This document shows, in pieces, positions 1 through 64,000 of a stretch of DNA of 64,000 nt. The stretch is from Escherichia coli. GTDB lineage: Bacteria; Pseudomonadota; Gammaproteobacteria; Enterobacterales; Enterobacteriaceae. Where the stretch lies: the NCBI RefSeq assembly GCF_003334305.1, contig NZ_QOWS01000006.1, one strand, 5' to 3'. The position numbers were made by a program, and so were the translations under genes. How positions within the stretch are numbered: the first letter of the stretch is position 1; every line of letters begins with the position of its first letter. The notes under the pieces were generated by a model. The model made no database searches. It was not told the origin of the DNA and worked only from the letters and a program-made list of their open reading frames with translations.

Positions 1-25
1 GTTCGATGCGTCACGGCATAATCCG

Positions 26-86
<61 letters not shown>

Positions 87-87
87 C

Positions 88-146
<59 letters not shown>

Positions 147-182
147 GTGAATTCTGCAATATATTGAATCTGCATGCTTTTG

Positions 183-222
183 TAGGCCGGATAAGGCGTT
201 CACGCCGCATCCGGCATTGACT
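183..222. repeat. REP-like palindromic element
   Basis: Sequence of the gccggatgcggcgtgaacgccttatccggcctaca type (tgtaggccggataaggcgttcacgccgcatccggca). Confidence 0.5.
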
Positions 223-228
223 GCAAAC

Positions 229-1005
229 TTAACGCTGCTCGTAGTGTTTAAACACCAGTTCGCCATTGCTGGAGGAAGCTTCATCAAAGAAGTAACCTTC
301 GCTATTAAAACCAGTCAGTTGCTCTGGTTTGGTCAGCCGATTTTCAATAATAAAACGACTCATCAGACCGCGTGCTTTCTTAGCGTAGAAGCTGATTATC
401 TTAAATTTGCCGTTCTTCTCATCGAGGAACACCGGCTTGATAATCTCGGCATTCAATTTCTTCGGCTTCACCGATTTAAAATACTCATCTGACGCCAGAT
501 TAATCACCACATTATCGCCTTGTGCTGCGAGCGCCTCGTTCAGCTTGTTGGTGATGATATCTCCCCAGAATTGATACAGATCTTTCCCTCGGGCATTCTC
601 AAGACGGATCCCCATTTCCAGACGATAAGGCTGCATTAAATCGAGCGGGCGCAGTACGCCATACAAGCCGGAAAGCATTCGCAAATGCTGTTGGGCAAAA
701 TCGAAATCGTCTTCGCTGAAGGTTTCGGCCTGCAAGCCGGTGTAGACATCACCTTTAAACGCCAGAATCGCCTGGCGGGCATTCTCCGGCGTGAAATCTG
801 GCTGCCAGTCATGAAAGCGAGCGGCGTTGATACCCGCCAGTTTGTCGCTGATGCGCATCAGCGTGCTAATCTGCGGAGGCGTCAGTTTCCGCGCTTCATG
901 GATCAACTGCTGGGAATTGTCTAACAGCTCCGGCAGCGTATAGCGCGTGGTGGTCAACGGGCTTTGGTAATCAAGCGTTTTCGCAGGTGAAATAAGAATC
1001 AGCAT
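229..1005 (-). CDS. yaaA: Peroxide stress protein YaaA (DUF328/UPF0246)
   Basis: 258-aa ORF beginning [13 protein letters not shown]; length and position match E. coli yaaA. Confidence 0.93.
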
Positions 1006-1074
1006 ATCCAGTCCTTGCAGGAAATTTATGCCGACTTTAGCAAAAAAAGAGAATGAGTTGATCGATAGTTGTGA

Positions 1075-2505
1075 TTACTCCTGCGAAACATCATCCCACG
1101 CGTCCGGAGAAAGCTGGCGACCGATATCCGGATAACGCAACGGATCAAACACCGGGCGCACGCCGAGTTTACGCTGGCGTAGATAATCACTGGCAATGGT
1201 ATGAACCACAGGCGAGAGCAGTAAAATGGCGGTCAAATTGGTAATAGCCATGCAGGCCATTATGATATCTGCCAGTTGCCACATCAGCGGAAGGCTTAGC
1301 AAGGTGCCGCCGATGACCGTTGCGAAGGTGCAGATCCGCAAACACCAGATCGCTTTAGGGTTGTTCAGGCGTAAAAAGAAGAGATTGTTTTCGGCATAAA
1401 TGTAGTTGGCAACGATGGAGCTGAAGGCAAACAGAATAACCACGAGGGTAACAAACTCAGCACCCCAGGAACCCATTAGCACCCGCATCGCCTTCTGGAT
1501 AAGCTGAATACCTTCCAGCGGCATGTAGGTTGTGTCGTTACCCGCCAGTAATATCAGCATGGCGCTTGCCGTACAGATGACCAGGGTGTCGATAAAAATG
1601 CCAATCATCTGGACAATCCCTTGCGCTGCCGGATGCGGAGGCCAGGACGCCGCTGCCGCTGCCGCGTTTGGCGTCGAACCCATTCCCGCCTCATTGGAAA
1701 ACATACTGCGCTGAAAACCGTTAGTAATCGCCTGGCTTAAGGTATATCCCGCCGCGCCGCCTGCCGCTTCCTGCCAGCCAAAAGCACTCTCAAAAATAGA
1801 CCAAATGACGTGGGGAAGTTGCCCGATATTTATTACGCAAATCACCATGCTGGTCAGCACCCAGATTATCGCCATCAACGGGACAAACCCCTGCATGAGC
1901 CGGGCGACGCCATGAAGACCGCGAGTGATTGCCAGCAGAGCAAAGACAGCGAGAATAATGCCTGTCACCAGCGGGGGAAAATCAAAAGAAAAACTCAGGG
2001 CTCGGGCAACGGCGTTCGCCTGAACTCCGCTGAAAATTATGCCGTAGGCGATGAGCAAAAAGACGGCGAACAGAACGCCCATCCAACGCATCCCCAGCCC
2101 GCGCGCCATATACCATGCCGGTCCGCCACGAAACTGTCCATTGACGTCACGTTCTTTATAAAGTTGTGCAAGGGAACATTCGGCAAACGAGGTCGCCATG
2201 CCGATAAACGCGGCAACCCACATCCAAAAGACGGCTCCAGGTCCACCGGCGGTAATAGCCAGCGCAACGCCGGCCAGGTTGCCGCTACCCACGCGCGCCG
2301 CAAGACTGGTACACAATGACTGAAATGAGGTTAAACCGCCTGGCTGTGGATGAATGCTATTTTTAAGACTTTTGCCAAACTGGCGGATGTAGCGAAACTG
2401 CACAAATCCGGTGCGAAAAGTGAACCAACAACCTGCGCCGAAGAGCAGGTAAATCATTACCGATCCCCAAAGGACGCTGTTAATAAAGGAGAAAAAATCT
2501 GGCAT
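1075..2505 (-). CDS. yaaJ: Alanine/sodium symporter family transporter
   Basis: 476-aa hydrophobic multi-helix ORF; synteny between yaaA and talB. Confidence 0.92.
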   Translation of the reverse strand: MPDFFSFINSVLWGSVMIYLLFGAGCWFTFRTGFVQFRYIRQFGKSLKNSIHPQPGGLTSFQSLCTSLAARVGSGNLAGVALAITAGGPGAVFWMWVAAFIGMATSFAECSLAQLYKERDVNGQFRGGPAWYMARGLGMRWMGVLFAVFLLIAYGIIFSGVQANAVARALSFSFDFPPLVTGIILAVFALLAITRGLHGVARLMQGFVPLMAIIWVLTSMVICVINIGQLPHVIWSIFESAFGWQEAAGGAAGYTLSQAITNGFQRSMFSNEAGMGSTPNAAAAAASWPPHPAAQGIVQMIGIFIDTLVICTASAMLILLAGNDTTYMPLEGIQLIQKAMRVLMGSWGAEFVTLVVILFAFSSIVANYIYAENNLFFLRLNNPKAIWCLRICTFATVIGGTLLSLPLMWQLADIIMACMAITNLTAILLLSPVVHTIASDYLRQRKLGVRPVFDPLRYPDIGRQLSPDAWDDVSQE

Positions 2506-2783
2506 GCATATCCCTCTTATTGCCGGTCGCGATGACTTTCCTGTGTAAACGTTACCAATTGTTTAAGAAGTATATACGCTACGAGGTACTTGATAACTTC
2601 TGCGTAGCATACATGAGGTTTTGTATAAAAATGGCGGGCGATATCAACGCAGTGTCAGAAATCCGAAACAGTCTCGCCTGGCGATAACCGTCTTGTCGGC
2701 GGTTGCGCTGACGTTGCGTCGTGATATCATCAGGGCAGACCGGTTACATCCCCCTAACAAGCTGTTTAAAGAGAAATACTATC

Positions 2784-3737
2784 ATGACGGACAAATTGAC
2801 CTCCCTTCGTCAGTACACCACCGTAGTGGCCGACACTGGGGACATCGCGGCAATGAAGCTGTATCAACCGCAGGATGCCACAACCAACCCTTCTCTCATT
2901 CTTAACGCAGCGCAGATTCCGGAATACCGTAAGTTGATTGATGATGCTGTCGCCTGGGCGAAACAGCAGAGCAACGATCGCGCGCAGCAGATCGTGGACG
3001 CGACCGACAAACTGGCAGTAAATATTGGTCTGGAAATCCTGAAACTGGTTCCGGGCCGTATCTCAACTGAAGTTGATGCGCGTCTTTCCTATGACACCGA
3101 AGCGTCAATTGCGAAAGCAAAACGCCTGATCAAACTCTACAACGATGCTGGTATTAGCAACGATCGTATTCTGATCAAACTGGCTTCTACCTGGCAGGGT
3201 ATCCGTGCTGCAGAACAGCTGGAAAAAGAAGGCATCAACTGTAACCTGACCCTGCTGTTCTCCTTCGCTCAGGCTCGTGCTTGTGCGGAAGCAGGCGTGT
3301 TCCTGATCTCGCCATTTGTTGGCCGTATTCTTGACTGGTACAAAGCGAATACTGATAAGAAAGAGTACGCTCCGGCAGAAGATCCGGGCGTGGTTTCTGT
3401 ATCTGAAATCTACCAGTACTACAAAGAGCACGGTTATGAAACCGTGGTTATGGGCGCAAGCTTCCGTAACATCGGCGAAATTCTGGAACTGGCAGGCTGC
3501 GACCGTCTTACCATCGCACCTACACTGCTGAAAGAGCTGGCTGAGAGCGAAGGGGCTATCGAACGTAAACTGTCTTACACCGGCGAAGTGAAAGCGCGTC
3601 CGGCGCGTATCACTGAGTCCGAGTTCCTGTGGCAGCACAACCAGGATCCAATGGCAGTAGATAAACTGGCGGAAGGTATCCGTAAGTTTGCTATTGACCA
3701 GGAAAAACTGGAAAAAATGATCGGCGATCTGCTGTAA
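2784..3737 (+). CDS. talB: Transaldolase B
   Basis: ORF 2721..3737; the internal ATG at 2784 gives the 317-aa protein beginning [20 protein letters not shown], with a GAGAAA ribosome-binding site upstream. Confidence 0.95.
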
Positions 3738-3741
3738 TCAT

Positions 3742-3772
3742 TCTTAGCGTGACCGGGAAGTCGGTCACGCTA
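3742..3772 (+). terminator. Hairpin downstream of talB
   Basis: Perfect inverted repeat agcgtgaccg...cggtcacgct right after the stop codon; no clear T-run. Confidence 0.4.
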
Positions 3773-3851
3773 CCTCTTCTGAAGCCTGTCTGTCACTCCC
3801 TTCGCAGTGTATCATTCTGTTTAACGAGACTGTTTAAACGGAAAAATCTTG

Positions 3852-4439
3852 ATGAATACTTTACGTATTGGCTTAGTTTCCATCTCTGATCGCGCATCCA
3901 GCGGCGTTTATCAGGATAAAGGCATCCCTGCGCTGGAAGAATGGCTGACATCGGCGCTAACCACGCCGTTTGAACTGGAAACCCGCTTAATCCCCGATGA
4001 GCAGGCGATCATCGAGCAAACGTTGTGTGAGCTAGTGGATGAAATGAGTTGCCATCTGGTGCTCACCACGGGCGGAACTGGCCCGGCGCGTCGTGACGTA
4101 ACGCCCGATGCGACGCTGGCAGTAGCGGACCGCGAGATGCCTGGCTTTGGTGAACAGATGCGCCAGATAAGCCTGCATTTTGTACCAACTGCGATCCTTT
4201 CGCGTCAGGTTGGTGTGATTCGCAAACAGGCGCTGATCCTTAACTTACCCGGTCAGCCGAAGTCTATTAAAGAGACGCTGGAAGGTGTGAAGGACGCTGC
4301 GGGTAACGTTGTGGTACACGGTATTTTTGCCAGCGTACCGTACTGCATTCAGTTGCTGGAAGGGCCATACGTTGAAACGGCACCGGAAGTGGTTGCAGCA
4401 TTCAGACCGAAGAGTGCAAGACGCGACGTTAGCGAATAA
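3852..4439 (+). CDS. mog: Molybdopterin adenylyltransferase MogA
   Basis: ORF 3849..4439; ATG at 3852 gives a 195-aa protein MNTLRIGLVSISDRAS with a GGTGP motif. Confidence 0.94.
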   Translation: MNTLRIGLVSISDRASSGVYQDKGIPALEEWLTSALTTPFELETRLIPDEQAIIEQTLCELVDEMSCHLVLTTGGTGPARRDVTPDATLAVADREMPGFGEQMRQISLHFVPTAILSRQVGVIRKQALILNLPGQPKSIKETLEGVKDAAGNVVVHGIFASVPYCIQLLEGPYVETAPEVVAAFRPKSARRDVSE

Positions 4440-4466
4440 AAAAATCCCCCCGAGCGGGGGGATCTC
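4440..4466. terminator. Bidirectional rho-independent terminator between mog and satP
   Basis: Stem tcccccc...gggggga flanked by an A-run on one side and T-rich sequence on the complement; sits between convergent genes. Confidence 0.6.
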
Positions 4467-4473
4467 AAAACAA

Positions 4474-5040
4474 TTAGTGGGATTCACCAATCGGCAGAAC
4501 GGTGCGACCAAACTGCTCGTTCAGTACTTCACCCATCGCCAGATAGATTGCGCTGGCACCGCAGATCAGCCCAATCCAGCCGGCAAAGTGGATGATTGCG
4601 GCGTTACCGGCAATGTTACCGATCGCCAGCAGGGCAAACAGCACGGTCAGGCTAAAGAAAACGAATTGCAGAACGCGTGCGCCTTTCAGCGTGCCGAAGA
4701 ACATAAACAGCGTAAATACGCCCCACAGACCCAGGTAGACACCAAGGAACTGTGCATTTGGCGCATCGGTCAGACCCAGTTTCGGCATCAGCAGAATCGC
4801 AACCAGCGTCAGCCAGAAAGAACCGTAAGAGGTGAATGCGGTTAAACCGAAAGTGTTGCCTTTTTTGTACTCCAGCAGACCAGCAAAAATTTGCGCGATG
4901 CCGCCGTAGAAAATGCCCATGGCAAGAATAATACCGTCCAGAGCGAAATAACCCACGTTGTGCAGGTTAAGCAGAATGGTGGTCATGCCGAAGCCCATCA
5001 GGCCCAGCGGTGCCGGATTAGCCAACTTAGTGTTGCCCAT
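4474..5040 (-). CDS. satP: Succinate-acetate/proton symporter SatP (YaaH)
   Basis: 188-aa membrane ORF beginning MGNTKLANPAPLGLMGFG. Confidence 0.94.
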   Translation of the reverse strand: MGNTKLANPAPLGLMGFGMTTILLNLHNVGYFALDGIILAMGIFYGGIAQIFAGLLEYKKGNTFGLTAFTSYGSFWLTLVAILLMPKLGLTDAPNAQFLGVYLGLWGVFTLFMFFGTLKGARVLQFVFFSLTVLFALLAIGNIAGNAAIIHFAGWIGLICGASAIYLAMGEVLNEQFGRTVLPIGESH

Positions 5041-5188
5041 AATTCCTCAAAAATCATCATCGAATGAATGGTGAAATAATTTCCCTGAATAACTGTAGTG
5101 TTTTCAGGGCGCGGCATAATAATCAGCCAGTGGGGCAGTGTCTACGATCTTTTGAGGGGAAAATGAAAATTTTCCCCGGTTTCCGGTA

Positions 5189-5902
5189 TCAGACCTGAGT
5201 GGCGCTAACCATCCGGCGCAGGCAGGCGATTTGCAGTACGGCTGGAATCGTCACGCGATAGGCGCTGCCGCTGACCGCTTTAACCCCATTTAGTGCCGCA
5301 CCTACAGGGCCTCCCAGCCCCGCGCCGCGCAGCAAACCATGCCCAAGTACGCTCATTGCTGCGTGGGTGCGTAAAATGCGGGTCAGTTGGCTGGAAAGCA
5401 AATGCGACACGCCTTTTGCCAATAATTTGTCTTTCATCAGCAGCGGCAGCAGCTCTTCCAGCTCATTCACCCTCGCATCGACCGCGTGCAGAAACTCCTG
5501 TTTATGTTCCTCGTCCATATTCTTCCAGGTGTTACGCAGAAATTGTTCCAGTAACTGTTGCTCAATCTCAAACGTAGACATCTCTTTGTCGGCTTTCAGC
5601 TTCAATCGTTTTGAAACATCGAGCAAAATGGCCCGATACAATTTACCGTGTCCGCGCAGTTTGTTGGCGATACTATCGCCACCAAAATGCTGTAATTCTC
5701 CAGCAATCAGCTGCCAGTTGCGGCGATGTTGCTCGGGATGCCCTTCCATCGATTTAAACAGTTCGTTGCGCATCAGTACGCTGGAGAGGCGAGTTTTGCC
5801 TTTTTCATTATGGGTGAGCAATCGGGCGAAATTTGCCAACTGTTCCTCACTGCAATGCTGGAGAAAATCCAGATCTGAATCATTCAGGTAATTAACATTC
5901 AT
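5189..5902 (-). CDS. yaaW: UPF0174 family protein YaaW
   Basis: 237-aa ORF at the syntenic position between satP and yaaI. Confidence 0.88.
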   Translation of the reverse strand: MNVNYLNDSDLDFLQHCSEEQLANFARLLTHNEKGKTRLSSVLMRNELFKSMEGHPEQHRRNWQLIAGELQHFGGDSIANKLRGHGKLYRAILLDVSKRLKLKADKEMSTFEIEQQLLEQFLRNTWKNMDEEHKQEFLHAVDARVNELEELLPLLMKDKLLAKGVSHLLSSQLTRILRTHAAMSVLGHGLLRGAGLGGPVGAALNGVKAVSGSAYRVTIPAVLQIACLRRMVSATQV

Positions 5903-5927
5903 TTTTTGTGGCTTCTATATTCTGGCG

Positions 5928-6332
5928 TTAGTCGTCGCCGATAATTTTCAGCGTGGCCATATCCGATGAGTTCACCGTATGACCGGAAAAGGTGATTTTT
6001 GAGACGCAGCGTTTATTGTCGTTATCGCTGTTAATGTTGATCCAGTCAGTGGTTTGCCCTTCTTTTATTTCTGAAGGAATATTCAGGCTCTGACTGGCGC
6101 TACGGGCGGCTTTGAAATAAACCGATGCACCGCTTAACTGTAAATCGCCATGGTCGGCAGAGAGTTGTATGCGTTTAACAATTCGGCAAACAGGAAGTTT
6201 CAGCGCCAGATCGTTGGTTTCGTTACGTGGCATCGCAATGACGCCGAGGATTTTATGGTCGTTTGCCTGCGCCGTGCAGCACAGCATCAGACTAATCGCC
6301 AGGCTGGCGGAAATCGTAAAAACGGATTTCAT
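5928..6332 (-). CDS. yaaI: DUF2541 secreted protein YaaI
   Basis: 134-aa ORF with an N-terminal signal peptide ([23 protein letters not shown]). Confidence 0.88.
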
Positions 6333-6554
6333 AAGGATTCACTTAGTGGGGAGAGGTAGGGGGATGGATACCCACTAGTTTACTGCTGATAAAGAGAAGA
6401 TTCAGGTGCGTAATGTTTTCTTTTTATTACAATTTTTTGATGAATGTCTTGGCTGCGATTCATTCTTTATATGAATAAAATTGCTGTCAGTTTCACGTCT
6501 TGTCCTGCTATATCGCGAAATTTCTGCGCAAAAGCACAAAAAATTTTTGCATCT

Positions 6555-6590
6555 CCCCCTTGATGACGTGGGTTACGACCCCATTTAGTA
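6555..6590 (+). promoter_or_regulatory. dnaK heat-shock (sigma-32) promoter P1
   Basis: cccccTTGATG (-35-like) followed by CCCCATTTA (-10-like), matching the sigma-32 consensus CTTGAAA / CCCCATnT, about 120-150 bp upstream of dnaK. Confidence 0.6.
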
Positions 6591-6708
6591 GTCAACCGCA
6601 GTGAGTGAGTCTGCAAAAAAATGAAATTGGGCAGTTGAAACCAGACGTTTCGCCCCTATTACAGACTCACAACCACATGATGACCGAATATATAGTGGAG
6701 ACGTTTAG

Positions 6709-8625
6709 ATGGGTAAAATAATTGGTATCGACCTGGGTACTACCAACTCTTGTGTAGCGATTATGGATGGCACCACTCCTCGTGTGCTGGAGAACGCCGA
6801 AGGCGATCGCACCACGCCTTCTATCATTGCCTATACCCAGGATGGTGAAACTCTGGTTGGTCAGCCGGCTAAACGTCAGGCAGTGACGAACCCGCAAAAC
6901 ACCCTGTTTGCGATTAAACGCCTGATTGGCCGCCGCTTCCAGGACGAAGAAGTACAGCGTGATGTTTCCATCATGCCGTTCAAAATTATTGCTGCTGATA
7001 ACGGCGACGCATGGGTCGAAGTTAAAGGCCAGAAAATGGCACCGCCGCAGATCTCTGCTGAAGTGCTGAAAAAAATGAAGAAAACCGCTGAAGATTACTT
7101 GGGTGAACCGGTAACTGAAGCTGTTATCACCGTACCGGCATACTTTAACGATGCTCAGCGTCAGGCAACCAAAGACGCAGGCCGTATCGCTGGTCTGGAA
7201 GTAAAACGTATCATCAACGAACCGACCGCAGCTGCGCTGGCTTACGGTCTGGACAAAGGTACTGGCAACCGTACTATCGCGGTTTATGACCTGGGTGGTG
7301 GTACTTTCGATATTTCTATTATCGAAATCGACGAAGTTGACGGCGAAAAAACCTTCGAAGTTCTGGCTACCAACGGTGATACCCACCTGGGTGGTGAAGA
7401 CTTCGACAGCCGTCTGATCAACTACCTGGTTGAAGAATTCAAGAAAGATCAGGGCATTGACCTGCGCAACGATCCGCTGGCAATGCAGCGCCTGAAAGAA
7501 GCGGCAGAAAAAGCGAAAATCGAACTGTCTTCCGCTCAGCAGACCGACGTTAACCTGCCGTACATCACTGCAGATGCGACCGGTCCGAAACACATGAACA
7601 TCAAAGTGACTCGTGCGAAACTGGAAAGCCTGGTTGAAGATCTGGTAAACCGTTCCATTGAGCCGCTGAAAGTTGCACTGCAGGACGCTGGCCTGTCCGT
7701 ATCTGATATCGACGACGTTATCCTCGTTGGTGGTCAGACTCGTATGCCAATGGTTCAGAAGAAAGTTGCTGAGTTCTTTGGTAAAGAGCCGCGTAAAGAC
7801 GTTAACCCGGACGAAGCTGTAGCAATCGGTGCTGCTGTTCAGGGTGGTGTTCTGACTGGTGACGTGAAAGACGTACTGCTGCTGGACGTTACCCCGCTGT
7901 CTCTGGGTATCGAAACCATGGGCGGTGTGATGACGACGCTGATCGCGAAAAACACCACTATCCCGACCAAGCACAGCCAGGTGTTCTCTACCGCTGAAGA
8001 CAACCAGTCTGCGGTAACCATCCATGTGCTGCAGGGTGAACGTAAACGTGCGGCTGATAACAAATCTCTGGGTCAGTTCAACCTGGATGGTATCAACCCG
8101 GCACCGCGCGGCATGCCGCAGATCGAAGTTACCTTCGATATCGATGCTGACGGTATCCTGCACGTTTCCGCGAAAGATAAAAACAGCGGTAAAGAGCAGA
8201 AGATCACCATCAAGGCTTCTTCTGGTCTGAACGAAGATGAAATCCAGAAAATGGTACGCGACGCAGAAGCTAACGCCGAAGCTGACCGTAAGTTTGAAGA
8301 GCTGGTACAGACTCGCAACCAGGGCGACCATCTGCTGCACAGCACCCGTAAGCAGGTTGAAGAAGCAGGCGACAAACTGCCGGCTGACGACAAAACTGCT
8401 ATCGAGTCTGCACTGACTGCACTGGAAACTGCTCTGAAAGGTGAAGACAAAGCCGCTATCGAAGCGAAAATGCAGGAGCTGGCACAGGTTTCCCAGAAAC
8501 TGATGGAAATCGCCCAGCAGCAACATGCCCAGCAGCAGACTGCCGGTGCTGATGCTTCTGCAAACAACGCGAAAGATGACGATGTTGTCGACGCTGAATT
8601 TGAAGAAGTCAAAGACAAAAAATAA
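6709..8625 (+). CDS. dnaK: Molecular chaperone DnaK (Hsp70)
   Basis: 638-aa ORF with [17 protein letters not shown] and other Hsp70 signatures. Confidence 0.98.
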
Positions 8626-8713
8626 TCGCCCTATAAACGGGTAATTATACTGACACGGGCGAAGGGGAATTTCCTCTCCGCCCGTGCATTCATCTAGGGG
8701 CAATTTAAAAAAG

Positions 8714-9844
8714 ATGGCTAAGCAAGATTATTACGAGATTTTAGGCGTTTCCAAAACAGCGGAAGAGCGTGAAATCAAAAAGGCCTACAAACGCCTGGCC
8801 ATGAAATACCACCCGGACCGTAACCAGGGTGACAAAGAGGCCGAGGCGAAATTTAAAGAGATCAAGGAAGCTTATGAAGTTCTGACCGACTCGCAAAAAC
8901 GTGCGGCATACGATCAGTATGGTCATGCTGCGTTTGAGCAAGGCGGCATGGGCGGCGGCGGTTTTGGCGGCGGCGCAGACTTCAGCGATATTTTTGGTGA
9001 CGTTTTCGGCGATATTTTTGGCGGCGGACGTGGTCGTCAACGTGCGGCGCGCGGTGCTGATTTACGCTATAACATGGAGCTCACCCTCGAAGAAGCTGTA
9101 CGTGGCGTGACCAAAGAGATCCGCATTCCGACTCTGGAAGAGTGTGACGTTTGCCACGGTAGCGGTGCAAAACCAGGTACACAGCCGCAGACCTGTCCGA
9201 CCTGTCATGGTTCTGGTCAGGTGCAGATGCGTCAGGGATTCTTCGCTGTACAGCAGACCTGTCCACACTGTCAGGGCCGCGGTACGCTGATCAAAGATCC
9301 GTGCAACAAATGTCATGGTCATGGTCGTGTTGAGCGCAGCAAAACGCTGTCCGTTAAAATCCCGGCAGGGGTGGACACTGGAGACCGCATCCGTCTTGCG
9401 GGCGAAGGTGAAGCGGGCGAGCATGGCGCACCGGCAGGCGATCTGTACGTTCAGGTTCAGGTTAAACAGCACCCGATTTTCGAGCGTGAAGGCAACAACC
9501 TCTATTGCGAAGTCCCGATCAACTTCGCTATGGCGGCGCTGGGTGGCGAAATCGAAGTACCGACCCTTGATGGTCGCGTCAAACTGAAAGTGCCTGGCGA
9601 AACCCAGACCGGTAAGCTTTTCCGTATGCGCGGTAAAGGCGTCAAGTCTGTCCGCGGTGGCGCACAGGGTGATTTGCTGTGCCGCGTTGTCGTCGAAACA
9701 CCGGTAGGCCTGAACGAGAAGCAGAAACAGCTGCTGCAAGAGCTGCAAGAAAGCTTCGGTGGCCCAACCGGTGAGCACAACAGCCCGCGCTCAAAGAGCT
9801 TCTTTGATGGTGTGAAGAAGTTTTTTGACGACCTGACCCGCTAA
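8714..9844 (+). CDS. dnaJ: Co-chaperone DnaJ (Hsp40)
   Basis: ORF 8684..9844; ATG at 8714 gives the 376-aa protein [13 protein letters not shown]-domain HPD motif, Gly/Phe-rich region and four CxxCxGxG zinc-finger repeats. Confidence 0.97.
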
Positions 9845-9852
9845 CCTCCCCA

Positions 9853-9880
9853 AAAGCCTGCCCGTGGGCAGGCTTGGGTA
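9853..9880. terminator. Hairpin between dnaJ and hokC (probable terminator)
   Basis: Inverted repeat gcctgccc gtg ggcaggc immediately after the dnaJ stop, between convergent genes. Confidence 0.5.
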
Positions 9881-9947
9881 AAATTAGGGTGCGTTGAAGA
9901 TATGCGAGCACCTGAAAAGTGGCGGGGATCACTCCCCGCCGTTGCAC

Positions 9948-10100
9948 TTACTCGGATTCGTAAGCCGTGAAAACAGCAACCTCCGTCTGGCCAGTTCGGA
10001 TGTGAACCTCACAGAGGTCTTTTCTCGTTACCAGCGCCGCCACTACGGCGGTGATACAGATGACGATCAGGGCGACAATCATCGCCTTATGCTGCTTCAT
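9948..10100 (-). CDS. hokC: Hok-family type I toxin HokC (Gef)
   Basis: 50-aa C-terminal portion of the 9948..10190 ORF: MKQHKAMIVALIVICITAVVAALVTRKDLCEVHIRTGQTEVAVFTAYESE, a small single-helix membrane peptide. Confidence 0.9.
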   Translation of the reverse strand: MKQHKAMIVALIVICITAVVAALVTRKDLCEVHIRTGQTEVAVFTAYESE

Positions 10101-10157
10101 TGCTCTCTTCTCCTTGACCTTACGGTCAGTAAGAGGCACTCTACATGTGTTCAGCAT
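9948..10157 (-). CDS. mokC: MokC, overlapping regulatory reading frame of hokC
   Basis: 69-aa frame MLNTCRV... that reads through hokC, as in hok/mok/sok loci. Confidence 0.7.
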   Translation of the reverse strand: MLNTCRVPLTDRKVKEKRAMKQHKAMIVALIVICITAVVAALVTRKDLCEVHIRTGQTEVAVFTAYESE

Positions 10158-10205
10158 ATAGGGGGCCTCGGGTTGATAGTAAAATATCACTCGGGGCTTT
10201 TCTCT
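10149..10205 (+). ncRNA. sokC: sokC antisense RNA (approximate position)
   Basis: Placed by analogy with hok/sok architecture, antisense to the mokC start region; boundaries are inferred, not read from the sequence. Confidence 0.35.
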
Positions 10206-10685
10206 ATCTGCCGTTCAGCTAATGCCTGAGACAGATAGCCTCAAGCACCCGCCGCTATTATATCGCTCTCTTTAACCCATTCTGTTTTATCGATTCTAAT
10301 CCTGAAGACGCCTCGCATTTTTGTGGCGTAATTTTTTAATGATTTAATTATTTAACTTTAATTTATCTCTTTATCGCAATTATTGACGACAAGCTGGATT
10401 ATTTTTGAAATATTGTCCTAACAAATAACGCCGACTGACAAGAAATTAATTATTACTTTTCCTAATTAATCCCTCAGAAATCCTGACCTTAAGCTATGAT
10501 TATCAGGGCTTAGGGTCACCCGTTAGCGCTTACAGCCGTCAAAAACTCATCTCACCGCTGATGGCGCAAATCCTTTAATTGCTCGTAAAAAACGAGTTAT
10601 TCCTACACTATAATCTGATTTTAACGATGATTTGTGCGGGGTAAAATAGTAAAAACGATCTATTCACCTGAAAGAGAAATAAAAA

Positions 10686-21710: not shown

Positions 21711-22204
21711 TGAGTCAATCGATCTGTTCAACAGGGCTACGCTGGCTGTGGCTGGTGGTAGTCGTGCTGATTATCGATCTGGGCAGCAAATACCTGATCC
21801 TCCAGAACTTTGCTCTGGGGGATACGGTCCCGCTGTTCCCGTCGCTTAATCTGCATTATGCGCGTAACTATGGCGCGGCGTTTAGTTTCCTTGCCGATAG
21901 CGGCGGCTGGCAGCGTTGGTTCTTTGCCGGTATTGCGATTGGTATTAGCGTGATCCTGGCAGTGATGATGTATCGCTCGAAGGCCACGCAGAAGCTAAAC
22001 AATATCGCTTATGCGCTGATTATTGGCGGCGCGCTGGGCAACCTGTTCGACCGCCTGTGGCACGGCTTCGTTGTCGATATGATCGACTTCTACGTCGGCG
22101 ACTGGCACTTCGCCACCTTCAACCTTGCCGATACTGCCATTTGTGTCGGTGCGGCACTGATTGTGCTGGAAGGTTTTTTGCCTTCTAAAGCGAAAAAACA
22201 ATAA
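21710..22204 (+). CDS. lspA: Lipoprotein signal peptidase (signal peptidase II)
   Basis: 164-aa membrane ORF; start ATG overlaps the ileS stop (ATGA). Confidence 0.96.
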
Positions 22205-22210
22205 TAAACC

Positions 22211-22260
22211 CTGCCGGATAAGGCCTACAGATTGCTGCGAAATCGTAGGCCGCATCCGGC
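22211..22260. repeat. REP-like palindromic element
   Basis: gccggataaggcctacag...tgtaggccgcatccggc inverted arrangement between lspA and fkpB. Confidence 0.5.
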
Positions 22261-22291
22261 AAAAATCCTCAAAATATAAGAGCAAACCTGC

Positions 22292-22741
22292 ATGTCTGAA
22301 TCTGTACAGAGCAATAGCGCCGTCCTGGTGCACTTCACGCTAAAACTCGACGATGGCACCACCGCCGAGTCTACCCGCAACAACGGTAAACCGGCGCTGT
22401 TCCGCCTGGGTGATGCTTCTCTTTCTGAAGGGCTGGAGCAACACCTGTTGGGGCTGAAAGTGGGCGATAAAACCACCTTCTCGTTGGAGCCAGATGCGGC
22501 GTTTGGCGTGCCGTCACCGGACCTGATTCAGTACTTCTCCCGCCGTGAATTTATGGATGCAGGCGAGCCAGAAATTGGCGCAATCATGCTTTTTACCGCA
22601 ATGGATGGCAGTGAGATGCCTGGCGTGATCCGCGAAATTAACGGCGACTCCATTACCGTTGATTTCAACCATCCGCTGGCCGGGCAGACCGTTCATTTTG
22701 ATATTGAAGTGCTGGAAATCGATCCGGCACTGGAGGCGTAA
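22292..22741 (+). CDS. fkpB: FKBP-type peptidyl-prolyl cis-trans isomerase FkpB (SlpA)
   Basis: 149-aa [26 protein letters not shown]. Confidence 0.95.
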
Positions 22742-22742
22742 C

Positions 22743-23693
22743 ATGCAGATCCTGTTGGCCAACCCGCGTGGTTTTTGTGCCGGGGTAGACCGCGCTATCA
22801 GCATTGTTGAAAACGCGCTGGCCATTTACGGCGCACCGATATATGTCCGTCACGAAGTGGTACATAACCGCTATGTGGTCGATAGCTTGCGTGAGCGTGG
22901 GGCTATCTTTATTGAGCAGATTAGCGAAGTACCGGACGGCGCGATCCTGATTTTCTCCGCACACGGTGTTTCTCAGGCGGTACGTAACGAAGCAAAAAGT
23001 CGCGATTTGACGGTATTTGACGCGACCTGTCCGCTGGTGACCAAAGTGCATATGGAAGTCGCCCGCGCTAGTCGCCGTGGCGAAGAATCTATTCTCATCG
23101 GTCACGCCGGGCACCCGGAAGTGGAAGGCACGATGGGTCAGTACAGCAACCCGGAAGGGGGAATGTATCTGGTTGAATCACCAGACGATGTGTGGAAACT
23201 GACGGTCAAAAACGAAGAGAAACTCTCCTTTATGACCCAGACCACGCTGTCGGTGGATGACACGTCTGATGTGATCGACGCGCTGCGTAAACGCTTCCCG
23301 AAAATTGTCGGTCCGCGCAAAGATGACATCTGCTACGCCACGACTAACCGACAGGAAGCGGTACGTGCCCTGGCCGAACAGGCGGAAGTTGTGCTGGTGG
23401 TCGGTTCGAAAAACTCCTCTAACTCCAACCGTCTGGCGGAGCTGGCCCAGCGTATGGGCAAAAGCGCGTTTTTGATTGATGATGCGAAAGATATCCAGGA
23501 AGAGTGGGTGAAAGAGGTTAAATGCGTCGGCGTGACTGCGGGCGCATCGGCTCCGGATATTCTGGTGCAGAATGTGGTGGCACGTTTGCAACAGCTGGGC
23601 GGTGGTGAAGCCATTCCGCTGGAAGGACGTGAAGAAAACATTGTTTTCGAAGTGCCGAAAGAGCTGCGTGTCGATATTCGTGAAGTCGATTAA
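22743..23693 (+). CDS. ispH: 4-hydroxy-3-methylbut-2-enyl diphosphate reductase IspH (LytB)
   Basis: ORF 22659..23693; ATG at 22743 gives the 316-aa protein [19 protein letters not shown], two nucleotides after the fkpB stop. Confidence 0.95.
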
Positions 23694-23758
23694 GTCATTA
23701 GCAGCCTAAGTTATGCGAAAATGCCGGTCTTGTTACCGGCATTTTTTATGGAGAAAAC

Positions 23759-24673
23759 ATGCGTTTACCTATCTTCCTCGATACTGACCCCGGCATTGAC
23801 GATGCCGTCGCCATTGCCGCCGCGATTTTTGCACCCGAACTCGACCTGCAACTGATGACCACCGTCGCGGGTAATGTCTCGGTTGAGAAAACTACCCGCA
23901 ATGCCCTGCAACTGCTGCATTTCTGGAATGCGGAGATTCCGCTCGCCCAAGGGGCCGCTGTGCCGCTGGTACGCGCACCGCGTGATGCGGCATCTGTGCA
24001 CGGCGAATCGGGAATGGCTGGCTACGACTTTGTTGAGCACAACCGAAAGCCGCTCGGGATACCGGCGTTTCTGGCGATTCGGGATGCCCTGATGCGTGCA
24101 CCAGAGCCTGTTACCCTGGTGGCCATTGGCCCGTTAACCAATATTGCGCTGTTACTTTCACAATGCCCGGAATGCAAGCCGTATATTCGCCGTCTGGTGA
24201 TCATGGGTGGTTCTGCCGGACGCGGCAACTGTACGCCAAACGCCGAGTTTAATATCGCTGCCGATCCAGAAGCGGCTGCCTGTGTCTTCCGTAGCGGAAT
24301 CGAAATCGTCATGTGCGGTCTGGATGTCACCAATCAGGCAATATTAACCCCTGACTATCTCGCTACTTTGCCGGAGTTGAATCGCACCGGAAAAATGCTT
24401 CATGCACTGTTTAGCTACTACCGTAGCGGCAGTATGCAAAGCGGTCTGCGAATGCACGATCTCTGCGCCATCGCCTGGCTGGTGCGCCCGGACTTATTCA
24501 CCCTCAAGCCGTGTTTTGTCGCGGTAGAAACTCAAGGCGAATTTACCTCAGGCACGACGGTGGTTGATATCGACGGTTGCCTGGGCAAACCAGCCAATGT
24601 AAAGGTGGCATTGGATCTGGATGTGAAAGGCTTCCAGCAGTGGGTGGCTGAGGTGCTGGCTCTGGCGTCGTAA
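23759..24673 (+). CDS. rihC: Non-specific ribonucleoside hydrolase RihC
   Basis: 304-aa ORF with the nucleoside hydrolase DTDPGIDD motif. Confidence 0.94.
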
Positions 24674-24824
24674 CCTGTCACATGTTATCGGCATGCAGTC
24701 ATTCATCGACTCATGCCTTTCACTGATATCCCTCCCTGTTTATCATTAATTTCTAATTATCAGCGTTTTTGGCTGGCGGCGTAGCGATGCGCTGGTTACT
24801 CTGAAAACGGTCTATGCAAATTAA

Positions 24825-25661
<837 letters not shown>

Positions 25662-26065
25662 CCACAAAATATTTGTTATGGTGCAAAAATAACACATTTA
25701 ATTTATTGATTGTAAAGGGCTTTAATTTTTGGCCCTTTTATTTTTAGTGTTATGTTTTTAAATTGTCTATAAGTGCCAAAAATTACATGTTTTGTCTTCG
25801 GTTTTTGTTGTTTTAATGTAAATTTTGACCATTTGGTCCACTTTTCCCTACTCGCTTTTATTTCATGCAATCTTCTTGCTGCGCAAGCGTTTTCCAGAAC
25901 AGGTTATATGATCTTTTTGCCGCTTAATGCCTGTAAAACATGCATGAGCCACAAAATAATATAAAAAATCCCGCCATTAAGTTGACTTTTAGCGCCCATA
26001 TCTCCAGAATGCCGCCGTTTGCCAGAAATTCGTCGGTAAGCAGATTTGCATTGATTTACGTCATC

Positions 26066-26108
26066 ATTGTGAATTAATATGCAAATAAAGTGAGTGAATA
26101 TTCTCTGG
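26066..26108 (+). promoter_or_regulatory. carAB promoter P2 with tandem ArgR operators (ARG boxes)
   Basis: tgtgaattaatatgcaaa and agtgagtgaatattctct, each close to the ARG-box consensus tnTGAATwwwwATTCAnw, immediately upstream of carA. Confidence 0.55.
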
Positions 26109-26116
26109 AGGGTGTT

Positions 26117-27265
26117 TTGATTAAGTCAGCGCTATTGGTTCTGGAAGACGGAACCCAGTTTCACGGTCGGGCCATAGGGGCAACAGGTTCGGCGGTTGGG
26201 GAAGTCGTTTTCAATACTTCAATGACCGGTTATCAAGAAATCCTCACTGATCCTTCCTATTCTCGTCAAATCGTTACTCTTACTTATCCCCATATTGGCA
26301 ATGTCGGCACTAATGACGCCGATGAAGAATCTTCTCAGGTACATGCACAAGGTCTGGTGATTCGCGACCTGCCGCTGATTGCCAGCAACTTCCGTAATAC
26401 CGAAGACCTCTCTTCTTACCTGAAGCGCCATAACATCGTGGCGATTGCCGATATCGATACCCGTAAGCTGACACGTTTACTGCGCGAGAAAGGCGCACAG
26501 AATGGCTGCATTATCGCAGGCGATAACCCGGGTGCGGCGTTGGCGTTAGAAAAAGCCCGCGCGTTCCCAGGTCTGAATGGCATGGATCTGGCAAAAGAAG
26601 TGACCACCGCAGAAGCCTATAGCTGGACACAAGGGAGCTGGACGTTGACCGGCGGCCTGCCAGAAGCGAAAAAAGAAGACGAGCTGCCGTTCCACGTCGT
26701 GGCTTATGATTTTGGTGCCAAGCGCAACATCCTGCGCATGTTGGTGGACAGAGGCTGTCGCCTGACCATCGTTCCGGCGCAAACTTCTGCGGAAGATGTG
26801 CTGAAAATGAATCCAGACGGCATCTTCCTCTCCAACGGTCCTGGCGACCCGGCCCCGTGCGATTACGCCATTACCGCCATCCAGAAATTCCTCGAAACCG
26901 ATATTCCGGTCTTCGGCATCTGCCTCGGTCATCAGCTGCTGGCGCTGGCGAGCGGTGCGAAGACTGTCAAAATGAAATTTGGTCACCACGGCGGCAACCA
27001 TCCGGTTAAAGATGTTGAGAAAAACGTGGTGATGATCACCGCCCAGAACCACGGTTTTGCGGTGGACGAAGCAACATTACCAGCAAACCTGCGTGTCACG
27101 CATAAATCCCTGTTCGACGGTACGTTACAGGGCATTCATCGCACCGATAAACCGGCGTTCAGCTTCCAGGGGCACCCTGAAGCCAGCCCTGGTCCACACG
27201 ACGCCGCGCCGTTGTTCGACCACTTTATCGAGTTAATTGAGCAGTACCGTAAAACCGCTAAGTAA
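26117..27265 (+). CDS. carA: Carbamoyl-phosphate synthase small (glutaminase) subunit
   Basis: ORF 26090..27265; a 382-aa product ([12 protein letters not shown]...) requires the TTG at 26117 as start; glutamine amidotransferase GICLGHQ motif. Confidence 0.93.
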
Positions 27266-27282
27266 TCAGGAGTAAAAGAGCC

Positions 27283-30504
<3,222 letters not shown>

Positions 30505-30764
30505 TAGCGTGTCATGGCGGATATTTTTCATCCGCTAATTTGATCGAATAAGTAATACGGTTCTCTGATGAGGACCGTTTTTTTTGCCCATTAAGTAAAT
30601 CTTTTGGGGAATCGATATTTTTGATGACATAAGCAGGATTTAGCTCACACTTATCGACGGTGAAGTTGCATACTATCGATATATCCACAATTTTAATATG
30701 GCCTTGTTTAATTGCTTCAAAACGAGTCATAGCCAGACTTTTAATTTGTGAAACTGGAGTTCGT

Positions 30765-31160
30765 ATGTGTGAAGGATATGTTGAAAAACCACTCTACTTG
30801 TTAATCGCCGAATGGATGATGGCTGAAAATCGGTGGGTGATAGCAAGAGAGATCTCTATTCATTTCGATATTGAACACAGCAAGGCGGTTAATACCCTGA
30901 CTTATATTCTGTCGGAAGTCGCAGAAATAAGCTGCGAAGTTAAGATGATCCCTAATAAGCTGGAAGGACGGGGATGCCAGTGCCAGCGACTGGTAAAAGT
31001 GGTCGATATCGATGAGCAAATTTACGCGCGCCTGCGCAATAACAGCCGGGATAAATTAGTCGGCGTAAGAAAGACGCCGCGTATTCCTGCCGTTCCGCTC
31101 ACGGAACTTAACCGCGAGCAGAAGTGGCAGATGATGTTGTCAAAGAGTATGCGTCGTTAA
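30765..31160 (+). CDS. caiF: Transcriptional activator CaiF of the cai and fix operons
   Basis: ORF 30660..31160; ATG at 30765 gives the 131-aa protein MCEGYVEKPLYLLIAEW. Confidence 0.9.
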   Translation: MCEGYVEKPLYLLIAEWMMAENRWVIAREISIHFDIEHSKAVNTLTYILSEVAEISCEVKMIPNKLEGRGCQCQRLVKVVDIDEQIYARLRNNSRDKLVGVRKTPRIPAVPLTELNREQKWQMMLSKSMRR

Positions 31161-31245
31161 TTTTATCTCGTTGATACCGGGCGTCCTGCTTGCCAGATGC
31201 GATGTTGTAGCATCTTATCCAGCAACCAGGTCGCATCCGGCAAGA

Positions 31246-31836
31246 TCACCGTTTAGGCGTCACATCCGTCGTCCCCTGCAAACGGGGGCGATTTTCCTCC
31301 ATTTGCCTCAGTGGCTGTGTTTCATGTAACGATGCATGACAGCGCCCGACAAGATCCTGATACTCTTTGGTATTCAACCGTTTCCAGTGTAACTCGTCGT
31401 CACTAACACTGCGTACAGCGCGGGCTGGCGTACCCATCAACAACTGGCGTTTCTCGCCGTGAAAGCCTGCTTTGACAAAGCTCATGGCGGCAACAATGCT
31501 CTCTTCGCCAATGACCGCGCCATCCATAATCACGCTGTTCATCCCGACCAATGCATCGCGACCAATCACACAACCATGCAGGATCGCTCCGTGCCCGATA
31601 TGGCCGTTTTCCCCAACGATGGTGTCAGTGTCGCAGTAGCCATGCATAATGCAGCCATCCTGAATATTGGCTCCCGCTTGCACGATCAACCGCCCGTAGT
31701 CACCACGCAGTGAGGCGAGTGGGCCGATGTAGACACCGGCTCCCACAATCACATCGCCAATCAAGACGGCACTGGGATGGACAAACGCCGTCGGGTGAAC
31801 CACCGGAATTAACCCCTCAAAGGCGTAATAGCTCAC
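31246..31836 (-). CDS. caiE: Carnitine operon protein CaiE (hexapeptide-repeat, gamma-carbonic-anhydrase-like)
   Basis: ORF 31246..31857; an inferred GTG start at 31836 gives 196 aa and leaves 5 nt before caiD. Confidence 0.85.
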
Positions 31837-31841
31837 GGTTG

Positions 31842-32627
31842 TTAACGTCCTTTCCACACCGGATCGCGCTTCTCGGCAAACGCCAGCGGCCCTTCAATGG
31901 CATCCTCCGAATGCAGAACCGACGGATAGTGTTTCAACACGCCGCTGCGAATATAGCGATACGCTTCTTCTACCGGCATTTCGCTGGTGGTGCGGAAGAT
32001 CTCTTTCAGCGCCGCAATCGCCAGCGGGGCGCTGTTAACCAGCTGCTGCGCCAGTTCGCGGGCGTTATCCATCAGTTCCGCCTGGCTAACCACGCGGTTG
32101 ACTATCCCCCAACGCAGCGCCTCTTCTGCGCCCATTCGTCTGCCGGTCATCACCATTTCATTGACGATGGCAGGCGGCAGGATCTTCGGTAGACGCAGCA
32201 CGCCGCCGCTGTCAGGAACGATGCCCAGCTTGGCTTCCGGCAGGGCGAAGCTGGCGTTATCGGCACAAACAATAAAATCTGCCGCCAGCGCCAGTTCGAA
32301 ACCGCCGCCAAAGGCATAGCCGTTCACAGCTGCGATAACCGGTTTGTCGAGATTGAAAATTTCGGTTAATCCCGCAAATCCACCCGGGCCAAAGTCAGCA
32401 TCCGGTGCTTCGCCTTCTGCTGCCGCTTTTAAATCCCAGCCCGCGGAAAAGAACTTCTCTCCGGCACCGGTAATAATGGCGACACGTAATTGCGGATCGT
32501 CACGGAAATTTAGAAATACTTCGCCCATTTCAAAGCTGGTTTTTGCATCAATAGCATTCGCTTTTGGACGATCAAGGGTAATTTCCAGAATTGATCCATT
32601 GCGGGTCAGATGTAATGATTCACTCAT
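31842..32627 (-). CDS. caiD: Carnitinyl-CoA dehydratase (crotonase family)
   Basis: ORF 31842..32735; internal ATG at 32627 gives the 261-aa protein [21 protein letters not shown]. Confidence 0.93.
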
Positions 32628-32735
32628 TCCTTTTCTCCATTTTTGCTTTTTCAGGGACGACAACATCCCTGCAAAAAATGCATATTGTTTTATAGCGTGA
32701 TTATTAGCTGGCAGGGTAGTTCCCTGCTGTTTCAT

Positions 32736-34289
32736 TTATTTCAGATTCTTTCTAATTATTTTCCCCGAGCAATTACGTGGCAGATCTTTTCTGATCTCCA
32801 GATAAGAGGGCACTTTAAATTTCGCCATATTTTGTTCGCAGAAGCGGAAAAATTCCTCTTCGCTCAATGTTTCACCTTCATTCAGCACCACAAATGCTTT
32901 GATGGCTTCATCGCGAATCGAATCTTTAATACCCACAACCACGATATCCTGAATTTTTGGATGGGTGGCGATGATATTTTCCAGCTCCACGCAGGAGACA
33001 TTCTCGCCACCGCGTTTGATCATATTGCAGCGGCGATCGACGAAATAAAAAAAGCCCTCTTCGTCGCAGTATCCGGTATCGCCGGTATGTAGCCAGCCGT
33101 CGGCTTCCAGCACTTTCGCAGTGGCTTTCGGGTTGAGAAAATACTCTTTGAAGATGGTTTTCCCTGGTACGCCTTTAATACAGATTTCACCGATCTCACC
33201 TGCCGGGAGCGGGCGATTGTGATCGTCGCGGATCTCCGCTTCGTAGCAAAACCCCGCCCGACCAATCGACGGCCAGCGTCGTTTATCGCCAGGGCGATCG
33301 CCGATAATGCCCACAATGGTTTCCGTCATCCCATAAGACGTCAGCAAGCGAACGCCGAAGCGTTCACAAAACGCATCTTTTTCCTGCTCCGACAAGTTGA
33401 GATAAAACATCACTTCCCGCAGGCGGTGTTGCCGATCGTTCGCTGAAGGCGGCTGCACCATCAACGTACGGATCATCATCGGAATACATTCGGTAATGGT
33501 GGCGCGGTACTTCTGCACCTGTCCCCAGAAGGCGCGGGCGCTGTATTTCTCGACCAGCACAAAGGTGGCCCCGGCAGAAAACGCCGCCATCGCCGCAGTA
33601 CACTGGCAATCGATATGAAACGCAGGCATTACCGTCAGGTAGACGTCATCGTCACGCAGTGCACACTGCCAGGCGGAGTAATATCCAGCGAAGCGCAGGT
33701 TGTAATGGGTAATCACCACACCTTTCGGTCGGGAGGTGGTGCCGGAGGTGAAGAGAATTTCCGCCGTATCGTCAGTCGATAGCGGCGGTGCATAGCACAA
33801 GGTGGCAGGTTGTTGATTTTTCAGTTGAGTAAACGAACTCACGCCATCATCAGCGGGAAGTGCCACATCTGTCAGGCAAATGTGCCGCAATTGAGTGGCA
33901 TCTTCCTGCTGAATCTGTTGATACATAGGATAGAATTGCGCACTGGTCACCAGCAGGCACGCCTGGCTATTTTGCAGGATCCACGCGCTTTCCTCGCGTA
34001 ACAGGCGGGCGTTAATCGGCACCATAATCGCGCCAATTTTTGCCAGCCCGAACCAGCAAAAGATAAATTCCGGGCAGTTGTCGAGATGTAGTGCAACCTT
34101 GTCGCCTTTGCGAATCCCCAGCGTATAAAACAGGTTTGCCGTGCGGTTAATCTCCTGATTTAACTCAAGATAACTATACCGGTTAACGACTCCGCCGCTG
34201 GATTCACAAATCAGCGCCGTTTTATGACCGTAAACGTCCGCAAGATCGTCCCACATTTGACGTAGATGTTGTCCGCCAATGATATCCAT
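32736..34289 (-). CDS. caiC: Crotonobetaine/carnitine--CoA ligase
   Basis: ORF 32736..34304; ATG at 34289 gives the 517-aa protein [15 protein letters not shown]; acyl-CoA synthetase family. Confidence 0.93.
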
Positions 34290-34362
34290 TGCACCTCTAT
34301 CCATTTTTGTTCGTTTGTTATTGGGCGGGCGCTAGTCAGGCAAGCCGACTGACGCCACGCGT

Positions 34363-35598
<1,236 letters not shown>

Positions 35599-35609
35599 TT
35601 ATGTAGCGC

Positions 35610-35700
35610 ATGACTGCCGGATGCGGCGTAAACGCTTTATCCGGCCTACATTCGTGCTCCCGTAGGCCTGATAAGACGCATTAGCGTCGCATCAGGCAGC
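35610..35700. repeat. BIME made of two REP elements
   Basis: gccggatgcggcgtaaacgctttatccggcctaca followed by gtaggcctgataagacgcattagcgtcgcatcaggc, between caiB and caiA. Confidence 0.6.
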
Positions 35701-35708
35701 GCACGGAC

Positions 35709-36851
35709 TTAGCGGTATTGCTTCAGCACCGCGCGACCCAGCGTCAGGATCTGCATTTCGTCAGATCCCCCGGAGACGCGGTCTACACGCAGATCACGCC
35801 AGAAGCGGCTGATGCGGTGGTTGCCCGCAATCCCGACACCGCCCAGCACCTGCATTGCGCTATCCACCACTTCAAATGCCGCATTGGCGCAGAAGTATTT
35901 GCACATCGCTGCATCGCCAGAGGTGATGGTGCCGTTGTCTGCTTTCCACGCTGCTTCATACAGCATGTTTTTCATGGAGTTTAATTTGATCGCCATGTGG
36001 GCGAATTTTTCCTGAATCAACTGGAAACGACCAATAGCCTCGCCAAACTGCACGCGCTGGTTGGCGTAGCGCGCCGCATCTTCAAAGGCGCACATCGCCG
36101 TACCGTAGTTGGTGAGGGCTACCAGGAAACGTTCATGATCGAACTCTTCTTTGACGCGGTTAAAGCCGTTACCTTCCCGACCGAACATGTCTTTCTCGTC
36201 CAGTTCCACGTCGTCAAAGGTGATTTCACAGCAGCTATCCATACGCAGACCGAGCTTTTCAAGTTTGGTCACTTTGATGCCCGGTTTGCTCATATCAACA
36301 AACCATTCGGTGTAGACAGGTTTGTCCGGAGAAGCCCCGTCGCGCGCCATCACCACGATGTACGGGGTGTAGGCGCTGCTGGTAATAAAACACTTACTAC
36401 CATTAAGATAAATCTTACCATTTCTACGGGTATAAGTCGTTTTCAGGCTACCCACGTCGGAGCCCGCGCCCGGTTCGGTAATCGCTGAGTTCCACATCTG
36501 CTTACCGGTGCCGCGGAAAGCCATAATCTTGTCGATCTGCTCTTGTGTGCCTTCGCGCAGGAAGGTGTTGAACCCGCCCGGCAACTGGTACAGCACATAG
36601 GTTGGTGCCCCCAGACGTCCCAGCTCCATCCACACGGCGGCGAGAGTAACAAACCCCGCGTCCAGACCACCGTGCTCTTCAGGGATCAGCAGACTGTCGA
36701 TACCCATATCCGCCAGTGCTTTGACAAAACGTTCCGGGTAGACGCTGTCACGGTCGCACTCGGCAAAATAGGCCTCCCAGTTTTCGCTGGCCATCAGTTC
36801 GCGGATACCGGCGACAAACAGTTCCTGCTCATCATTTAAATTAAAATCCAT
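35709..36851 (-). CDS. caiA: Crotonobetainyl-CoA dehydrogenase (reductase)
   Basis: 380-aa acyl-CoA dehydrogenase-family ORF. Confidence 0.96.
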
Positions 36852-36881
36852 CTTTCAACCTCTTGATATTTTGGGGGTTAA

Positions 36882-38399
<1,518 letters not shown>

Positions 38400-38647
38400 T
38401 TAATTCCACTGTGAAAACGAATATTTATTTTGCGTTCCCGTTTGTTTTATTTTTGTTAACATTTAATATAATTATTATTAACCTCGTGGACGCGTTAATG
38501 GCTAACTCATAATGGGTATTCAATAAGCTGCATTCTGTGATTGTTATCACATTTTTGTTTCGGGTGAATAGAGGGCGCTTTTCTCGTTAATTTTGATTAT
38601 TAATCAGTTTGTTATGTTGTGTTGTGAGTAAAAAAATAGCATCTGAC

Positions 38648-38778
38648 TTTCAATATTGGTGATCCATAAAGCAATATTGAAAATTTCTTTTTGCTACGCC
38701 ATGTTTTCAATATTGGTGAGGAACTTAACAATATTGAAAGTTGGATTTATCTGCGTGTGACATTTTCAATATTGGTGA
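38648..38778. promoter_or_regulatory. cai/fix divergent control region with reiterated CaiF-type operator half-sites
   Basis: TTTCAATATTG-N13-CAATATTGAAA appears twice (38648..38682 and 38705..38739), with a third TTTCAATATTGGTGA at 38764..38778; spacing is about 57-59 bp. Confidence 0.6.
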
Positions 38779-38869
38779 TTAAAGTTTTATTTCCAAATTA
38801 AAGGGCGTGATATCTGTAATTAACACCACCGATATGAACGACGTTTCCTTCATGATTTCTGGAGATGCA

Positions 38870-39640
38870 ATGAAGATTATTACTTGCTATAAGTGCGTGC
38901 CTGATGAACAGGATATTGCGGTCAATAATGCTGATGGTTCATTAGACTTCAGCAAAGCCGATGCCAAAATAAGCCAATACGATCTGAACGCTATTGAAGC
39001 GGCTTGCCAGCTAAAGCAACAGGCAGCAGAGGCGCAGGTGACGGCCTTAAGTGTGGGCGGTAAAGCCCTGACCAACGCCAAAGGGCGTAAAGATGTGCTA
39101 TCGCGCGGCCCGGATGAACTGATTGTGGTGATTGATGACCAGTTCGAGCAGGCACTGCCGCAACAAACGGCGAGCGCACTGGCTGCAGCCGCCCAGAAAG
39201 CAGGCTTTGATTTGATCCTCTGTGGCGATGGTTCTTCCGACCTTTATGCCCAGCAGGTTGGTCTGCTGGTGGGTGAAATCCTCAATATTCCGGCAGTTAA
39301 CGGCGTCAGCAAAATTATCTCCCTGACGGCAGATACCCTCACCGTTGAGCGCGAACTGGAAGATGAAACCGAAACCTTAAGCATTCCGCTGCCTGCGGTT
39401 GTTGCTGTTTCCACTGATATCAACTCCCCACAAATTCCTTCGATGAAAGCCATTCTCGGCGCGGCGAAAAAGCCAGTCCAGGTATGGTCGGCGGCGGATA
39501 TCGGTTTTAACGCCGTGGACGCCTGGTCTGAACAACAGGTTGCTGCGCCGAAACAGCGCGAACGTCAGCGCATCGTGATTGAAGGCGACGGCGAAGAACA
39601 GATCGCCGCATTTGCTGAAAATCTTCGCAAAGTCATTTAA
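38870..39640 (+). CDS. fixA: Electron transfer flavoprotein beta-subunit homolog FixA
   Basis: ORF 38807..39640; ATG at 38870 gives the 256-aa protein [15 protein letters not shown]. Confidence 0.94.
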
Positions 39641-39654
39641 TTACAGGGGATGCT

Positions 39655-40596
39655 ATGAACACGTTTTCTCAAGTCTGGGTATTCAGCGATACCCCTTCTC
39701 GTCTGCCGGAACTGATGAACGGTGCGCAGGCTTTAGCTAATCAAATCAACACCTTTGTCCTCAATGATGCCGACGGCGTACAGGCAATCCAGCTCGGCGC
39801 TAATCATGTCTGGAAATTAAACGGCAAACCGGACGATCGGATGATCGAAGATTACGCCGGTGTCATGGCTGACACTATTCGCCAGCACGGCGCAGACGGC
39901 CTGGTGCTGCTGCCAAACACCCGTCGCGGCAAATTACTGGCGGCAAAACTGGGTTATCGCCTTAAAGCGGCGGTGTCTAACGATGCCAGCACCGTCAGCG
40001 TACAGGACGGTAAAGCGACAGTGAAACACATGGTTTACGGTGGTCTGGCGATTGGCGAAGAACGCATTGCCACGCCGTATGCGGTACTGACCATCAGCAG
40101 CGGCACGTTCGATGCGGCTCAGCCAGACGCGTCACGCACTGGCGAAACGCACACCGTGGAGTGGCAGGCTCCGGCTGTGGCGATTACCCGCACGGCAACC
40201 CAGGCGCGCCAGAGCAACAGCGTCGATCTCGACAAAGCCCGTCTGGTGGTCAGCGTCGGTCGCGGTATTGGCAGCAAAGAGAACATTGCGCTGGCAGAAC
40301 AGCTTTGCAAGGCGATAGGTGCGGAGTTGGCCTGTTCTCGTCCGGTGGCGGAAAACGAAAAATGGATGGAGCACGAACGCTATGTCGGTATCTCCAACCT
40401 GATGCTGAAACCTGAACTGTACCTGGCGGTGGGGATCTCCGGGCAGATCCAGCACATGGTTGGTGCTAATGCATCGCAAACCATTTTCGCCATCAACAAA
40501 GATAAAAATGCGCCGATCTTCCAGTACGCGGATTACGGCATTGTTGGCGACGCCGTGAAGATCCTTCCGGCGCTGACCGCAGCTTTAGCGCGTTGA
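39655..40596 (+). CDS. fixB: Electron transfer flavoprotein alpha-subunit homolog FixB
   Basis: 313-aa [15 protein letters not shown]. Confidence 0.95.
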
Positions 40597-40646
40597 TCCA
40601 CTCTGGCAGGGCTGCATTTTGGCCCTGCCGCTGACAGGGAGCTCTT

Positions 40647-41933
40647 ATGTCCGAAGATATCTTTGACGCCATCATCGTCGGTGCAGGGCTTGCCGGTTCG
40701 GTTGCCGCACTGGTGCTCGCCCGCGAAGGTGCGCAAGTGTTAGTTATCGAGCGTGGCAATTCCGCAGGTGCCAAGAACGTCACCGGCGGGCGTCTCTATG
40801 CCCACAGTCTGGAACACATTATTCCTGGTTTCGCCGACTCCGCCCCCGTAGAACGCCTGATCACCCATGAAAAACTCGCGTTTATGACGGAAAAGTCAGC
40901 GATGACTATGGACTACTGCAACGGTGACGAAACCTCGCCATCCCAGCGTTCTTACTCCGTTTTGCGCAGTAAATTTGATGCCTGGTTGATGGAGCAGGCC
41001 GAAGAAGCGGGCGCGCAGTTAATTACCGGGATTCGTGTCGATAACCTCGTACAGCGCGATGGCAAAGTCGTCGGTGTAGAAGCCGATGGCGATGTGATTG
41101 AAGCGAAAACGGTGATCCTTGCTGACGGGGTGAATTCCATCCTTGCCGAAAAGTTGGGGATGGCAAAACGCGTTAAACCGACGGATGTGGCGGTTGGCGT
41201 GAAGGAACTGATCGAGTTACCGAAGTCGGTAATCGAAGACCGTTTTCAGTTGCAGGGTAATCAGGGCGCGGCTTGTCTGTTTGCGGGATCACCCACCGAT
41301 GGCCTGATGGGCGGCGGCTTCCTTTATACCAATGAAAATACCCTGTCGCTGGGGCTGGTTTGTGGTCTGCATCATCTGCATGACGCAAAAAAATCGGTGC
41401 CGCAAATGCTGGAAGATTTCAAACAACATCCGGCCGTTGCACCGCTGATCGCGGGTGGCAAGCTGGTGGAATATTCCGCTCACGTAGTGCCGGAAGCAGG
41501 CATCAACATGCTGCCGGAGCTGGTCGGTGACGGCGTATTGATTGCCGGCGATGCCGCCGGAATGTGTATGAACCTCGGTTTTACCATTCGCGGTATGGAT
41601 CTGGCGATTGCCGCCGGGGAAGCTGCAGCAAAAACCGTGCTTTCAGCGATGAAAAGCGACGATTTCAGTAAGCAAAAACTGGCGGAATATCGTCAGCATC
41701 TTGAGAGTGGCCCGCTGCGCGATATGCGCATGTACCAGAAACTACCGGCGTTCCTTGATAACCCACGCATGTTCAGCGGCTACCCGGAGCTGGCGGTGGG
41801 CGTGGCGCGTGACCTGTTCACCATTGACGGCAGTGCGCCAGAACTGATGCGCAAGAAAATCCTCCGCCACGGTAAGAAAGTGGGCTTCATCAATCTAATC
41901 AAGGATGGCATGAAAGGAGTGACCGTTTTATGA
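40647..41933 (+). CDS. fixC: FAD-dependent oxidoreductase FixC (ETF-quinone oxidoreductase-like)
   Basis: 428-aa ORF with N-terminal FAD-binding GAGLAG motif. Confidence 0.95.
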   Translation: MSEDIFDAIIVGAGLAGSVAALVLAREGAQVLVIERGNSAGAKNVTGGRLYAHSLEHIIPGFADSAPVERLITHEKLAFMTEKSAMTMDYCNGDETSPSQRSYSVLRSKFDAWLMEQAEEAGAQLITGIRVDNLVQRDGKVVGVEADGDVIEAKTVILADGVNSILAEKLGMAKRVKPTDVAVGVKELIELPKSVIEDRFQLQGNQGAACLFAGSPTDGLMGGGFLYTNENTLSLGLVCGLHHLHDAKKSVPQMLEDFKQHPAVAPLIAGGKLVEYSAHVVPEAGINMLPELVGDGVLIAGDAAGMCMNLGFTIRGMDLAIAAGEAAAKTVLSAMKSDDFSKQKLAEYRQHLESGPLRDMRMYQKLPAFLDNPRMFSGYPELAVGVARDLFTIDGSAPELMRKKILRHGKKVGFINLIKDGMKGVTVL

Positions 41934-42217
41934 CTTCTCCCGTCAATGTGGACGTCAAACTGGGCGTCAATAAATTCAATGTCGATGAAGAGCATCCGCA
42001 CATTGTTGTGAAGGCCGATGCTGATAAACAGGTGCTGGAGCTGCTGGTGAAAGCGTGCCCCGCAGGTCTGTACAAGAAGCAGGATGACGGCAGTGTGCGC
42101 TTCGATTACGCCGGATGTCTGGAGTGCGGCACCTGTCGCATTCTGGGGCTGGGGTCGGCGCTGGAACAGTGGGAATACCCGCGCGGCACCTTTGGTGTGG
42201 AGTTCCGTTACGGCTGA
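41930..42217 (+). CDS. fixX: Ferredoxin-like protein FixX
   Basis: 95-aa ORF with a Cys cluster (CPAGLY...CLECGTC); overlaps fixC by 4 nt (ATGA). Confidence 0.94.
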   Translation: MTSPVNVDVKLGVNKFNVDEEHPHIVVKADADKQVLELLVKACPAGLYKKQDDGSVRFDYAGCLECGTCRILGLGSALEQWEYPRGTFGVEFRYG

Positions 42218-42274
42218 TGTTGGTTTGATACGTAACGCCGCACTGACTCTCATTGCAAAAAACAGGAATAACCC

Positions 42275-43606
42275 ATGCAACCGTCCAGAAACTTTGACGA
42301 TCTCAAATTCTCCTCTATTCACCGCCGCATTTTGCTGTGGGGAAGTGGTGGTCCGTTTCTGGATGGTTATGTACTGGTAATGATTGGCGTGGCGCTGGAG
42401 CAACTGACTCCGGCGCTGAAACTGGACGCTGACTGGATTGGCTTGCTGGGTGCGGGAACGCTCGCCGGGCTGTTCGTTGGCACATCGCTGTTTGGCTATA
42501 TCTCCGATAAAGTCGGACGGCGCAAAATGTTCCTCATTGATATCATCGCCATCGGCGTGATATCGGTGGCGACGATGTTTGTCTCATCCCCTGTCGAACT
42601 GTTGGTGATGCGGGTACTTATCGGCATTGTCATCGGTGCAGATTATCCCATCGCCACCTCAATGATCACCGAGTTCTCCAGTACCCGTCAGCGGGCGTTT
42701 TCCATCAGCTTTATCGCCGCCATGTGGTATGTCGGCGCGACCTGCGCCGATCTGGTCGGCTACTGGCTTTATGATGTGGAAGGCGGCTGGCGCTGGATGC
42801 TGGGTAGCGCGGCGATCCCCTGTTTGTTGATTTTGATTGGTCGATTCGAACTGCCTGAATCTCCCCGCTGGTTATTACGCAAAGGGCGAGTAAAAGAGTG
42901 CGAAGAGATGATGATAAAACTGTTTGGCGAACCGGTGGCTTTCGATGAAGAGCAGCCGCAGCAAACCCGTTTTCGCGATCTGTTTAATCGCCGCCATTTT
43001 CCTTTTGTTCTGTTTGTTGCCGCCATCTGGACCTGCCAGGTGATCCCAATGTTCGCCATTTACACCTTTGGCCCGCAAATCGTTGGTTTGTTGGGATTGG
43101 GGGTTGGCAAAAACGCGGCACTGGGGAACGTGGTGATTAGCCTGTTCTTTATGCTCGGCTGTATTCCGCCGATGCTGTGGCTAAACACTGCCGGACGGCG
43201 TCCATTGTTGATTGGCAGCTTTGCCATGATGACGCTGGCGCTGGCGGTTTTGGGGCTGATCCCGGATATGGGGATCTGGCTGGTAGTGATGGCCTTTGCG
43301 GTGTATGCCTTTTTCTCTGGCGGGCCGGGTAATTTGCAGTGGCTCTATCCTAATGAACTCTTCCCGACAGATATCCGCGCCTCTGCCGTGGGCGTGATTA
43401 TGTCCTTAAGCCGTATTGGCACCATTGTTTCGACCTGGGCACTGCCGATCTTTATCAATAATTACGGTATCAGTAACACGATGCTAATGGGGGCGGGTAT
43501 CTCGCTGTTTGGCTTGTTGATTTCCGTAGCGTTTGCCCCGGAGACTCGAGGGATGTCACTGGCGCAAACCAGCAATATGACGATCCGCGGGCAGAGAATG
43601 GGGTAA
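42275..43606 (+). CDS. yaaU: Major facilitator superfamily transporter YaaU
   Basis: 443-aa 12-helix membrane ORF. Confidence 0.92.
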   Translation: MQPSRNFDDLKFSSIHRRILLWGSGGPFLDGYVLVMIGVALEQLTPALKLDADWIGLLGAGTLAGLFVGTSLFGYISDKVGRRKMFLIDIIAIGVISVATMFVSSPVELLVMRVLIGIVIGADYPIATSMITEFSSTRQRAFSISFIAAMWYVGATCADLVGYWLYDVEGGWRWMLGSAAIPCLLILIGRFELPESPRWLLRKGRVKECEEMMIKLFGEPVAFDEEQPQQTRFRDLFNRRHFPFVLFVAAIWTCQVIPMFAIYTFGPQIVGLLGLGVGKNAALGNVVISLFFMLGCIPPMLWLNTAGRRPLLIGSFAMMTLALAVLGLIPDMGIWLVVMAFAVYAFFSGGPGNLQWLYPNELFPTDIRASAVGVIMSLSRIGTIVSTWALPIFINNYGISNTMLMGAGISLFGLLISVAFAPETRGMSLAQTSNMTIRGQRMG

Positions 43607-43713
43607 ATTGTTCAGATTTCTCTCTTTTCTGAATCAATATTATTGACTATAAGCCGCGTGAATATATGACTACACTTTGTGGGAAAACAAAGGCGTAATC
43701 ACGCGGGCTACCT

Positions 43714-44236
43714 ATGATTCTTATAATTTATGCGCATCCGTATCCGCATCATTCCCATGCGAATAAACGGATGCTTGAACAGGCAAGGACGCTGGAAGGC
43801 GTCGAAATTCGCTCTCTTTATCAACTCTATCCTGACTTCAATATCGATATTGCCGCCGAGCAGGAGGCGCTGTCTCGCGCCGATCTGATCGTCTGGCAGC
43901 ACCCGATGCAGTGGTACAGCATTCCACCGCTCCTCAAACTTTGGATCGATAAAGTTTTCTCGCACGGCTGGGCTTACGGTCACGGCGGCACGGCGCTGCA
44001 TGGCAAACATTTGCTGTGGGCGGTGACGACCGGCGGCGGGGAAAGCCATTTTGAAATTGGTGCGCATCCGGGCTTTGATGTGCTGTCGCAGCCGCTACAG
44101 GCGACGGCAATCTACTGCGGGCTGAACTGGCTGCCACCGTTTGCCATGCACTGCACCTTTATTTGTGACGACGAAACCCTCGAAGGGCAGGCGCGTCACT
44201 ATAAGCAACGTCTGCTGGAATGGCAGGAGGCCCATC

Positions 44237-44244
<8 letters not shown>
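43714..44244 (+). CDS. kefF: Glutathione-regulated K+ efflux system ancillary protein KefF (quinone oxidoreductase)
   Basis: 176-aa [23 protein letters not shown]. Confidence 0.95.
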
Positions 44245-46770
<2,526 letters not shown>

Positions 46771-46793
46771 TTTTGTATAGAATTTACGGCTAG

Positions 46794-46830
46794 TGCCGGA
46801 TGCGACGCCGGTCGCGTCTTATCCGGCCTT
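46794..46830. repeat. REP-like palindromic element
   Basis: gccggatgcgacgccggtcgcgtcttatccggcc downstream of folA. Confidence 0.5.
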
Positions 46831-46847
46831 CCTATATCAGGCTGTGT

Positions 46848-47690
46848 TTAAGACGCCGCCGCTTCGCCCAAATCCTTATGCCGGTTCGACGGCTGGACAA
46901 AATACTGCTTATCTTCCCAGCGCAGGCAGGTTAATGACCCACCCCAGCAGCAGCCGGTATCCAGCGCGTAAATACCTTCCGGCGTACCTTTGCCTTCCAG
47001 CGATGCCCAGTGACCAAAGGCGATGCTGTATTCTTCAGCGACAGGGCCAGGAATCGCAAACCACGGTTTCAGTGGGGCAGGGGCTTCTTCCGGCGATTCT
47101 TTGCTGTACATATCCAGTTGACCGTTTGGAAAGCAAAAACGCATACGGGTAAAGGCGTTGGTGATAAAACGCAGTCTTCCCAGCCCCCGCAATTCCGGTG
47201 ACCAGTTATTTGGCATATCGCCGTACATAGCGTCGAGAAAGAAGGGATAGGAGTCACTCGATAGCACCGCTTCTACATCGCGCGCGCACTCTTTGGCGGT
47301 CTGTAGATCCCACTGCGGCGTGATCCCTGCGTGGGCCATCACCAACTTTTTCTCTTCGTCGATTTGCAGCAAAGGCTGGCGACGCAGCCAGTTAAGCAGC
47401 TCGTCGGCATCCGGCGCTTCCAGCAGCGGTGTCAGGCGATCTTTCGGTTTATTGCGGCTGATCCCGGCAAATACCGCCAGCAGATGCAGATCGTGATTGC
47501 CCAGCACCAGACGTACGCTGTCGCCTAAGGATTTCACATAGCGCAGAACATCCAGCGAACCCGGCCCGCGCGCGACCAGATCGCCCGTCAGCCAGAGGGT
47601 ATCTTTCCCAGGGGTAAATTCTACTTTATGCAGCAATGCGATCAGTTCATCGTAACAACCATGAACGTCGCCAATAAGGTATGTCGCCAT
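46848..47690 (-). CDS. apaH: Bis(5'-nucleosyl)-tetraphosphatase, symmetrical (Ap4A hydrolase)
   Basis: 280-aa ORF with metallophosphatase motifs GDVHGC and GNHD. Confidence 0.96.
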
Positions 47691-47696
47691 ATTCTT

Positions 47697-48074
47697 TTAA
47701 TGAATGAGTGTGGGAACGGCGAGTCGGAATACGGGAATGTCGATGCTGAAAGGGACGCCATTTTCATCGATCATTTCGTAGTGACCCTGCATGGTGCCCA
47801 GCGGGGTTTCAATGATTGCACCGCTGGTGTACTGGTACTCTTCGCCAGGCGCGATAAGTGGCTGGACGCCAACCACTCCTTCGCCCTGGACTTCGGTTTC
47901 ACGGCCATTGCCATTGGTGATCAGCCAGTAACGCCCCAACAACTGCACTGGCGCTCGCCCCAGATTGCGTATGGTTACGGTATAAGCAAAAACGTAACGT
48001 TCATTATCAGGTGAAGATTGTGCCTCAATGTAGACGCTTTGAACCTGAATACACACTCGGGGCGAATTGATCAT
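47697..48074 (-). CDS. apaG: ApaG (DUF525) protein
   Basis: ORF 47697..48128; ATG at 48074 gives the 125-aa protein [20 protein letters not shown]. Confidence 0.92.
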
Positions 48075-48076
48075 CG

Positions 48077-51170
<3,094 letters not shown>

Positions 51171-51222
51171 ACTTTTTCCATTTCAATTAACCGCACTGCG
51201 GATTACGTGGTAAATCAACAAA

Positions 51223-53577
51223 TCACAAAGTGTTTTGATACGGCAGAATGTTCGAACGCAGCATCTCTTGCGTACCCAGACCGTAGTTGGAGCTCAGGCC
51301 GCGAAGTTCGATGTTAAAGCCGATTGCGTTGTCATATACCGCATGTTGTTTATCGTTATCCCAACCGTTCAGCTTCCGCTCGTAACCGACGCGAATTGCA
51401 TAGCAGCAGGAGCTGTATTGCACACCTAACATAGAGTCGGCTTGCTTGTTCGCATTGGTGTCGTAGTAGTAGGCCCCAACAATGGACCAACGATCGGCAA
51501 TTGGCCAGCTGGCGACAGCACCTACCTGCGAAATACCATTCTTATATTGCTCAGCAGTGGAATAGTACTTAGGCAGCGTAGCCTGAATATATTCCGGGCT
51601 GGCGTAACGGTAATTCAGCTGTACCAGACGGTCTTCATCCCGACGGTATTCAATGCTGGAGTTACTGGTCGCTACGTTATCCAGACGTGTATCGTACTGA
51701 ATCCCGCCACGCAATCCCCAACGCTCGGAGATACGCCAGTAAGTATCGCCTGCCCACACCAGTGAGCCCGTTTTGTCGTCATTCTCCCATGTTATGTTGT
51801 CATCGCCAGTGCGAGACTCCGTGAAATAGTAGATTTGACCAACGGAAATATTAAAACGTTCAACGGCAGCATCATCATATATGCGAGATGTGACACCGGT
51901 CGTCACCTGGTTAGCGGAGGCAATACGGTCAAGACCGCCGTAAGTCCGGTCCCGGAACAGGCCAGAGTAGTCAGATTGCAGCAGAGATGAGTCGTAGTTA
52001 TAGATGTCGCTCTGATCGCGATACGGCACGTACAAATACTGCGCGCGCGGTTCCAGCGTTTGGGTATAACCCGGAGCCAGCATTTCCATATCGCGTTCAA
52101 AGACCATTTTGCCGTCAACTTTGAATTGCGGCATTACGCGGTTAACGGATTCGTCCAGCTTGGTCGTGTTTCTGGAGTTATACCAGTCAAGATTAGTTTG
52201 CTGATAATGGGTTGCCAGCAACTTCGCTTCGGTATTGATGCTGCCCCAGTTATTAGAGAGCGGCAAATTGATGGTCGGTTCCAGGTGAACACGGGTTGCT
52301 TCAGGCATGTCGTCTCTGGTGTTAACAAAGTGCACTGCCTGGCCGTAAATACGCGTATCAAACGGACCAACATCATTCTGGTAGTAATTAACGTCTAACT
52401 GCGGCTCTGCCGAGTAGCTACTGGTGTTCTGTTCGCTGAAAACCTGGAACTGCTTGGTTGAAACGGTGGCATTGAAGTTTTGCACCGCATAGCCAACGCT
52501 GAATTTTTGCGTTGCGTAGCCGTCAGTACTGGAACCGTACTTGTTATCGAAATCATTGAAGTAGCTAGGATCGCTGACCTTGGTGTAGTCGACGTTGAAA
52601 CGCCACACCTGATCCATGACCCCGGAGTGGTTCCAGTAGAATAACCAACGACGTGAACTGTCATCGTTCGGGTGTTCATCTTCATAGACTTTATCTGAAG
52701 GCAGATAGTCCAGTTCCATCAAGCCAGCGCCCGCCTGGGAGAGGTAGCGGAATTCGTTCTCCCACATGATGTTGCCACGACGATGCATATAATGCGGCGT
52801 GATGGTGGCATCCATATTTGGCGCGATGTTCCAGTAATATGGCAGGTAGAACTCAAAGTAGTTGGTGGTGGTGTACTTGGCGTTCGGGATCAAGAAACCA
52901 GAGCGACGTTTGTCACCCACCGGCAACTGCAAATAGGGGCTATAAAAGATCGGTACCGGACCCACCTTAAAGCGGGCGTTCCAGATCTCCGCAACTTGTT
53001 CTTCGCGGTCATGAATAATTTCGCTACCTACCACGCTCCAGGTGTCAGAACCCGGCAGACAGGAGGTAAAGCTACCGTTATCCAGAATGGTATAGCGGTT
53101 TTCGCCACGTTGTTTCATCAGGTCCGCTTTACCGCGACCCTGGCGACCCACCATCTGGTAATCACCTTCCCAGACGTTGGTATCTTTGGTGTTCAGATTC
53201 GCCCAGCCTTTCGGCCCTTTGAGGATCACCTGGTTATCGTCGTAATGGACATTACCGAGCGCATCAACGGTACGTACCGGCTCCGGTTGTCCTGGTGCCT
53301 CTTTTTGATGGAGCTGCACTTCGTCGGCCTGCAGACGGCTGTTACCCTGCATGATATCCACGCTGCCAGTAAACACGGCGTCATCCGGGTAGTCCCCTTT
53401 CGCGTGGTCAGCATTGATAGTCACGGGTAAGTCATTGGTATCGCCCTGTACCAGAGGACGGTCATAGCTTGGCACGCCCAACATGCACTGTGAGGCGAGG
53501 TCGGCTGCCAGTCCCTGTTGACTATAAAGGGCGGTGGCAATCATGGTGGCCAGGAGAGTGGGGATACGTTTTTTCAT
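51223..53577 (-). CDS. lptD: LPS-assembly outer membrane protein LptD (Imp/OstA)
   Basis: 784-aa ORF with signal peptide [24 protein letters not shown]. Confidence 0.97.
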
Positions 53578-53831
53578 ACGTTGATTTTATTGTTCCATCA
53601 TCGGTAACGTTGCGCGTGACAAACGGTCAGAGACTAACGTACTCGTCATCTCTACGCTAGTGTTAATCCTGTCCGAATAGCGTCAGTGGTGTTAGGCACG
53701 GCATTGAATGACAGGTATGATAATGCAAATTATAGGCGATGTCCCACAATTGACCGCAGCCGGAAAACGGTAAAAGCACCTTTATATTGTGGGAGATAGC
53801 CCTGATATCCGTGTGTCGATTTGGGGAATAT

Positions 53832-54647
53832 ATGCAGTATTGGGGAAAAATCATTGGCGTGGCCGTGGCCTTACTGATGGGCGGCGGCTTTTGGGGCGTA
53901 GTGTTAGGCCTGTTAATTGGCCATATGTTTGATAAAGCCCGTAGCCGTAAAATGGCGTGGTTCGCCAACCAGCGTGAGCGTCAGGCGCTGTTTTTTGCCA
54001 CCACTTTTGAAGTGATGGGGCATTTAACCAAATCCAAAGGTCGCGTCACGGAGGCTGATATTCATATCGCCAGCCAGTTGATGGACCGAATGAATCTTCA
54101 TGGCGCTTCCCGTACTGCGGCGCAAAATGCGTTCCGGGTGGGAAAATCAGACAATTACCCGCTGCGCGAAAAGATGCGCCAGTTTCGCAGTGTCTGCTTT
54201 GGTCGTTTTGACTTAATTCGTATGTTTCTGGAGATCCAGATTCAGGCGGCGTTTGCTGATGGTTCACTGCACCCGAATGAACGGGCGGTGCTGTATGTCA
54301 TTGCTGAAGAATTAGGGATCTCCCGCGCCCAGTTTGACCAGTTTTTGCGCATGATGCAGGGCGGTGCACAGTTTGGCGGCGGTTATCAGCAGCAAACTGG
54401 CGGTGGTAACTGGCAGCAAGCGCAGCGTGGCCCAACGCTGGAAGATGCCTGTAATGTGCTGGGCGTGAAGCCGACGGATGATGCGACCACCATCAAACGT
54501 GCCTACCGTAAGCTGATGAGTGAACACCATCCCGATAAGCTGGTGGCGAAAGGTTTGCCGCCTGAGATGATGGAGATGGCGAAGCAGAAAGCGCAGGAAA
54601 TTCAGCAGGCATATGAGCTGATAAAGCAGCAGAAAGGGTTTAAATAA
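53832..54647 (+). CDS. djlA: Co-chaperone DjlA (membrane-anchored J-domain protein)
   Basis: ORF 53787..54647; ATG at 53832 gives the 271-aa protein [20 protein letters not shown]-terminal J-domain HPD motif. Confidence 0.94.
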
Positions 54648-54656
54648 GTTTTAAAC

Positions 54657-54745
54657 TGTAGGCCTGATAAGACGCGGCCCGCGTCGCATCAGGCAATCGG
54701 CGCACAATTGCCGGATGCGGCGTGAACGCCTTATCCGCCTACCGA
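54657..54745. repeat. BIME made of two REP elements
   Basis: gtaggcctgataagacgcggcccgcgtcgcatcaggc and gccggatgcggcgtgaacgccttatccgcctac fill the djlA-rluA intergenic gap. Confidence 0.6.
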
Positions 54746-54763
54746 ACTGCGCCAGCGTGACGA

Positions 54764-55423
54764 TTAAAAATCCGCTGGCGCTTTAAACGTCATACTATTG
54801 CCATACGCCGGATGGGTAATCGTCAACATCTCTGCATGTAGCAACAAACGCGGTGCCATCGCTCTCGCTTCTGGTGATGCATAAAAACGATCGCCGAGAA
54901 TCGGATGCCCCAGCGCCAGCATATGCACACGCAATTGATGCGAACGCCCGGTAATCGGTTTTAACACCACTCTTGCCGTGTTATCCGCCGCATACTCCAC
55001 CACTTCATATTCCGTCTGCGCAGGTTTACCCGTTTCGTAACAGACTTTCTGTTTCGGGCGGTTTGGCCAGTCGCAAATCAGCGGCAGATCCACCAGACCT
55101 TCTGCGGGGGATGGATGCCCCCAGACGCGGGCCACATACTGCTTTTTCGGCTCGCGCTCGCGGAACTGGCGTTTTAACTCCCGCTCCGCGGCTTTGGTCA
55201 GCGCCACTACAATCACGCCGCTGGTAGCCATATCCAGACGATGCACCGATTCTGCCTGCGGATAATCACGCTGAATGCGCGTCATCACGCTGTCTTTGTG
55301 CTCTTCCAGACGACCCGGCACTGACAACAAACCGCTCGGCTTGTTGACCACCATAATATGGTCATCCTGATACAGGATAACCAACCAGGGTTCCTGCGGT
55401 GGATTGTAGTTTTCCATCCCCAT
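54764..55423 (-). CDS. rluA: 23S rRNA/tRNA pseudouridine synthase A
   Basis: ORF 54764..55480; ATG at 55423 gives the 219-aa protein MGMENYNPPQEPWLVILYQDD. Confidence 0.94.
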   Translation of the reverse strand: MGMENYNPPQEPWLVILYQDDHIMVVNKPSGLLSVPGRLEEHKDSVMTRIQRDYPQAESVHRLDMATSGVIVVALTKAAERELKRQFREREPKKQYVARVWGHPSPAEGLVDLPLICDWPNRPKQKVCYETGKPAQTEYEVVEYAADNTARVVLKPITGRSHQLRVHMLALGHPILGDRFYASPEARAMAPRLLLHAEMLTITHPAYGNSMTFKAPADF

Positions 55424-55434
55424 TTTCGGCTCCG

Positions 55435-58341
55435 TTACTGATGCGTTACAACGATCAAACGCAGGGCATCCAGACGCCAACCTGCCTGATCCAGGCTTTC
55501 CATTACCTGCTGACGGTTGCTCTCAATGGCGGTCAGTTCGTCGTCACGAATGTTCGGGTTCACTGCACGCAGAGCTTCCAGACGAGACAGCTCGGCAGAC
55601 AGTTTTTCGTCGGCTTCGTTACGCGCTGCATCAATCAATGCACGGGCAGATTTCTCGATCTGCGCTTCACCCAGTTGAAGGATAGCGTGAACATCCTGCT
55701 GCACGGCGTTAACCAGTTTGCTGCCGGTGTGACGGTTAACCGCGTTAAGCTGGCGGTTAAAGGTTTCAAACTCTACCTGCGCCGCCAGGTTGTTGCCGTT
55801 TTTATCCAGCAGCATACGTACCGGCGTCGGTGGCAGGAAGCGGTTGAGCTGCAACTGCTTCGGAGCCTGGGCTTCAACCACATAAATCAGTTCCACCAAC
55901 AGCGTACCTACCGGCAACGCTTTGTTTTTTAACAGTGAAATCGTGCTGCTACCGGTATCGCCAGAAAGAATCAGATCCAGACCGTTGCGGATCAGCGGAT
56001 GCTCCCAGGTAATAAACTGTGCATCTTCACGCGCCAGCGCCACTTCACGATCAAAGGTGATGGTGATGCCATCTTCCGACAGGCCAGGGAAGTCCGGCAC
56101 CAGCATATGATCGGACGGCGTCAGCACGATCATGTTGTCGCCGCGATCGTCCTGATTGATACCGATAATATCGAACAGGTTCATGGCGAAGGCGATCAGG
56201 TTGGTATCGTCATCCTGCTCTTCAATGCTTTCTGCCAGTGCCTGGGCTTTTTCGCCACCGTTGGAGTGGATTTCCAGCAGGCGGTCACGACCCTGTTCCA
56301 GCTGTGCTTTCAGCGCTTCATGTTGCTCGCGGCAGTTTTTGATCAGATCGTCAAAGCCTTCGGTTTGATCCGGTGAAGCCAGATAGTTAATCAGATCGTT
56401 GTATACGCTATCGTAAATAGTGCGTCCGGTCGGGCAGGTGTGCTCAAATGCATCCAGACCTTCGTGATACCAGCGCACCAGCACCGACTGAGCGGTTTTC
56501 TCCAGATAAGGCACATGGATCTGAATATCGTGCGCCTGGCCGATACGATCCAGACGACCAATACGCTGCTCCAGTAGATCCGGGTTGAATGGCAGGTCAA
56601 ACATCACCATGTGGCTGGCGAACTGGAAGTTACGTCCTTCAGAACCGATTTCTGAGCACAGCAGTACCTGTGCGCCGGTGTCTTCTTCGGCAAACCAGGC
56701 GGCAGCGCGGTCACGTTCGATAATCGACATACCTTCGTGGAACACCGCAGCGCGAATACCTTCACGTTCGCGCAGTACCTGCTCCAGTTGCAGCGCAGTG
56801 GCAGCTTTGGCGCAGATCACCAGCACTTTCTGAGAGCGATGGCTGGTCAGGTAGCCCATCAGCCACTCAACGCGCGGATCGAAGTTCCACCAGGTGGCGT
56901 TATCACCTTCAAATTCCTGATAAATACGCTCCGGGTAGAGCATATCGCGAGCACGATCTTCCGCACTTTTACGTGCGCCCATAATGCCGGAGACTTTAAT
57001 AGCCGTCTGATACTGCGTCGGTAGCGGCAGTTTAATGGTGTGCAGCTCGCGTTTCGGGAATCCTTTCACACCGTTACGCGTGTTACGGAACAGCACGCGG
57101 CTGGTGCCGTGGCGATCCATCAGCATCGAAACCAGCTCCTGACGGGCGCTCTGGGCATCTTCGCTGTCGCTGTTTGCTGCCTGCAACAGCGGCTCGATAT
57201 CCTGCTCGCCGATCATCTCGCCGAGCATGTTCAGTTCGTCATTGCTCAGTTTGTTACCTGCCAGCAGCATGGCAACGGCGTCCGCAACCGGACGATAATT
57301 TTTCTGCTCTTCAACGAACTGCGCAAAATCGTGGAAACGGTTCGGGTCCAGCAGACGCAGACGGGCGAAGTGGCTTTCCATCCCCAGCTGTTCCGGGGTC
57401 GCGGTCAGCAGCAGAACGCCCGGCACGTGCTCTGCCAGTTGTTCAATGGCCTGATATTCACGGCTTGGCGCATCTTCGCTCCACACCAGGTGATGCGCTT
57501 CATCGACCACCAGCAGGTCCCATTCGGCTTCACAGAGATGTTCCAGGCGCTGTTTGCTACGACGGGCAAAATCCAGCGAGCAAATCACCAGCTGTTCGGT
57601 GTCAAACGGGTTGTAAGCATCGTGCTGAGCTTCGGCATAACGCTCATCATCAAATAGCGCAAAGCGCAGGTTGAAACGGCGCAGCATTTCTACCAGCCAC
57701 TGATGCTGTAAGGTTTCCGGGACGATAATTAGCACACGTTCAGCAGCGCCAGAGAGCAGTTGCTGATGCAGGATCATCCCGGCTTCAATGGTTTTCCCTA
57801 AACCCACTTCGTCAGCCAGCAGGACGCGCGGCGCGTGGCGGCGACCAACATCATGAGCGATGTTGAGCTGATGCGGAATCAGGCTGGTACGCTGACCGCG
57901 CAGGCCGCTGTACGGCATACGGAACTGTTCGCTGGAATACTTACGCGCGCGATAACGCAGCGCAAAGCGGTCCATACGGTCAATCTGCCCGGCAAACAGA
58001 CGGTCCTGCGGTTTGCTGAACACCAGTTTGCTATCAAGGAAAACTTCACGCAGGGCTACGCCGGACTCTTCAGTATCCAGGCGAGTACCGATATAGGTCA
58101 GCAAGCCATTTTCTTCTTTTACTTCTTCGACTTGCATCTGCCAGCCGTCATGGCTGGTAATAGTATCACCAGGGTTGAACATCACGCGGGTCACGGGGGA
58201 ATCACTGCGTGCGTACAGACGGTTTTCACCAGTAGATGGGAAAAGTAAAGTGACAGTTCGCGCATCCACCGCGACAACGGTTCCAAGTCCCAATTCGCTT
58301 TCTGTATCGCTGATCCAGCGTTGACCAAGTGTAAAAGGCAT
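55435..58341 (-). CDS. rapA: RNA polymerase-associated SWI2/SNF2 ATPase RapA (HepA)
   Basis: 968-aa ORF with helicase motifs DEVGLGKT and VVDEAHH. Confidence 0.97.
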
Positions 58342-58505
58342 ATGTGTTCGGCTCTATATCTTTAATTGCAGGCAATAACCACCCGCTACCGTGCTTATGA
58401 GGTAGTGGTGTTATTCAGGTCCAGGAATGGAAAGGGCGCTATGGTACTGGATGGCAAAGCATTCGTCACGCATCAAAATGGTATCTGGCGAACTCTTTTT
58501 TTTGC

Positions 58506-64000: not shown

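Follow-up and report, generated by a model that had tools for sequence, protein, structure and literature searches.

The contested htgA/mbiA reading frame inside yaaW of Escherichia coli is probably maintained passively by the YaaW sequence

The long plus-strand open reading frame (ORF) nested in the minus-strand gene yaaW of Escherichia coli is the long allele of htgA (also htpY, now mbiA), a known and contested gene of this organism; the feature is already annotated in K-12, and nothing at the site is new. We consider it likely that htgA is a passively maintained ORF, protected by the sequence of YaaW, rather than a protein under selection, and from its pattern of variation we infer the absence of a selected function of the HtgA protein. 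Under such passive maintenance the HtgA sequence would drift, and its 3' end would be cut at various places in natural strains; antisense transcription, perhaps with some translation, may still take place at htgA, as the literature suggests. The DNA analysed, hereafter called the window, is a stretch of 64,000 nucleotides of E. coli (assembly GCF_003334305.1, contig NZ_QOWS01000006.1), and all positions refer to this window unless K-12 is named.

The ORF listing and its translation agree with the original prediction, which had described a plus-strand frame of 174 aa within yaaW. The frame lies at 5367..5891 (GTG start, TAA stop at 5889-5891), wholly nested in the minus-strand yaaW at 5189..5902, which encodes a protein of 237 aa with a DUF3944 domain and a ubiquinol-cytochrome-c-chaperone-like domain (Pfam Ubiq_cyt_C_chap). 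From stop to stop the plus-strand frame is open over 5262..5891 (209 codons plus stop), and from the annotated ATG the long allele of htgA/mbiA occupies 5376..5891 (171 aa). The two genes stand in the 123/213 ('-2') codon phase, the one given for this pair by Delaye 2008 (PMC2268670), in which position 3 of htgA is opposite position 3 of yaaW, and positions 1 and 2 are opposite positions 2 and 1, respectively. The gene order in the window is mog, satP (4474..5040), yaaW, yaaI (5928..6332) and dnaK (6709..8625), and the htgA ORF is located between satP and yaaI, upstream of dnaK, as at the b0012 locus of K-12.

In the annotation of K-12 MG1655, yaaW (b0011) occupies 10643..11356, and mbiA (b0012, formerly htgA/htpY; YP_009518733.1, UniProt P28697) occupies 10830..11315 inside yaaW on the opposite strand. 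The window is offset from K-12 by 5,454 bases, the ATG at 5376 being K-12 position 10830 and the equivalent of K-12 mbiA (161 aa) being 5376..5861 on the plus strand. From this ATG the window protein is identical to K-12 MbiA/HtgA at 161 of 161 residues, with the same locus, strand, frame and start, and the match to the contested htgA/mbiA that had been proposed from position is thereby confirmed. The stop of K-12 is not shared: K-12 mbiA ends at TGA, while the window has TGG at 5859-5861, reads through and ends 10 codons later with the additional residues WRKSRSESFR. This is an allelic difference in the same gene, the window carrying the majority allele. The region belongs to the E. coli chromosome: a query of 5100..6000 matches 5,425 of 5,426 complete genomes, some of them, M217 for example, at 100% identity. 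Of the 5,425 matches, three sit on records labelled as plasmids, probably through a wrong replicon assignment or because the record is a piece of chromosome.

The name of the host gene differs between annotations. In every non-K-12 E. coli genome sampled, RefSeq/PGAP calls yaaW 'msyB, acidic protein MsyB', and residues 1-237 of YaaW are hit with 519 bits by the NCBIfam model NF007593 (PRK10236.1), titled 'acidic protein MsyB'. The real MsyB (K-12 b1051, 124 aa) has no relationship to YaaW (BLASTP E = 2.6) and matches another model, NF008544. NF007593 therefore appears to be mislabelled, and the error appears to have spread through thousands of genomes.

An alternative view takes htgA/mbiA as a genuine, recently overprinted gene of Escherichia and Shigella, of which the product, or its N-terminal ~105-145 residues, is weakly or conditionally functional, for example in biofilm formation. 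We regard this as unlikely; the published record speaks in its favour. Strand-specific stop mutants of Fellner and colleagues reportedly showed biofilm and metabolite differences and no temperature phenotype, and the gene is said to have been renamed mbiA. The study (Fellner et al. 2014) is cited by the same group as a verified htgA phenotype. As summarised by Delaye 2008 (PMC2268670), Missiakas 1993 described the cloning of htgA, Northern blots, protein labelling and promoter mapping. The literature thus reports an htgA transcript, labelling of its protein, activity of a promoter and phenotypes of strand-specific mutants, and mbiA is still annotated in the RefSeq entry of K-12. According to the same summary by Delaye 2008 (PMC2268670), a later study observed no sigma-32 induction of htgA, and its start codon was re-annotated. 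Delaye 2008 (PMC2268670) proposed htgA as a gene born by overprinting, and the same authors called its existence controversial.

Part of this record also fits a different scheme, in which the plus strand directs a non-coding antisense RNA that modulates yaaW, by transcriptional interference or by an RNA duplex, the phenotypes arising from the RNA or from yaaW expression and the ORF being incidental. The intragenic promoter in htgA/yaaW that is active in vitro (PMC2731890) and the Northern signal and promoter mapping, in the form summarised by Delaye 2008, are both consistent with such an RNA, and the 'strand-specific' stop mutation also alters the yaaW mRNA and the antisense RNA. We nevertheless judge a regulatory RNA to be quite improbable. 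In simple scans of the plus strand, no sigma-70-like promoter was found upstream of the ORF, and no sigma-32 promoter (CTTGAAA, 12-15 nt spacer, CCCCATNT) was found with a match of at least 10/14 in 5040-5420; as a positive control, the sigma-32 scan recovers the dnaK P1 and P2 promoters at 6559 and 6634. Membership in the sigma-32 heat-shock regulon, the original claim for htgA/htpY, is thus not borne out by an upstream motif, while the dnaK control worked. Rfam, searched over 5000-6700 with E values up to 1, yielded no match. The pervasive antisense transcription of E. coli is for the most part considered to be noise.

With respect to the start of htgA, the annotated codon is the ATG at 5376 rather than the GTG at 5367. 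The GTG is present in all E. coli sampled, and GTC or GTA is found in its place in two of three other Escherichia lineages. The GTG was rejected as a start codon, being unconserved in other Escherichia species and preceded by a weaker Shine-Dalgarno sequence (-0.9 kcal/mol), and the ATG is preferred. The Shine-Dalgarno duplex before the ATG has an energy of -3.9 kcal/mol, the median over genes being -3.5 and the background at random sites -2.4, and this strength is reached by about 21% of random sites. An ATG kept within Escherichia behind a Shine-Dalgarno sequence of average strength is what a genuine gene would display, but the same ATG is also present in 7 of 11 non-Escherichia sequences, in all of which the frame is closed. 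The earlier start of htgA, giving 196 aa, was placed at yaaW nt 632 (Delaye 2008, PMC2268670), which corresponds to window position 5271 and is CTG here.

The phylogenetic distribution of the frame was scanned with one genome per species at 17 loci, yaaW orthologues being full-length in 14 enterobacterial loci. The frame is long only in Escherichia, namely in E. coli, two cryptic Escherichia lineages and E. albertii. In Citrobacter, Salmonella, Kluyvera, Pseudescherichia and related taxa it contains 5-8 stops, with open runs of 59-102 codons. The same restriction to Escherichia was described by Delaye 2008 (PMC2268670) and is reproduced here with newer genomes; a frame open in this genus only is in favour of a recently overprinted gene. 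One of the sites at which the frame was opened is 5685..5687 (plus strand), which is AAA here and TAA in seven non-Escherichia taxa, YaaW residue 73 being Phe in Escherichia and Tyr in those taxa. Compared with the nearest relatives, opening involved the change of YaaW Tyr73 to Phe, by which the TAA at 5685 was lost, together with silent changes at 5691 and 5403. The frame would then have arisen in the ancestor of Escherichia through about three changes (Tyr73 to Phe and silent changes at 5691 and 5403), followed by passive persistence. In one of the genomes compared, labelled Escherichia coli SCPM-O-B-8794 (NZ_JAATUR010000005.1), 81 of the 714 yaaW positions differ from the window; the corresponding differences are 99 for E. 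albertii, 77 for Escherichia sp. E1V33 and at most 25 for true E. coli. By this distance the SCPM-O-B-8794 genome probably represents a cryptic lineage of Escherichia that has been entered as E. coli.

The integrity of the htgA ORF is not preserved across the population. Among 20 intact Escherichia sequences, the length from the ATG was 171, 161, 145 or 105 aa, and the frequency of the underlying alleles was counted by exact 31-mer searches of 5,426 complete E. coli genomes. At 5859..5861 (plus strand), TGG, the read-through form of the window, is carried by 3,856 of the 5,426 genomes and TGA, the K-12 type ending at 161 aa, by 1,500; the change is silent in yaaW (Leu CTC/CTT). At 5811..5813 (plus strand), which is TGG here, TGA is found in 248 of 5,426 genomes and gives 145 aa; this form occurs in some E. 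coli and in E. albertii and is again yaaW-silent (Thr ACC/ACT). At 5691..5693 (plus strand), TGT here, TGA is found in 154 of 5,426 genomes, those of the Nissle 1917 / 83972 group, giving 105 aa and changing a Leu of YaaW to Phe. Altogether about 35% of the 5,426 genomes carry a version shorter than the long form (161, 145 or 105 aa), and the largest truncation removes up to 39% of the ORF length, both of which argue against a protein kept for its function. Many outgroups also have TGA at 5859, and the long allele may therefore have arisen secondarily, by loss of this stop.

Nonsense changes are also no rarer than expected: across Escherichia, 3-4 were counted among 119 yaaW-silent events, on the assumption that the changes at 5813 and 5861 each arose once or twice, and 2.0-2.5 were expected, indicating no deficit. 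Two strains have lost the antisense ORF together with its host gene. In PSS-04, yaaW has a 1-bp deletion near the window equivalent of 5470 and is annotated as a frameshifted pseudogene, and in PS2Canimalfeces12, an IS1 insertion splits yaaW; in both, the antisense ORF is destroyed as well.

The first 105 codons behave differently from the remainder in that no stop interrupts them in any of the 20 intact Escherichia sequences examined, and this is a point on the side of a functional gene. It bears in particular on a narrower proposal, that the N-terminal ~105-145 residues of HtgA are a translated, de novo, Cys/Ser-rich Escherichia protein with a weak conditional function in biofilm, the C-terminus being dispensable and the protein too young or too weakly selected to give a dN/dS signal. 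We think this proposal rather unlikely to be correct. In the whole of 5376-5888, only seven single-base changes lead to a stop while leaving yaaW silent; three of these are transitions, and two of the three are seen as natural polymorphisms. Within the first 105 codons there are only four such routes, three of them transversions, and the openness of this part is therefore weak evidence of coding.

Selection on the HtgA protein was examined in 17 E. coli and 3 other Escherichia sequences by an OLGenie-like scheme, in which every variant is sorted by what it does to htgA and to yaaW; the counts are a consensus-based tally on a modest sample, with no full phylogenetic codon model. Within 5376-5888, the fraction of HtgA-changing events among yaaW-silent changes was 8/29 within E. 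coli and 27/90 between Escherichia lineages, against a neutral expectation of 20-33% depending on transition bias. The pooled omega of htgA (dSN/dSS) ranged from 0.85 (kappa 1) to 1.62 (kappa 7), and an omega of 0.5 or less was rejected at every kappa, with P from 7e-3 to 9e-8. For the N-terminal 105 codons, dSN/dSS was 1.06-1.21, and three control clades with a closed frame gave 1.07-1.46, the same as htgA. In contrast, the non-synonymous changes of yaaW itself gave dNS/dSS of 0.1-0.6, that is, purifying selection, indicating that the same tally detects selection where it is present. A dNN/dNS of about 0.2, which might be taken as selection on htgA, was rejected as a measure, because it is confounded by selection on YaaW (NN changes hit yaaW positions 1 and 2, and NS changes are mild third-position replacements) and is based on only three NS events.

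These results indicate that the HtgA sequence is without purifying selection beyond that on the mother gene, and that its substitutions occur at the neutral rate. They weigh against a functional protein, full-length or N-terminal, although a gene that is very young and selected only weakly or conditionally could escape a dN/dS test. The same lack of constraint at the level of coding would suit a non-coding antisense RNA. The density of yaaW-silent variants, by hand count, is 5.7 per 100 nt where the genes overlap and 5.4 in the rest of yaaW, giving no sign of constraint at the RNA level; the search for excess synonymous constraint in yaaW, suggested beforehand as a check on overlapping function, thus returned no excess.

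A slower evolution of yaaW where it is overlapped by htgA was the main indirect evidence of Delaye for a functional overlap. Relative-rate tests set Escherichia against Citrobacter/Salmonella, with seven enterobacterial outgroups as reference, and the ratio of lineage-specific changes, m1/m2, was 1.02 for yaaW nt 1-408, 1.00 for the htgA overlap, 1.04 for satP and 0.90 for yaaI. With these seven outgroups the slowdown was not reproduced, and a support for the overprinted gene is lost.

How, then, does the antisense frame stay open? An antisense open run of at least 170 codons is in itself not unusual, as 19 such runs, spread over 17 different ORFs, were found among the 49 long ORFs of the window. 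In the 123/213 frame, htgA is the clear outlier of the window, its run spanning 88% of the host gene as compared with 69% for the next highest. When the YaaW protein was kept unchanged, open runs of at least 209 codons arose in 5.7% of trials if codons were drawn from genomic usage and in 10.3% of trials of within-gene synonymous shuffling; when the codon order was shuffled, and the protein not kept, the proportion was 0.18%. Since the protein-fixed randomisations give 5.7-10.3%, most of the ORF length follows from the amino-acid sequence of YaaW.

The residues involved can be specified. In the 123/213 phase a stop arises only where a His or Gln codon (CA-) of yaaW follows a T-ending codon, or where Tyr follows a codon with T or C in the last position. 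There are 20 potential stop sites of this kind inside the ORF, and 11 of the 20 follow Glu, Gln, Lys or Trp, as in the pairs Glu-Gln, Gln-His, Trp-Gln and Lys-Gln. Codons for Glu, Gln, Lys and Trp never end in T or C, which locks those sites against becoming stops. Because 11 of the 20 stop sites are locked by the preceding residue, purifying selection on YaaW protects the antisense frame. It had been suggested at the outset that the ORF could be a by-product of yaaW codon structure. The randomisation, substitution and integrity tests all favour a by-product, and yaaW largely explains the open frame, with the correction that residue pairs of YaaW count for more than codon usage. In agreement with this, Mir and Schober 2014 (PMC4182739) pointed out that the mother gene, being under selection, shields the -2 frame, whose conservation 'might be solely an artefact'.

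The frame of htgA is to be distinguished from that of classical shadow ORFs, the long antisense frames of genes with a strong bias, which are directly complementary to the sense frame and owe their openness to avoided TTA, CTA and TCA codons. The htgA frame is offset by one base, and its openness depends, unlike theirs, on the residues before His, Gln and Tyr in YaaW. A shadow ORF of the classical type is present in the same window: the directly complementary antisense frame of dnaK (6709..8625, plus strand) is open over the whole gene, for 639 codons, far exceeding htgA. It is likewise passively open, a reminder that the passive origin of long antisense ORFs does occur. Within yaaW there is also a second plus-strand ORF at 5293..5577 (94 aa, GTG start), rich in Ala, Ser and Pro and in the other offset antisense frame; we see no reason to treat it as other than a passive ORF.

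The predicted product has the character of an antisense translation. HtgA contains 41 Ser and 16 Cys in 171 residues (24% Ser, 9.4% Cys) and no His, bearing out the Ser/Cys-rich character read from the translation at first. Scored by the log-likelihood ratio (LLR) of antisense against real composition, HtgA reaches 0.327 per residue, a value attained by none of the window's 46 antisense translations (the highest being 0.321), whereas real proteins lie between -0.29 and -0.07. The composition is typical of antisense-frame translation, and this extreme, together with 16 Cys, speaks against a genuine gene, as does the lack of a predicted fold and of homologues. No family for HtgA was found in Pfam or NCBIfam, and a search of 5.8 billion proteins returned a single genuine matching cluster, from E. 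coli. AlphaFold, run on the single HtgA sequence, gave a pLDDT of 28 and no secondary structure, a result that is weakly informative for an orphan.

Three further matches were rejected as distant homologues of HtgA, P0002 (52% identical, 201 aa) and P0004 being frameshift mosaics of an error-rich metagenome assembly and P0003 being a chimera. The metagenome contig ENA ERZ11448917 contig_355 carries the same locus, but gene calling there breaks dnaK into four pieces and satP into two. Such an error-rich assembly accounts for the frameshift mosaics P0002 and P0004, which look like divergent HtgA in protein searches.

Antisense genes of the same general type have been described in E. coli O157:H7, and htgA/yaaW is listed with nog1/citC, asa, pop/ompA, laoB and ano among the few E. 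coli cases. Like htgA, these O157:H7 genes are embedded in an older mother gene, are taxonomically restricted and are proposed to have arisen by overprinting. The primary evidence for them is ribosome profiling, whereas htgA was not found in the EDL933 and Sakai tables that were searched, one of them in part, although these come from the group that argues for the gene. Among the supplementary tables searched of the multi-strain ribosome-profiling preprint (bioRxiv 2020.11.18.388249), the htgA ORF was found only in the BLAST table. Its end coordinate 11362 (and also 11359) is absent from tables S4, S6 and S10 of that preprint, with S2 covered in part, and the absence from these tables of transcribed and footprint-covered ORFs of EDL933 and Sakai is a weak negative for a genuine gene. 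Also unlike the picture for the O157:H7 candidates, htgA shows frequent natural truncation and neutral evolution in population data.

The htgA/yaaW pair is a textbook-style example of bacterial overprinting and is still annotated as such a pair of genes in K-12. If the N-terminal part of HtgA were in fact translated and weakly functional, it would show, in a cellular genome, a gene caught in the course of being born by overprinting. If the ORF merely follows from the YaaW sequence, as we consider likely, htgA/yaaW is an example to be cited with caution, and a conserved -2 antisense ORF is in itself no evidence of coding.

Follow-up and report, generated by a model that had tools for sequence, protein, structure and literature searches.

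The dnaK-dnaJ operon raises a question that has been brought up again for Salmonella: how can one operon yield different amounts of DnaK and DnaJ? The original prediction for the E. coli region studied here pointed to a sigma-32 promoter and a short inverted repeat in front of dnaK, and to a GC-rich hairpin between dnaK and dnaJ that might set the ratio of the two proteins. We consider it likely, with a probability of roughly 80%, that this is the classical promoter and leader region of the dnaK-dnaJ heat-shock operon of E. coli, along with a known inter-cistronic structure. The sigma-32 promoter and the dnaK-dnaJ hairpin are real, but both have already been catalogued, and everything in the finding of the original prediction is already known or ordinary. 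What may remain new lies in two RNA stems, one in the leader of the P1 transcript and one at the base of the hairpin.

The yaaI-dnaK-dnaJ locus

The window, meaning the whole stretch of 64,000 nucleotides of E. coli DNA that was analysed, contains the following genes and start signals; all positions are those of the window.

5928-6332, minus strand: yaaI, encoding a DUF2541 family protein, divergent from dnaK (open reading frame list; RefSeq annotation of AMSCJX02 and K-12)
6697-6711, plus strand: dnaK Shine-Dalgarno sequence GGAG (6697-6700) and start codon (6709-6711), invariant in the spacer and leader alignments
6709-8625, plus strand: dnaK coding sequence, 638 amino acids (open reading frame list; RefSeq annotation of AMSCJX02 and K-12)
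8714-9844, plus strand: dnaJ coding sequence, 376 amino acids (open reading frame list; RefSeq annotation of AMSCJX02 and K-12)

According to the open reading frame list and the RefSeq annotation, the intergenic spacer between yaaI and dnaK covers positions 6333-6708 (376 nt). It is present in 5425 of 5426 complete E. coli genomes, with 100% identity to strain AMSCJX02 and 97.1% identity to K-12, and the flanking genes annotated in RefSeq are yaaI, dnaK and dnaJ. A GTG at 8684 in the open reading frame list is a mere mechanical upstream extension of the dnaJ reading frame. Relatives were compared using one genome per species in a scan anchored on the 5′ coding sequence of dnaK, which covered 120 loci and makes no assumption on the content of the spacer.

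Sigma-32 promoters in front of dnaK

Two sigma-32 promoters, P1 and P2, each placed behind an A/T tract, drive dnaK.

6535-6550, plus strand: A6T5 tract directly upstream of the P1 -35 element, a palindrome found by the repeat search; AAAAATTTTTT-type tract in relatives
6552-6587, plus strand: dnaK promoter P1 (sigma-32), with -35 element TCTCCCCCTTGAT at 6552-6564 and -10 element CCCCATTTA at 6579-6587
6635-6661, plus strand: dnaK promoter P2 (sigma-32), with -35 element TTGAAA at 6635-6640 and -10 element CCCCTATTA at 6653-6661

The sigma-32 consensus (TNtCNCcCTTGAA for the -35 and CCCCATtTa for the -10 element) was taken as quoted in PMC12077118, and the -10 element was allowed to lie 13-17 nt from the -35 element. 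The -35 element of P1 agrees with this published consensus at 12 of 13 positions and its -10 element at nine of nine; the two are separated by a spacer of 14 nt, and transcription from P1 would start near 6594. In P2 the -35 region GGGCAGTTGAAA, which includes the TTGAAA, was scored as a sigma-32 -35 element, with a spacer of 13 nt when counted from GTTGAA (6634-6639), the hexamer equivalent to CTTGAA. P2 is nearly invariant in the alignments of relatives' spacers, and across more than 80 loci the hexamers of both promoters stay the same while their spacers vary.

On the plus strand of the whole window a loose sigma-32 pattern matches only P1 and, at 6635-6658, P2. Taken by itself this pattern occurs at chance level in the window (3 found versus 2.35 expected); our call of P1 rests on position and phylogeny, with phylogeny decisive. 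In essentially all of the Enterobacteriaceae and Erwiniaceae loci fetched, CTTGAT...CCCCAT is located at -148 to -152 from the dnaK ATG; hexamers of the P1 type lie farther upstream in Proteus (-186 to -188) and, in Aeromonas, mostly at -163 and up to -199. Across about 90 loci CTTGAT/CTTGAA and CCCCAT are fixed, while the sequence between the hexamers drifts and exists in many versions. SELEX with the RpoH holoenzyme gave a peak at K-12 position 12044 (PMC5493296), which corresponds to window position 6590, and a comparison of Salmonella with E. coli noted "two putative RpoH binding sites 100% conserved" (PMC12077118). Consensus agreement, conserved position and the SELEX peak together bear out the P1-like sigma-32 element that had been proposed for the dnaK leader.

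The A/T tract before P1 is kept in almost every Enterobacterales locus shown, whether or not yaaI is present, and the A-tract that precedes P2 (6615-6621) is kept in most aligned leaders. Both are placed ahead of their promoters in the manner of UP elements and may act as such. The sigma-32 heat-shock promoters P1 and P2 of E. coli dnaK were reportedly described by Cowing et al. in 1985 (PNAS 82:2679), a work cited in PMC12077118. The promoters found here belong to the same gene, match the -35 and -10 consensus, lie at the same position relative to the ATG and are identical in sequence to those of K-12 except for one spacer base (GGGTTAC here versus GGTTTAC in K-12). There is no difference of substance from the known P1 and P2; this is merely another E. 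coli strain.

A minor sigma-70 promoter of dnaK, P3, has been reported in the older literature; our sigma-70 scan of the plus strand did not pick it up. In many dnaK and groE operons, among them those of Gram-positive bacteria, the leader carries an inverted repeat, the CIRCE/HrcA operator. With up to 3 mismatches allowed, CIRCE (TTAGCACTC-N9-GAGTGCTAA) gave 0 matches in the window, and unlike in CIRCE/HrcA systems the control of dnaK in Enterobacterales is by sigma-32.

The upstream repeat and the yaaI side of the spacer

Farther upstream, in the AT-rich part of the spacer, the original prediction had marked an inverted repeat.

6440-6476, no strand assigned: repeat of the original prediction, made up of ATGAAT (6440-6445), ATTCAT (6458-6463) and ATGAAT (6471-6476)
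6410-6432, minus strand: GTAAT-N11-ATTAC block with minus-strand TTGTAATAA, in an alignment of 21 Enterobacteriaceae spacers; candidate yaaI promoter element

The repeat exists, but the arms quoted for it (gatgaatgtc...gattcattc) are complementary over just 6 bp, between the first ATGAAT and the ATTCAT, around a loop of 12 nt, and the same ATTCAT can also pair with the second ATGAAT. With loops of 3-20 nt allowed, the 376-nt spacer has 5 perfect 6-bp inverted repeats versus 1.97 ± 1.76 in 2000 dinucleotide shuffles; at least one is present in 78% of the shuffles, and 5 or more are present in 9%. A repeat search with a minimum length of 7 did not report this repeat. Folded as RNA, the 51-nt repeat region reaches -6.8 kcal/mol (z = -0.47), which 55 of 200 shuffles equal, and neither strand gives a remarkable fold (z about -0.47). 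An RNA or DNA hairpin was rejected on account of this chance-level count and fold.

The alignment of the 21 yaaI-dnaK spacers shows a TGAAT at 6441-6445 that is invariant (21/21) and a second one at 6472 that is nearly so, the two copies being 30-31 bp apart when counted by eye in several genomes. The right arm ATTCAT, in contrast, is kept only in E. coli-like Escherichia and in Pseudocitrobacter. In E. albertii ATGAAT is intact, but AATTAT stands where E. coli has ATTCAT, with no compensating change, and the right arm is also gone in Citrobacter, Kluyvera and Klebsiella. This pattern, with TGAAT kept and ATTCAT lost, points to short recognition motifs and not to a hairpin or palindrome. The upstream repeat is a 6-bp coincidence among three ATGAAT/ATTCAT copies, and no hairpin or palindrome is conserved there.

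It is therefore very improbable that positions 6440-6463 form a palindromic operator, or a DNA or RNA hairpin, that regulates transcription of dnaK. Such a reading could draw on the existence of the repeat, on the somewhat high number of short inverted repeats in the spacer and on the conservation of the arms, around a variable loop, in three Escherichia lineages and in Pseudocitrobacter. However, beyond the shortness of the repeat and the loss of its right arm in E. albertii and most genera, some 95 bp separate it from the P1 -35 element downstream, and the whole block is absent from genera in which P1, P2 and the leader are unchanged. A conserved palindrome was rejected because of the arm loss in the alignment and the absence in genomes without yaaI. 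The alignment and the co-occurrence with yaaI have largely refuted the operator or hairpin reading already.

The conserved TGAAT pentamers are confined to genomes with yaaI upstream of dnaK. In Enterobacter, Kosakonia, Phytobacter, Cedecea, Mangrovibacter and others, TGAAT, GTAAT-N11-ATTAC (6410-6430) and TTGTAATAA are all missing; the genera without the TGAAT block have another gene upstream, with P1, the A/T tract, P2 and the leader unchanged. As TGAAT co-occurs with yaaI alone, the pentamers probably belong to the control region of yaaI and not to that of dnaK. Together with the adjacent TTGNNATAA block they may be recognition elements of RNA polymerase or of a regulator at a divergent yaaI promoter. 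The minus-strand TTGTAATAA has counterparts in Klebsiella (TTGACATAAT), Kluyvera (TTGTCATAA(T)) and Superficieibacter (TTGAAATAAT), and, read in the direction of yaaI, these resemble -35 or extended -10 elements. Co-occurrence is the basis of this promoter assignment, and the candidate yaaI -10 element in E. coli (AATAAA) is without the usual final T, which speaks against it. A minus-strand sigma-70-like match, CTGACA-17-AAGAAT (6490-6462), was rejected as the yaaI promoter; its -35 element is not conserved even among Escherichia lineages, and the match is probably due to chance. To our knowledge TGAAT does not convincingly fit the sites of Cra, Fur, RcsB, TorR, MlrA, CpxR, PhoP or others. PhoP sites have been reported to be absent in Salmonella (PMC12077118). 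The table of transcription start sites of Kim et al. 2012 lists no yaaI start but also misses dnaK P1 and P2, which makes it uninformative on this point, and we found neither a start site nor a regulator of yaaI in the available literature.

A covarying stem in the leader of the P1 transcript

The original prediction did not list another inverted repeat of the dnaK leader, one that has evolutionary support.

6605-6670, plus strand: P1 leader stem-loop, with arms GUGAGUCUG (6605-6613) and CAGACUCAC (6662-6670), in DNA GTGAGTCTG and CAGACTCAC

This is the strongest inverted repeat in the spacer (12 nt with one mismatch), matched by 4% of shuffles. In a P1 transcript starting near the position given above, the stem closes a loop that holds the entire P2 promoter, and positions 6600-6675 fold with -21 kcal/mol (z -3.07). 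P2 transcripts start inside the 3′ arm and are without the stem; their 5′ region is unstructured (z +0.93).

RNAalifold gave no consensus structure for the mixed alignment of 51 leaders, and the stem was then tested explicitly. Among these 51 sequences, 87.5% of the cells pair, as compared to 24-47% after shifting the partner by 1-3 columns. Six of the nine pairs have changed on both sides, and the double changes amount to 32 cells versus 11.9 ± 3.6 in shuffles, a value reached in 0 of 500. Examples of paired arms are GAGUC/GACUC, GAACC/GGUUC, GGAUC/GAUCC and GAAGC/GUUUC. In minimum-energy folds of single leaders an enclosing stem with quite different arms is seen in Edwardsiella (GUUGUUACC/GGUAACAAC), Leminorella, Mangrovibacter, Erwinia and Proteus. 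Outside the Enterobacteriaceae the support consists of such folds only. Duplex energies for single species of the distant families were mostly not significant, with fixed windows cutting some of the arms.

Rfam holds no family at the position of this stem, and we did not find a description of a dnaK leader structure in the available literature, which is not proof of novelty. We lean towards a role in P1 transcripts only, with the stem as a putative module for insulation or stability.

The hairpin between dnaK and dnaJ

The spacer between dnaK and dnaJ (8626-8713, 88 nt) holds the GC hairpin named in the original prediction and, in the sense strand, a match to an Rfam family.

8636-8713, plus strand: match to Rfam tpke11 (RF02031), 69.6 bits versus a gathering score of 43, E = 2.7e-14, model positions 1-77 of 77
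8654-8686, plus strand: GC hairpin with outer stem CACGGGCG / CGCCCGUG (DNA CGCCCGTG) and inner stem AGGGGA / UCCUCU
8696-8716, plus strand: dnaJ translation start, with AGGGG (8696-8700) as the only Shine-Dalgarno-like run, 13 nt before the ATG (8714-8716)

The hairpin consists of an 8-bp outer stem, one unpaired base per side, a 6-bp inner stem and a 3-nt loop. Its fold of -25.4 kcal/mol (z = -5.9) is equalled by 0 of 200 shuffles, and the pattern ACGGGCG-N6-30-CGCCCGT occurs 1 time in the window versus 0.01 expected. The structure proposed between the two genes is therefore confirmed, and it is the known tpke11, a candidate sRNA of Rivas et al. 2001, matched here over its full length, at the same position and with the same layout of two hairpins. 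Each E. coli genome carries one copy, without RefSeq annotation, and owing to this single copy a REP-like repeat family was rejected. Proteus, Edwardsiella, Erwinia, Leminorella and Enterobacter also have tpke11 above the Rfam threshold.

The two stems have evolved in different ways. For the inner stem there are 29 variants with a loop of normal length, all of which form a hairpin, and one aligned pair shows AU, GU and GC types; this covariation indicates that the structure is under selection. The outer stem is invariant over 7 bp (ACGGGCG / CGCCCGU) in 38 of 38 aligned spacers and in 66 of 66 loci carrying the hairpin, and this invariance reaches Aeromonas, whose element scores below the Rfam threshold. 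A sequence frozen in this way points to a constraint beyond structure alone, and a plain role in stability leaves its absolute invariance unexplained.

The hairpin resembles intrinsic terminators in being a GC-rich stem-loop, here of about 14 bp. However, the 3′ U-run that defines them is missing, and it is thus not a canonical terminator: the tail is CAUUCAUCUAGG in the window and, in relatives, GCAUUCAU... or GCUCGCAUG... throughout, none of the 66 being U-rich, and the terminator scan did not list the hairpin. A GC hairpin with a U-run is found at the same place in some more distant gammaproteobacteria (loci L068 and L071). As a speculation, a terminator-like ancestor may have been kept in Enterobacterales for another purpose.

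Unequal expression of dnaK and dnaJ

A post-transcriptional role of the tpke11 hairpin in the expression of dnaK versus dnaJ has already been proposed and is plausible, though unproven. The hairpin would act after transcription as a stable barrier or as a landmark for processing. As a barrier it would let mRNA that carries dnaK only outlast the dnaJ part, and it would at the same time be a structured spacer in front of the weak ribosome-binding site of dnaJ; the two effects together would result in more DnaK than DnaJ. In the predicted fold of the 88-nt spacer the Shine-Dalgarno-like run of dnaJ is paired, as GGGGC, to a CGCCC located just behind the dnaK stop codon, and weak initiation of translation probably contributes to the low level of DnaJ. 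Differential mRNA decay within operons is set by inter-cistronic stabiliser hairpins such as the REP hairpins of malE-malF and the hairpin of the pap operon. The similarity to these systems comprises a stable GC hairpin without a U-run, a position between a strongly and a weakly expressed gene, and a monocistronic upstream mRNA as the main species. In contrast to the malE-malF REP hairpins, the dnaK-dnaJ hairpin is single-copy and not a REP element, and its barrier function is putative.

Published RNA data bear on this explanation in both directions. In E. coli the main dnaK Northern band of 2.1 kb contains dnaK and short flanks only, and mutants of RNase E and RNase III affect dnaK and dnaJ in different ways (PMC3082872). 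The length from the P1 start to the end of the hairpin adds up to about 2.09 kb (115 + 1917 + ~62) and fits the 2.1-kb band. In Salmonella the RNA levels of dnaK, spacer and dnaJ are equal in high Mg2+; in low Mg2+ dnaK mRNA is about 2.5-fold above dnaJ, and the half-life of dnaJ is 2.5-fold shorter in a PhoP-dependent manner (PMC12077118). The authors of that study found nothing like an intrinsic terminator and suggest cleavage or a role of tpke11 (PMC12077118). However, a Salmonella spacer amplicon ending at +49, inside the hairpin, tracked dnaJ and not dnaK (PMC12077118), which is a poor fit to a simple barrier with a 3′ end just after the hairpin. The dnaK-dnaJ hairpin differs in this respect from the stabiliser hairpins, as these amplicon data place no clean 3′ end after it. 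We found nothing relevant on 3′-end mapping of dnaK-dnaJ in the available literature.

Two other explanations have to be weighed against a post-transcriptional role in cis. The hairpin had originally been put forward as an attenuator, that is a partial intrinsic terminator at which some polymerases stop, so that dnaJ is transcribed less than dnaK. A strong GC stem-loop is indeed in the right place, a dnaK-only transcript of 2.1 kb agrees with the distance from P1 to the hairpin, and L068 and L071 have the U-run there. However, this run is missing in E. coli and all 66 relatives, with the terminator scan silent and terminator-like sequence absent also in the judgement of the Salmonella authors; in addition, the three Salmonella mRNA regions show the same level in high Mg2+, and where they differ, in low Mg2+, the half-life of dnaJ is altered as well (PMC12077118). 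We regard attenuation as improbable. The original suggestion that the hairpin helps to set the DnaK:DnaJ ratio is reasonable all the same and has been raised in print (PMC12077118); it is the attenuator part of it that lacks the defining U-run.

The other explanation takes tpke11 as an independent trans-acting sRNA, made from its own promoter or by processing, in which the hairpin serves as a scaffold and which pairs with other mRNAs. Rfam lists tpke11 as an sRNA, a Northern signal is credited to Rivas 2001 in papers citing that work, an extended Tpke11 RNA binds pgsA, prlC and yehU fragments in vitro (PMC6172242), and a PhoP-dependent change is seen in Salmonella (PMC12077118). Against this, a promoter scan of the plus strand gave no promoter-like site in or just before the spacer, and the published size of about 370 nt exceeds the 88-nt spacer, so that the Northern signal is at least partly a fragment of the dnaK-dnaJ mRNA. 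Furthermore, the position between dnaK and dnaJ is fixed in every genome examined, and the function of tpke11 is called "putative" or "uncharacterized" in PMC3082872 and PMC6172242. Such an sRNA seems unlikely to us, if somewhat less so than attenuation. We thus rank the post-transcriptional role in cis first, the trans-acting sRNA second and attenuation of transcription third.

Implications for the dnaK-dnaJ operon

With these results the upstream repeat is taken out of the dnaK story, and its TGAAT motifs are assigned, as a probable matter, to the uncharacterised neighbour yaaI. For the question of DnaK and DnaJ amounts there are now handles in the invariant outer stem of tpke11, the missing U-run and the distant Shine-Dalgarno-like run of dnaJ. 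To the knowledge of tpke11 our analysis adds that the outer 7 bp are invariant out to Aeromonas and that the element is single-copy. The remaining novelty consists of the covarying P1-leader stem and this invariant outer stem.

Judged from sequence comparison, it is a tentative possibility that the P1 leader stem and the frozen outer stem of tpke11 are undescribed cis-regulatory RNA elements. The covarying leader structure sets P1 transcripts apart from P2 transcripts. If it is such an element, P1 mRNAs would carry a structured module that P2 mRNAs are without, and the two mRNA classes might then differ in stability or in how they are processed, with RNase III and RNase E as possible enzymes; alternatively, the stem might insulate the ribosome-binding region, which is unstructured and common to both classes, from the additional 75 nt. 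For the outer stem, a sequence frozen from Escherichia to Aeromonas would imply a sequence-specific partner, a protein or a nuclease, and it would be this partner that sets the expression of dnaK versus dnaJ.

The dnaK leader and the spacer upstream

In the leader of the P1 transcript we found a 9-bp stem (arms 6605-6613 and 6662-6670) that encloses promoter P2 and shows compensatory changes across Enterobacteriaceae. P2 transcripts lack this stem, and Rfam holds no family covering it. Both sigma-32 promoters of dnaK are preceded by A/T tracts:

6535-6550, A/T tract before P1, 10-20 nt upstream of its -35
6615-6621, A/T tract before P2, 10-20 nt upstream of its -35

Almost every Enterobacterales locus shown keeps the first, and most aligned leaders keep the second; both have a placement resembling that of UP elements. 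Within 6410-6476 lie TGAAT pentamers spaced ∼30-31 bp apart (counted by eye), a GTAAT-N11-ATTAC element and a minus-strand TTGNNATAA block, whose conservation is limited to genomes with yaaI as a neighbour. The literature available yielded neither a regulator nor a start site of yaaI.

For K-12 coordinates 11787-14168, a published genome-wide table of start sites (PMC3415461, Table S1) gives no start for yaaI and none at dnaK P1 or P2, where the one entry is 12157, with 4 reads. This table is therefore uninformative on whether start sites lie near the repeats.

Among the 5426 complete E. coli genomes searched for the yaaI-dnaK spacer, one had no match at all, and three matches were located on plasmids (three plasmid records). 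NZ_AP027788.1 has two matching places, the better of which matches only the dnaK-proximal 236 nt, adjoining a PAP2 phosphatase gene.

Flanking and overlapping features

9948-10250, minus strand, type I toxin-antitoxin locus hokC/mokC-sokC, scoring 122 bits against Rfam sok
6667-8703, minus strand, 678-codon open reading frame antisense to the whole of dnaK

The toxin-antitoxin locus lies directly 3' of dnaJ in this strain, whereas in K-12 an IS421/IS186 copy, missing here, sits between the two. Antisense ORFs opposite hsp70 genes have long been noted; the present one is a mechanical ORF without evidence for gene status.

The tpke11 hairpin

In several relatives the dnaK-dnaJ spacer is enlarged. 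Intestinirhabdus alba (L085:4453-4668) carries ∼125 nt inserted within the tpke11 hairpin loop, leaving the outer arms intact; Rfam detection is lost. Elsewhere 65-190 extra nt lie 5' or 3' of the hairpin (L087:8424-8580; L041, L045, L058 (Mangrovibacter); L096 (Aeromonas cavernicola)). The outer stem ACGGGCG/CGCCCGU (8655-8661 / 8679-8685) is unchanged in all 66 hairpin-carrying dnaK loci (within L003-L122, one genome per species), Aeromonas included, while the inner stem shows 29 compensated variants in the same loci. This difference between the two stems suggests that the outer stem may be recognised in a sequence-specific manner.

Follow-up and report, generated by a model that had tools for sequence, protein, structure and literature searches.

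A probable ancestral-type, insertion-free hokC/mokC/sokC allele of Escherichia coli and its predicted RNA switch

The hok loci of Escherichia coli K-12 have been inactivated by insertion sequence (IS) elements, point mutation or rearrangement (PMC7232551, PMC2654758, PMC12214031). One of them, gef, corresponds in essence to hokC followed, beyond its coding region, by IS186, an insertion thought to disrupt the fold-back inhibitory element (fbi) and normal processing (PMC3562002). A hokC locus free of this insertion raises the question of whether its RNA architecture is complete and in which sense it may be called functional. Such a locus is situated in the 64,000-nucleotide stretch of E. coli DNA analyzed here (NCBI RefSeq assembly GCF_003334305.1, contig NZ_QOWS01000006.1), referred to as the window, to which all positions refer. 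An initial annotation, made from the letters of the window, had placed an uninterrupted hokC/mokC/sokC type I toxin-antitoxin locus at 9845-10205 and suggested that it may be in its functional configuration.

The list of open reading frames gives the plus-strand order dnaK (6709-8625), dnaJ, nhaA (10686-11852) and nhaR. dnaJ ends at 9844, its TAA stop codon (9842-9844) agreeing with that of K-12 dnaJ. The hokC/mokC/sokC locus lies between dnaJ and nhaA, with hokC on the minus strand, convergent with dnaJ and upstream of nhaA. The hokC reading frame runs from 10100 to 9948 and encodes a Hok/Gef membrane toxin of 50 amino acids, MKQHKAMIVALIVICITAVVAALVTRKDLCEVHIRTGQTEVAVFTAYESE, followed by a stop codon. 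The protein matches the Pfam family PF01848 (HOK_GEF) over the full model, 1-42, with E=5.5e-24, and the NCBIfam Hok family with E=2e-12, which is below the curated cutoff; the toxin frame is intact, as had been claimed, and identical to that of K-12. The mokC frame (9948-10157, minus; 69 amino acids) overlaps hokC in frame, and mokC of K-12 (b0018) occupies the equivalent position; by analogy with mok of plasmid R1 (PMC9841398), translation of mokC is probably required for that of hok. Rfam family RF01794, which is named 'sok', matches 10250-10098 on the minus strand over its full length, 1-157, with 122.4 bits against a gathering score of 59. This model represents the hok-sense strand (153 nt upstream of and into the hokC start) and not the SokC strand.

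Together with the K-12 equivalents, the Pfam and Rfam matches bear out the identification of the locus. The spacing is also as described: 103 nt (9845-9947), free of any IS, separate the dnaJ stop from the hokC stop (9948-9950, minus), where about 100 bp had been estimated. The 1-kb region is 100% identical to that of E. coli O43 str. RM10042, in which RefSeq labels mokC. We note a naming inconsistency here, as RefSeq/PGAP calls the 50-residue hokC frame 'type I toxin-antitoxin system toxin MokC'; non-K-12 RefSeq records carry sokC and the 69-residue mok frame without annotation. We consider it very probable that 9849-10262 is an insertion-free, ancestral-type allele of the chromosomal E. coli hokC/mokC/sokC locus.

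Comparison with K-12 (NC_000913.3) locates the difference precisely. In that genome, the annotation has dnaJ up to 15298, IS186A at 15387-16731, hokC at 16751-16903, mokC at 16751-16960 and sokC at 16952-17010, so that IS186A separates dnaJ from hokC; the IS186 copy named in the initial annotation is thus present in K-12. The core of IS186A comprises 1339 bp, begins with CATAAGCGC..., ends with ...GCGCTTATG and lies between the two copies of a duplicated 10-bp target, GGATCACTCC. The window has a single GGATCACTCC (9926-9935), which forms the center of a perfect hairpin, GGCGGGGATCACTCCCCGCC (9921-9940), and the interrupted 'gef' configuration of K-12 is absent. Because the target is single-copy and lies within a continuous hairpin, the window is, as judged from its sequence, the exact empty site for the K-12 IS186. 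The K-12 element is positioned 12-22 nt downstream of the hokC stop, so that the earlier placement of IS186 in the gap is right as to the flanking genes and becomes more exact as a position inside the 3'-UTR hairpin.

Alignment of the dnaJ-hokC-nhaA region, after removal of the IS and one copy of the duplication from K-12, reveals 7 SNPs across 9845-10262, situated at 9874, 9884, 9915, 9946, 10163, 10178 and 10236. There are no differences within 9947-10162, a segment that includes hokC, mokC, the hok Shine-Dalgarno (SD) sequence, the mok start and the putative sokC promoter. Since this segment is identical, no point mutations relative to K-12 were found in the translation signals or the sok promoter. 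In the alignment, the 3'-UTR SNPs at 9915 and 9946 and the sokC SNP at 10178 appear private to the window allele.

An empty site could in principle be secondary, left by precise excision of an earlier IS186, which would likewise restore a perfect single-copy 10-bp target. The distribution of the insertion among E. coli genomes bears on this alternative. A 331-nt query (9775-10105) spanning the insertion point was compared with 5426 complete E. coli genomes, all of which matched, and a site was counted as uninterrupted when one place covered at least 80% of the query. The site is uninterrupted in 3815 genomes (~70%), and in the interrupted ones (1611) the matches break at window position 9925. 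Queries for the dnaJ-side junction, for which there is no paralog, found IS186 in the K-12 orientation in 686 of the 5426 genomes (13%) and in the opposite orientation in 924 (17%), together 1610, or all but one of the interrupted genomes. These counts replace a census of the hokC-side junction (841 + 953 genomes), which exceeds the 1611 interrupted genomes; the excess likely comes from hokE-type junctions that reach the 80% threshold. Most genomes have the empty site; the K-12 state is in the minority.

The opposite orientation is exemplified by the O111:H8 strain SF26 102-1, in which an IS186 identical in sequence to IS186A is flanked by the same 10-bp duplication; the junctions of K-12 and O111:H8 both map to the 9921-9940 hairpin. 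Because both orientations share the same duplication, at least two independent IS186 insertions have occurred at the same bases, and each requires an empty site to insert into. This argues against excision, as do the majority status of the empty site, which is found across an allele identity range of 96.7-100%, and the general rarity of precise IS excision. We regard a secondary origin of the empty site as extremely improbable.

The equivalent hairpin of a hok paralog on an IncY plasmid and the hokE loci also carry IS186. IS186 prefers G-run/C-run targets, and this preference would most simply explain its recurrence in the hairpins of hokC, hokE and the IncY paralog. Other disruptions of the locus were encountered in the same collection. 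In E. coli Z1324SEC0014, hokC is gone, and the interval from dnaJ to nhaA is occupied by IS1A and a truncated transposase gene. The IS-free allele of E. coli ESBLEC_HM52 has CAG changed to TAG at hokC codon 3 (window 10094-10092), for which RefSeq gives a shortened 'Hok/Gef family protein'; alleles inactivated by point mutation are therefore in circulation too.

The putative ends of the hokC mRNA encoded by the uninterrupted allele, and those of SokC, derive from Rfam, the K-12 annotation and promoter spacing. The 5' end of the mRNA was taken as 10250, which is position 1 of the Rfam model and has TATAAT 6 nt upstream, and its 3' end as the U-run that follows the 9849-9878 hairpin, resulting in a 400-nt RNA (10250 to 9851, minus). 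The putative -10 box, TATAAT (10257-10262, minus), has no good -35 box; in the alignment it is kept in five E. coli alleles and reads TACAAT in two plasmid homologs. The earlier span of 9845-10205 therefore contains the gap and the reading frames, but the locus extends further, to about 10250 (the putative 5' end of the mRNA) and to the TATAAT at 10257-10262. A G+C-rich hairpin at 9849-9878 is predicted on both strands (-22.5 kcal/mol, z about -4, for minus; -21.0 kcal/mol, z about -3.3, for plus), with UUUU after it (about 9852-9855) on the minus strand; it probably serves as a terminator common to dnaJ on the plus strand and the full-length hokC mRNA on the minus strand. In a consensus promoter and terminator scan, the hokC promoter, the sokC promoter and the shared terminator all fell below threshold, the terminator because of its short T run and the sokC promoter because of its weak -10 box; the assignment of all three is based on homology and spacing.

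The window has an equivalent for each RNA element in the R1 hok/sok model. The translational activator element (tac), GGGUGCUUGAGG, forms the putative 5' end of the mRNA (10239-10250, minus), as placed by Rfam position 1 and by the folds. The upstream complementary box (ucb, or anti-SD), AAGCCCC, is located by folding at 10193-10199 (minus; mRNA nt 52-58), and the downstream complementary box (dcb), GCCUC, at 10133-10137 (minus; nt 114-118) pairs with the mok SD region in the 3'-trimmed fold. The mokC SD, GAGG (10166-10169, minus; nt 82-85), lies 9 nt 5' of the mokC start and is paired with ucb in the full-length fold, and the hokC SD, AAGGAG (10110-10115, minus; nt 136-141), is the same as in K-12. 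In the predicted fold, the 5' end of the mRNA is paired to fbi, CUUCAACGCACCC (9887-9899, minus; nt 352-364). Between the hokC stop and fbi, the 3'-UTR stem-loop GGCGGGGAGUGAUCCCCGCC (9921-9940, minus; nt 311-330), which is the target of IS186 in K-12, has a predicted energy of -18.7 kcal/mol. The last stem-loop of the truncated R1 hok mRNA protects against exonucleases (PMC9841398), and by analogy the 9921-9940 stem-loop is the candidate for the protective 3' hairpin of a processed hokC mRNA.

The antisense RNA sokC was placed at 10149-10207 on the plus strand by transfer from K-12 b4413 with an offset of 6803. SokC is complementary to nt 44-102 of the hokC mRNA and thereby spans the mok SD and start codon. 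It is predicted to fold into a short 5' tail and a long hairpin followed by UUUUCUCU, with -24.5 kcal/mol and z=-5.5, and differs from K-12 sokC by two of the SNPs, 10163 and 10178. A putative sokC promoter, read from the sequence at 10114-10142 (plus), consists of a -35 element TTGACC (10114-10119), a 17-nt spacer and a -10 element CACTCT (10137-10142); it is identical to that of K-12, and its spacing agrees with the annotated 5' end of K-12 sokC.

Folding of the 400-nt mRNA yields a minimum-energy structure of -163.3 kcal/mol, with z=-5.8 relative to dinucleotide shuffles. In this structure, nt 1-12 form a duplex with nt 352-364 (9899-9887) that has a single bulged C and pair probabilities of 0.94-1.0, and ucb (nt 54-59) is paired with the mok SD region (nt 81-86). 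When the RNA is cut in silico to 340 or 335 nt, the 5' end (nt 1-8) moves onto nt 52-58 with probability 0.93-1.0, and the mok SD region enters a new hairpin with nt 114-118. A 644-nt K-12 transcript that reads into IS186 is predicted to adopt the open tac-ucb form from the start. The predicted folds thus reproduce the scheme of R1 hok/sok, in which the full-length form is closed and the truncated form open (PMC9841398). The 5'/3' fold-back that had been proposed as a check is predicted, and the 3' region of the mRNA, described in the initial annotation as undisrupted, retains a continuous 9921-9940 hairpin.

The complementarity between tac and fbi is not unusual in itself. A duplex of at least equal stability arose in 17% of dinucleotide-shuffled 3' UTRs (332 of 2000), and 3.4% of the 97-nt tiles of the window (90 of 2664) paired equally well or better with the G-rich 5' end. 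The duplex-energy shuffle test, not being significant, was discarded as evidence for the fold-back, and the case therefore relies on folding of the whole molecule, invariance of fbi and covariation at a conserved position in 3-4 homologs. The fbi sequence CTTCAACGCACCC is invariant in 5 E. coli alleles, and neighboring UTR positions vary. In every homolog compared, the best duplex between the 5' end and the 3' UTR begins 47-53 nt after the stop codon, namely 48 nt in the window, 47 in the IncY plasmid, and 53 in NR1/R100, Vibrio pVPE61a and Salmonella IncHI2, the last being a weak case. Two-sided changes, read by eye, include GUGC/GCAC in hokC versus GCGC/GCGC in NR1 and UUGAGG/CUUCAA in hokC versus CUUGG/CCAA..G in Vibrio. 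The 5' ends of the homologs were set by Rfam model coordinates, as a regular-expression search for the 5' motif reached close relatives only; homologs from K. oxytoca, E. asburiae and Phytobacter, with weak or no leader matches, were left out.

The non-significant shuffle test would suit an alternative in which the 5'/3' complementarity is fortuitous and 9849-9947 is nothing more than the dnaJ terminator region. Against this stand the near-certain pairing (probability about 1) in the ensemble of the whole molecule and the kept position and two-sided changes in plasmid homologs that do not adjoin dnaJ. Moreover, alignment with the IncY homolog holds as far as fbi, at 75% identity, and not beyond. 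Fortuitous pairing is accordingly very unlikely, and the fold-back remains the preferred interpretation.

The folding predictions, combined with the analogy to R1, suggest the following course of events. A weakly promoted hokC mRNA of about 400 nt would be made in the closed form, with tac (10239-10250) on fbi (9887-9899) and the mok ribosome site sequestered by ucb. Slow 3' trimming to the stable hairpin at 9921-9940 would take off fbi, upon which the 5' end of the trimmed mRNA may pair with ucb and leave the mok SD exposed or paired with dcb. Two fates of this open form are envisaged: binding of the short-lived antisense SokC (10149-10207) would lead to its destruction, or translation of mok and then hok would yield a membrane-damaging peptide. 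In K-12, the 3' hairpin is split by IS186, and fbi is lost from the predicted transcript. For the IS-free hokC of strain ECOR24, PMC3562002 gives a transcript of ~330 nt; counted from 10250, the 9921-9940 hairpin ends at nt 330. This match is consistent with a processed RNA that terminates at the hairpin.

Whether the complete architecture amounts to a working toxin-antitoxin module is a separate question. According to a 2026 preprint that relays Pedersen and Gerdes 1999, the IS-free hokC of ECOR24 showed neither post-segregational killing nor activation by rifampicin (10.1101/2025.08.07.668861). Because the killing result for IS-free ECOR24 hokC, the sole published test of such an allele, is negative in that second-hand account, the suggested functional configuration is warranted for the RNA architecture, which is complete in prediction and has signals identical to K-12, and is not warranted for killing, against which there is published evidence. 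We give roughly even odds to a locus that is intact in sequence yet inert, one that is transcribed, is regulated at the RNA level and cannot kill or stabilize DNA at natural expression, and that represents a decaying or domesticated remnant and not a working addiction module. Loss-of-function alleles do circulate, as seen from IS186 in 1610 of the 5426 genomes, the nonsense codon 3 of HM52 and the IS1-associated deletion in Z1324SEC0014. HokC also needs Tyr-to-Cys recoding by RNA editing: at the Tyr47 site of K-12 hokC, A-to-I editing by TadA is merely 9% efficient (PMC12214031). The UACG motif at this codon, CUUACGAA (9957-9964, minus; A at 9961), is retained in the window. An inert locus is harder to reconcile with the conservation of all regulatory elements, including an fbi invariant in 5 E. 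coli alleles, with a site that is empty in 70% of genomes, and with the toxicity of the HokC coding sequence and peptide on overexpression (10.1101/2025.08.07.668861).

A fully active module, in which removal of SokC or stress would lead to killing or dormancy through HokC, is the less probable reading, to which we assign about one chance in four. It draws on the complete architecture with its predicted conformational switch, on a toxin identical to the known toxic Gef/HokC, and on the lethality of R1 hok as a chromosomal single copy without Sok (PMC9841398). The negative ECOR24 result, as relayed in the preprint (10.1101/2025.08.07.668861), and a hokC promoter with no recognizable -35 box speak against it. 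Rather doubtful is a further proposal, that the IS186 polymorphism is kept by selection beyond target preference, the IS-free allele being active with a cost or benefit, or, in a weaker version, that this allele is an active killer unlike that of ECOR24. If selection were at work, IS186 insertion would neutralize or rewire the toxin.

Several other features of the window were noted in passing. Window 1-142 is a short, diverged segment that has no megablast match in K-12 4000-84000; the match begins at window 143, which corresponds to K-12 5597. The Rfam families tpke11 (8636-8713, in the dnaK-dnaJ spacer; 69.6 bits) and ES003 sRNA (26017-26069; 87.4 bits) are known E. coli features. Between nhaR and rpsT, where K-12 has IS1A, the window contains a 4.06-kb segment (12994-17052) that K-12 lacks. 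This segment includes a 473-residue frame annotated in matching genomes as espX1 (a type III effector) together with fimbrial usher and fimbrial protein fragments, and is found in 3590 of the 5426 genomes. Where K-12 has its 1.5-kb yabP-yabQ region (58178-59686), the window has a 118-bp segment (54646-54763), within which 54661-54740 match the REP-type Rfam family naRNA4. The araD-araA spacer (61638-61776) has one 82-84-bp repeat unit versus three in K-12.

The initial annotation had implied that an uninterrupted hokC is noteworthy. This impression is not sustained, given the empty site in 3815 of the 5426 genomes and the published reports of IS-free hokC (PMC3562002, PMC7232551). IS-free hokC is already known and published in outline: it was described for ECOR24 (Pedersen and Gerdes 1999, in the form in which PMC3562002 cites it), and IS-free hok copies are present in strain NRG857c (PMC7232551). 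What is only mildly new is the census of IS186 in both orientations and the finding that the same hairpin is hit in hokE and the IncY paralog; the figures of 70% empty, 13% and 17% IS186 may usefully quantify what was described in 1999. At hokC, it is K-12 that is atypical. The window carries the complete hokC/mokC/sokC RNA architecture, and a strain with this allele would therefore be better suited than K-12 for studies of chromosomal hok regulation.

Comparison with known systems places the window allele among close and more distant relatives. The hokC (gef)/mokC/sokC (sof) locus of K-12 MG1655 (b4412, b0018, b4413) shares the position between dnaJ and nhaA and has identical HokC and MokC; it differs by IS186A and the 10-bp duplication in the 3'-UTR hairpin, which detach fbi and the terminator. 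The 'wild-type' hokC of ECOR24 is likewise an IS-free hokC/sokC, and its ~330-nt transcript agrees with 10250-9921. The likeness extends to the IS-free state and the transcript length, and the negative killing and rifampicin results, as summarized for ECOR24, are not surely transferable. The 'hokD' loci of IncY (P1-like) plasmids, for example p15648-1, are ~75% identical in nucleotides between the mRNA 5' end and fbi, inclusive, and 80-82% identical in protein, with the same hairpin and fbi. They differ in their plasmid or phage-plasmid context, an extra 18-nt leader insert, another terminator and, in some, an IS186 in the hairpin. The hok/mok/sok locus of R1 (and NR1/R100) has the same layout, belongs to the Hok/Gef family and shares the Rfam leader; the likeness extends to tac/fbi, ucb and the mok SD, dcb, the 3' hairpin and the predicted switch. 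This is in contrast to the protein, which is ~41% identical, and to its plasmid-borne as opposed to chromosomal setting. The tac/fbi pair reads GGGUGCUU/AA-C-GCACCC in hokC and GGCGCUU/AAGCGCC in R1/NR1. R1 mediates post-segregational killing, whereas IS-free hokC, in the accounts cited for ECOR24, reportedly does not.

Follow-up and report, generated by a model that had tools for sequence, protein, structure and literature searches.

The arginine operator and the UUG initiation codon of carA in an Escherichia coli genome window

The carAB locus and its relation to K-12

The DNA considered here is a 64-kb stretch of an Escherichia coli genome, referred to throughout as the window, in which the gene order is rihC, dapB (24840-25661), carA and carB (27283-30504). 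The features of the carAB locus, with their positions in the window, are the following.

25982..26010, plus strand: promoter P1 (pyrimidine-controlled), with a -35 element TTGACT (25982-25987), a 17-bp spacer and a -10 element CAGAAT (26005-26010), found by promoter scan
26017..26069, plus strand: P1 start (the G of GTTTGCC, corresponding to K-12 29551) and ES003, a short transcript of 53 nt initiated at P1, by match to Rfam RF02750
26051..26080, plus strand: likely promoter P2 (arginine-controlled), with a -35 element TTGATT (26051-26056) and a -10 element that is either TTAATA (26074-26079) or TAATAT (26075-26080)
26068..26085, no strand assigned: ARG box 1, TGTGAATTAATATGCAAA, with 1 mismatch to the consensus, overlapping the P2 -10 element and start site
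26089..26106, no strand assigned: ARG box 2, AGTGAGTGAATATTCTCT, with 3 mismatches, separated from box 1 by the 3-bp spacer TAA (26086-26088)
26090..26092, plus strand: GTG that opens the mechanical 391-aa ORF, not a start codon, and equal to positions 2-4 of ARG box 2
26107..26111, plus strand: Shine-Dalgarno sequence GGAGG, 5 nt upstream of the TTG, by its duplex with the 3' tail of 16S rRNA
26117..26119, plus strand: supported initiation codon of carA, TTG, by RefSeq, the PDB chain, orthologs, the Shine-Dalgarno sequence and a review (PMC6245113)
26117..27265, plus strand: carA, glutamine-hydrolysing carbamoyl-phosphate synthase small subunit, 382 aa and a stop, by TIGR01368 and PDB 1cs0_B
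27283..30504, plus strand: carB, the large subunit, with an ATG start, beginning 17 nt past the carA stop

In a genome comparison positions 25662-27300 match E. coli strain H15 at 100% identity, and all 5426 of 5426 complete E. coli genomes contain this stretch. Identity of at least 99% over these surrounding 1.6 kb is found in just 616 of the 5426; over the 101 bp from 26060 to 26160 it is found in 5424, with 2 genomes falling below. Coordinates in the window equal those of K-12 MG1655 minus 3534, and a base-by-base comparison of 24840-27432 with K-12 gave 44 differences, none of which lies between 25921 and 26310. The sequence running from P1 through P2 and the operator to the start of carA, together with the first 64 carA codons, is therefore the very sequence that has been studied experimentally in K-12, and experiments on K-12 are directly applicable to it. 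The differences flank this identical block of 390 bp on both sides, with 25 upstream (24926-25920) and 19 downstream (26311-27411).

The product of carA is readily assigned, with a full-length match to TIGR01368, the curated CarA equivalog model, at 507.5 bits (cutoff 307.35) and a further match to NF009475 at 429.8 bits against 221. The class I glutamine amidotransferase catalytic Cys-His-Glu motifs are seen in the translation as GICLGHQ and GHPE. Position 1 of the TIGR01368 profile aligns with residue 5 of CarA, and PDB chain 1cs0_B aligns over residues 1-382 (E = 1e-260), as does 1bxr_B end to end, the chains of the crystallised small subunit having been deposited as MIKSALL... The sole difference of this CarA from the crystallised and K-12 protein is Asp139 to Gly; codon 139 (26531-26533) is GGC in this strain, where K-12 and every crystallised chain have Asp.

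Upstream of this region, at 25690-25745 on the plus strand and just past the dapB stop, there is a match to the Rfam DapZ family that falls below threshold (27.4 bits, gathering score 56) and covers model positions 21-78. DapZ is an sRNA derived from the dapB 3' UTR in Salmonella, and the match here probably reflects only the terminator part of the model.

The initiation codon of carA

Read from the TTG at 26117-26119, the carA frame runs for 382 codons to the stop at 27263-27265, and RefSeq places the start of carA at this TTG both in H15 and in K-12 MG1655. Pairing of the GGAGG at 26107-26111 with the 3' tail of 16S rRNA is predicted at -9.8 kcal/mol, as compared with -8.4 kcal/mol at the 1st percentile of the window background. 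The original prediction had proposed that a 382-aa CarA begins at this TTG, and on this point the RefSeq annotation, the 382-residue crystallised chain, the Shine-Dalgarno sequence, the TIGR01368 profile with its beginning at residue 5 and the orthologs all agree.

The comparative evidence comes from a sample of one genome per species, collected with a degenerate pattern for carA codons 36-54, that yielded at least 120 loci, of which 111 could be analysed. An ortholog alignment had been named in the original prediction as the test of its start codon, and in the alignment TTG stands invariant at the aligned start in all 19 of the 19 Enterobacterales listed. Across the Proteobacteria the aligned start codon is TTG in 56 of the 111 analysable loci, and, among the matches listed, 54 of these 56 have a Shine-Dalgarno core, and in 18 the TTG is the sole in-frame start codon past the upstream stop. 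Neither CTN nor TTA was seen at the aligned start position among the loci listed; leucine has six codons, yet TTG is invariant, and it is therefore read as an initiator and not as a sense codon. TTG is also given as the carA initiation codon in the review (PMC6245113), and the carA gene of A. baumannii has likewise been described with a TTG start (PMC12525168). A full-text literature search for the N-terminal peptide of CarA found no paper. Taken together, the comparative and thermodynamic evidence supports TTG 26117 as the start of carA, with a predicted product of 382 aa.

Two other codons in the same frame have to be weighed against it. The ATT at 26120, directly after the TTG, was reportedly put forward by Piette and co-workers in 1984 and has a history as an alternative to UUG. 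It would use the same Shine-Dalgarno sequence, at a spacing of 8 nt and with the same duplex of -9.8 kcal/mol; however, the second codon varies freely among codons for Ile, Asn, Thr, Ser, Arg and Glu (ATT, ATA, AAT, ACA, ACT, ACG, AGT, AGC, TCC, AAC, CGT, CGA and GAA, most of which are not start codons) whilst the TTG that precedes it is invariant. As codon 2 is variable, ATT 26120 is excluded, by comparative evidence only, and we regard translation from it as very improbable; the review names TTG as the carA start (PMC6245113).

The second alternative is the GTG at 26090, at which the program-made ORF list opens the carA frame, since it is the first start-type codon past the preceding in-frame stop (TAA, 26075-26077); translation from it would give a CarA of 391 aa with the N-terminal extension VSEYSLEGV. 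The frame from this position is open in 16 of the 19 Enterobacterales listed, and in Acerihabitans and Ca. Pantoea persica there is an in-frame ATG at the same position, so that an upstream start is formally possible in those two. Against this, the GTG has no Shine-Dalgarno pairing (duplex +0.4 kcal/mol), a transcript from P2 would begin only ~6 nt ahead of it, and both the RefSeq annotation and the PDB chain are of 382 and not 391 aa. Its conservation is explained by constraint at the level of the DNA, as it occupies positions 2-4 of ARG box 2. The codon exists because the N of box 2 and the TG of the TGAAT half-site happen to be read as a triplet, and the apparent peptide YSLE.V is conserved because it is the in-frame reading of TATTC, which forms the right half of box 2, and of GGAGG, the Shine-Dalgarno sequence. 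Furthermore, the frame is lost in relatives: a TGA interrupts it in Klebsiella BIGb0407, an insertion of 1 nt does so in Yersinia aldovae, the position is GCG in Photorhabdus, and beyond the Enterobacterales the upstream peptide is unconserved, with stops 3-9 codons upstream in many loci among the matches listed. Even within the species, E. coli B REL606 has CTATGGA-GGTG where the window has CTCTGGAGGGTG, a deletion of 1 nt between the GTG and the TTG after which the GTG no longer lies in the carA frame; the annotated start of carA in REL606 is nevertheless the TTG. Translation from GTG 26090 is thus effectively refuted and extremely improbable, in keeping with the original prediction, which had held the start in the ORF list unlikely to be the real one.

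The REL606 locus (L123, NC_012967.1 33516-33915, aligned to 26104-26111) has two further features of its own, as the deletion improves the Shine-Dalgarno sequence to GGAGGT with a spacer that is 1 nt shorter, and it also creates a small out-of-frame ORF that begins with ATG and reads MEVF before its stop.

Promoters and the ArgR operator

Of the two promoters, P1 was called by the promoter scan, and both of its hexamers fall within conserved blocks of the 19-species alignment. Its initially transcribed run (26012-26023; columns 68-78 of alignment A1) reads GCCGTTTGCC in Escherichia, Citrobacter and Enterobacter. In Serratia, Yersinia, Pantoea and Photorhabdus it is either CCCAATTTGCC or GCAATTTGCC, with a different start context but with the T-run that serves UTP-sensitive reiterative transcription still present.

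The transcript ES003 matches Rfam RF02750 at 26017-26069 with 87.4 bits against a gathering score of 37. It has been reported at K-12 29551-29603, with a start identical to the mapped transcription start site (PMC4676190, Table 3), and to be 133-fold down in stationary phase (PMC4676190). In the window its 5' end coincides exactly with the P1 start and its 3' end falls within the first one or two bases of ARG box 1. Instead of an independent sRNA it may be a fragment of the P1 leader, left where transcription stops or the RNA is processed at the ArgR operator. No Rfam cis-regulatory family matched the carA leader, ES003 and the sub-threshold DapZ match being the only Rfam matches obtained.

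The hexamers of P2 were not called by a simple promoter scan, having only 8 of 12 matches. The P2 start lies 67 nt downstream of the P1 start according to the review (PMC6245113), which from a P1 start at 26017 places it at ~26084, and TTGATT with TTAATA or TAATAT are the likely hexamers. TTGAT and TGAATTAATATGC are invariant in the 19 Enterobacterales listed. Relative to the P2 start, box 1 would extend from ~-16 to +2 and box 2 from ~+6 to +23. The text of the review has the boxes overlapping the -35 element (PMC6245113), whereas the count here places them over the -10 element and the start site.

The ARG boxes were scored against the published consensus WNTGAATWWWWATTCANW over the whole 64-kb window. 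Box 1 is the best consensus match in the window, and box 2 follows exactly 21 bp past it, which leaves the 3-bp spacer; at this distance the two boxes lie on the same face of the helix. The pair has a mismatch sum of 4, where the next best pair with the 21-bp spacing in the window sums to 9, and no pair with a mismatch sum of 6 or less was found in 3.2 Mb of first-order Markov sequence of the window composition. With an expectation of 1.4e-4 per 455 nt of AT-rich intergenic composition, the pair is the only one of its kind in the 64 kb and far above chance. It is found at -49 (plus or minus 1) from the TTG in all 19 Enterobacterales listed, with mismatch sums of 4 to 6, and among the loci listed a pair with a mismatch sum of 7 or less occurs in no other sampled taxon. 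In the alignment of these 19 species the core of box 1 (26070-26082) is invariant, and in box 2 the consensus positions TGA..T...TATT are conserved with variation at non-consensus positions. A third box placed 21 bp past box 2 (26110-26127) was considered and is a poor match by eye.

Operators of the ArgR regulon consist of two 18-bp imperfect palindromes that lie 2-3 bp apart and overlap the promoter, giving a site of 39 bp (PMC4381063). For the operator of carAB P2 in particular, the review describes two 18-bp ARG boxes 3 bp apart that are bound by one hexamer, with ~50-fold repression of P2 and with the binding of ArgR and that of RNA polymerase mutually exclusive (PMC6245113), and the operator is described elsewhere as "partially overlapping the promoter" (PMC2952853). 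It has been footprinted and genetically dissected in E. coli (PMC2952853, PMC6245113). The boxes at 26068-26106 are, as the sequence supports, the known ArgR operator of carAB P2, the binding data being those of the K-12 literature and the sequence being identical. Both of the ARG-box-like 18-mers that the original prediction had placed over the promoter are matched by these boxes, one of its coordinates needing correction as box 1 begins at 26068 and not at 26066; the fit that it drew with the known arginine and pyrimidine control of carAB is borne out by the operator in the literature (PMC6245113, PMC2952853) and the K-12-identical sequence. That the 18-mers are instead chance matches in AT-rich promoter DNA which do not bind ArgR is vanishingly improbable, for whilst single consensus matches with 3 mismatches or fewer are not above chance (12 observed, 7.1 expected) and box 2 on its own is a weak match, the two boxes at their proper spacing form the only such pair in the window at an expectation of ~1e-4, are kept at the same position in 19 species listed with their variation at non-consensus positions, and lie in the K-12-identical stretch 25921-26310 that includes the P2 operator on which binding work has been published.

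With the boxes read as the ArgR operator, the region would work as follows. When arginine is abundant, one arginine-bound ArgR hexamer would occupy 26068-26085 and 26089-26106 cooperatively, as described in the literature. The boxes would then cover the -10 element of P2, its start site and the first ~20 transcribed bases, and RNA polymerase would be kept off P2. Transcripts from P1, starting at 26017, would read through the operator even when it is bound, again as the literature has it. On either transcript ribosomes would dock on the GGAGG at 26107-26111 and start at the weak UUG at 26117 to make the 382-aa CarA, and the in-frame GTG at 26090 would be an unused by-product of the TG of an ARG-box half-site. 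We hold this account as a whole, of ArgR boxes over P2 and a 382-aa CarA made from a weak UUG behind a strong Shine-Dalgarno sequence, to be almost certainly correct.

Conservation of the carA 5' end and the place of the locus among known systems

The 5' end of carA is also conserved at synonymous positions. At columns where the amino acid is invariant in the Enterobacterales, synonymous codon identity is 0.77 in carA codons 1-65 (26117-26311) as against 0.55 in the rest of the gene (p = 1e-10), and the same test on carB gave 0.63 against 0.59 (p = 0.08), the effect being absent at the 5' end of that gene. The stretch from the Shine-Dalgarno sequence to codon 13 is nearly invariant in the Enterobacterales listed, and the rare codons CTA6, GGA12, CGG18 and ATA20 are retained in carA.

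Several candidate explanations were considered. A conserved RNA structure was rejected as unsupported, as the 243 nt of P2 leader and 5' coding sequence fold no better than shuffled versions (z = +1.26; 178 of 200 shuffles are equally or more stable) and the covariation term from RNAalifold was only -1.03, with compensatory change in one of 53 pairs. The hairpin at 26137-26155 (GGUUCUG/CGGAACC) is invariant in the Enterobacterales and therefore carries no covariation signal; its 3 synonymous-site pairs are kept in 12 of 27 cases of the LVLEDGT peptide in other taxa by hand count, against a chance level of ~0.375, and the hairpin is not supported. An overlapping antisense gene, in the form of a minus-strand ORF at 26219-26431, was rejected, since 5 of 15 species have in-frame stops in it. 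As to selection for an open initiation region, opening the native sequence from the Shine-Dalgarno sequence to +13 costs 7.9 kcal/mol, and 14%-18% of synonymous variants are at least as open; 99.5% of variants drawn from carAB codon usage are more structured at the 5' end than native carA, which fits the general effect of AT-rich 5' ends. A general effect of the 5' end on codons was reportedly described by Eyre-Walker and Bulmer in 1993, and the simplest explanation of the synonymous conservation is such an effect with the weak start amplifying it.

Non-AUG starts predominate among the carA loci listed from Gamma- and Betaproteobacteria. When the in-frame start with the best Shine-Dalgarno sequence was chosen at each of the 111 loci listed, it was TTG in 74, GTG in 30 and ATG in 7, that is, non-ATG in 104 of 111, these counts being of raw loci (L003-L122) with no phylogenetic correction. 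At the same loci the start of carB is ATG in 71 of 75 cases, GTG in 4 and TTG in 0, among the matches listed. The spacing GGAGG-N5-TTG is widely conserved among the carA loci listed. One locus in the sample, L023 (CAMDRJ010000232.1), is labelled as a Klebsiella pneumoniae MAG; judged by the CarA N-terminus (…SPSQAVLALADGSVFRGQALGAPG…) and the region upstream, it resembles betaproteobacterial and not enterobacterial loci, and the contig is probably mis-binned.

A weak start codon is also known from infC, where it is AUU, and carA resembles infC in keeping a weak initiator across species beside a good Shine-Dalgarno sequence; we know of no autoregulatory mechanism for carA.

The closest known system is that of K-12 itself, the carAB P2 operator and UUG start (Piette et al. 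1984; Charlier et al. 1988, 1992; PMC6245113), with which the control region here is the same throughout, in the ARG boxes, the Shine-Dalgarno sequence, the TTG, the P1 start and the 382-aa product, and from which the protein differs only at Asp139 to Gly. The carAB control region of Salmonella typhimurium (Kilstrup et al. 1988; Lu et al. 1992, as cited in PMC6245113) has the layout common to the 19 Enterobacterales listed; Salmonella lies outside the sample, and the nearest genera within it, Citrobacter and Enterobacter, differ only upstream of box 1. More widely, the operators of argCBH/argE, argF, argI, argA and artJ, amongst others, also have two 18-bp palindromes, 2-3 bp apart, over the promoter (PMC4381063). 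Unlike these other ArgR operators, that of carAB acts on just one of two tandem promoters, the downstream one, and P1 reads through it (PMC6640053).

The observation on the carA TTG start and the operator is, in all its parts, established knowledge of E. coli carAB and already known, and nothing is added here to the established cumulative control of carbamoyl-phosphate synthesis by arginine and pyrimidines. There is however a lesson for annotation, in that taking the longest ORF gives the wrong start when the operator's own TG half-site makes a false in-frame GTG, and the real start of carA, a weak TTG, is revealed only by the Shine-Dalgarno sequence, orthologs and experiments.

The non-ATG starts of carA and the synonymous conservation at its 5' end are side observations that are possibly new, and the only part of this work that may go beyond the textbook is the conservation of a non-AUG carA start across the Proteobacteria, a literature search having found no paper that states how widespread such starts are. 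It may be, as a tentative and rather doubtful suggestion, that the weak non-AUG start of carA is ancient and selectively maintained in Gamma- and Betaproteobacteria and no peculiarity of E. coli, with an as yet undescribed layer of translational control that limits or tunes synthesis of the small subunit. What would point that way is the contrast between the start codons of carA and carB, taken together with the nearly invariant initiation region of carA in the Enterobacterales and with the synonymous constraint over its first ~65 codons, which carB lacks. If so, such control might act by way of subunit stoichiometry, for instance, or of start-codon discrimination that depends on IF3 or on growth rate.

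Follow-up and report, generated by a model that had tools for sequence, protein, structure and literature searches.

CaiF and GrlA are members of one small family of regulators (Pfam CaiF_GrlA), and the homology between the two proteins has been stated before (PMC9979310). CaiF is described only as an activator (PMC12083890; PMC3680233; PMC2131755). In two openly accessible accounts, binding of CaiF is reported at two sites, F1 and F2, which share the form 5'-TTTCAATATTG-N13-CAATATTGAAA-3' (PMC12083890; PMC3680233; both citing Buchet et al. 1999, Mol Microbiol 34:562), and several CRP molecules have been stated to act at the cai-fix region as well (PMC3105977). At the distal LEE1 promoter, GrlA, the relative of CaiF in EHEC and EPEC, occupies the 18-bp spacer that separates -35 from -10 and activates transcription in a MerR-like manner (PMC10877973; PMC4856446; Islam et al. 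2011, Mol Microbiol 79:468, as cited in PMC3130263). We confirmed the LEE1 sequence, which reads TTGACA-TTTAATGATAATGTATTT-TACACA and is located about 200 bp upstream of ler.

A third CaiF site is absent from the open accounts of the footprints, which name F1 and F2 only, as late as 2025 (PMC12083890; PMC3680233), and a literal search of the open literature for the motif returned PMC12083890 alone in this context, again with no third site, as was also the case for searches by promoter name. The unpaired copy of the CaiF recognition arm considered here, designated P, appears from its sequence to be a promoter-embedded site absent from the accessible literature. The advance is a modest one, consisting of a new site and a comparative picture in a known system. 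Since the accounts list only F1 and F2, P may be unbound by purified CaiF in vitro, may have been positioned off the tested fragment, or may simply have gone unreported.

The window, that is, the whole 64-kb stretch of Escherichia coli DNA analyzed here, contains caiT, the first gene of caiTABCDE (36882..38396, minus strand), and fixA, the first gene of fixABCX (38870..39640, plus strand). The repeats are located inside the 473-bp divergent intergenic region between these genes, with caiT to their left and fixA to their right, and the assignment to the cai/fix control region made in the first-pass annotation is thereby borne out. Of 5426 complete E. coli genomes, 5392 contain the caiT-fixA region; in a K-12-like record, caiT occupies 40417-41931 and fixA 42403-43173. 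The gene of the cognate regulator, caiF (30765..31160, plus strand), encodes a product of 131 aa, which scores 219 bits against the NCBIfam CaiF equivalog (cut-off 140) and matches Pfam CaiF_GrlA (PF07180) with E = 2.2e-6. A structured RNA was not detected in the intergenic region, where Rfam gave only a sub-threshold snoRNA match (E = 0.67).

A pattern search of the 64-kb window recovered five exact copies of TTTCAATATTG, at 38648-38658 (+), 38672-38682 (-), 38705-38715 (+), 38729-38739 (-) and 38764-38774 (+), all of which are packed into 127 bp. By chance, a mean of 0.04 exact copies is expected in the window, and none of 100 dinucleotide-preserving shuffles reached five. With one mismatch allowed, seven matches were obtained vs 1.77 expected; the additional ones (at 13212, and at 30863 inside caiF) are at chance level and were rejected as further operators. 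The repeat finder grouped four of the copies into two perfect inverted repeats of 11-N13-11, unit 1 at 38648..38682 and unit 2 at 38705..38739, whose starts are 57 bp apart, and the lone copy follows 59 bp beyond. It also returned the direct repeat TTTCAATATTGGTGA(T/G) in three copies, the second 57 bp after the first and the third 59 bp after the second. The arrangement given in the first-pass annotation, two [sequence]-N13-[sequence] units about 57 bp apart and a third half-site about 59 bp further on, is thus exact in every particular. A feature absent from that annotation is the self-complementary 8-mer CAATATTG, which is contained in every TTTCAATATTG arm. Because this core is self-complementary, the polarity of an arm is set by its flanks only. 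Four other CAATATTG 8-mers in the window were dismissed as operators, their count being close to expectation.

Units 1 and 2 agree exactly with the published sequence of F1 and F2, so that the operator form given in the first-pass annotation, 11-bp inverted arms with a 13-bp spacer, is the documented one, and its proposed comparison with published CaiF footprints, as described in PMC12083890 and PMC3680233, ends in the same place. By sequence, the two palindromes are the known CaiF sites; the naming of unit 1 as F1 and of unit 2 as F2 is an assumption of this analysis. Since they are identical to the published sites, the palindromes themselves add nothing new. The third copy differs from them in that it does not form a perfect 11-bp inverted repeat with an N13 spacer. 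The expectation that the periodicity would place the sites on the same helix face is not upheld. At 10.5 bp per turn, 57 bp correspond to 5.43 turns and 59 bp to 5.62 turns; the spacing is therefore close to 5.5 turns, and adjacent units lie on roughly opposite faces of the helix, about 150-220 degrees out of phase. In phase are the two CAATATTG cores within one palindrome (21 bp, 2.0 turns) and alternate units (116-118 bp).

The unpaired, promoter-proximal half-site P is located at 38764..38779 on the plus strand and consists of TTTCAATATTG followed by an invariant GTGAT. The first-pass annotation had noted that the third half-site has no obvious partner, and this proved correct: at the N13 position, 38788-38798, the sequence TATTTCCAAAT matches 4/11 by hand count, with mismatches at 6/10 positions of the 10-bp core. 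In both F1 and F2, the fix-ward arm has the same 11-mer as P and is followed by the same GTGA. An equivalent half-site in the spacer of the cai promoter (ATTCAATAAGC, 38517-38527, 7/11) was considered and rejected as chance, because only GGTATTC is conserved there and the remainder varies even among E. coli strains.

For comparison across enteric genera, 80 caiT loci were sampled, one genome per species; in 51 of them a divergent fixA lies no more than about 800 bp away from caiT, and the intergenic region was taken from these. Adding the window and three E. coli variants brought the set to 55 sequences, 54 of which were used for counts. The 10-bp core of P, TTCAATATTG, is exact in 49/54 genomes and present with at most one mismatch in 53/54, the sole exception being Entomohabitans, in which P is decayed. 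Its position is stable as well: relative to the fixA ATG, P lies between -102 and -107 in nearly all genomes of Enterobacteriaceae and Morganellaceae, apart from Citrobacter sedlakii (-91) and Providencia heimbachae (-138). In an alignment anchored on P, information peaks at TTCAATATTGGTGAY-N3-GGT(T/A)TTATTT, the flanks cannot be aligned between families, and 14 consecutive bases at P are invariant across three families. A partner arm for P was rejected on the same material: in 53/54 genomes there is no N13 arm, the right arm of P showing 4-7 mismatches of 10, and no second CAATATTG core occurs 21 bp downstream.

The palindromes upstream of P behave differently, their number ranging from zero to three by clade. 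P is kept with no palindrome at all in Edwardsiella, Hafnia, Serratia sp. H1w, Leminorella, Limnobaculum and Budvicia (Hafniaceae and Budviciaceae), and in all of these but Budvicia it is the only copy. One palindrome is found in Yokenella, Atlantibacter, Pluralibacter, Trabulsiella and two further Enterobacteriaceae, two are found in Escherichia, Citrobacter, Salmonella, Phytobacter and Providencia (degenerate in Providencia), and Proteus has three, all at 59-bp steps. Nearly all Enterobacteriaceae and Morganellaceae have retained the unit 2 palindrome, located at about -165 relative to the fixA ATG. P and its nearest palindrome are 59 bp apart in 38/43 genomes; the others have 60 bp (four genomes) or 61 bp (one genome), and the spacing between palindromes is looser (55-59 bp). 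The apparent orphan is therefore what stays constant in the array, and the variation resides in the palindromes. The treatment of the third copy as a minor leftover is thus reversed by the comparative data, which make P the most conserved element of the array. This comparative picture, with zero to three palindromes, a constant P and a 59-bp register, is not contained in the open accounts of F1 and F2.

The flanks of the arms provide further information on what is recognized. Next to fix-ward arms with at most one mismatch, (G/T)TG(A/G) follows in 141/141 cases and TGA in 140/141, and after the fix-ward arm of palindromes (G/T)TGA is invariant in 83/83; the flanks of the cai-ward arms are variable. 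In the palindromes, this TGA is at the same time the left half of a CRP-like motif. Since P has no right half of a CRP motif, the TGA flank may there belong to the recognition sequence of CaiF.

Variation within E. coli points in the same direction. The 95-bp segment 38743-38837, which contains P and the promoter, was matched in 5391 complete genomes, 4456 (83%) of them identical to the window. For the 95-bp segment 38648-38742, which contains F1 and F2, 1085 of 5380 matched genomes (20%) are identical, with the differences located in the spacers and the linker, and the 95-bp control segment 38553-38647 was matched in 3105 genomes, of which 1218 are identical and 740 show 90-95% identity. Free variation of the repeats among strains, which had been named beforehand as an observation that would speak against operators, is not what was found, as all five arms are intact in two strains whose overall identity in the region is about 94%. 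The number of operator units changes naturally within E. coli: in strain GTVSS-020 of serogroup O121 (NZ_CP176678, L086 2490-2580), a deletion of 57 bp runs cleanly from the fix-ward arm of F1 to that of F2, which leaves a single hybrid palindrome and P, in the layout found in Yokenella.

Insertion elements were also observed in this region. In E. coli SEV4 (L085 1290-1300 and 2505-2515), an IS3-family element is inserted in AGTTTT directly 3' of P and parts P from fixA. In E. coli SFE8 (L004 ~2749), IS26 is located at a point that corresponds to about 38646 of the window, and resistance genes are found in place of the fix side.

Such changes in unit number bear on an alternative reading, according to which the third copy is a non-functional remnant of a third unit of 57-59 bp that lost its right arm. 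The units are indeed related by duplication, as indicated by the direct repeats D1 (51 nt, 73% identity) and D2 (three copies), and their number does change by recombination. A remnant should decay, however, whereas P is conserved better than any other part of the array, hardly varies within E. coli, and persists in families that have no palindrome. We therefore regard an origin of P as a mere relic as highly improbable.

A promoter scan places a probable fix promoter at 38757..38785 on the plus strand, with a -35 element GTGACA at 38757-38762 and a -10 element TAAAGT at 38780-38785, the overall match count of the scan being not above chance. The 17-bp spacer, TTTTCAATATTGGTGAT, consists of P and its flank. 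The -35-like GTGACA matches the consensus at 5/6 positions and is conserved within the clade of Escherichia, Citrobacter and Salmonella. In the same clade, the -10 element occurs as TAAAGT, TAATGT, TATTGT, TAAGGT or TATGGT; T1, A2 and T6 are kept in all genomes but one (CAATGT in Citrobacter Res13) and positions 3-5 vary, as would be expected if this is a genuine -10 element. For Proteus and Edwardsiella, the prediction of a canonical promoter at P gave nothing above chance. Conserved together with P is a T-rich block at 38784..38792 on the plus strand, GTTTTATTT, which reads GTATTATTT in Hafniaceae and Budviciaceae and points to a -10 element located 5 bp farther downstream in other genera, TATTAT being a good match in these two families. 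Under either -10, P would be located inside the core promoter, at about -28 to -18 or, with the alternative element, at about -33 to -23.

These positions depend on a probable transcription start, for which the CRP sites provide a reference. According to work of Buchet et al. from 1998, the start sites of cai and fix reportedly lie 289 bp apart, CRP site 1 is said to be centered at -41.5 of cai and sites 2 and 3 at -69.5 and -126.5 of fix, and a 50-bp region overlapping the start of the fix mRNA was reportedly required for transcription of cai. In the window, a CRP-like motif is nested in the spacer of each palindrome: GGTGA-N6-AAGCA in unit 1 (38658..38673), which agrees with TGTGA-N6-TCACA at 6/10 core positions and which we take to be CRP site 3 at -126.5 of fix, and GGTGA-N6-TAACA in unit 2 (38715..38730), with 8/10 core positions, presumably CRP site 2 at -69.5. 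The assignment of the nested motifs to CRP, which is partly based on these reported positions, is a putative one; they lie 57 bp apart, consistent with the reported fix positions. On the other side, a perfect CRP site, TGTGATTGTTATCACA, is found at 38536..38551, conserved across genera, together with the -10 element CATTAT of the cai promoter (38514-38509, minus strand). We take this site to be the one at -41.5 of the cai promoter, which would place the cai start at about 38502. The fix start, judged from the reported CRP positions and the consensus scan, would be located at about 38792, seven bases after TAAAGT. The resulting distance between the two starts is 290 bp (288 in K-12, owing to two 1-bp deletions in between), and with a fix start at 38792, F2 is centered at -70 and F1 at -127.

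Two additional features of this region were observed. The block 38805-38822 (GCGTGATATCTGTAATTA), at about +14 to +31 of the putative fix transcript, is found at a fixed distance downstream of P in all three families, with the equivalents CATGGTATTTCTATTG in Hafniaceae and Budviciaceae and ATGTTAATTCTATATTACA in Proteus; it could be a leader element, a site of another regulator or, in some clades, the real -10 element, and the Proteus version has an ArcA-box-like look. At the cai promoter of Hafniaceae and Budviciaceae (L048-L056), the equivalent of the class II CRP activator site reads GTGATCTTAATCAA, which is closer to the FNR box TTGAT-N4-ATCAA and suggests that a different global regulator acts at the same position of this promoter.

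The motif is furthermore linked to the presence of the regulator. A caiF orthologue is present in every motif-bearing locus long enough to show caiF (52 loci, 44-98% identity). Conversely, the 10-mer is absent from 24/26 caiT loci which do not contain caiF, among them those of Shewanella, Campylobacter, Ferrimonas and Malaciobacter, and the other two contain one copy each, far from caiT. In caiF-bearing loci, nearly all copies of the 10-mer are located in the cai-fix region, with eight single copies elsewhere. Residues of CaiF needed for its DNA-dependent function or reported as DNA contacts include Y11, N43, Y47, R75, V42 and T46 (PMC12083890); 53 orthologues show no change at Y11, N43, Y47 or R75 and conservative changes only at V42 and T46. 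The invariance of the DNA-contacting residues fits that of the DNA motif. The sole relative of CaiF in the PDB is GrlA (4KT5_C), with E = 1e-3 over the N-terminal helix-turn-helix (HTH).

Outside the HTH, two stretches of CaiF were observed to be invariant or nearly so in the 53 orthologues, EGRGCQCQR at residues ~66-75 and LNxxQKWQxxLSK at residues ~113-127, and both are candidates for effector binding or oligomerization.

Based on its position, its conservation and this co-occurrence, we consider it probable that P is a functional, CaiF-related promoter element, a single-arm candidate CaiF site in the fix core promoter. A competing account is that P is conserved as core-promoter DNA contacted by RNA polymerase, and that its identity with the CaiF arms reflects common descent of the units and not binding. 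This would agree with the location of P between promoter-like hexamers, with the conservation of P and the adjacent T-rich, -10-like block at a fixed spacing, and with the listing of F1 and F2 only in the open account of the footprints (PMC12083890). However, a spacer is normally free to vary, yet 14 bases are invariant here in three families, and the conserved bases are exactly those common to the proven CaiF arms, the GTGA flank included. In addition, the motif is missing from nearly all caiT loci without caiF, and the -35-like hexamer is not conserved outside the Escherichia clade, as expected for an activator-dependent promoter. We consider this account unlikely, while part of the conservation of P could stem from promoter function rather than from CaiF.

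A protein bound between the -35 and -10 elements usually represses transcription, which counts against activation from P. P might act as a negative or gating site, at which CaiF without its effector, or another protein that recognizes CAATATTG, blocks RNA polymerase until a carnitine-derived signal arrives. The location at about -28 to -18 is typical of repressors; we know of no second regulator for the CAATATTG motif, which speaks against such a gate. Basal expression of cai and fix is very low despite the 5/6 match of the -35 element, as a gate would predict (for induction, see PMC2131755), but the description of CaiF as an activator only (PMC12083890; PMC3680233; PMC2131755) and the activation by its homologue GrlA from the same kind of position (PMC10877973; PMC4856446) render a gating role quite improbable.

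Returning to P as a single-arm CaiF site, the following mechanism can be proposed. CaiF, activated by a carnitine-derived CoA ester, acts at units 1 and 2, the known sites F1 and F2, each of which offers two recognition arms flanking a nested CRP-like motif; this arrangement of arms around the motif leads us to propose that CaiF and cAMP-CRP act together on both promoters. In E. coli, P would fill the spacer between the -35 and -10 elements of fix, which recalls the binding of GrlA, a homologue of CaiF, to a promoter spacer. A CaiF protomer in the spacer would then help RNA polymerase, as GrlA does at LEE1, which is a guess, and P perhaps anchors a higher-order complex of CaiF and CRP that also drives cai about 290 bp away. 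P would be the ancestral, constant element and the upstream palindromes accessory modules, whose number may have changed as units of about 58 bp were gained or lost, the register with P being held at 59 bp. In its full form, with P as an ancestral and essential CaiF target of GrlA type, F1 and F2 as later enhancers, and P as the cis element near the fix start which is needed for cai, this joint reading is held tentatively, with somewhat less than even confidence.

The comparison with GrlA at LEE1 reveals likenesses as well as differences. At LEE1 the target is located in the spacer between -35 and -10, and P would take the corresponding place in the fix promoter, which is a consensus match with a start placed from the reported CRP positions; (T/G)TGACATTT is found in both promoters where the -35 element meets the spacer. 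In contrast, the LEE1 spacer is 18 bp long, a non-optimal length that forms part of how GrlA works, whereas the fix spacer has the optimal 17 bp and thus falls short of the 18-19 bp of the over-long spacers associated with GrlA-like activation. The spacers are unrelated apart from TGACATTT and have no CAATATTG core in common, and GrlA, unlike CaiF, acts without known upstream palindromic sites or a CRP partnership. Compared with F1 and F2, P has the same 11-mer and GTGA flank as their fix-ward arms but lacks the inverted arm and is located in the core promoter and not upstream of it; binding of CaiF at P is putative. The combination of strong upstream sites with a weaker promoter-proximal element and CRP as co-activator also resembles AraC at I1-I2 of araBAD and class II CRP/FNR promoters. 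In those systems, however, the promoter-proximal site is centered near -41.5 and overlaps or adjoins the -35 element; P has its center at about -23 (or about -28), and CaiF is a small protein of winged-helix type, which Pfam does not place in the AraC family.

If P is indeed a CaiF site, the GrlA mode of activation from inside the core promoter would extend to the other characterized member of the family, and there would be a concrete explanation why DNA around the fix start is needed for expression of cai. Changing CAATATTG to CAGTACTG in P alone would then abolish the CaiF-dependent induction of fix and lower the induction of cai. A further site would also be relevant to carnitine biosensors based on the fix promoter, whose design assumes two sites only (PMC12083890). 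With zero, one, two or three palindromes in front of a constant P, nature provides a set of variants that bears on how upstream sites tune the output.

Several peculiarities were observed in Hafniaceae and Budviciaceae. In these families (L024, L046, L048, L050, L051, L053-L056), caiF is located several kb beyond the fix operon and not beside caiE. The caiT-fixA intergenic region measures 650-770 bp, and P is situated 264-349 bp upstream of the fixA ATG, a distance which suggests a long leader or an unannotated feature. In Leminorella and Limnobaculum (L024, L046, L054), an isolated exact cai-ward arm, CAATATTGAAA, is found at -35/-36 from the fixA ATG, where it adjoins the ribosome-binding region of fixA about 234 bp downstream of P, either by chance or as a distant partner. 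In Budvicia aquatica (L051 ~8454-8490), where palindromes are absent, the P block occurs in tandem, TTTCAATATTGGTGATGAAGGTATTGT and TTTCAATATTGGTGATAGAGGTATTAT, with the two copies 27 bp apart at -339 and -312 from the fixA ATG.

Follow-up and report, generated by a model that had tools for sequence, protein, structure and literature searches.

REP stem-loops at the 3' ends of mRNAs impede 3'-to-5' exonucleases, and RNase R and PNPase act on mRNAs that contain REPs, which need these enzymes for their decay (reviewed in PMC12320835). According to the work of Liang, Rudd and Deutscher (Mol Cell 2015), as it is summarized in PMC12306157, translation of an upstream gene is lowered only by REPs that lie less than 16 nt from its stop codon; one count given in that summary places 446 of 4072 E. 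coli REPs within this distance. The insertion sequence IS621 targets the sequence ATCAGGCCTAC inside REPs (PMC11208160). The protein EspY1 is the Sakai effector ECs0061 (PMC4269881).

The spacer between djlA and rluA described here can be compared with each of these systems. The window, by which we mean the whole 64-kb stretch of DNA that was analysed, carries at this site two imperfect palindromes of 34-37 nt, opposed in orientation, extragenic and with GTAG/CTAC heads, as in a Y/Z2 BIME. Unlike the BIMEs that form tandem arrays, it is a single Z2-Y unit, and its Y copy has a 1-nt deletion. It resembles the naRNA4 family (Rfam RF02564, a REP325-derived nucleoid-associated RNA) in that the minus strand matches the model at full length and above the gathering score. 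However, it is a different locus with a single unit, and the match reflects shared REP sequence and hairpins. Like the REPs that lower translation, as those are characterized in PMC12306157 (Liang, Rudd and Deutscher, 2015), the spacer has a REP less than 16 nt past a stop codon. Finally, the yabP-yabQ islet of K-12 and the espY1 (ECs0061) islet of O157:H7 share their chromosomal site with the spacer of the window. The islet differs from the spacer in its length (1.43-1.51 kb), its 44% G+C, its effector gene, its transposase fragment and its own terminators, and the 116 bp between djlA and rluA in the window hold no espY1-homologous sequence. The features of the locus are as follows.

53832-54647, plus strand: coding sequence of djlA (co-chaperone DjlA, 271 aa), taken from the list of open reading frames and the same in the annotation of an identical RefSeq record.
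54645-54647, plus strand: djlA stop codon TAA, from the list of open reading frames and the sequence.
54648-54763, between convergent genes: djlA-rluA intergenic spacer of 116 bp and 60% G+C, the short form of a dimorphic site.
54658-54694, minus strand: Z2-type REP with its GTAG head facing djlA, identical to the Z2 reference at 35 of 37 positions and recovered as an inverted repeat.
54658-54668, minus strand: perfect natural IS621 target ATCAGGCCTAC at the head of the Z2 REP, empty in the window.
54662-54677 and 54679-54694: stem of the Z2 REP, a near-perfect 16-nt inverted repeat, from the inverted-repeat search.
54695-54708: 14-nt linker AATCGGCGCACAAT between the facing REP tails, read from the sequence.
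54709-54742, plus strand: Y-type REP with its CTAC head facing rluA, identical to the Y reference at 31 of 35 positions and matching the core motif.
54749-54781, minus strand: perfect 9-bp hairpin GCGCCAGCG / CGCTGGCGC, with arms at 54749-54757 and 54773-54781.
54764-54766, minus strand: rluA stop codon, from the list of open reading frames and the sequence.
54764-55423, minus strand: coding sequence of rluA (pseudouridine synthase RluA, 219 aa), from the list of open reading frames, the RefSeq annotation of the identical record and the translation.

The initial annotation had given the distance between djlA and rluA as 116 bp and had described it as filled by two REP palindromes. Both statements are correct. 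The positions of the two stop codons leave exactly 54648-54763 between the genes, and the inverted repeats, the core motif, the Z2/Y typing and the match to RF02564 all identify the palindromes as REPs. The best-matching RefSeq record, from strain 2013C-3033 (100% identity over 1116 bp), is annotated with djlA and rluA at the same 116-bp spacing as in the window. Its DjlA protein, WP_001200579.1, is also the DjlA of K-12 in the RefSeq annotation.

We typed the elements against the Z2 and Y references, which are among the three REP sequences printed in Durrant et al. 2024 (PMC11208160). Both are imperfect palindromes of about 35 nt that match Y or Z2 and begin with a GTAG/CTAC head, and both lie wholly outside genes, between the two stop codons. 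The inverted-repeat search places the second palindrome around 54710-54735. The two types alternate in opposite orientation, with Z2 on the minus strand and Y on the plus strand, tails facing and heads outward. Outward heads and facing tails over a 14-nt linker are the layout of one Y/Z2 BIME unit. The core motif GCCKGATGCGRCG is perfect in both elements, at 54682-54694 (minus) and 54710-54722 (plus). The 64-kb window contains 13 copies of it, where chance would give 0.73, and none of 100 shuffled sequences reached this number. A query containing the spacer matches 19 places in the median E. coli genome. The spacer element thus truly belongs to the REPs of E. coli. The Y copy lacks one G at 54736-54742, where it reads CCGCCTAC in place of CCGGCCTAC, and its outer stem is weakened; the form without the 1-nt deletion, CCGGCCTAC, is present in the published Y reference, in strain S88 and in all three Escherichia outgroups described below. 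Elsewhere in the window, a second REP pair lies at 35616-35697, with cores at 35616-35628 (plus) and 35685-35697 (minus).

The same interval is very different in K-12. The initial annotation had put about 1.5 kb with yabP and yabQ at this position and had proposed a presence/absence difference, and direct comparison with the K-12 locus upholds both points: in place of the 116-bp spacing, MG1655 has a gap of 1507 bp, in which the annotation places yabP, yabQ and a transposase DNA-binding fragment that is both frameshifted and truncated. The gap in O157:H7 is 1464 bp and holds an intact gene annotated as 'T3SS effector EspY1' together with the same transposase fragment, there assigned to the IS4/Tn5 family. 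Residues 1-192 of YabP are 87.5% identical to residues 1-192 of EspY1, and residues 1-43 of YabQ align to EspY1 residues 207-249. These alignments indicate that a frameshift has split one espY1 gene into two halves, yabP and yabQ. The frame break lies inside 15-bp tandem repeats whose copy number varies among strains. The name EspY1 is that of the RefSeq annotation and of PMC4269881, and the identity of the transposase fragment is that of the RefSeq pseudogene annotation. A profile search with EspY1 returned no NCBIfam family and, in Pfam, only a weak pentapeptide-repeat match (E = 0.014). The K-12 segment has 44.3% G+C; the window as a whole has 51.5% and the REP spacer 60%. The long form also has conventional hairpins at both of its ends: a canonical intrinsic terminator for rluA about 50 nt past the stop codon (locus L001, 2951-2930) and, about 40 nt downstream of the djlA stop codon, a hairpin followed by UUCUUU.

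Among the espY1 alleles of the long form (L001, 2330-2600; L003; L005), the 15-bp repeat encodes a pentapeptide-like run that differs in copy number. Between K-12, O157 and strain eco-241, the identity of the EspY1 proteins is only 75-88%, although that of the flanking genes is about 99%. A 40-nt hairpin of 17 pairs (L001, 2594-2633) follows immediately on the yabQ/espY1 stop codon; it adjoins the IS4/Tn5-family fragment and may be a terminator or an IS end.

The junctions between the two forms are sharp. BLAST of 53500-55500 against the K-12 and O157 loci returned two blocks, 53500-54645 and 54764-55500, at 99.5-99.8% identity, and no similarity between these blocks in either locus. Identity ends within the djlA stop codon, which is TAA in the window and TGA in K-12 and O157, and the sequences agree again from the first base of the rluA stop codon onward. 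When the 116-bp and 1507-bp spacers were compared with a word size of 7, just chance matches of 7-8 nt appeared, and neither the REP core nor the GTAGGCC head occurs in the long form. Because no sequence is shared between the two stops, the exchange is best described as a stop-to-stop replacement and not as an insertion into a retained spacer. The espY1 islet (1.43-1.51 kb, low in G+C) has thus replaced the entire spacer in the K-12/O157 state. We also considered a simple insertion of the islet into the REP spacer; the K-12 long form contains no leftover homology or REP motif, which rules this out.

Both forms are abundant in the species. We counted the genomes with one place covering at least 80% of a query among 5426 complete E. 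coli genomes. By this measure, the short form with the REP spacer (queried as 500 bp + spacer + 500 bp) is present in 3183 genomes and the K-12-like long form (300 bp + 1507 bp + 300 bp) in 2083; another 16 are unclassified. In a further 144, including SE11, the short form carries IS621 in its first REP, as detected with the end of djlA joined to the end of IS621. Most E. coli thus have the REP spacer, and the dimorphism is common, not a peculiarity of one strain. The common spans of the short form correspond to spacers of 115-117 bp, and B2 strains such as S88 (locus L006, 1001-1149) and ST131 have 149 bp, with a further REP nested inside the Z2 element.

IS621 occupies the exact target at the Z2 head in these 144 genomes (for example EC_J_9 and SE11; locus L004, 2710-4104), and the core dinucleotide AG (= CT) borders the inserted element at either end. 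The window holds just one more perfect IS621 target, at 35662-35672 within the second REP pair.

Which form a strain carries does not follow the similarity of its flanks. The djlA and rluA flanks of the window are 99.6-99.7% identical to those of K-12, which has the long form, versus 97.6-98.0% identical to those of S88, which has the short form. Records of BL21, ATCC 8739 and HS-derived strains, which belong to the same phylogroup as K-12, have the short form. The two forms have therefore been exchanged among lineages, by recombination that used the conserved flanks. Mutual identity is 94-96% for long-form alleles and 98-99% for their flanks, and this greater divergence indicates that the islet is either old or fast-evolving. 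A separate observation concerns NZ_CP026085.1, a 4.83-Mb record labelled 'strain DH5alpha', which has the short REP form; among the matches listed, the MG1655 records and another DH5a record (4.58 Mb) have the long form. The label or the strain identity of NZ_CP026085.1 looks doubtful.

For polarity, we used one scan of species-representative genomes with DjlA, which returned 80 loci, and measured the djlA-rluA gap at each. The gap is 116 bp in E. whittamii, 117 bp in the cryptic-clade Escherichia sp. MOD1-EC7003, 169 bp in E. albertii and 149 bp in the GTDB representative of E. coli. Beyond Escherichia, it is 53-193 bp in Citrobacter, 75 and 58 bp in Salmonella enterica subsp. arizonae and diarizonae, respectively, and about 28-50 bp in Enterobacter, Lelliottia, Leclercia and Kosakonia, with Enterobacter at about 30 bp. 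None of the 80 loci could be recognised as coming from E. fergusonii, E. marmotae or E. ruysiae. The spacers of E. whittamii, E. albertii and MOD1-EC7003 align to that of the window over its full length, through the leader, Z2 REP, linker, Y REP and trailer, and the linker AATCGGCGCACAAT is kept in these outgroups. In E. albertii the spacer contains a nested REP, as in the B2 strains, and a partial extra copy. Judging from these nested REPs in B2 and E. albertii, the short form turns over by REP insertion. The spacers of Citrobacter and Salmonella have REP-like palindromes of their own, and that of Enterobacter has a simple bidirectional hairpin.

The cargo found at the junction next to djlA varies from lineage to lineage. 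No rluA lies within 3.5 kb of djlA in Klebsiella and related genera, and in Klebsiella pneumoniae djlA is followed instead by a DpiB/DpiA-like pair of sensor kinase and response regulator (locus L064, 4361-6707). In a Pluralibacter MAG, a 377-aa lectin-like ORF lies between djlA and rluA (locus L057, 4575-5708).

How, then, did the two forms arise? An orthologous REP pair in three non-coli Escherichia implies that the REP spacer predates E. coli and that the espY1 islet is derived. We therefore consider it very probable, on the basis of these three genomes and of the more distant genera, that the window retains the ancestral Escherichia arrangement, a single BIME-like Z2-linker-Y unit with the 3'-end roles proposed below, and that K-12 is derived. 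The opposite history, in which the long yabP/yabQ (espY1) form is ancestral and the lineage of the window deleted it and later gained REPs in the scar, is extremely unlikely. It draws some support from the junctions, since spacers without shared homology make the direction unreadable from the junctions alone, and from the age of the long-form alleles suggested by their 94-96% mutual identity against 98-99% in the flanks. Against it, three further species of Escherichia have this REP pair at this position, and their copies can be aligned with that of the window base by base. Every other genus examined with djlA beside rluA has a short spacer, unrelated insertions aside, and the 44% G+C, IS fragment and T3SS effector gene of the long form are hallmarks of acquired DNA. 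That the short spacer is merely an assembly collapse or a private deletion of one strain is vanishingly improbable: nothing speaks for it beyond the difference from K-12, and the same contiguous arrangement is present in 3183 complete, independently assembled genomes, many of them 99.5-100% identical.

Other alternatives concern what the REP pair does. As RNA, the spacer folds at -55.7 kcal/mol on the plus strand (z = -4.0) and at -71.5 kcal/mol on the minus strand (z = -6.3); the Z2 hairpin alone folds at -22.2 kcal/mol (z = -3.9) and the Y hairpin at -16.6 kcal/mol. The RF02564 model aligns over its positions 1-77 of 77 with 54661-54740 of the minus strand, and the 75.8 bits of this match exceed the gathering score of 59.5. 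On this evidence, the pair could be not a passive 3' structure but a gene for an naRNA4-type nucleoid-associated noncoding RNA, which works with HU to compact the chromosome. We regard this as very unlikely. RF02564 was built from a REP/BIME locus, REP325, and any Y + Z2 pair is expected to score well on such a REP/BIME-derived family; the plus strand over the REP spacer scores 45.6 bits as well. A consensus scan of 54300-55100 found no promoter-like site, neither in the spacer nor adjoining it. The djlA-rluA site has one REP unit and no tandem array, and the copy there is wholly lost in about 38% of E. coli genomes. We have thus set aside the naRNA4 match as a real sRNA gene and regard it as a by-product of REP similarity. 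Another possibility is that the Z2 REP mainly attenuates translation of DjlA, by ribosome stalling at the stop codon, so that amounts of DjlA differ between short-form and long-form strains. This is unlikely as the main explanation. In its favour, the GTAG head of the Z2 REP begins 10 nt and its stem 14 nt past the djlA stop codon, inside the range of less than 16 nt given in PMC12306157; E. whittamii, E. albertii and MOD1-EC7003 have kept these distances; and the first hairpin in K-12 is about 40 nt downstream. On the other hand, REPs this close to a stop codon are common by the count in the same source (446 of 4072), and such positions are perhaps simply where REPs are tolerated. Attenuation of DjlA is compatible with the explanation we prefer, an ancestral REP spacer that serves as a 3' structure, and differs from it in emphasis.

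Three other RNA families score above their Rfam gathering scores in the window: the sok antitoxin RNA at 10098-10250 (minus, 122 bits), tpke11 at 8636-8713 (plus, 69.6 bits) and the ES003 sRNA at 26017-26069 (plus, 87.4 bits).

A consensus scan found no intrinsic terminator (hairpin plus U run) on either strand of 54648-54763, and reading of the sequence found no T runs after the REP stems. Because the spacer is without a hairpin-plus-U-run terminator, the REP stem-loops may form the structured 3' ends of both convergent transcripts, djlA and rluA, and we consider 3' stem-loops for both mRNAs to be the likely role of the spacer. The stems would stop 3'-to-5' exonucleases and keep the two transcription units apart. 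The Z2 stem may also lower translation of DjlA, because it begins 14 nt after the djlA stop codon, at 54662, with the head of the REP starting at 54658. Both the protection of 3' ends and the effect on DjlA translation are roles that we infer from published REP work. In strains with the long form, these roles would pass to the conventional hairpins brought by the islet. With a REP at this conserved distance from its stop codon, djlA is a candidate for REP-mediated translational control in short-form strains and not in K-12. The 1-nt deletion in the Y REP, which weakens its outer stem, counts against a role for the REPs. REPs spread as semi-selfish repeats, and their presence alone is no proof of a function for the host.

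The 9-bp hairpin at the end of rluA is specific to the short form, since its spacer arm is absent from K-12. The rluA stop codon is inside its loop, with one arm in the spacer and the other within rluA, and the hairpin is part of the minus-strand minimum-energy fold. It could be a chance match.

The observation in the window and its first reading were right, yet the finding is an ordinary one and the biology is already known. Every component is of a known kind: REP/BIME, the yabP/yabQ pseudogene pair, espY1 and IS621. The present analysis adds the polarity of the change, the complete replacement of the spacer, the population frequencies of the two forms and the identity of the K-12 genes yabP and yabQ. 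Only one reading may be mildly new, namely that strains differ, through this swap, in how djlA and rluA are controlled at their 3' ends. About 60% of E. coli, and other Escherichia, have a REP stem 14 nt past the end of djlA and a hairpin loop around the stop codon of rluA; strains of the K-12 and O157 kind instead have conventional terminators, 40-50 nt beyond the ends of the two genes. It is doubtful, however, that the dimorphism amounts to a swap of the 3' control region of two housekeeping genes, beyond the presence or absence of cargo.

The significance of the locus beyond careful annotation is slight. K-12 has the unusual state at this site and should not be the default when presence and absence are scored. 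Within one 116-bp spacer, three known processes can be followed: islet replacement, REP nesting (in B2 and E. albertii) and RNA-guided insertion of IS621. Should the REP attenuate DjlA, gain of the islet would incidentally create heritable differences among strains in the dosage of this protein, and so possibly in Rcs-dependent capsule induction. The djlA-rluA site may also provide a natural test case for the effects of REPs on the expression of adjacent genes.
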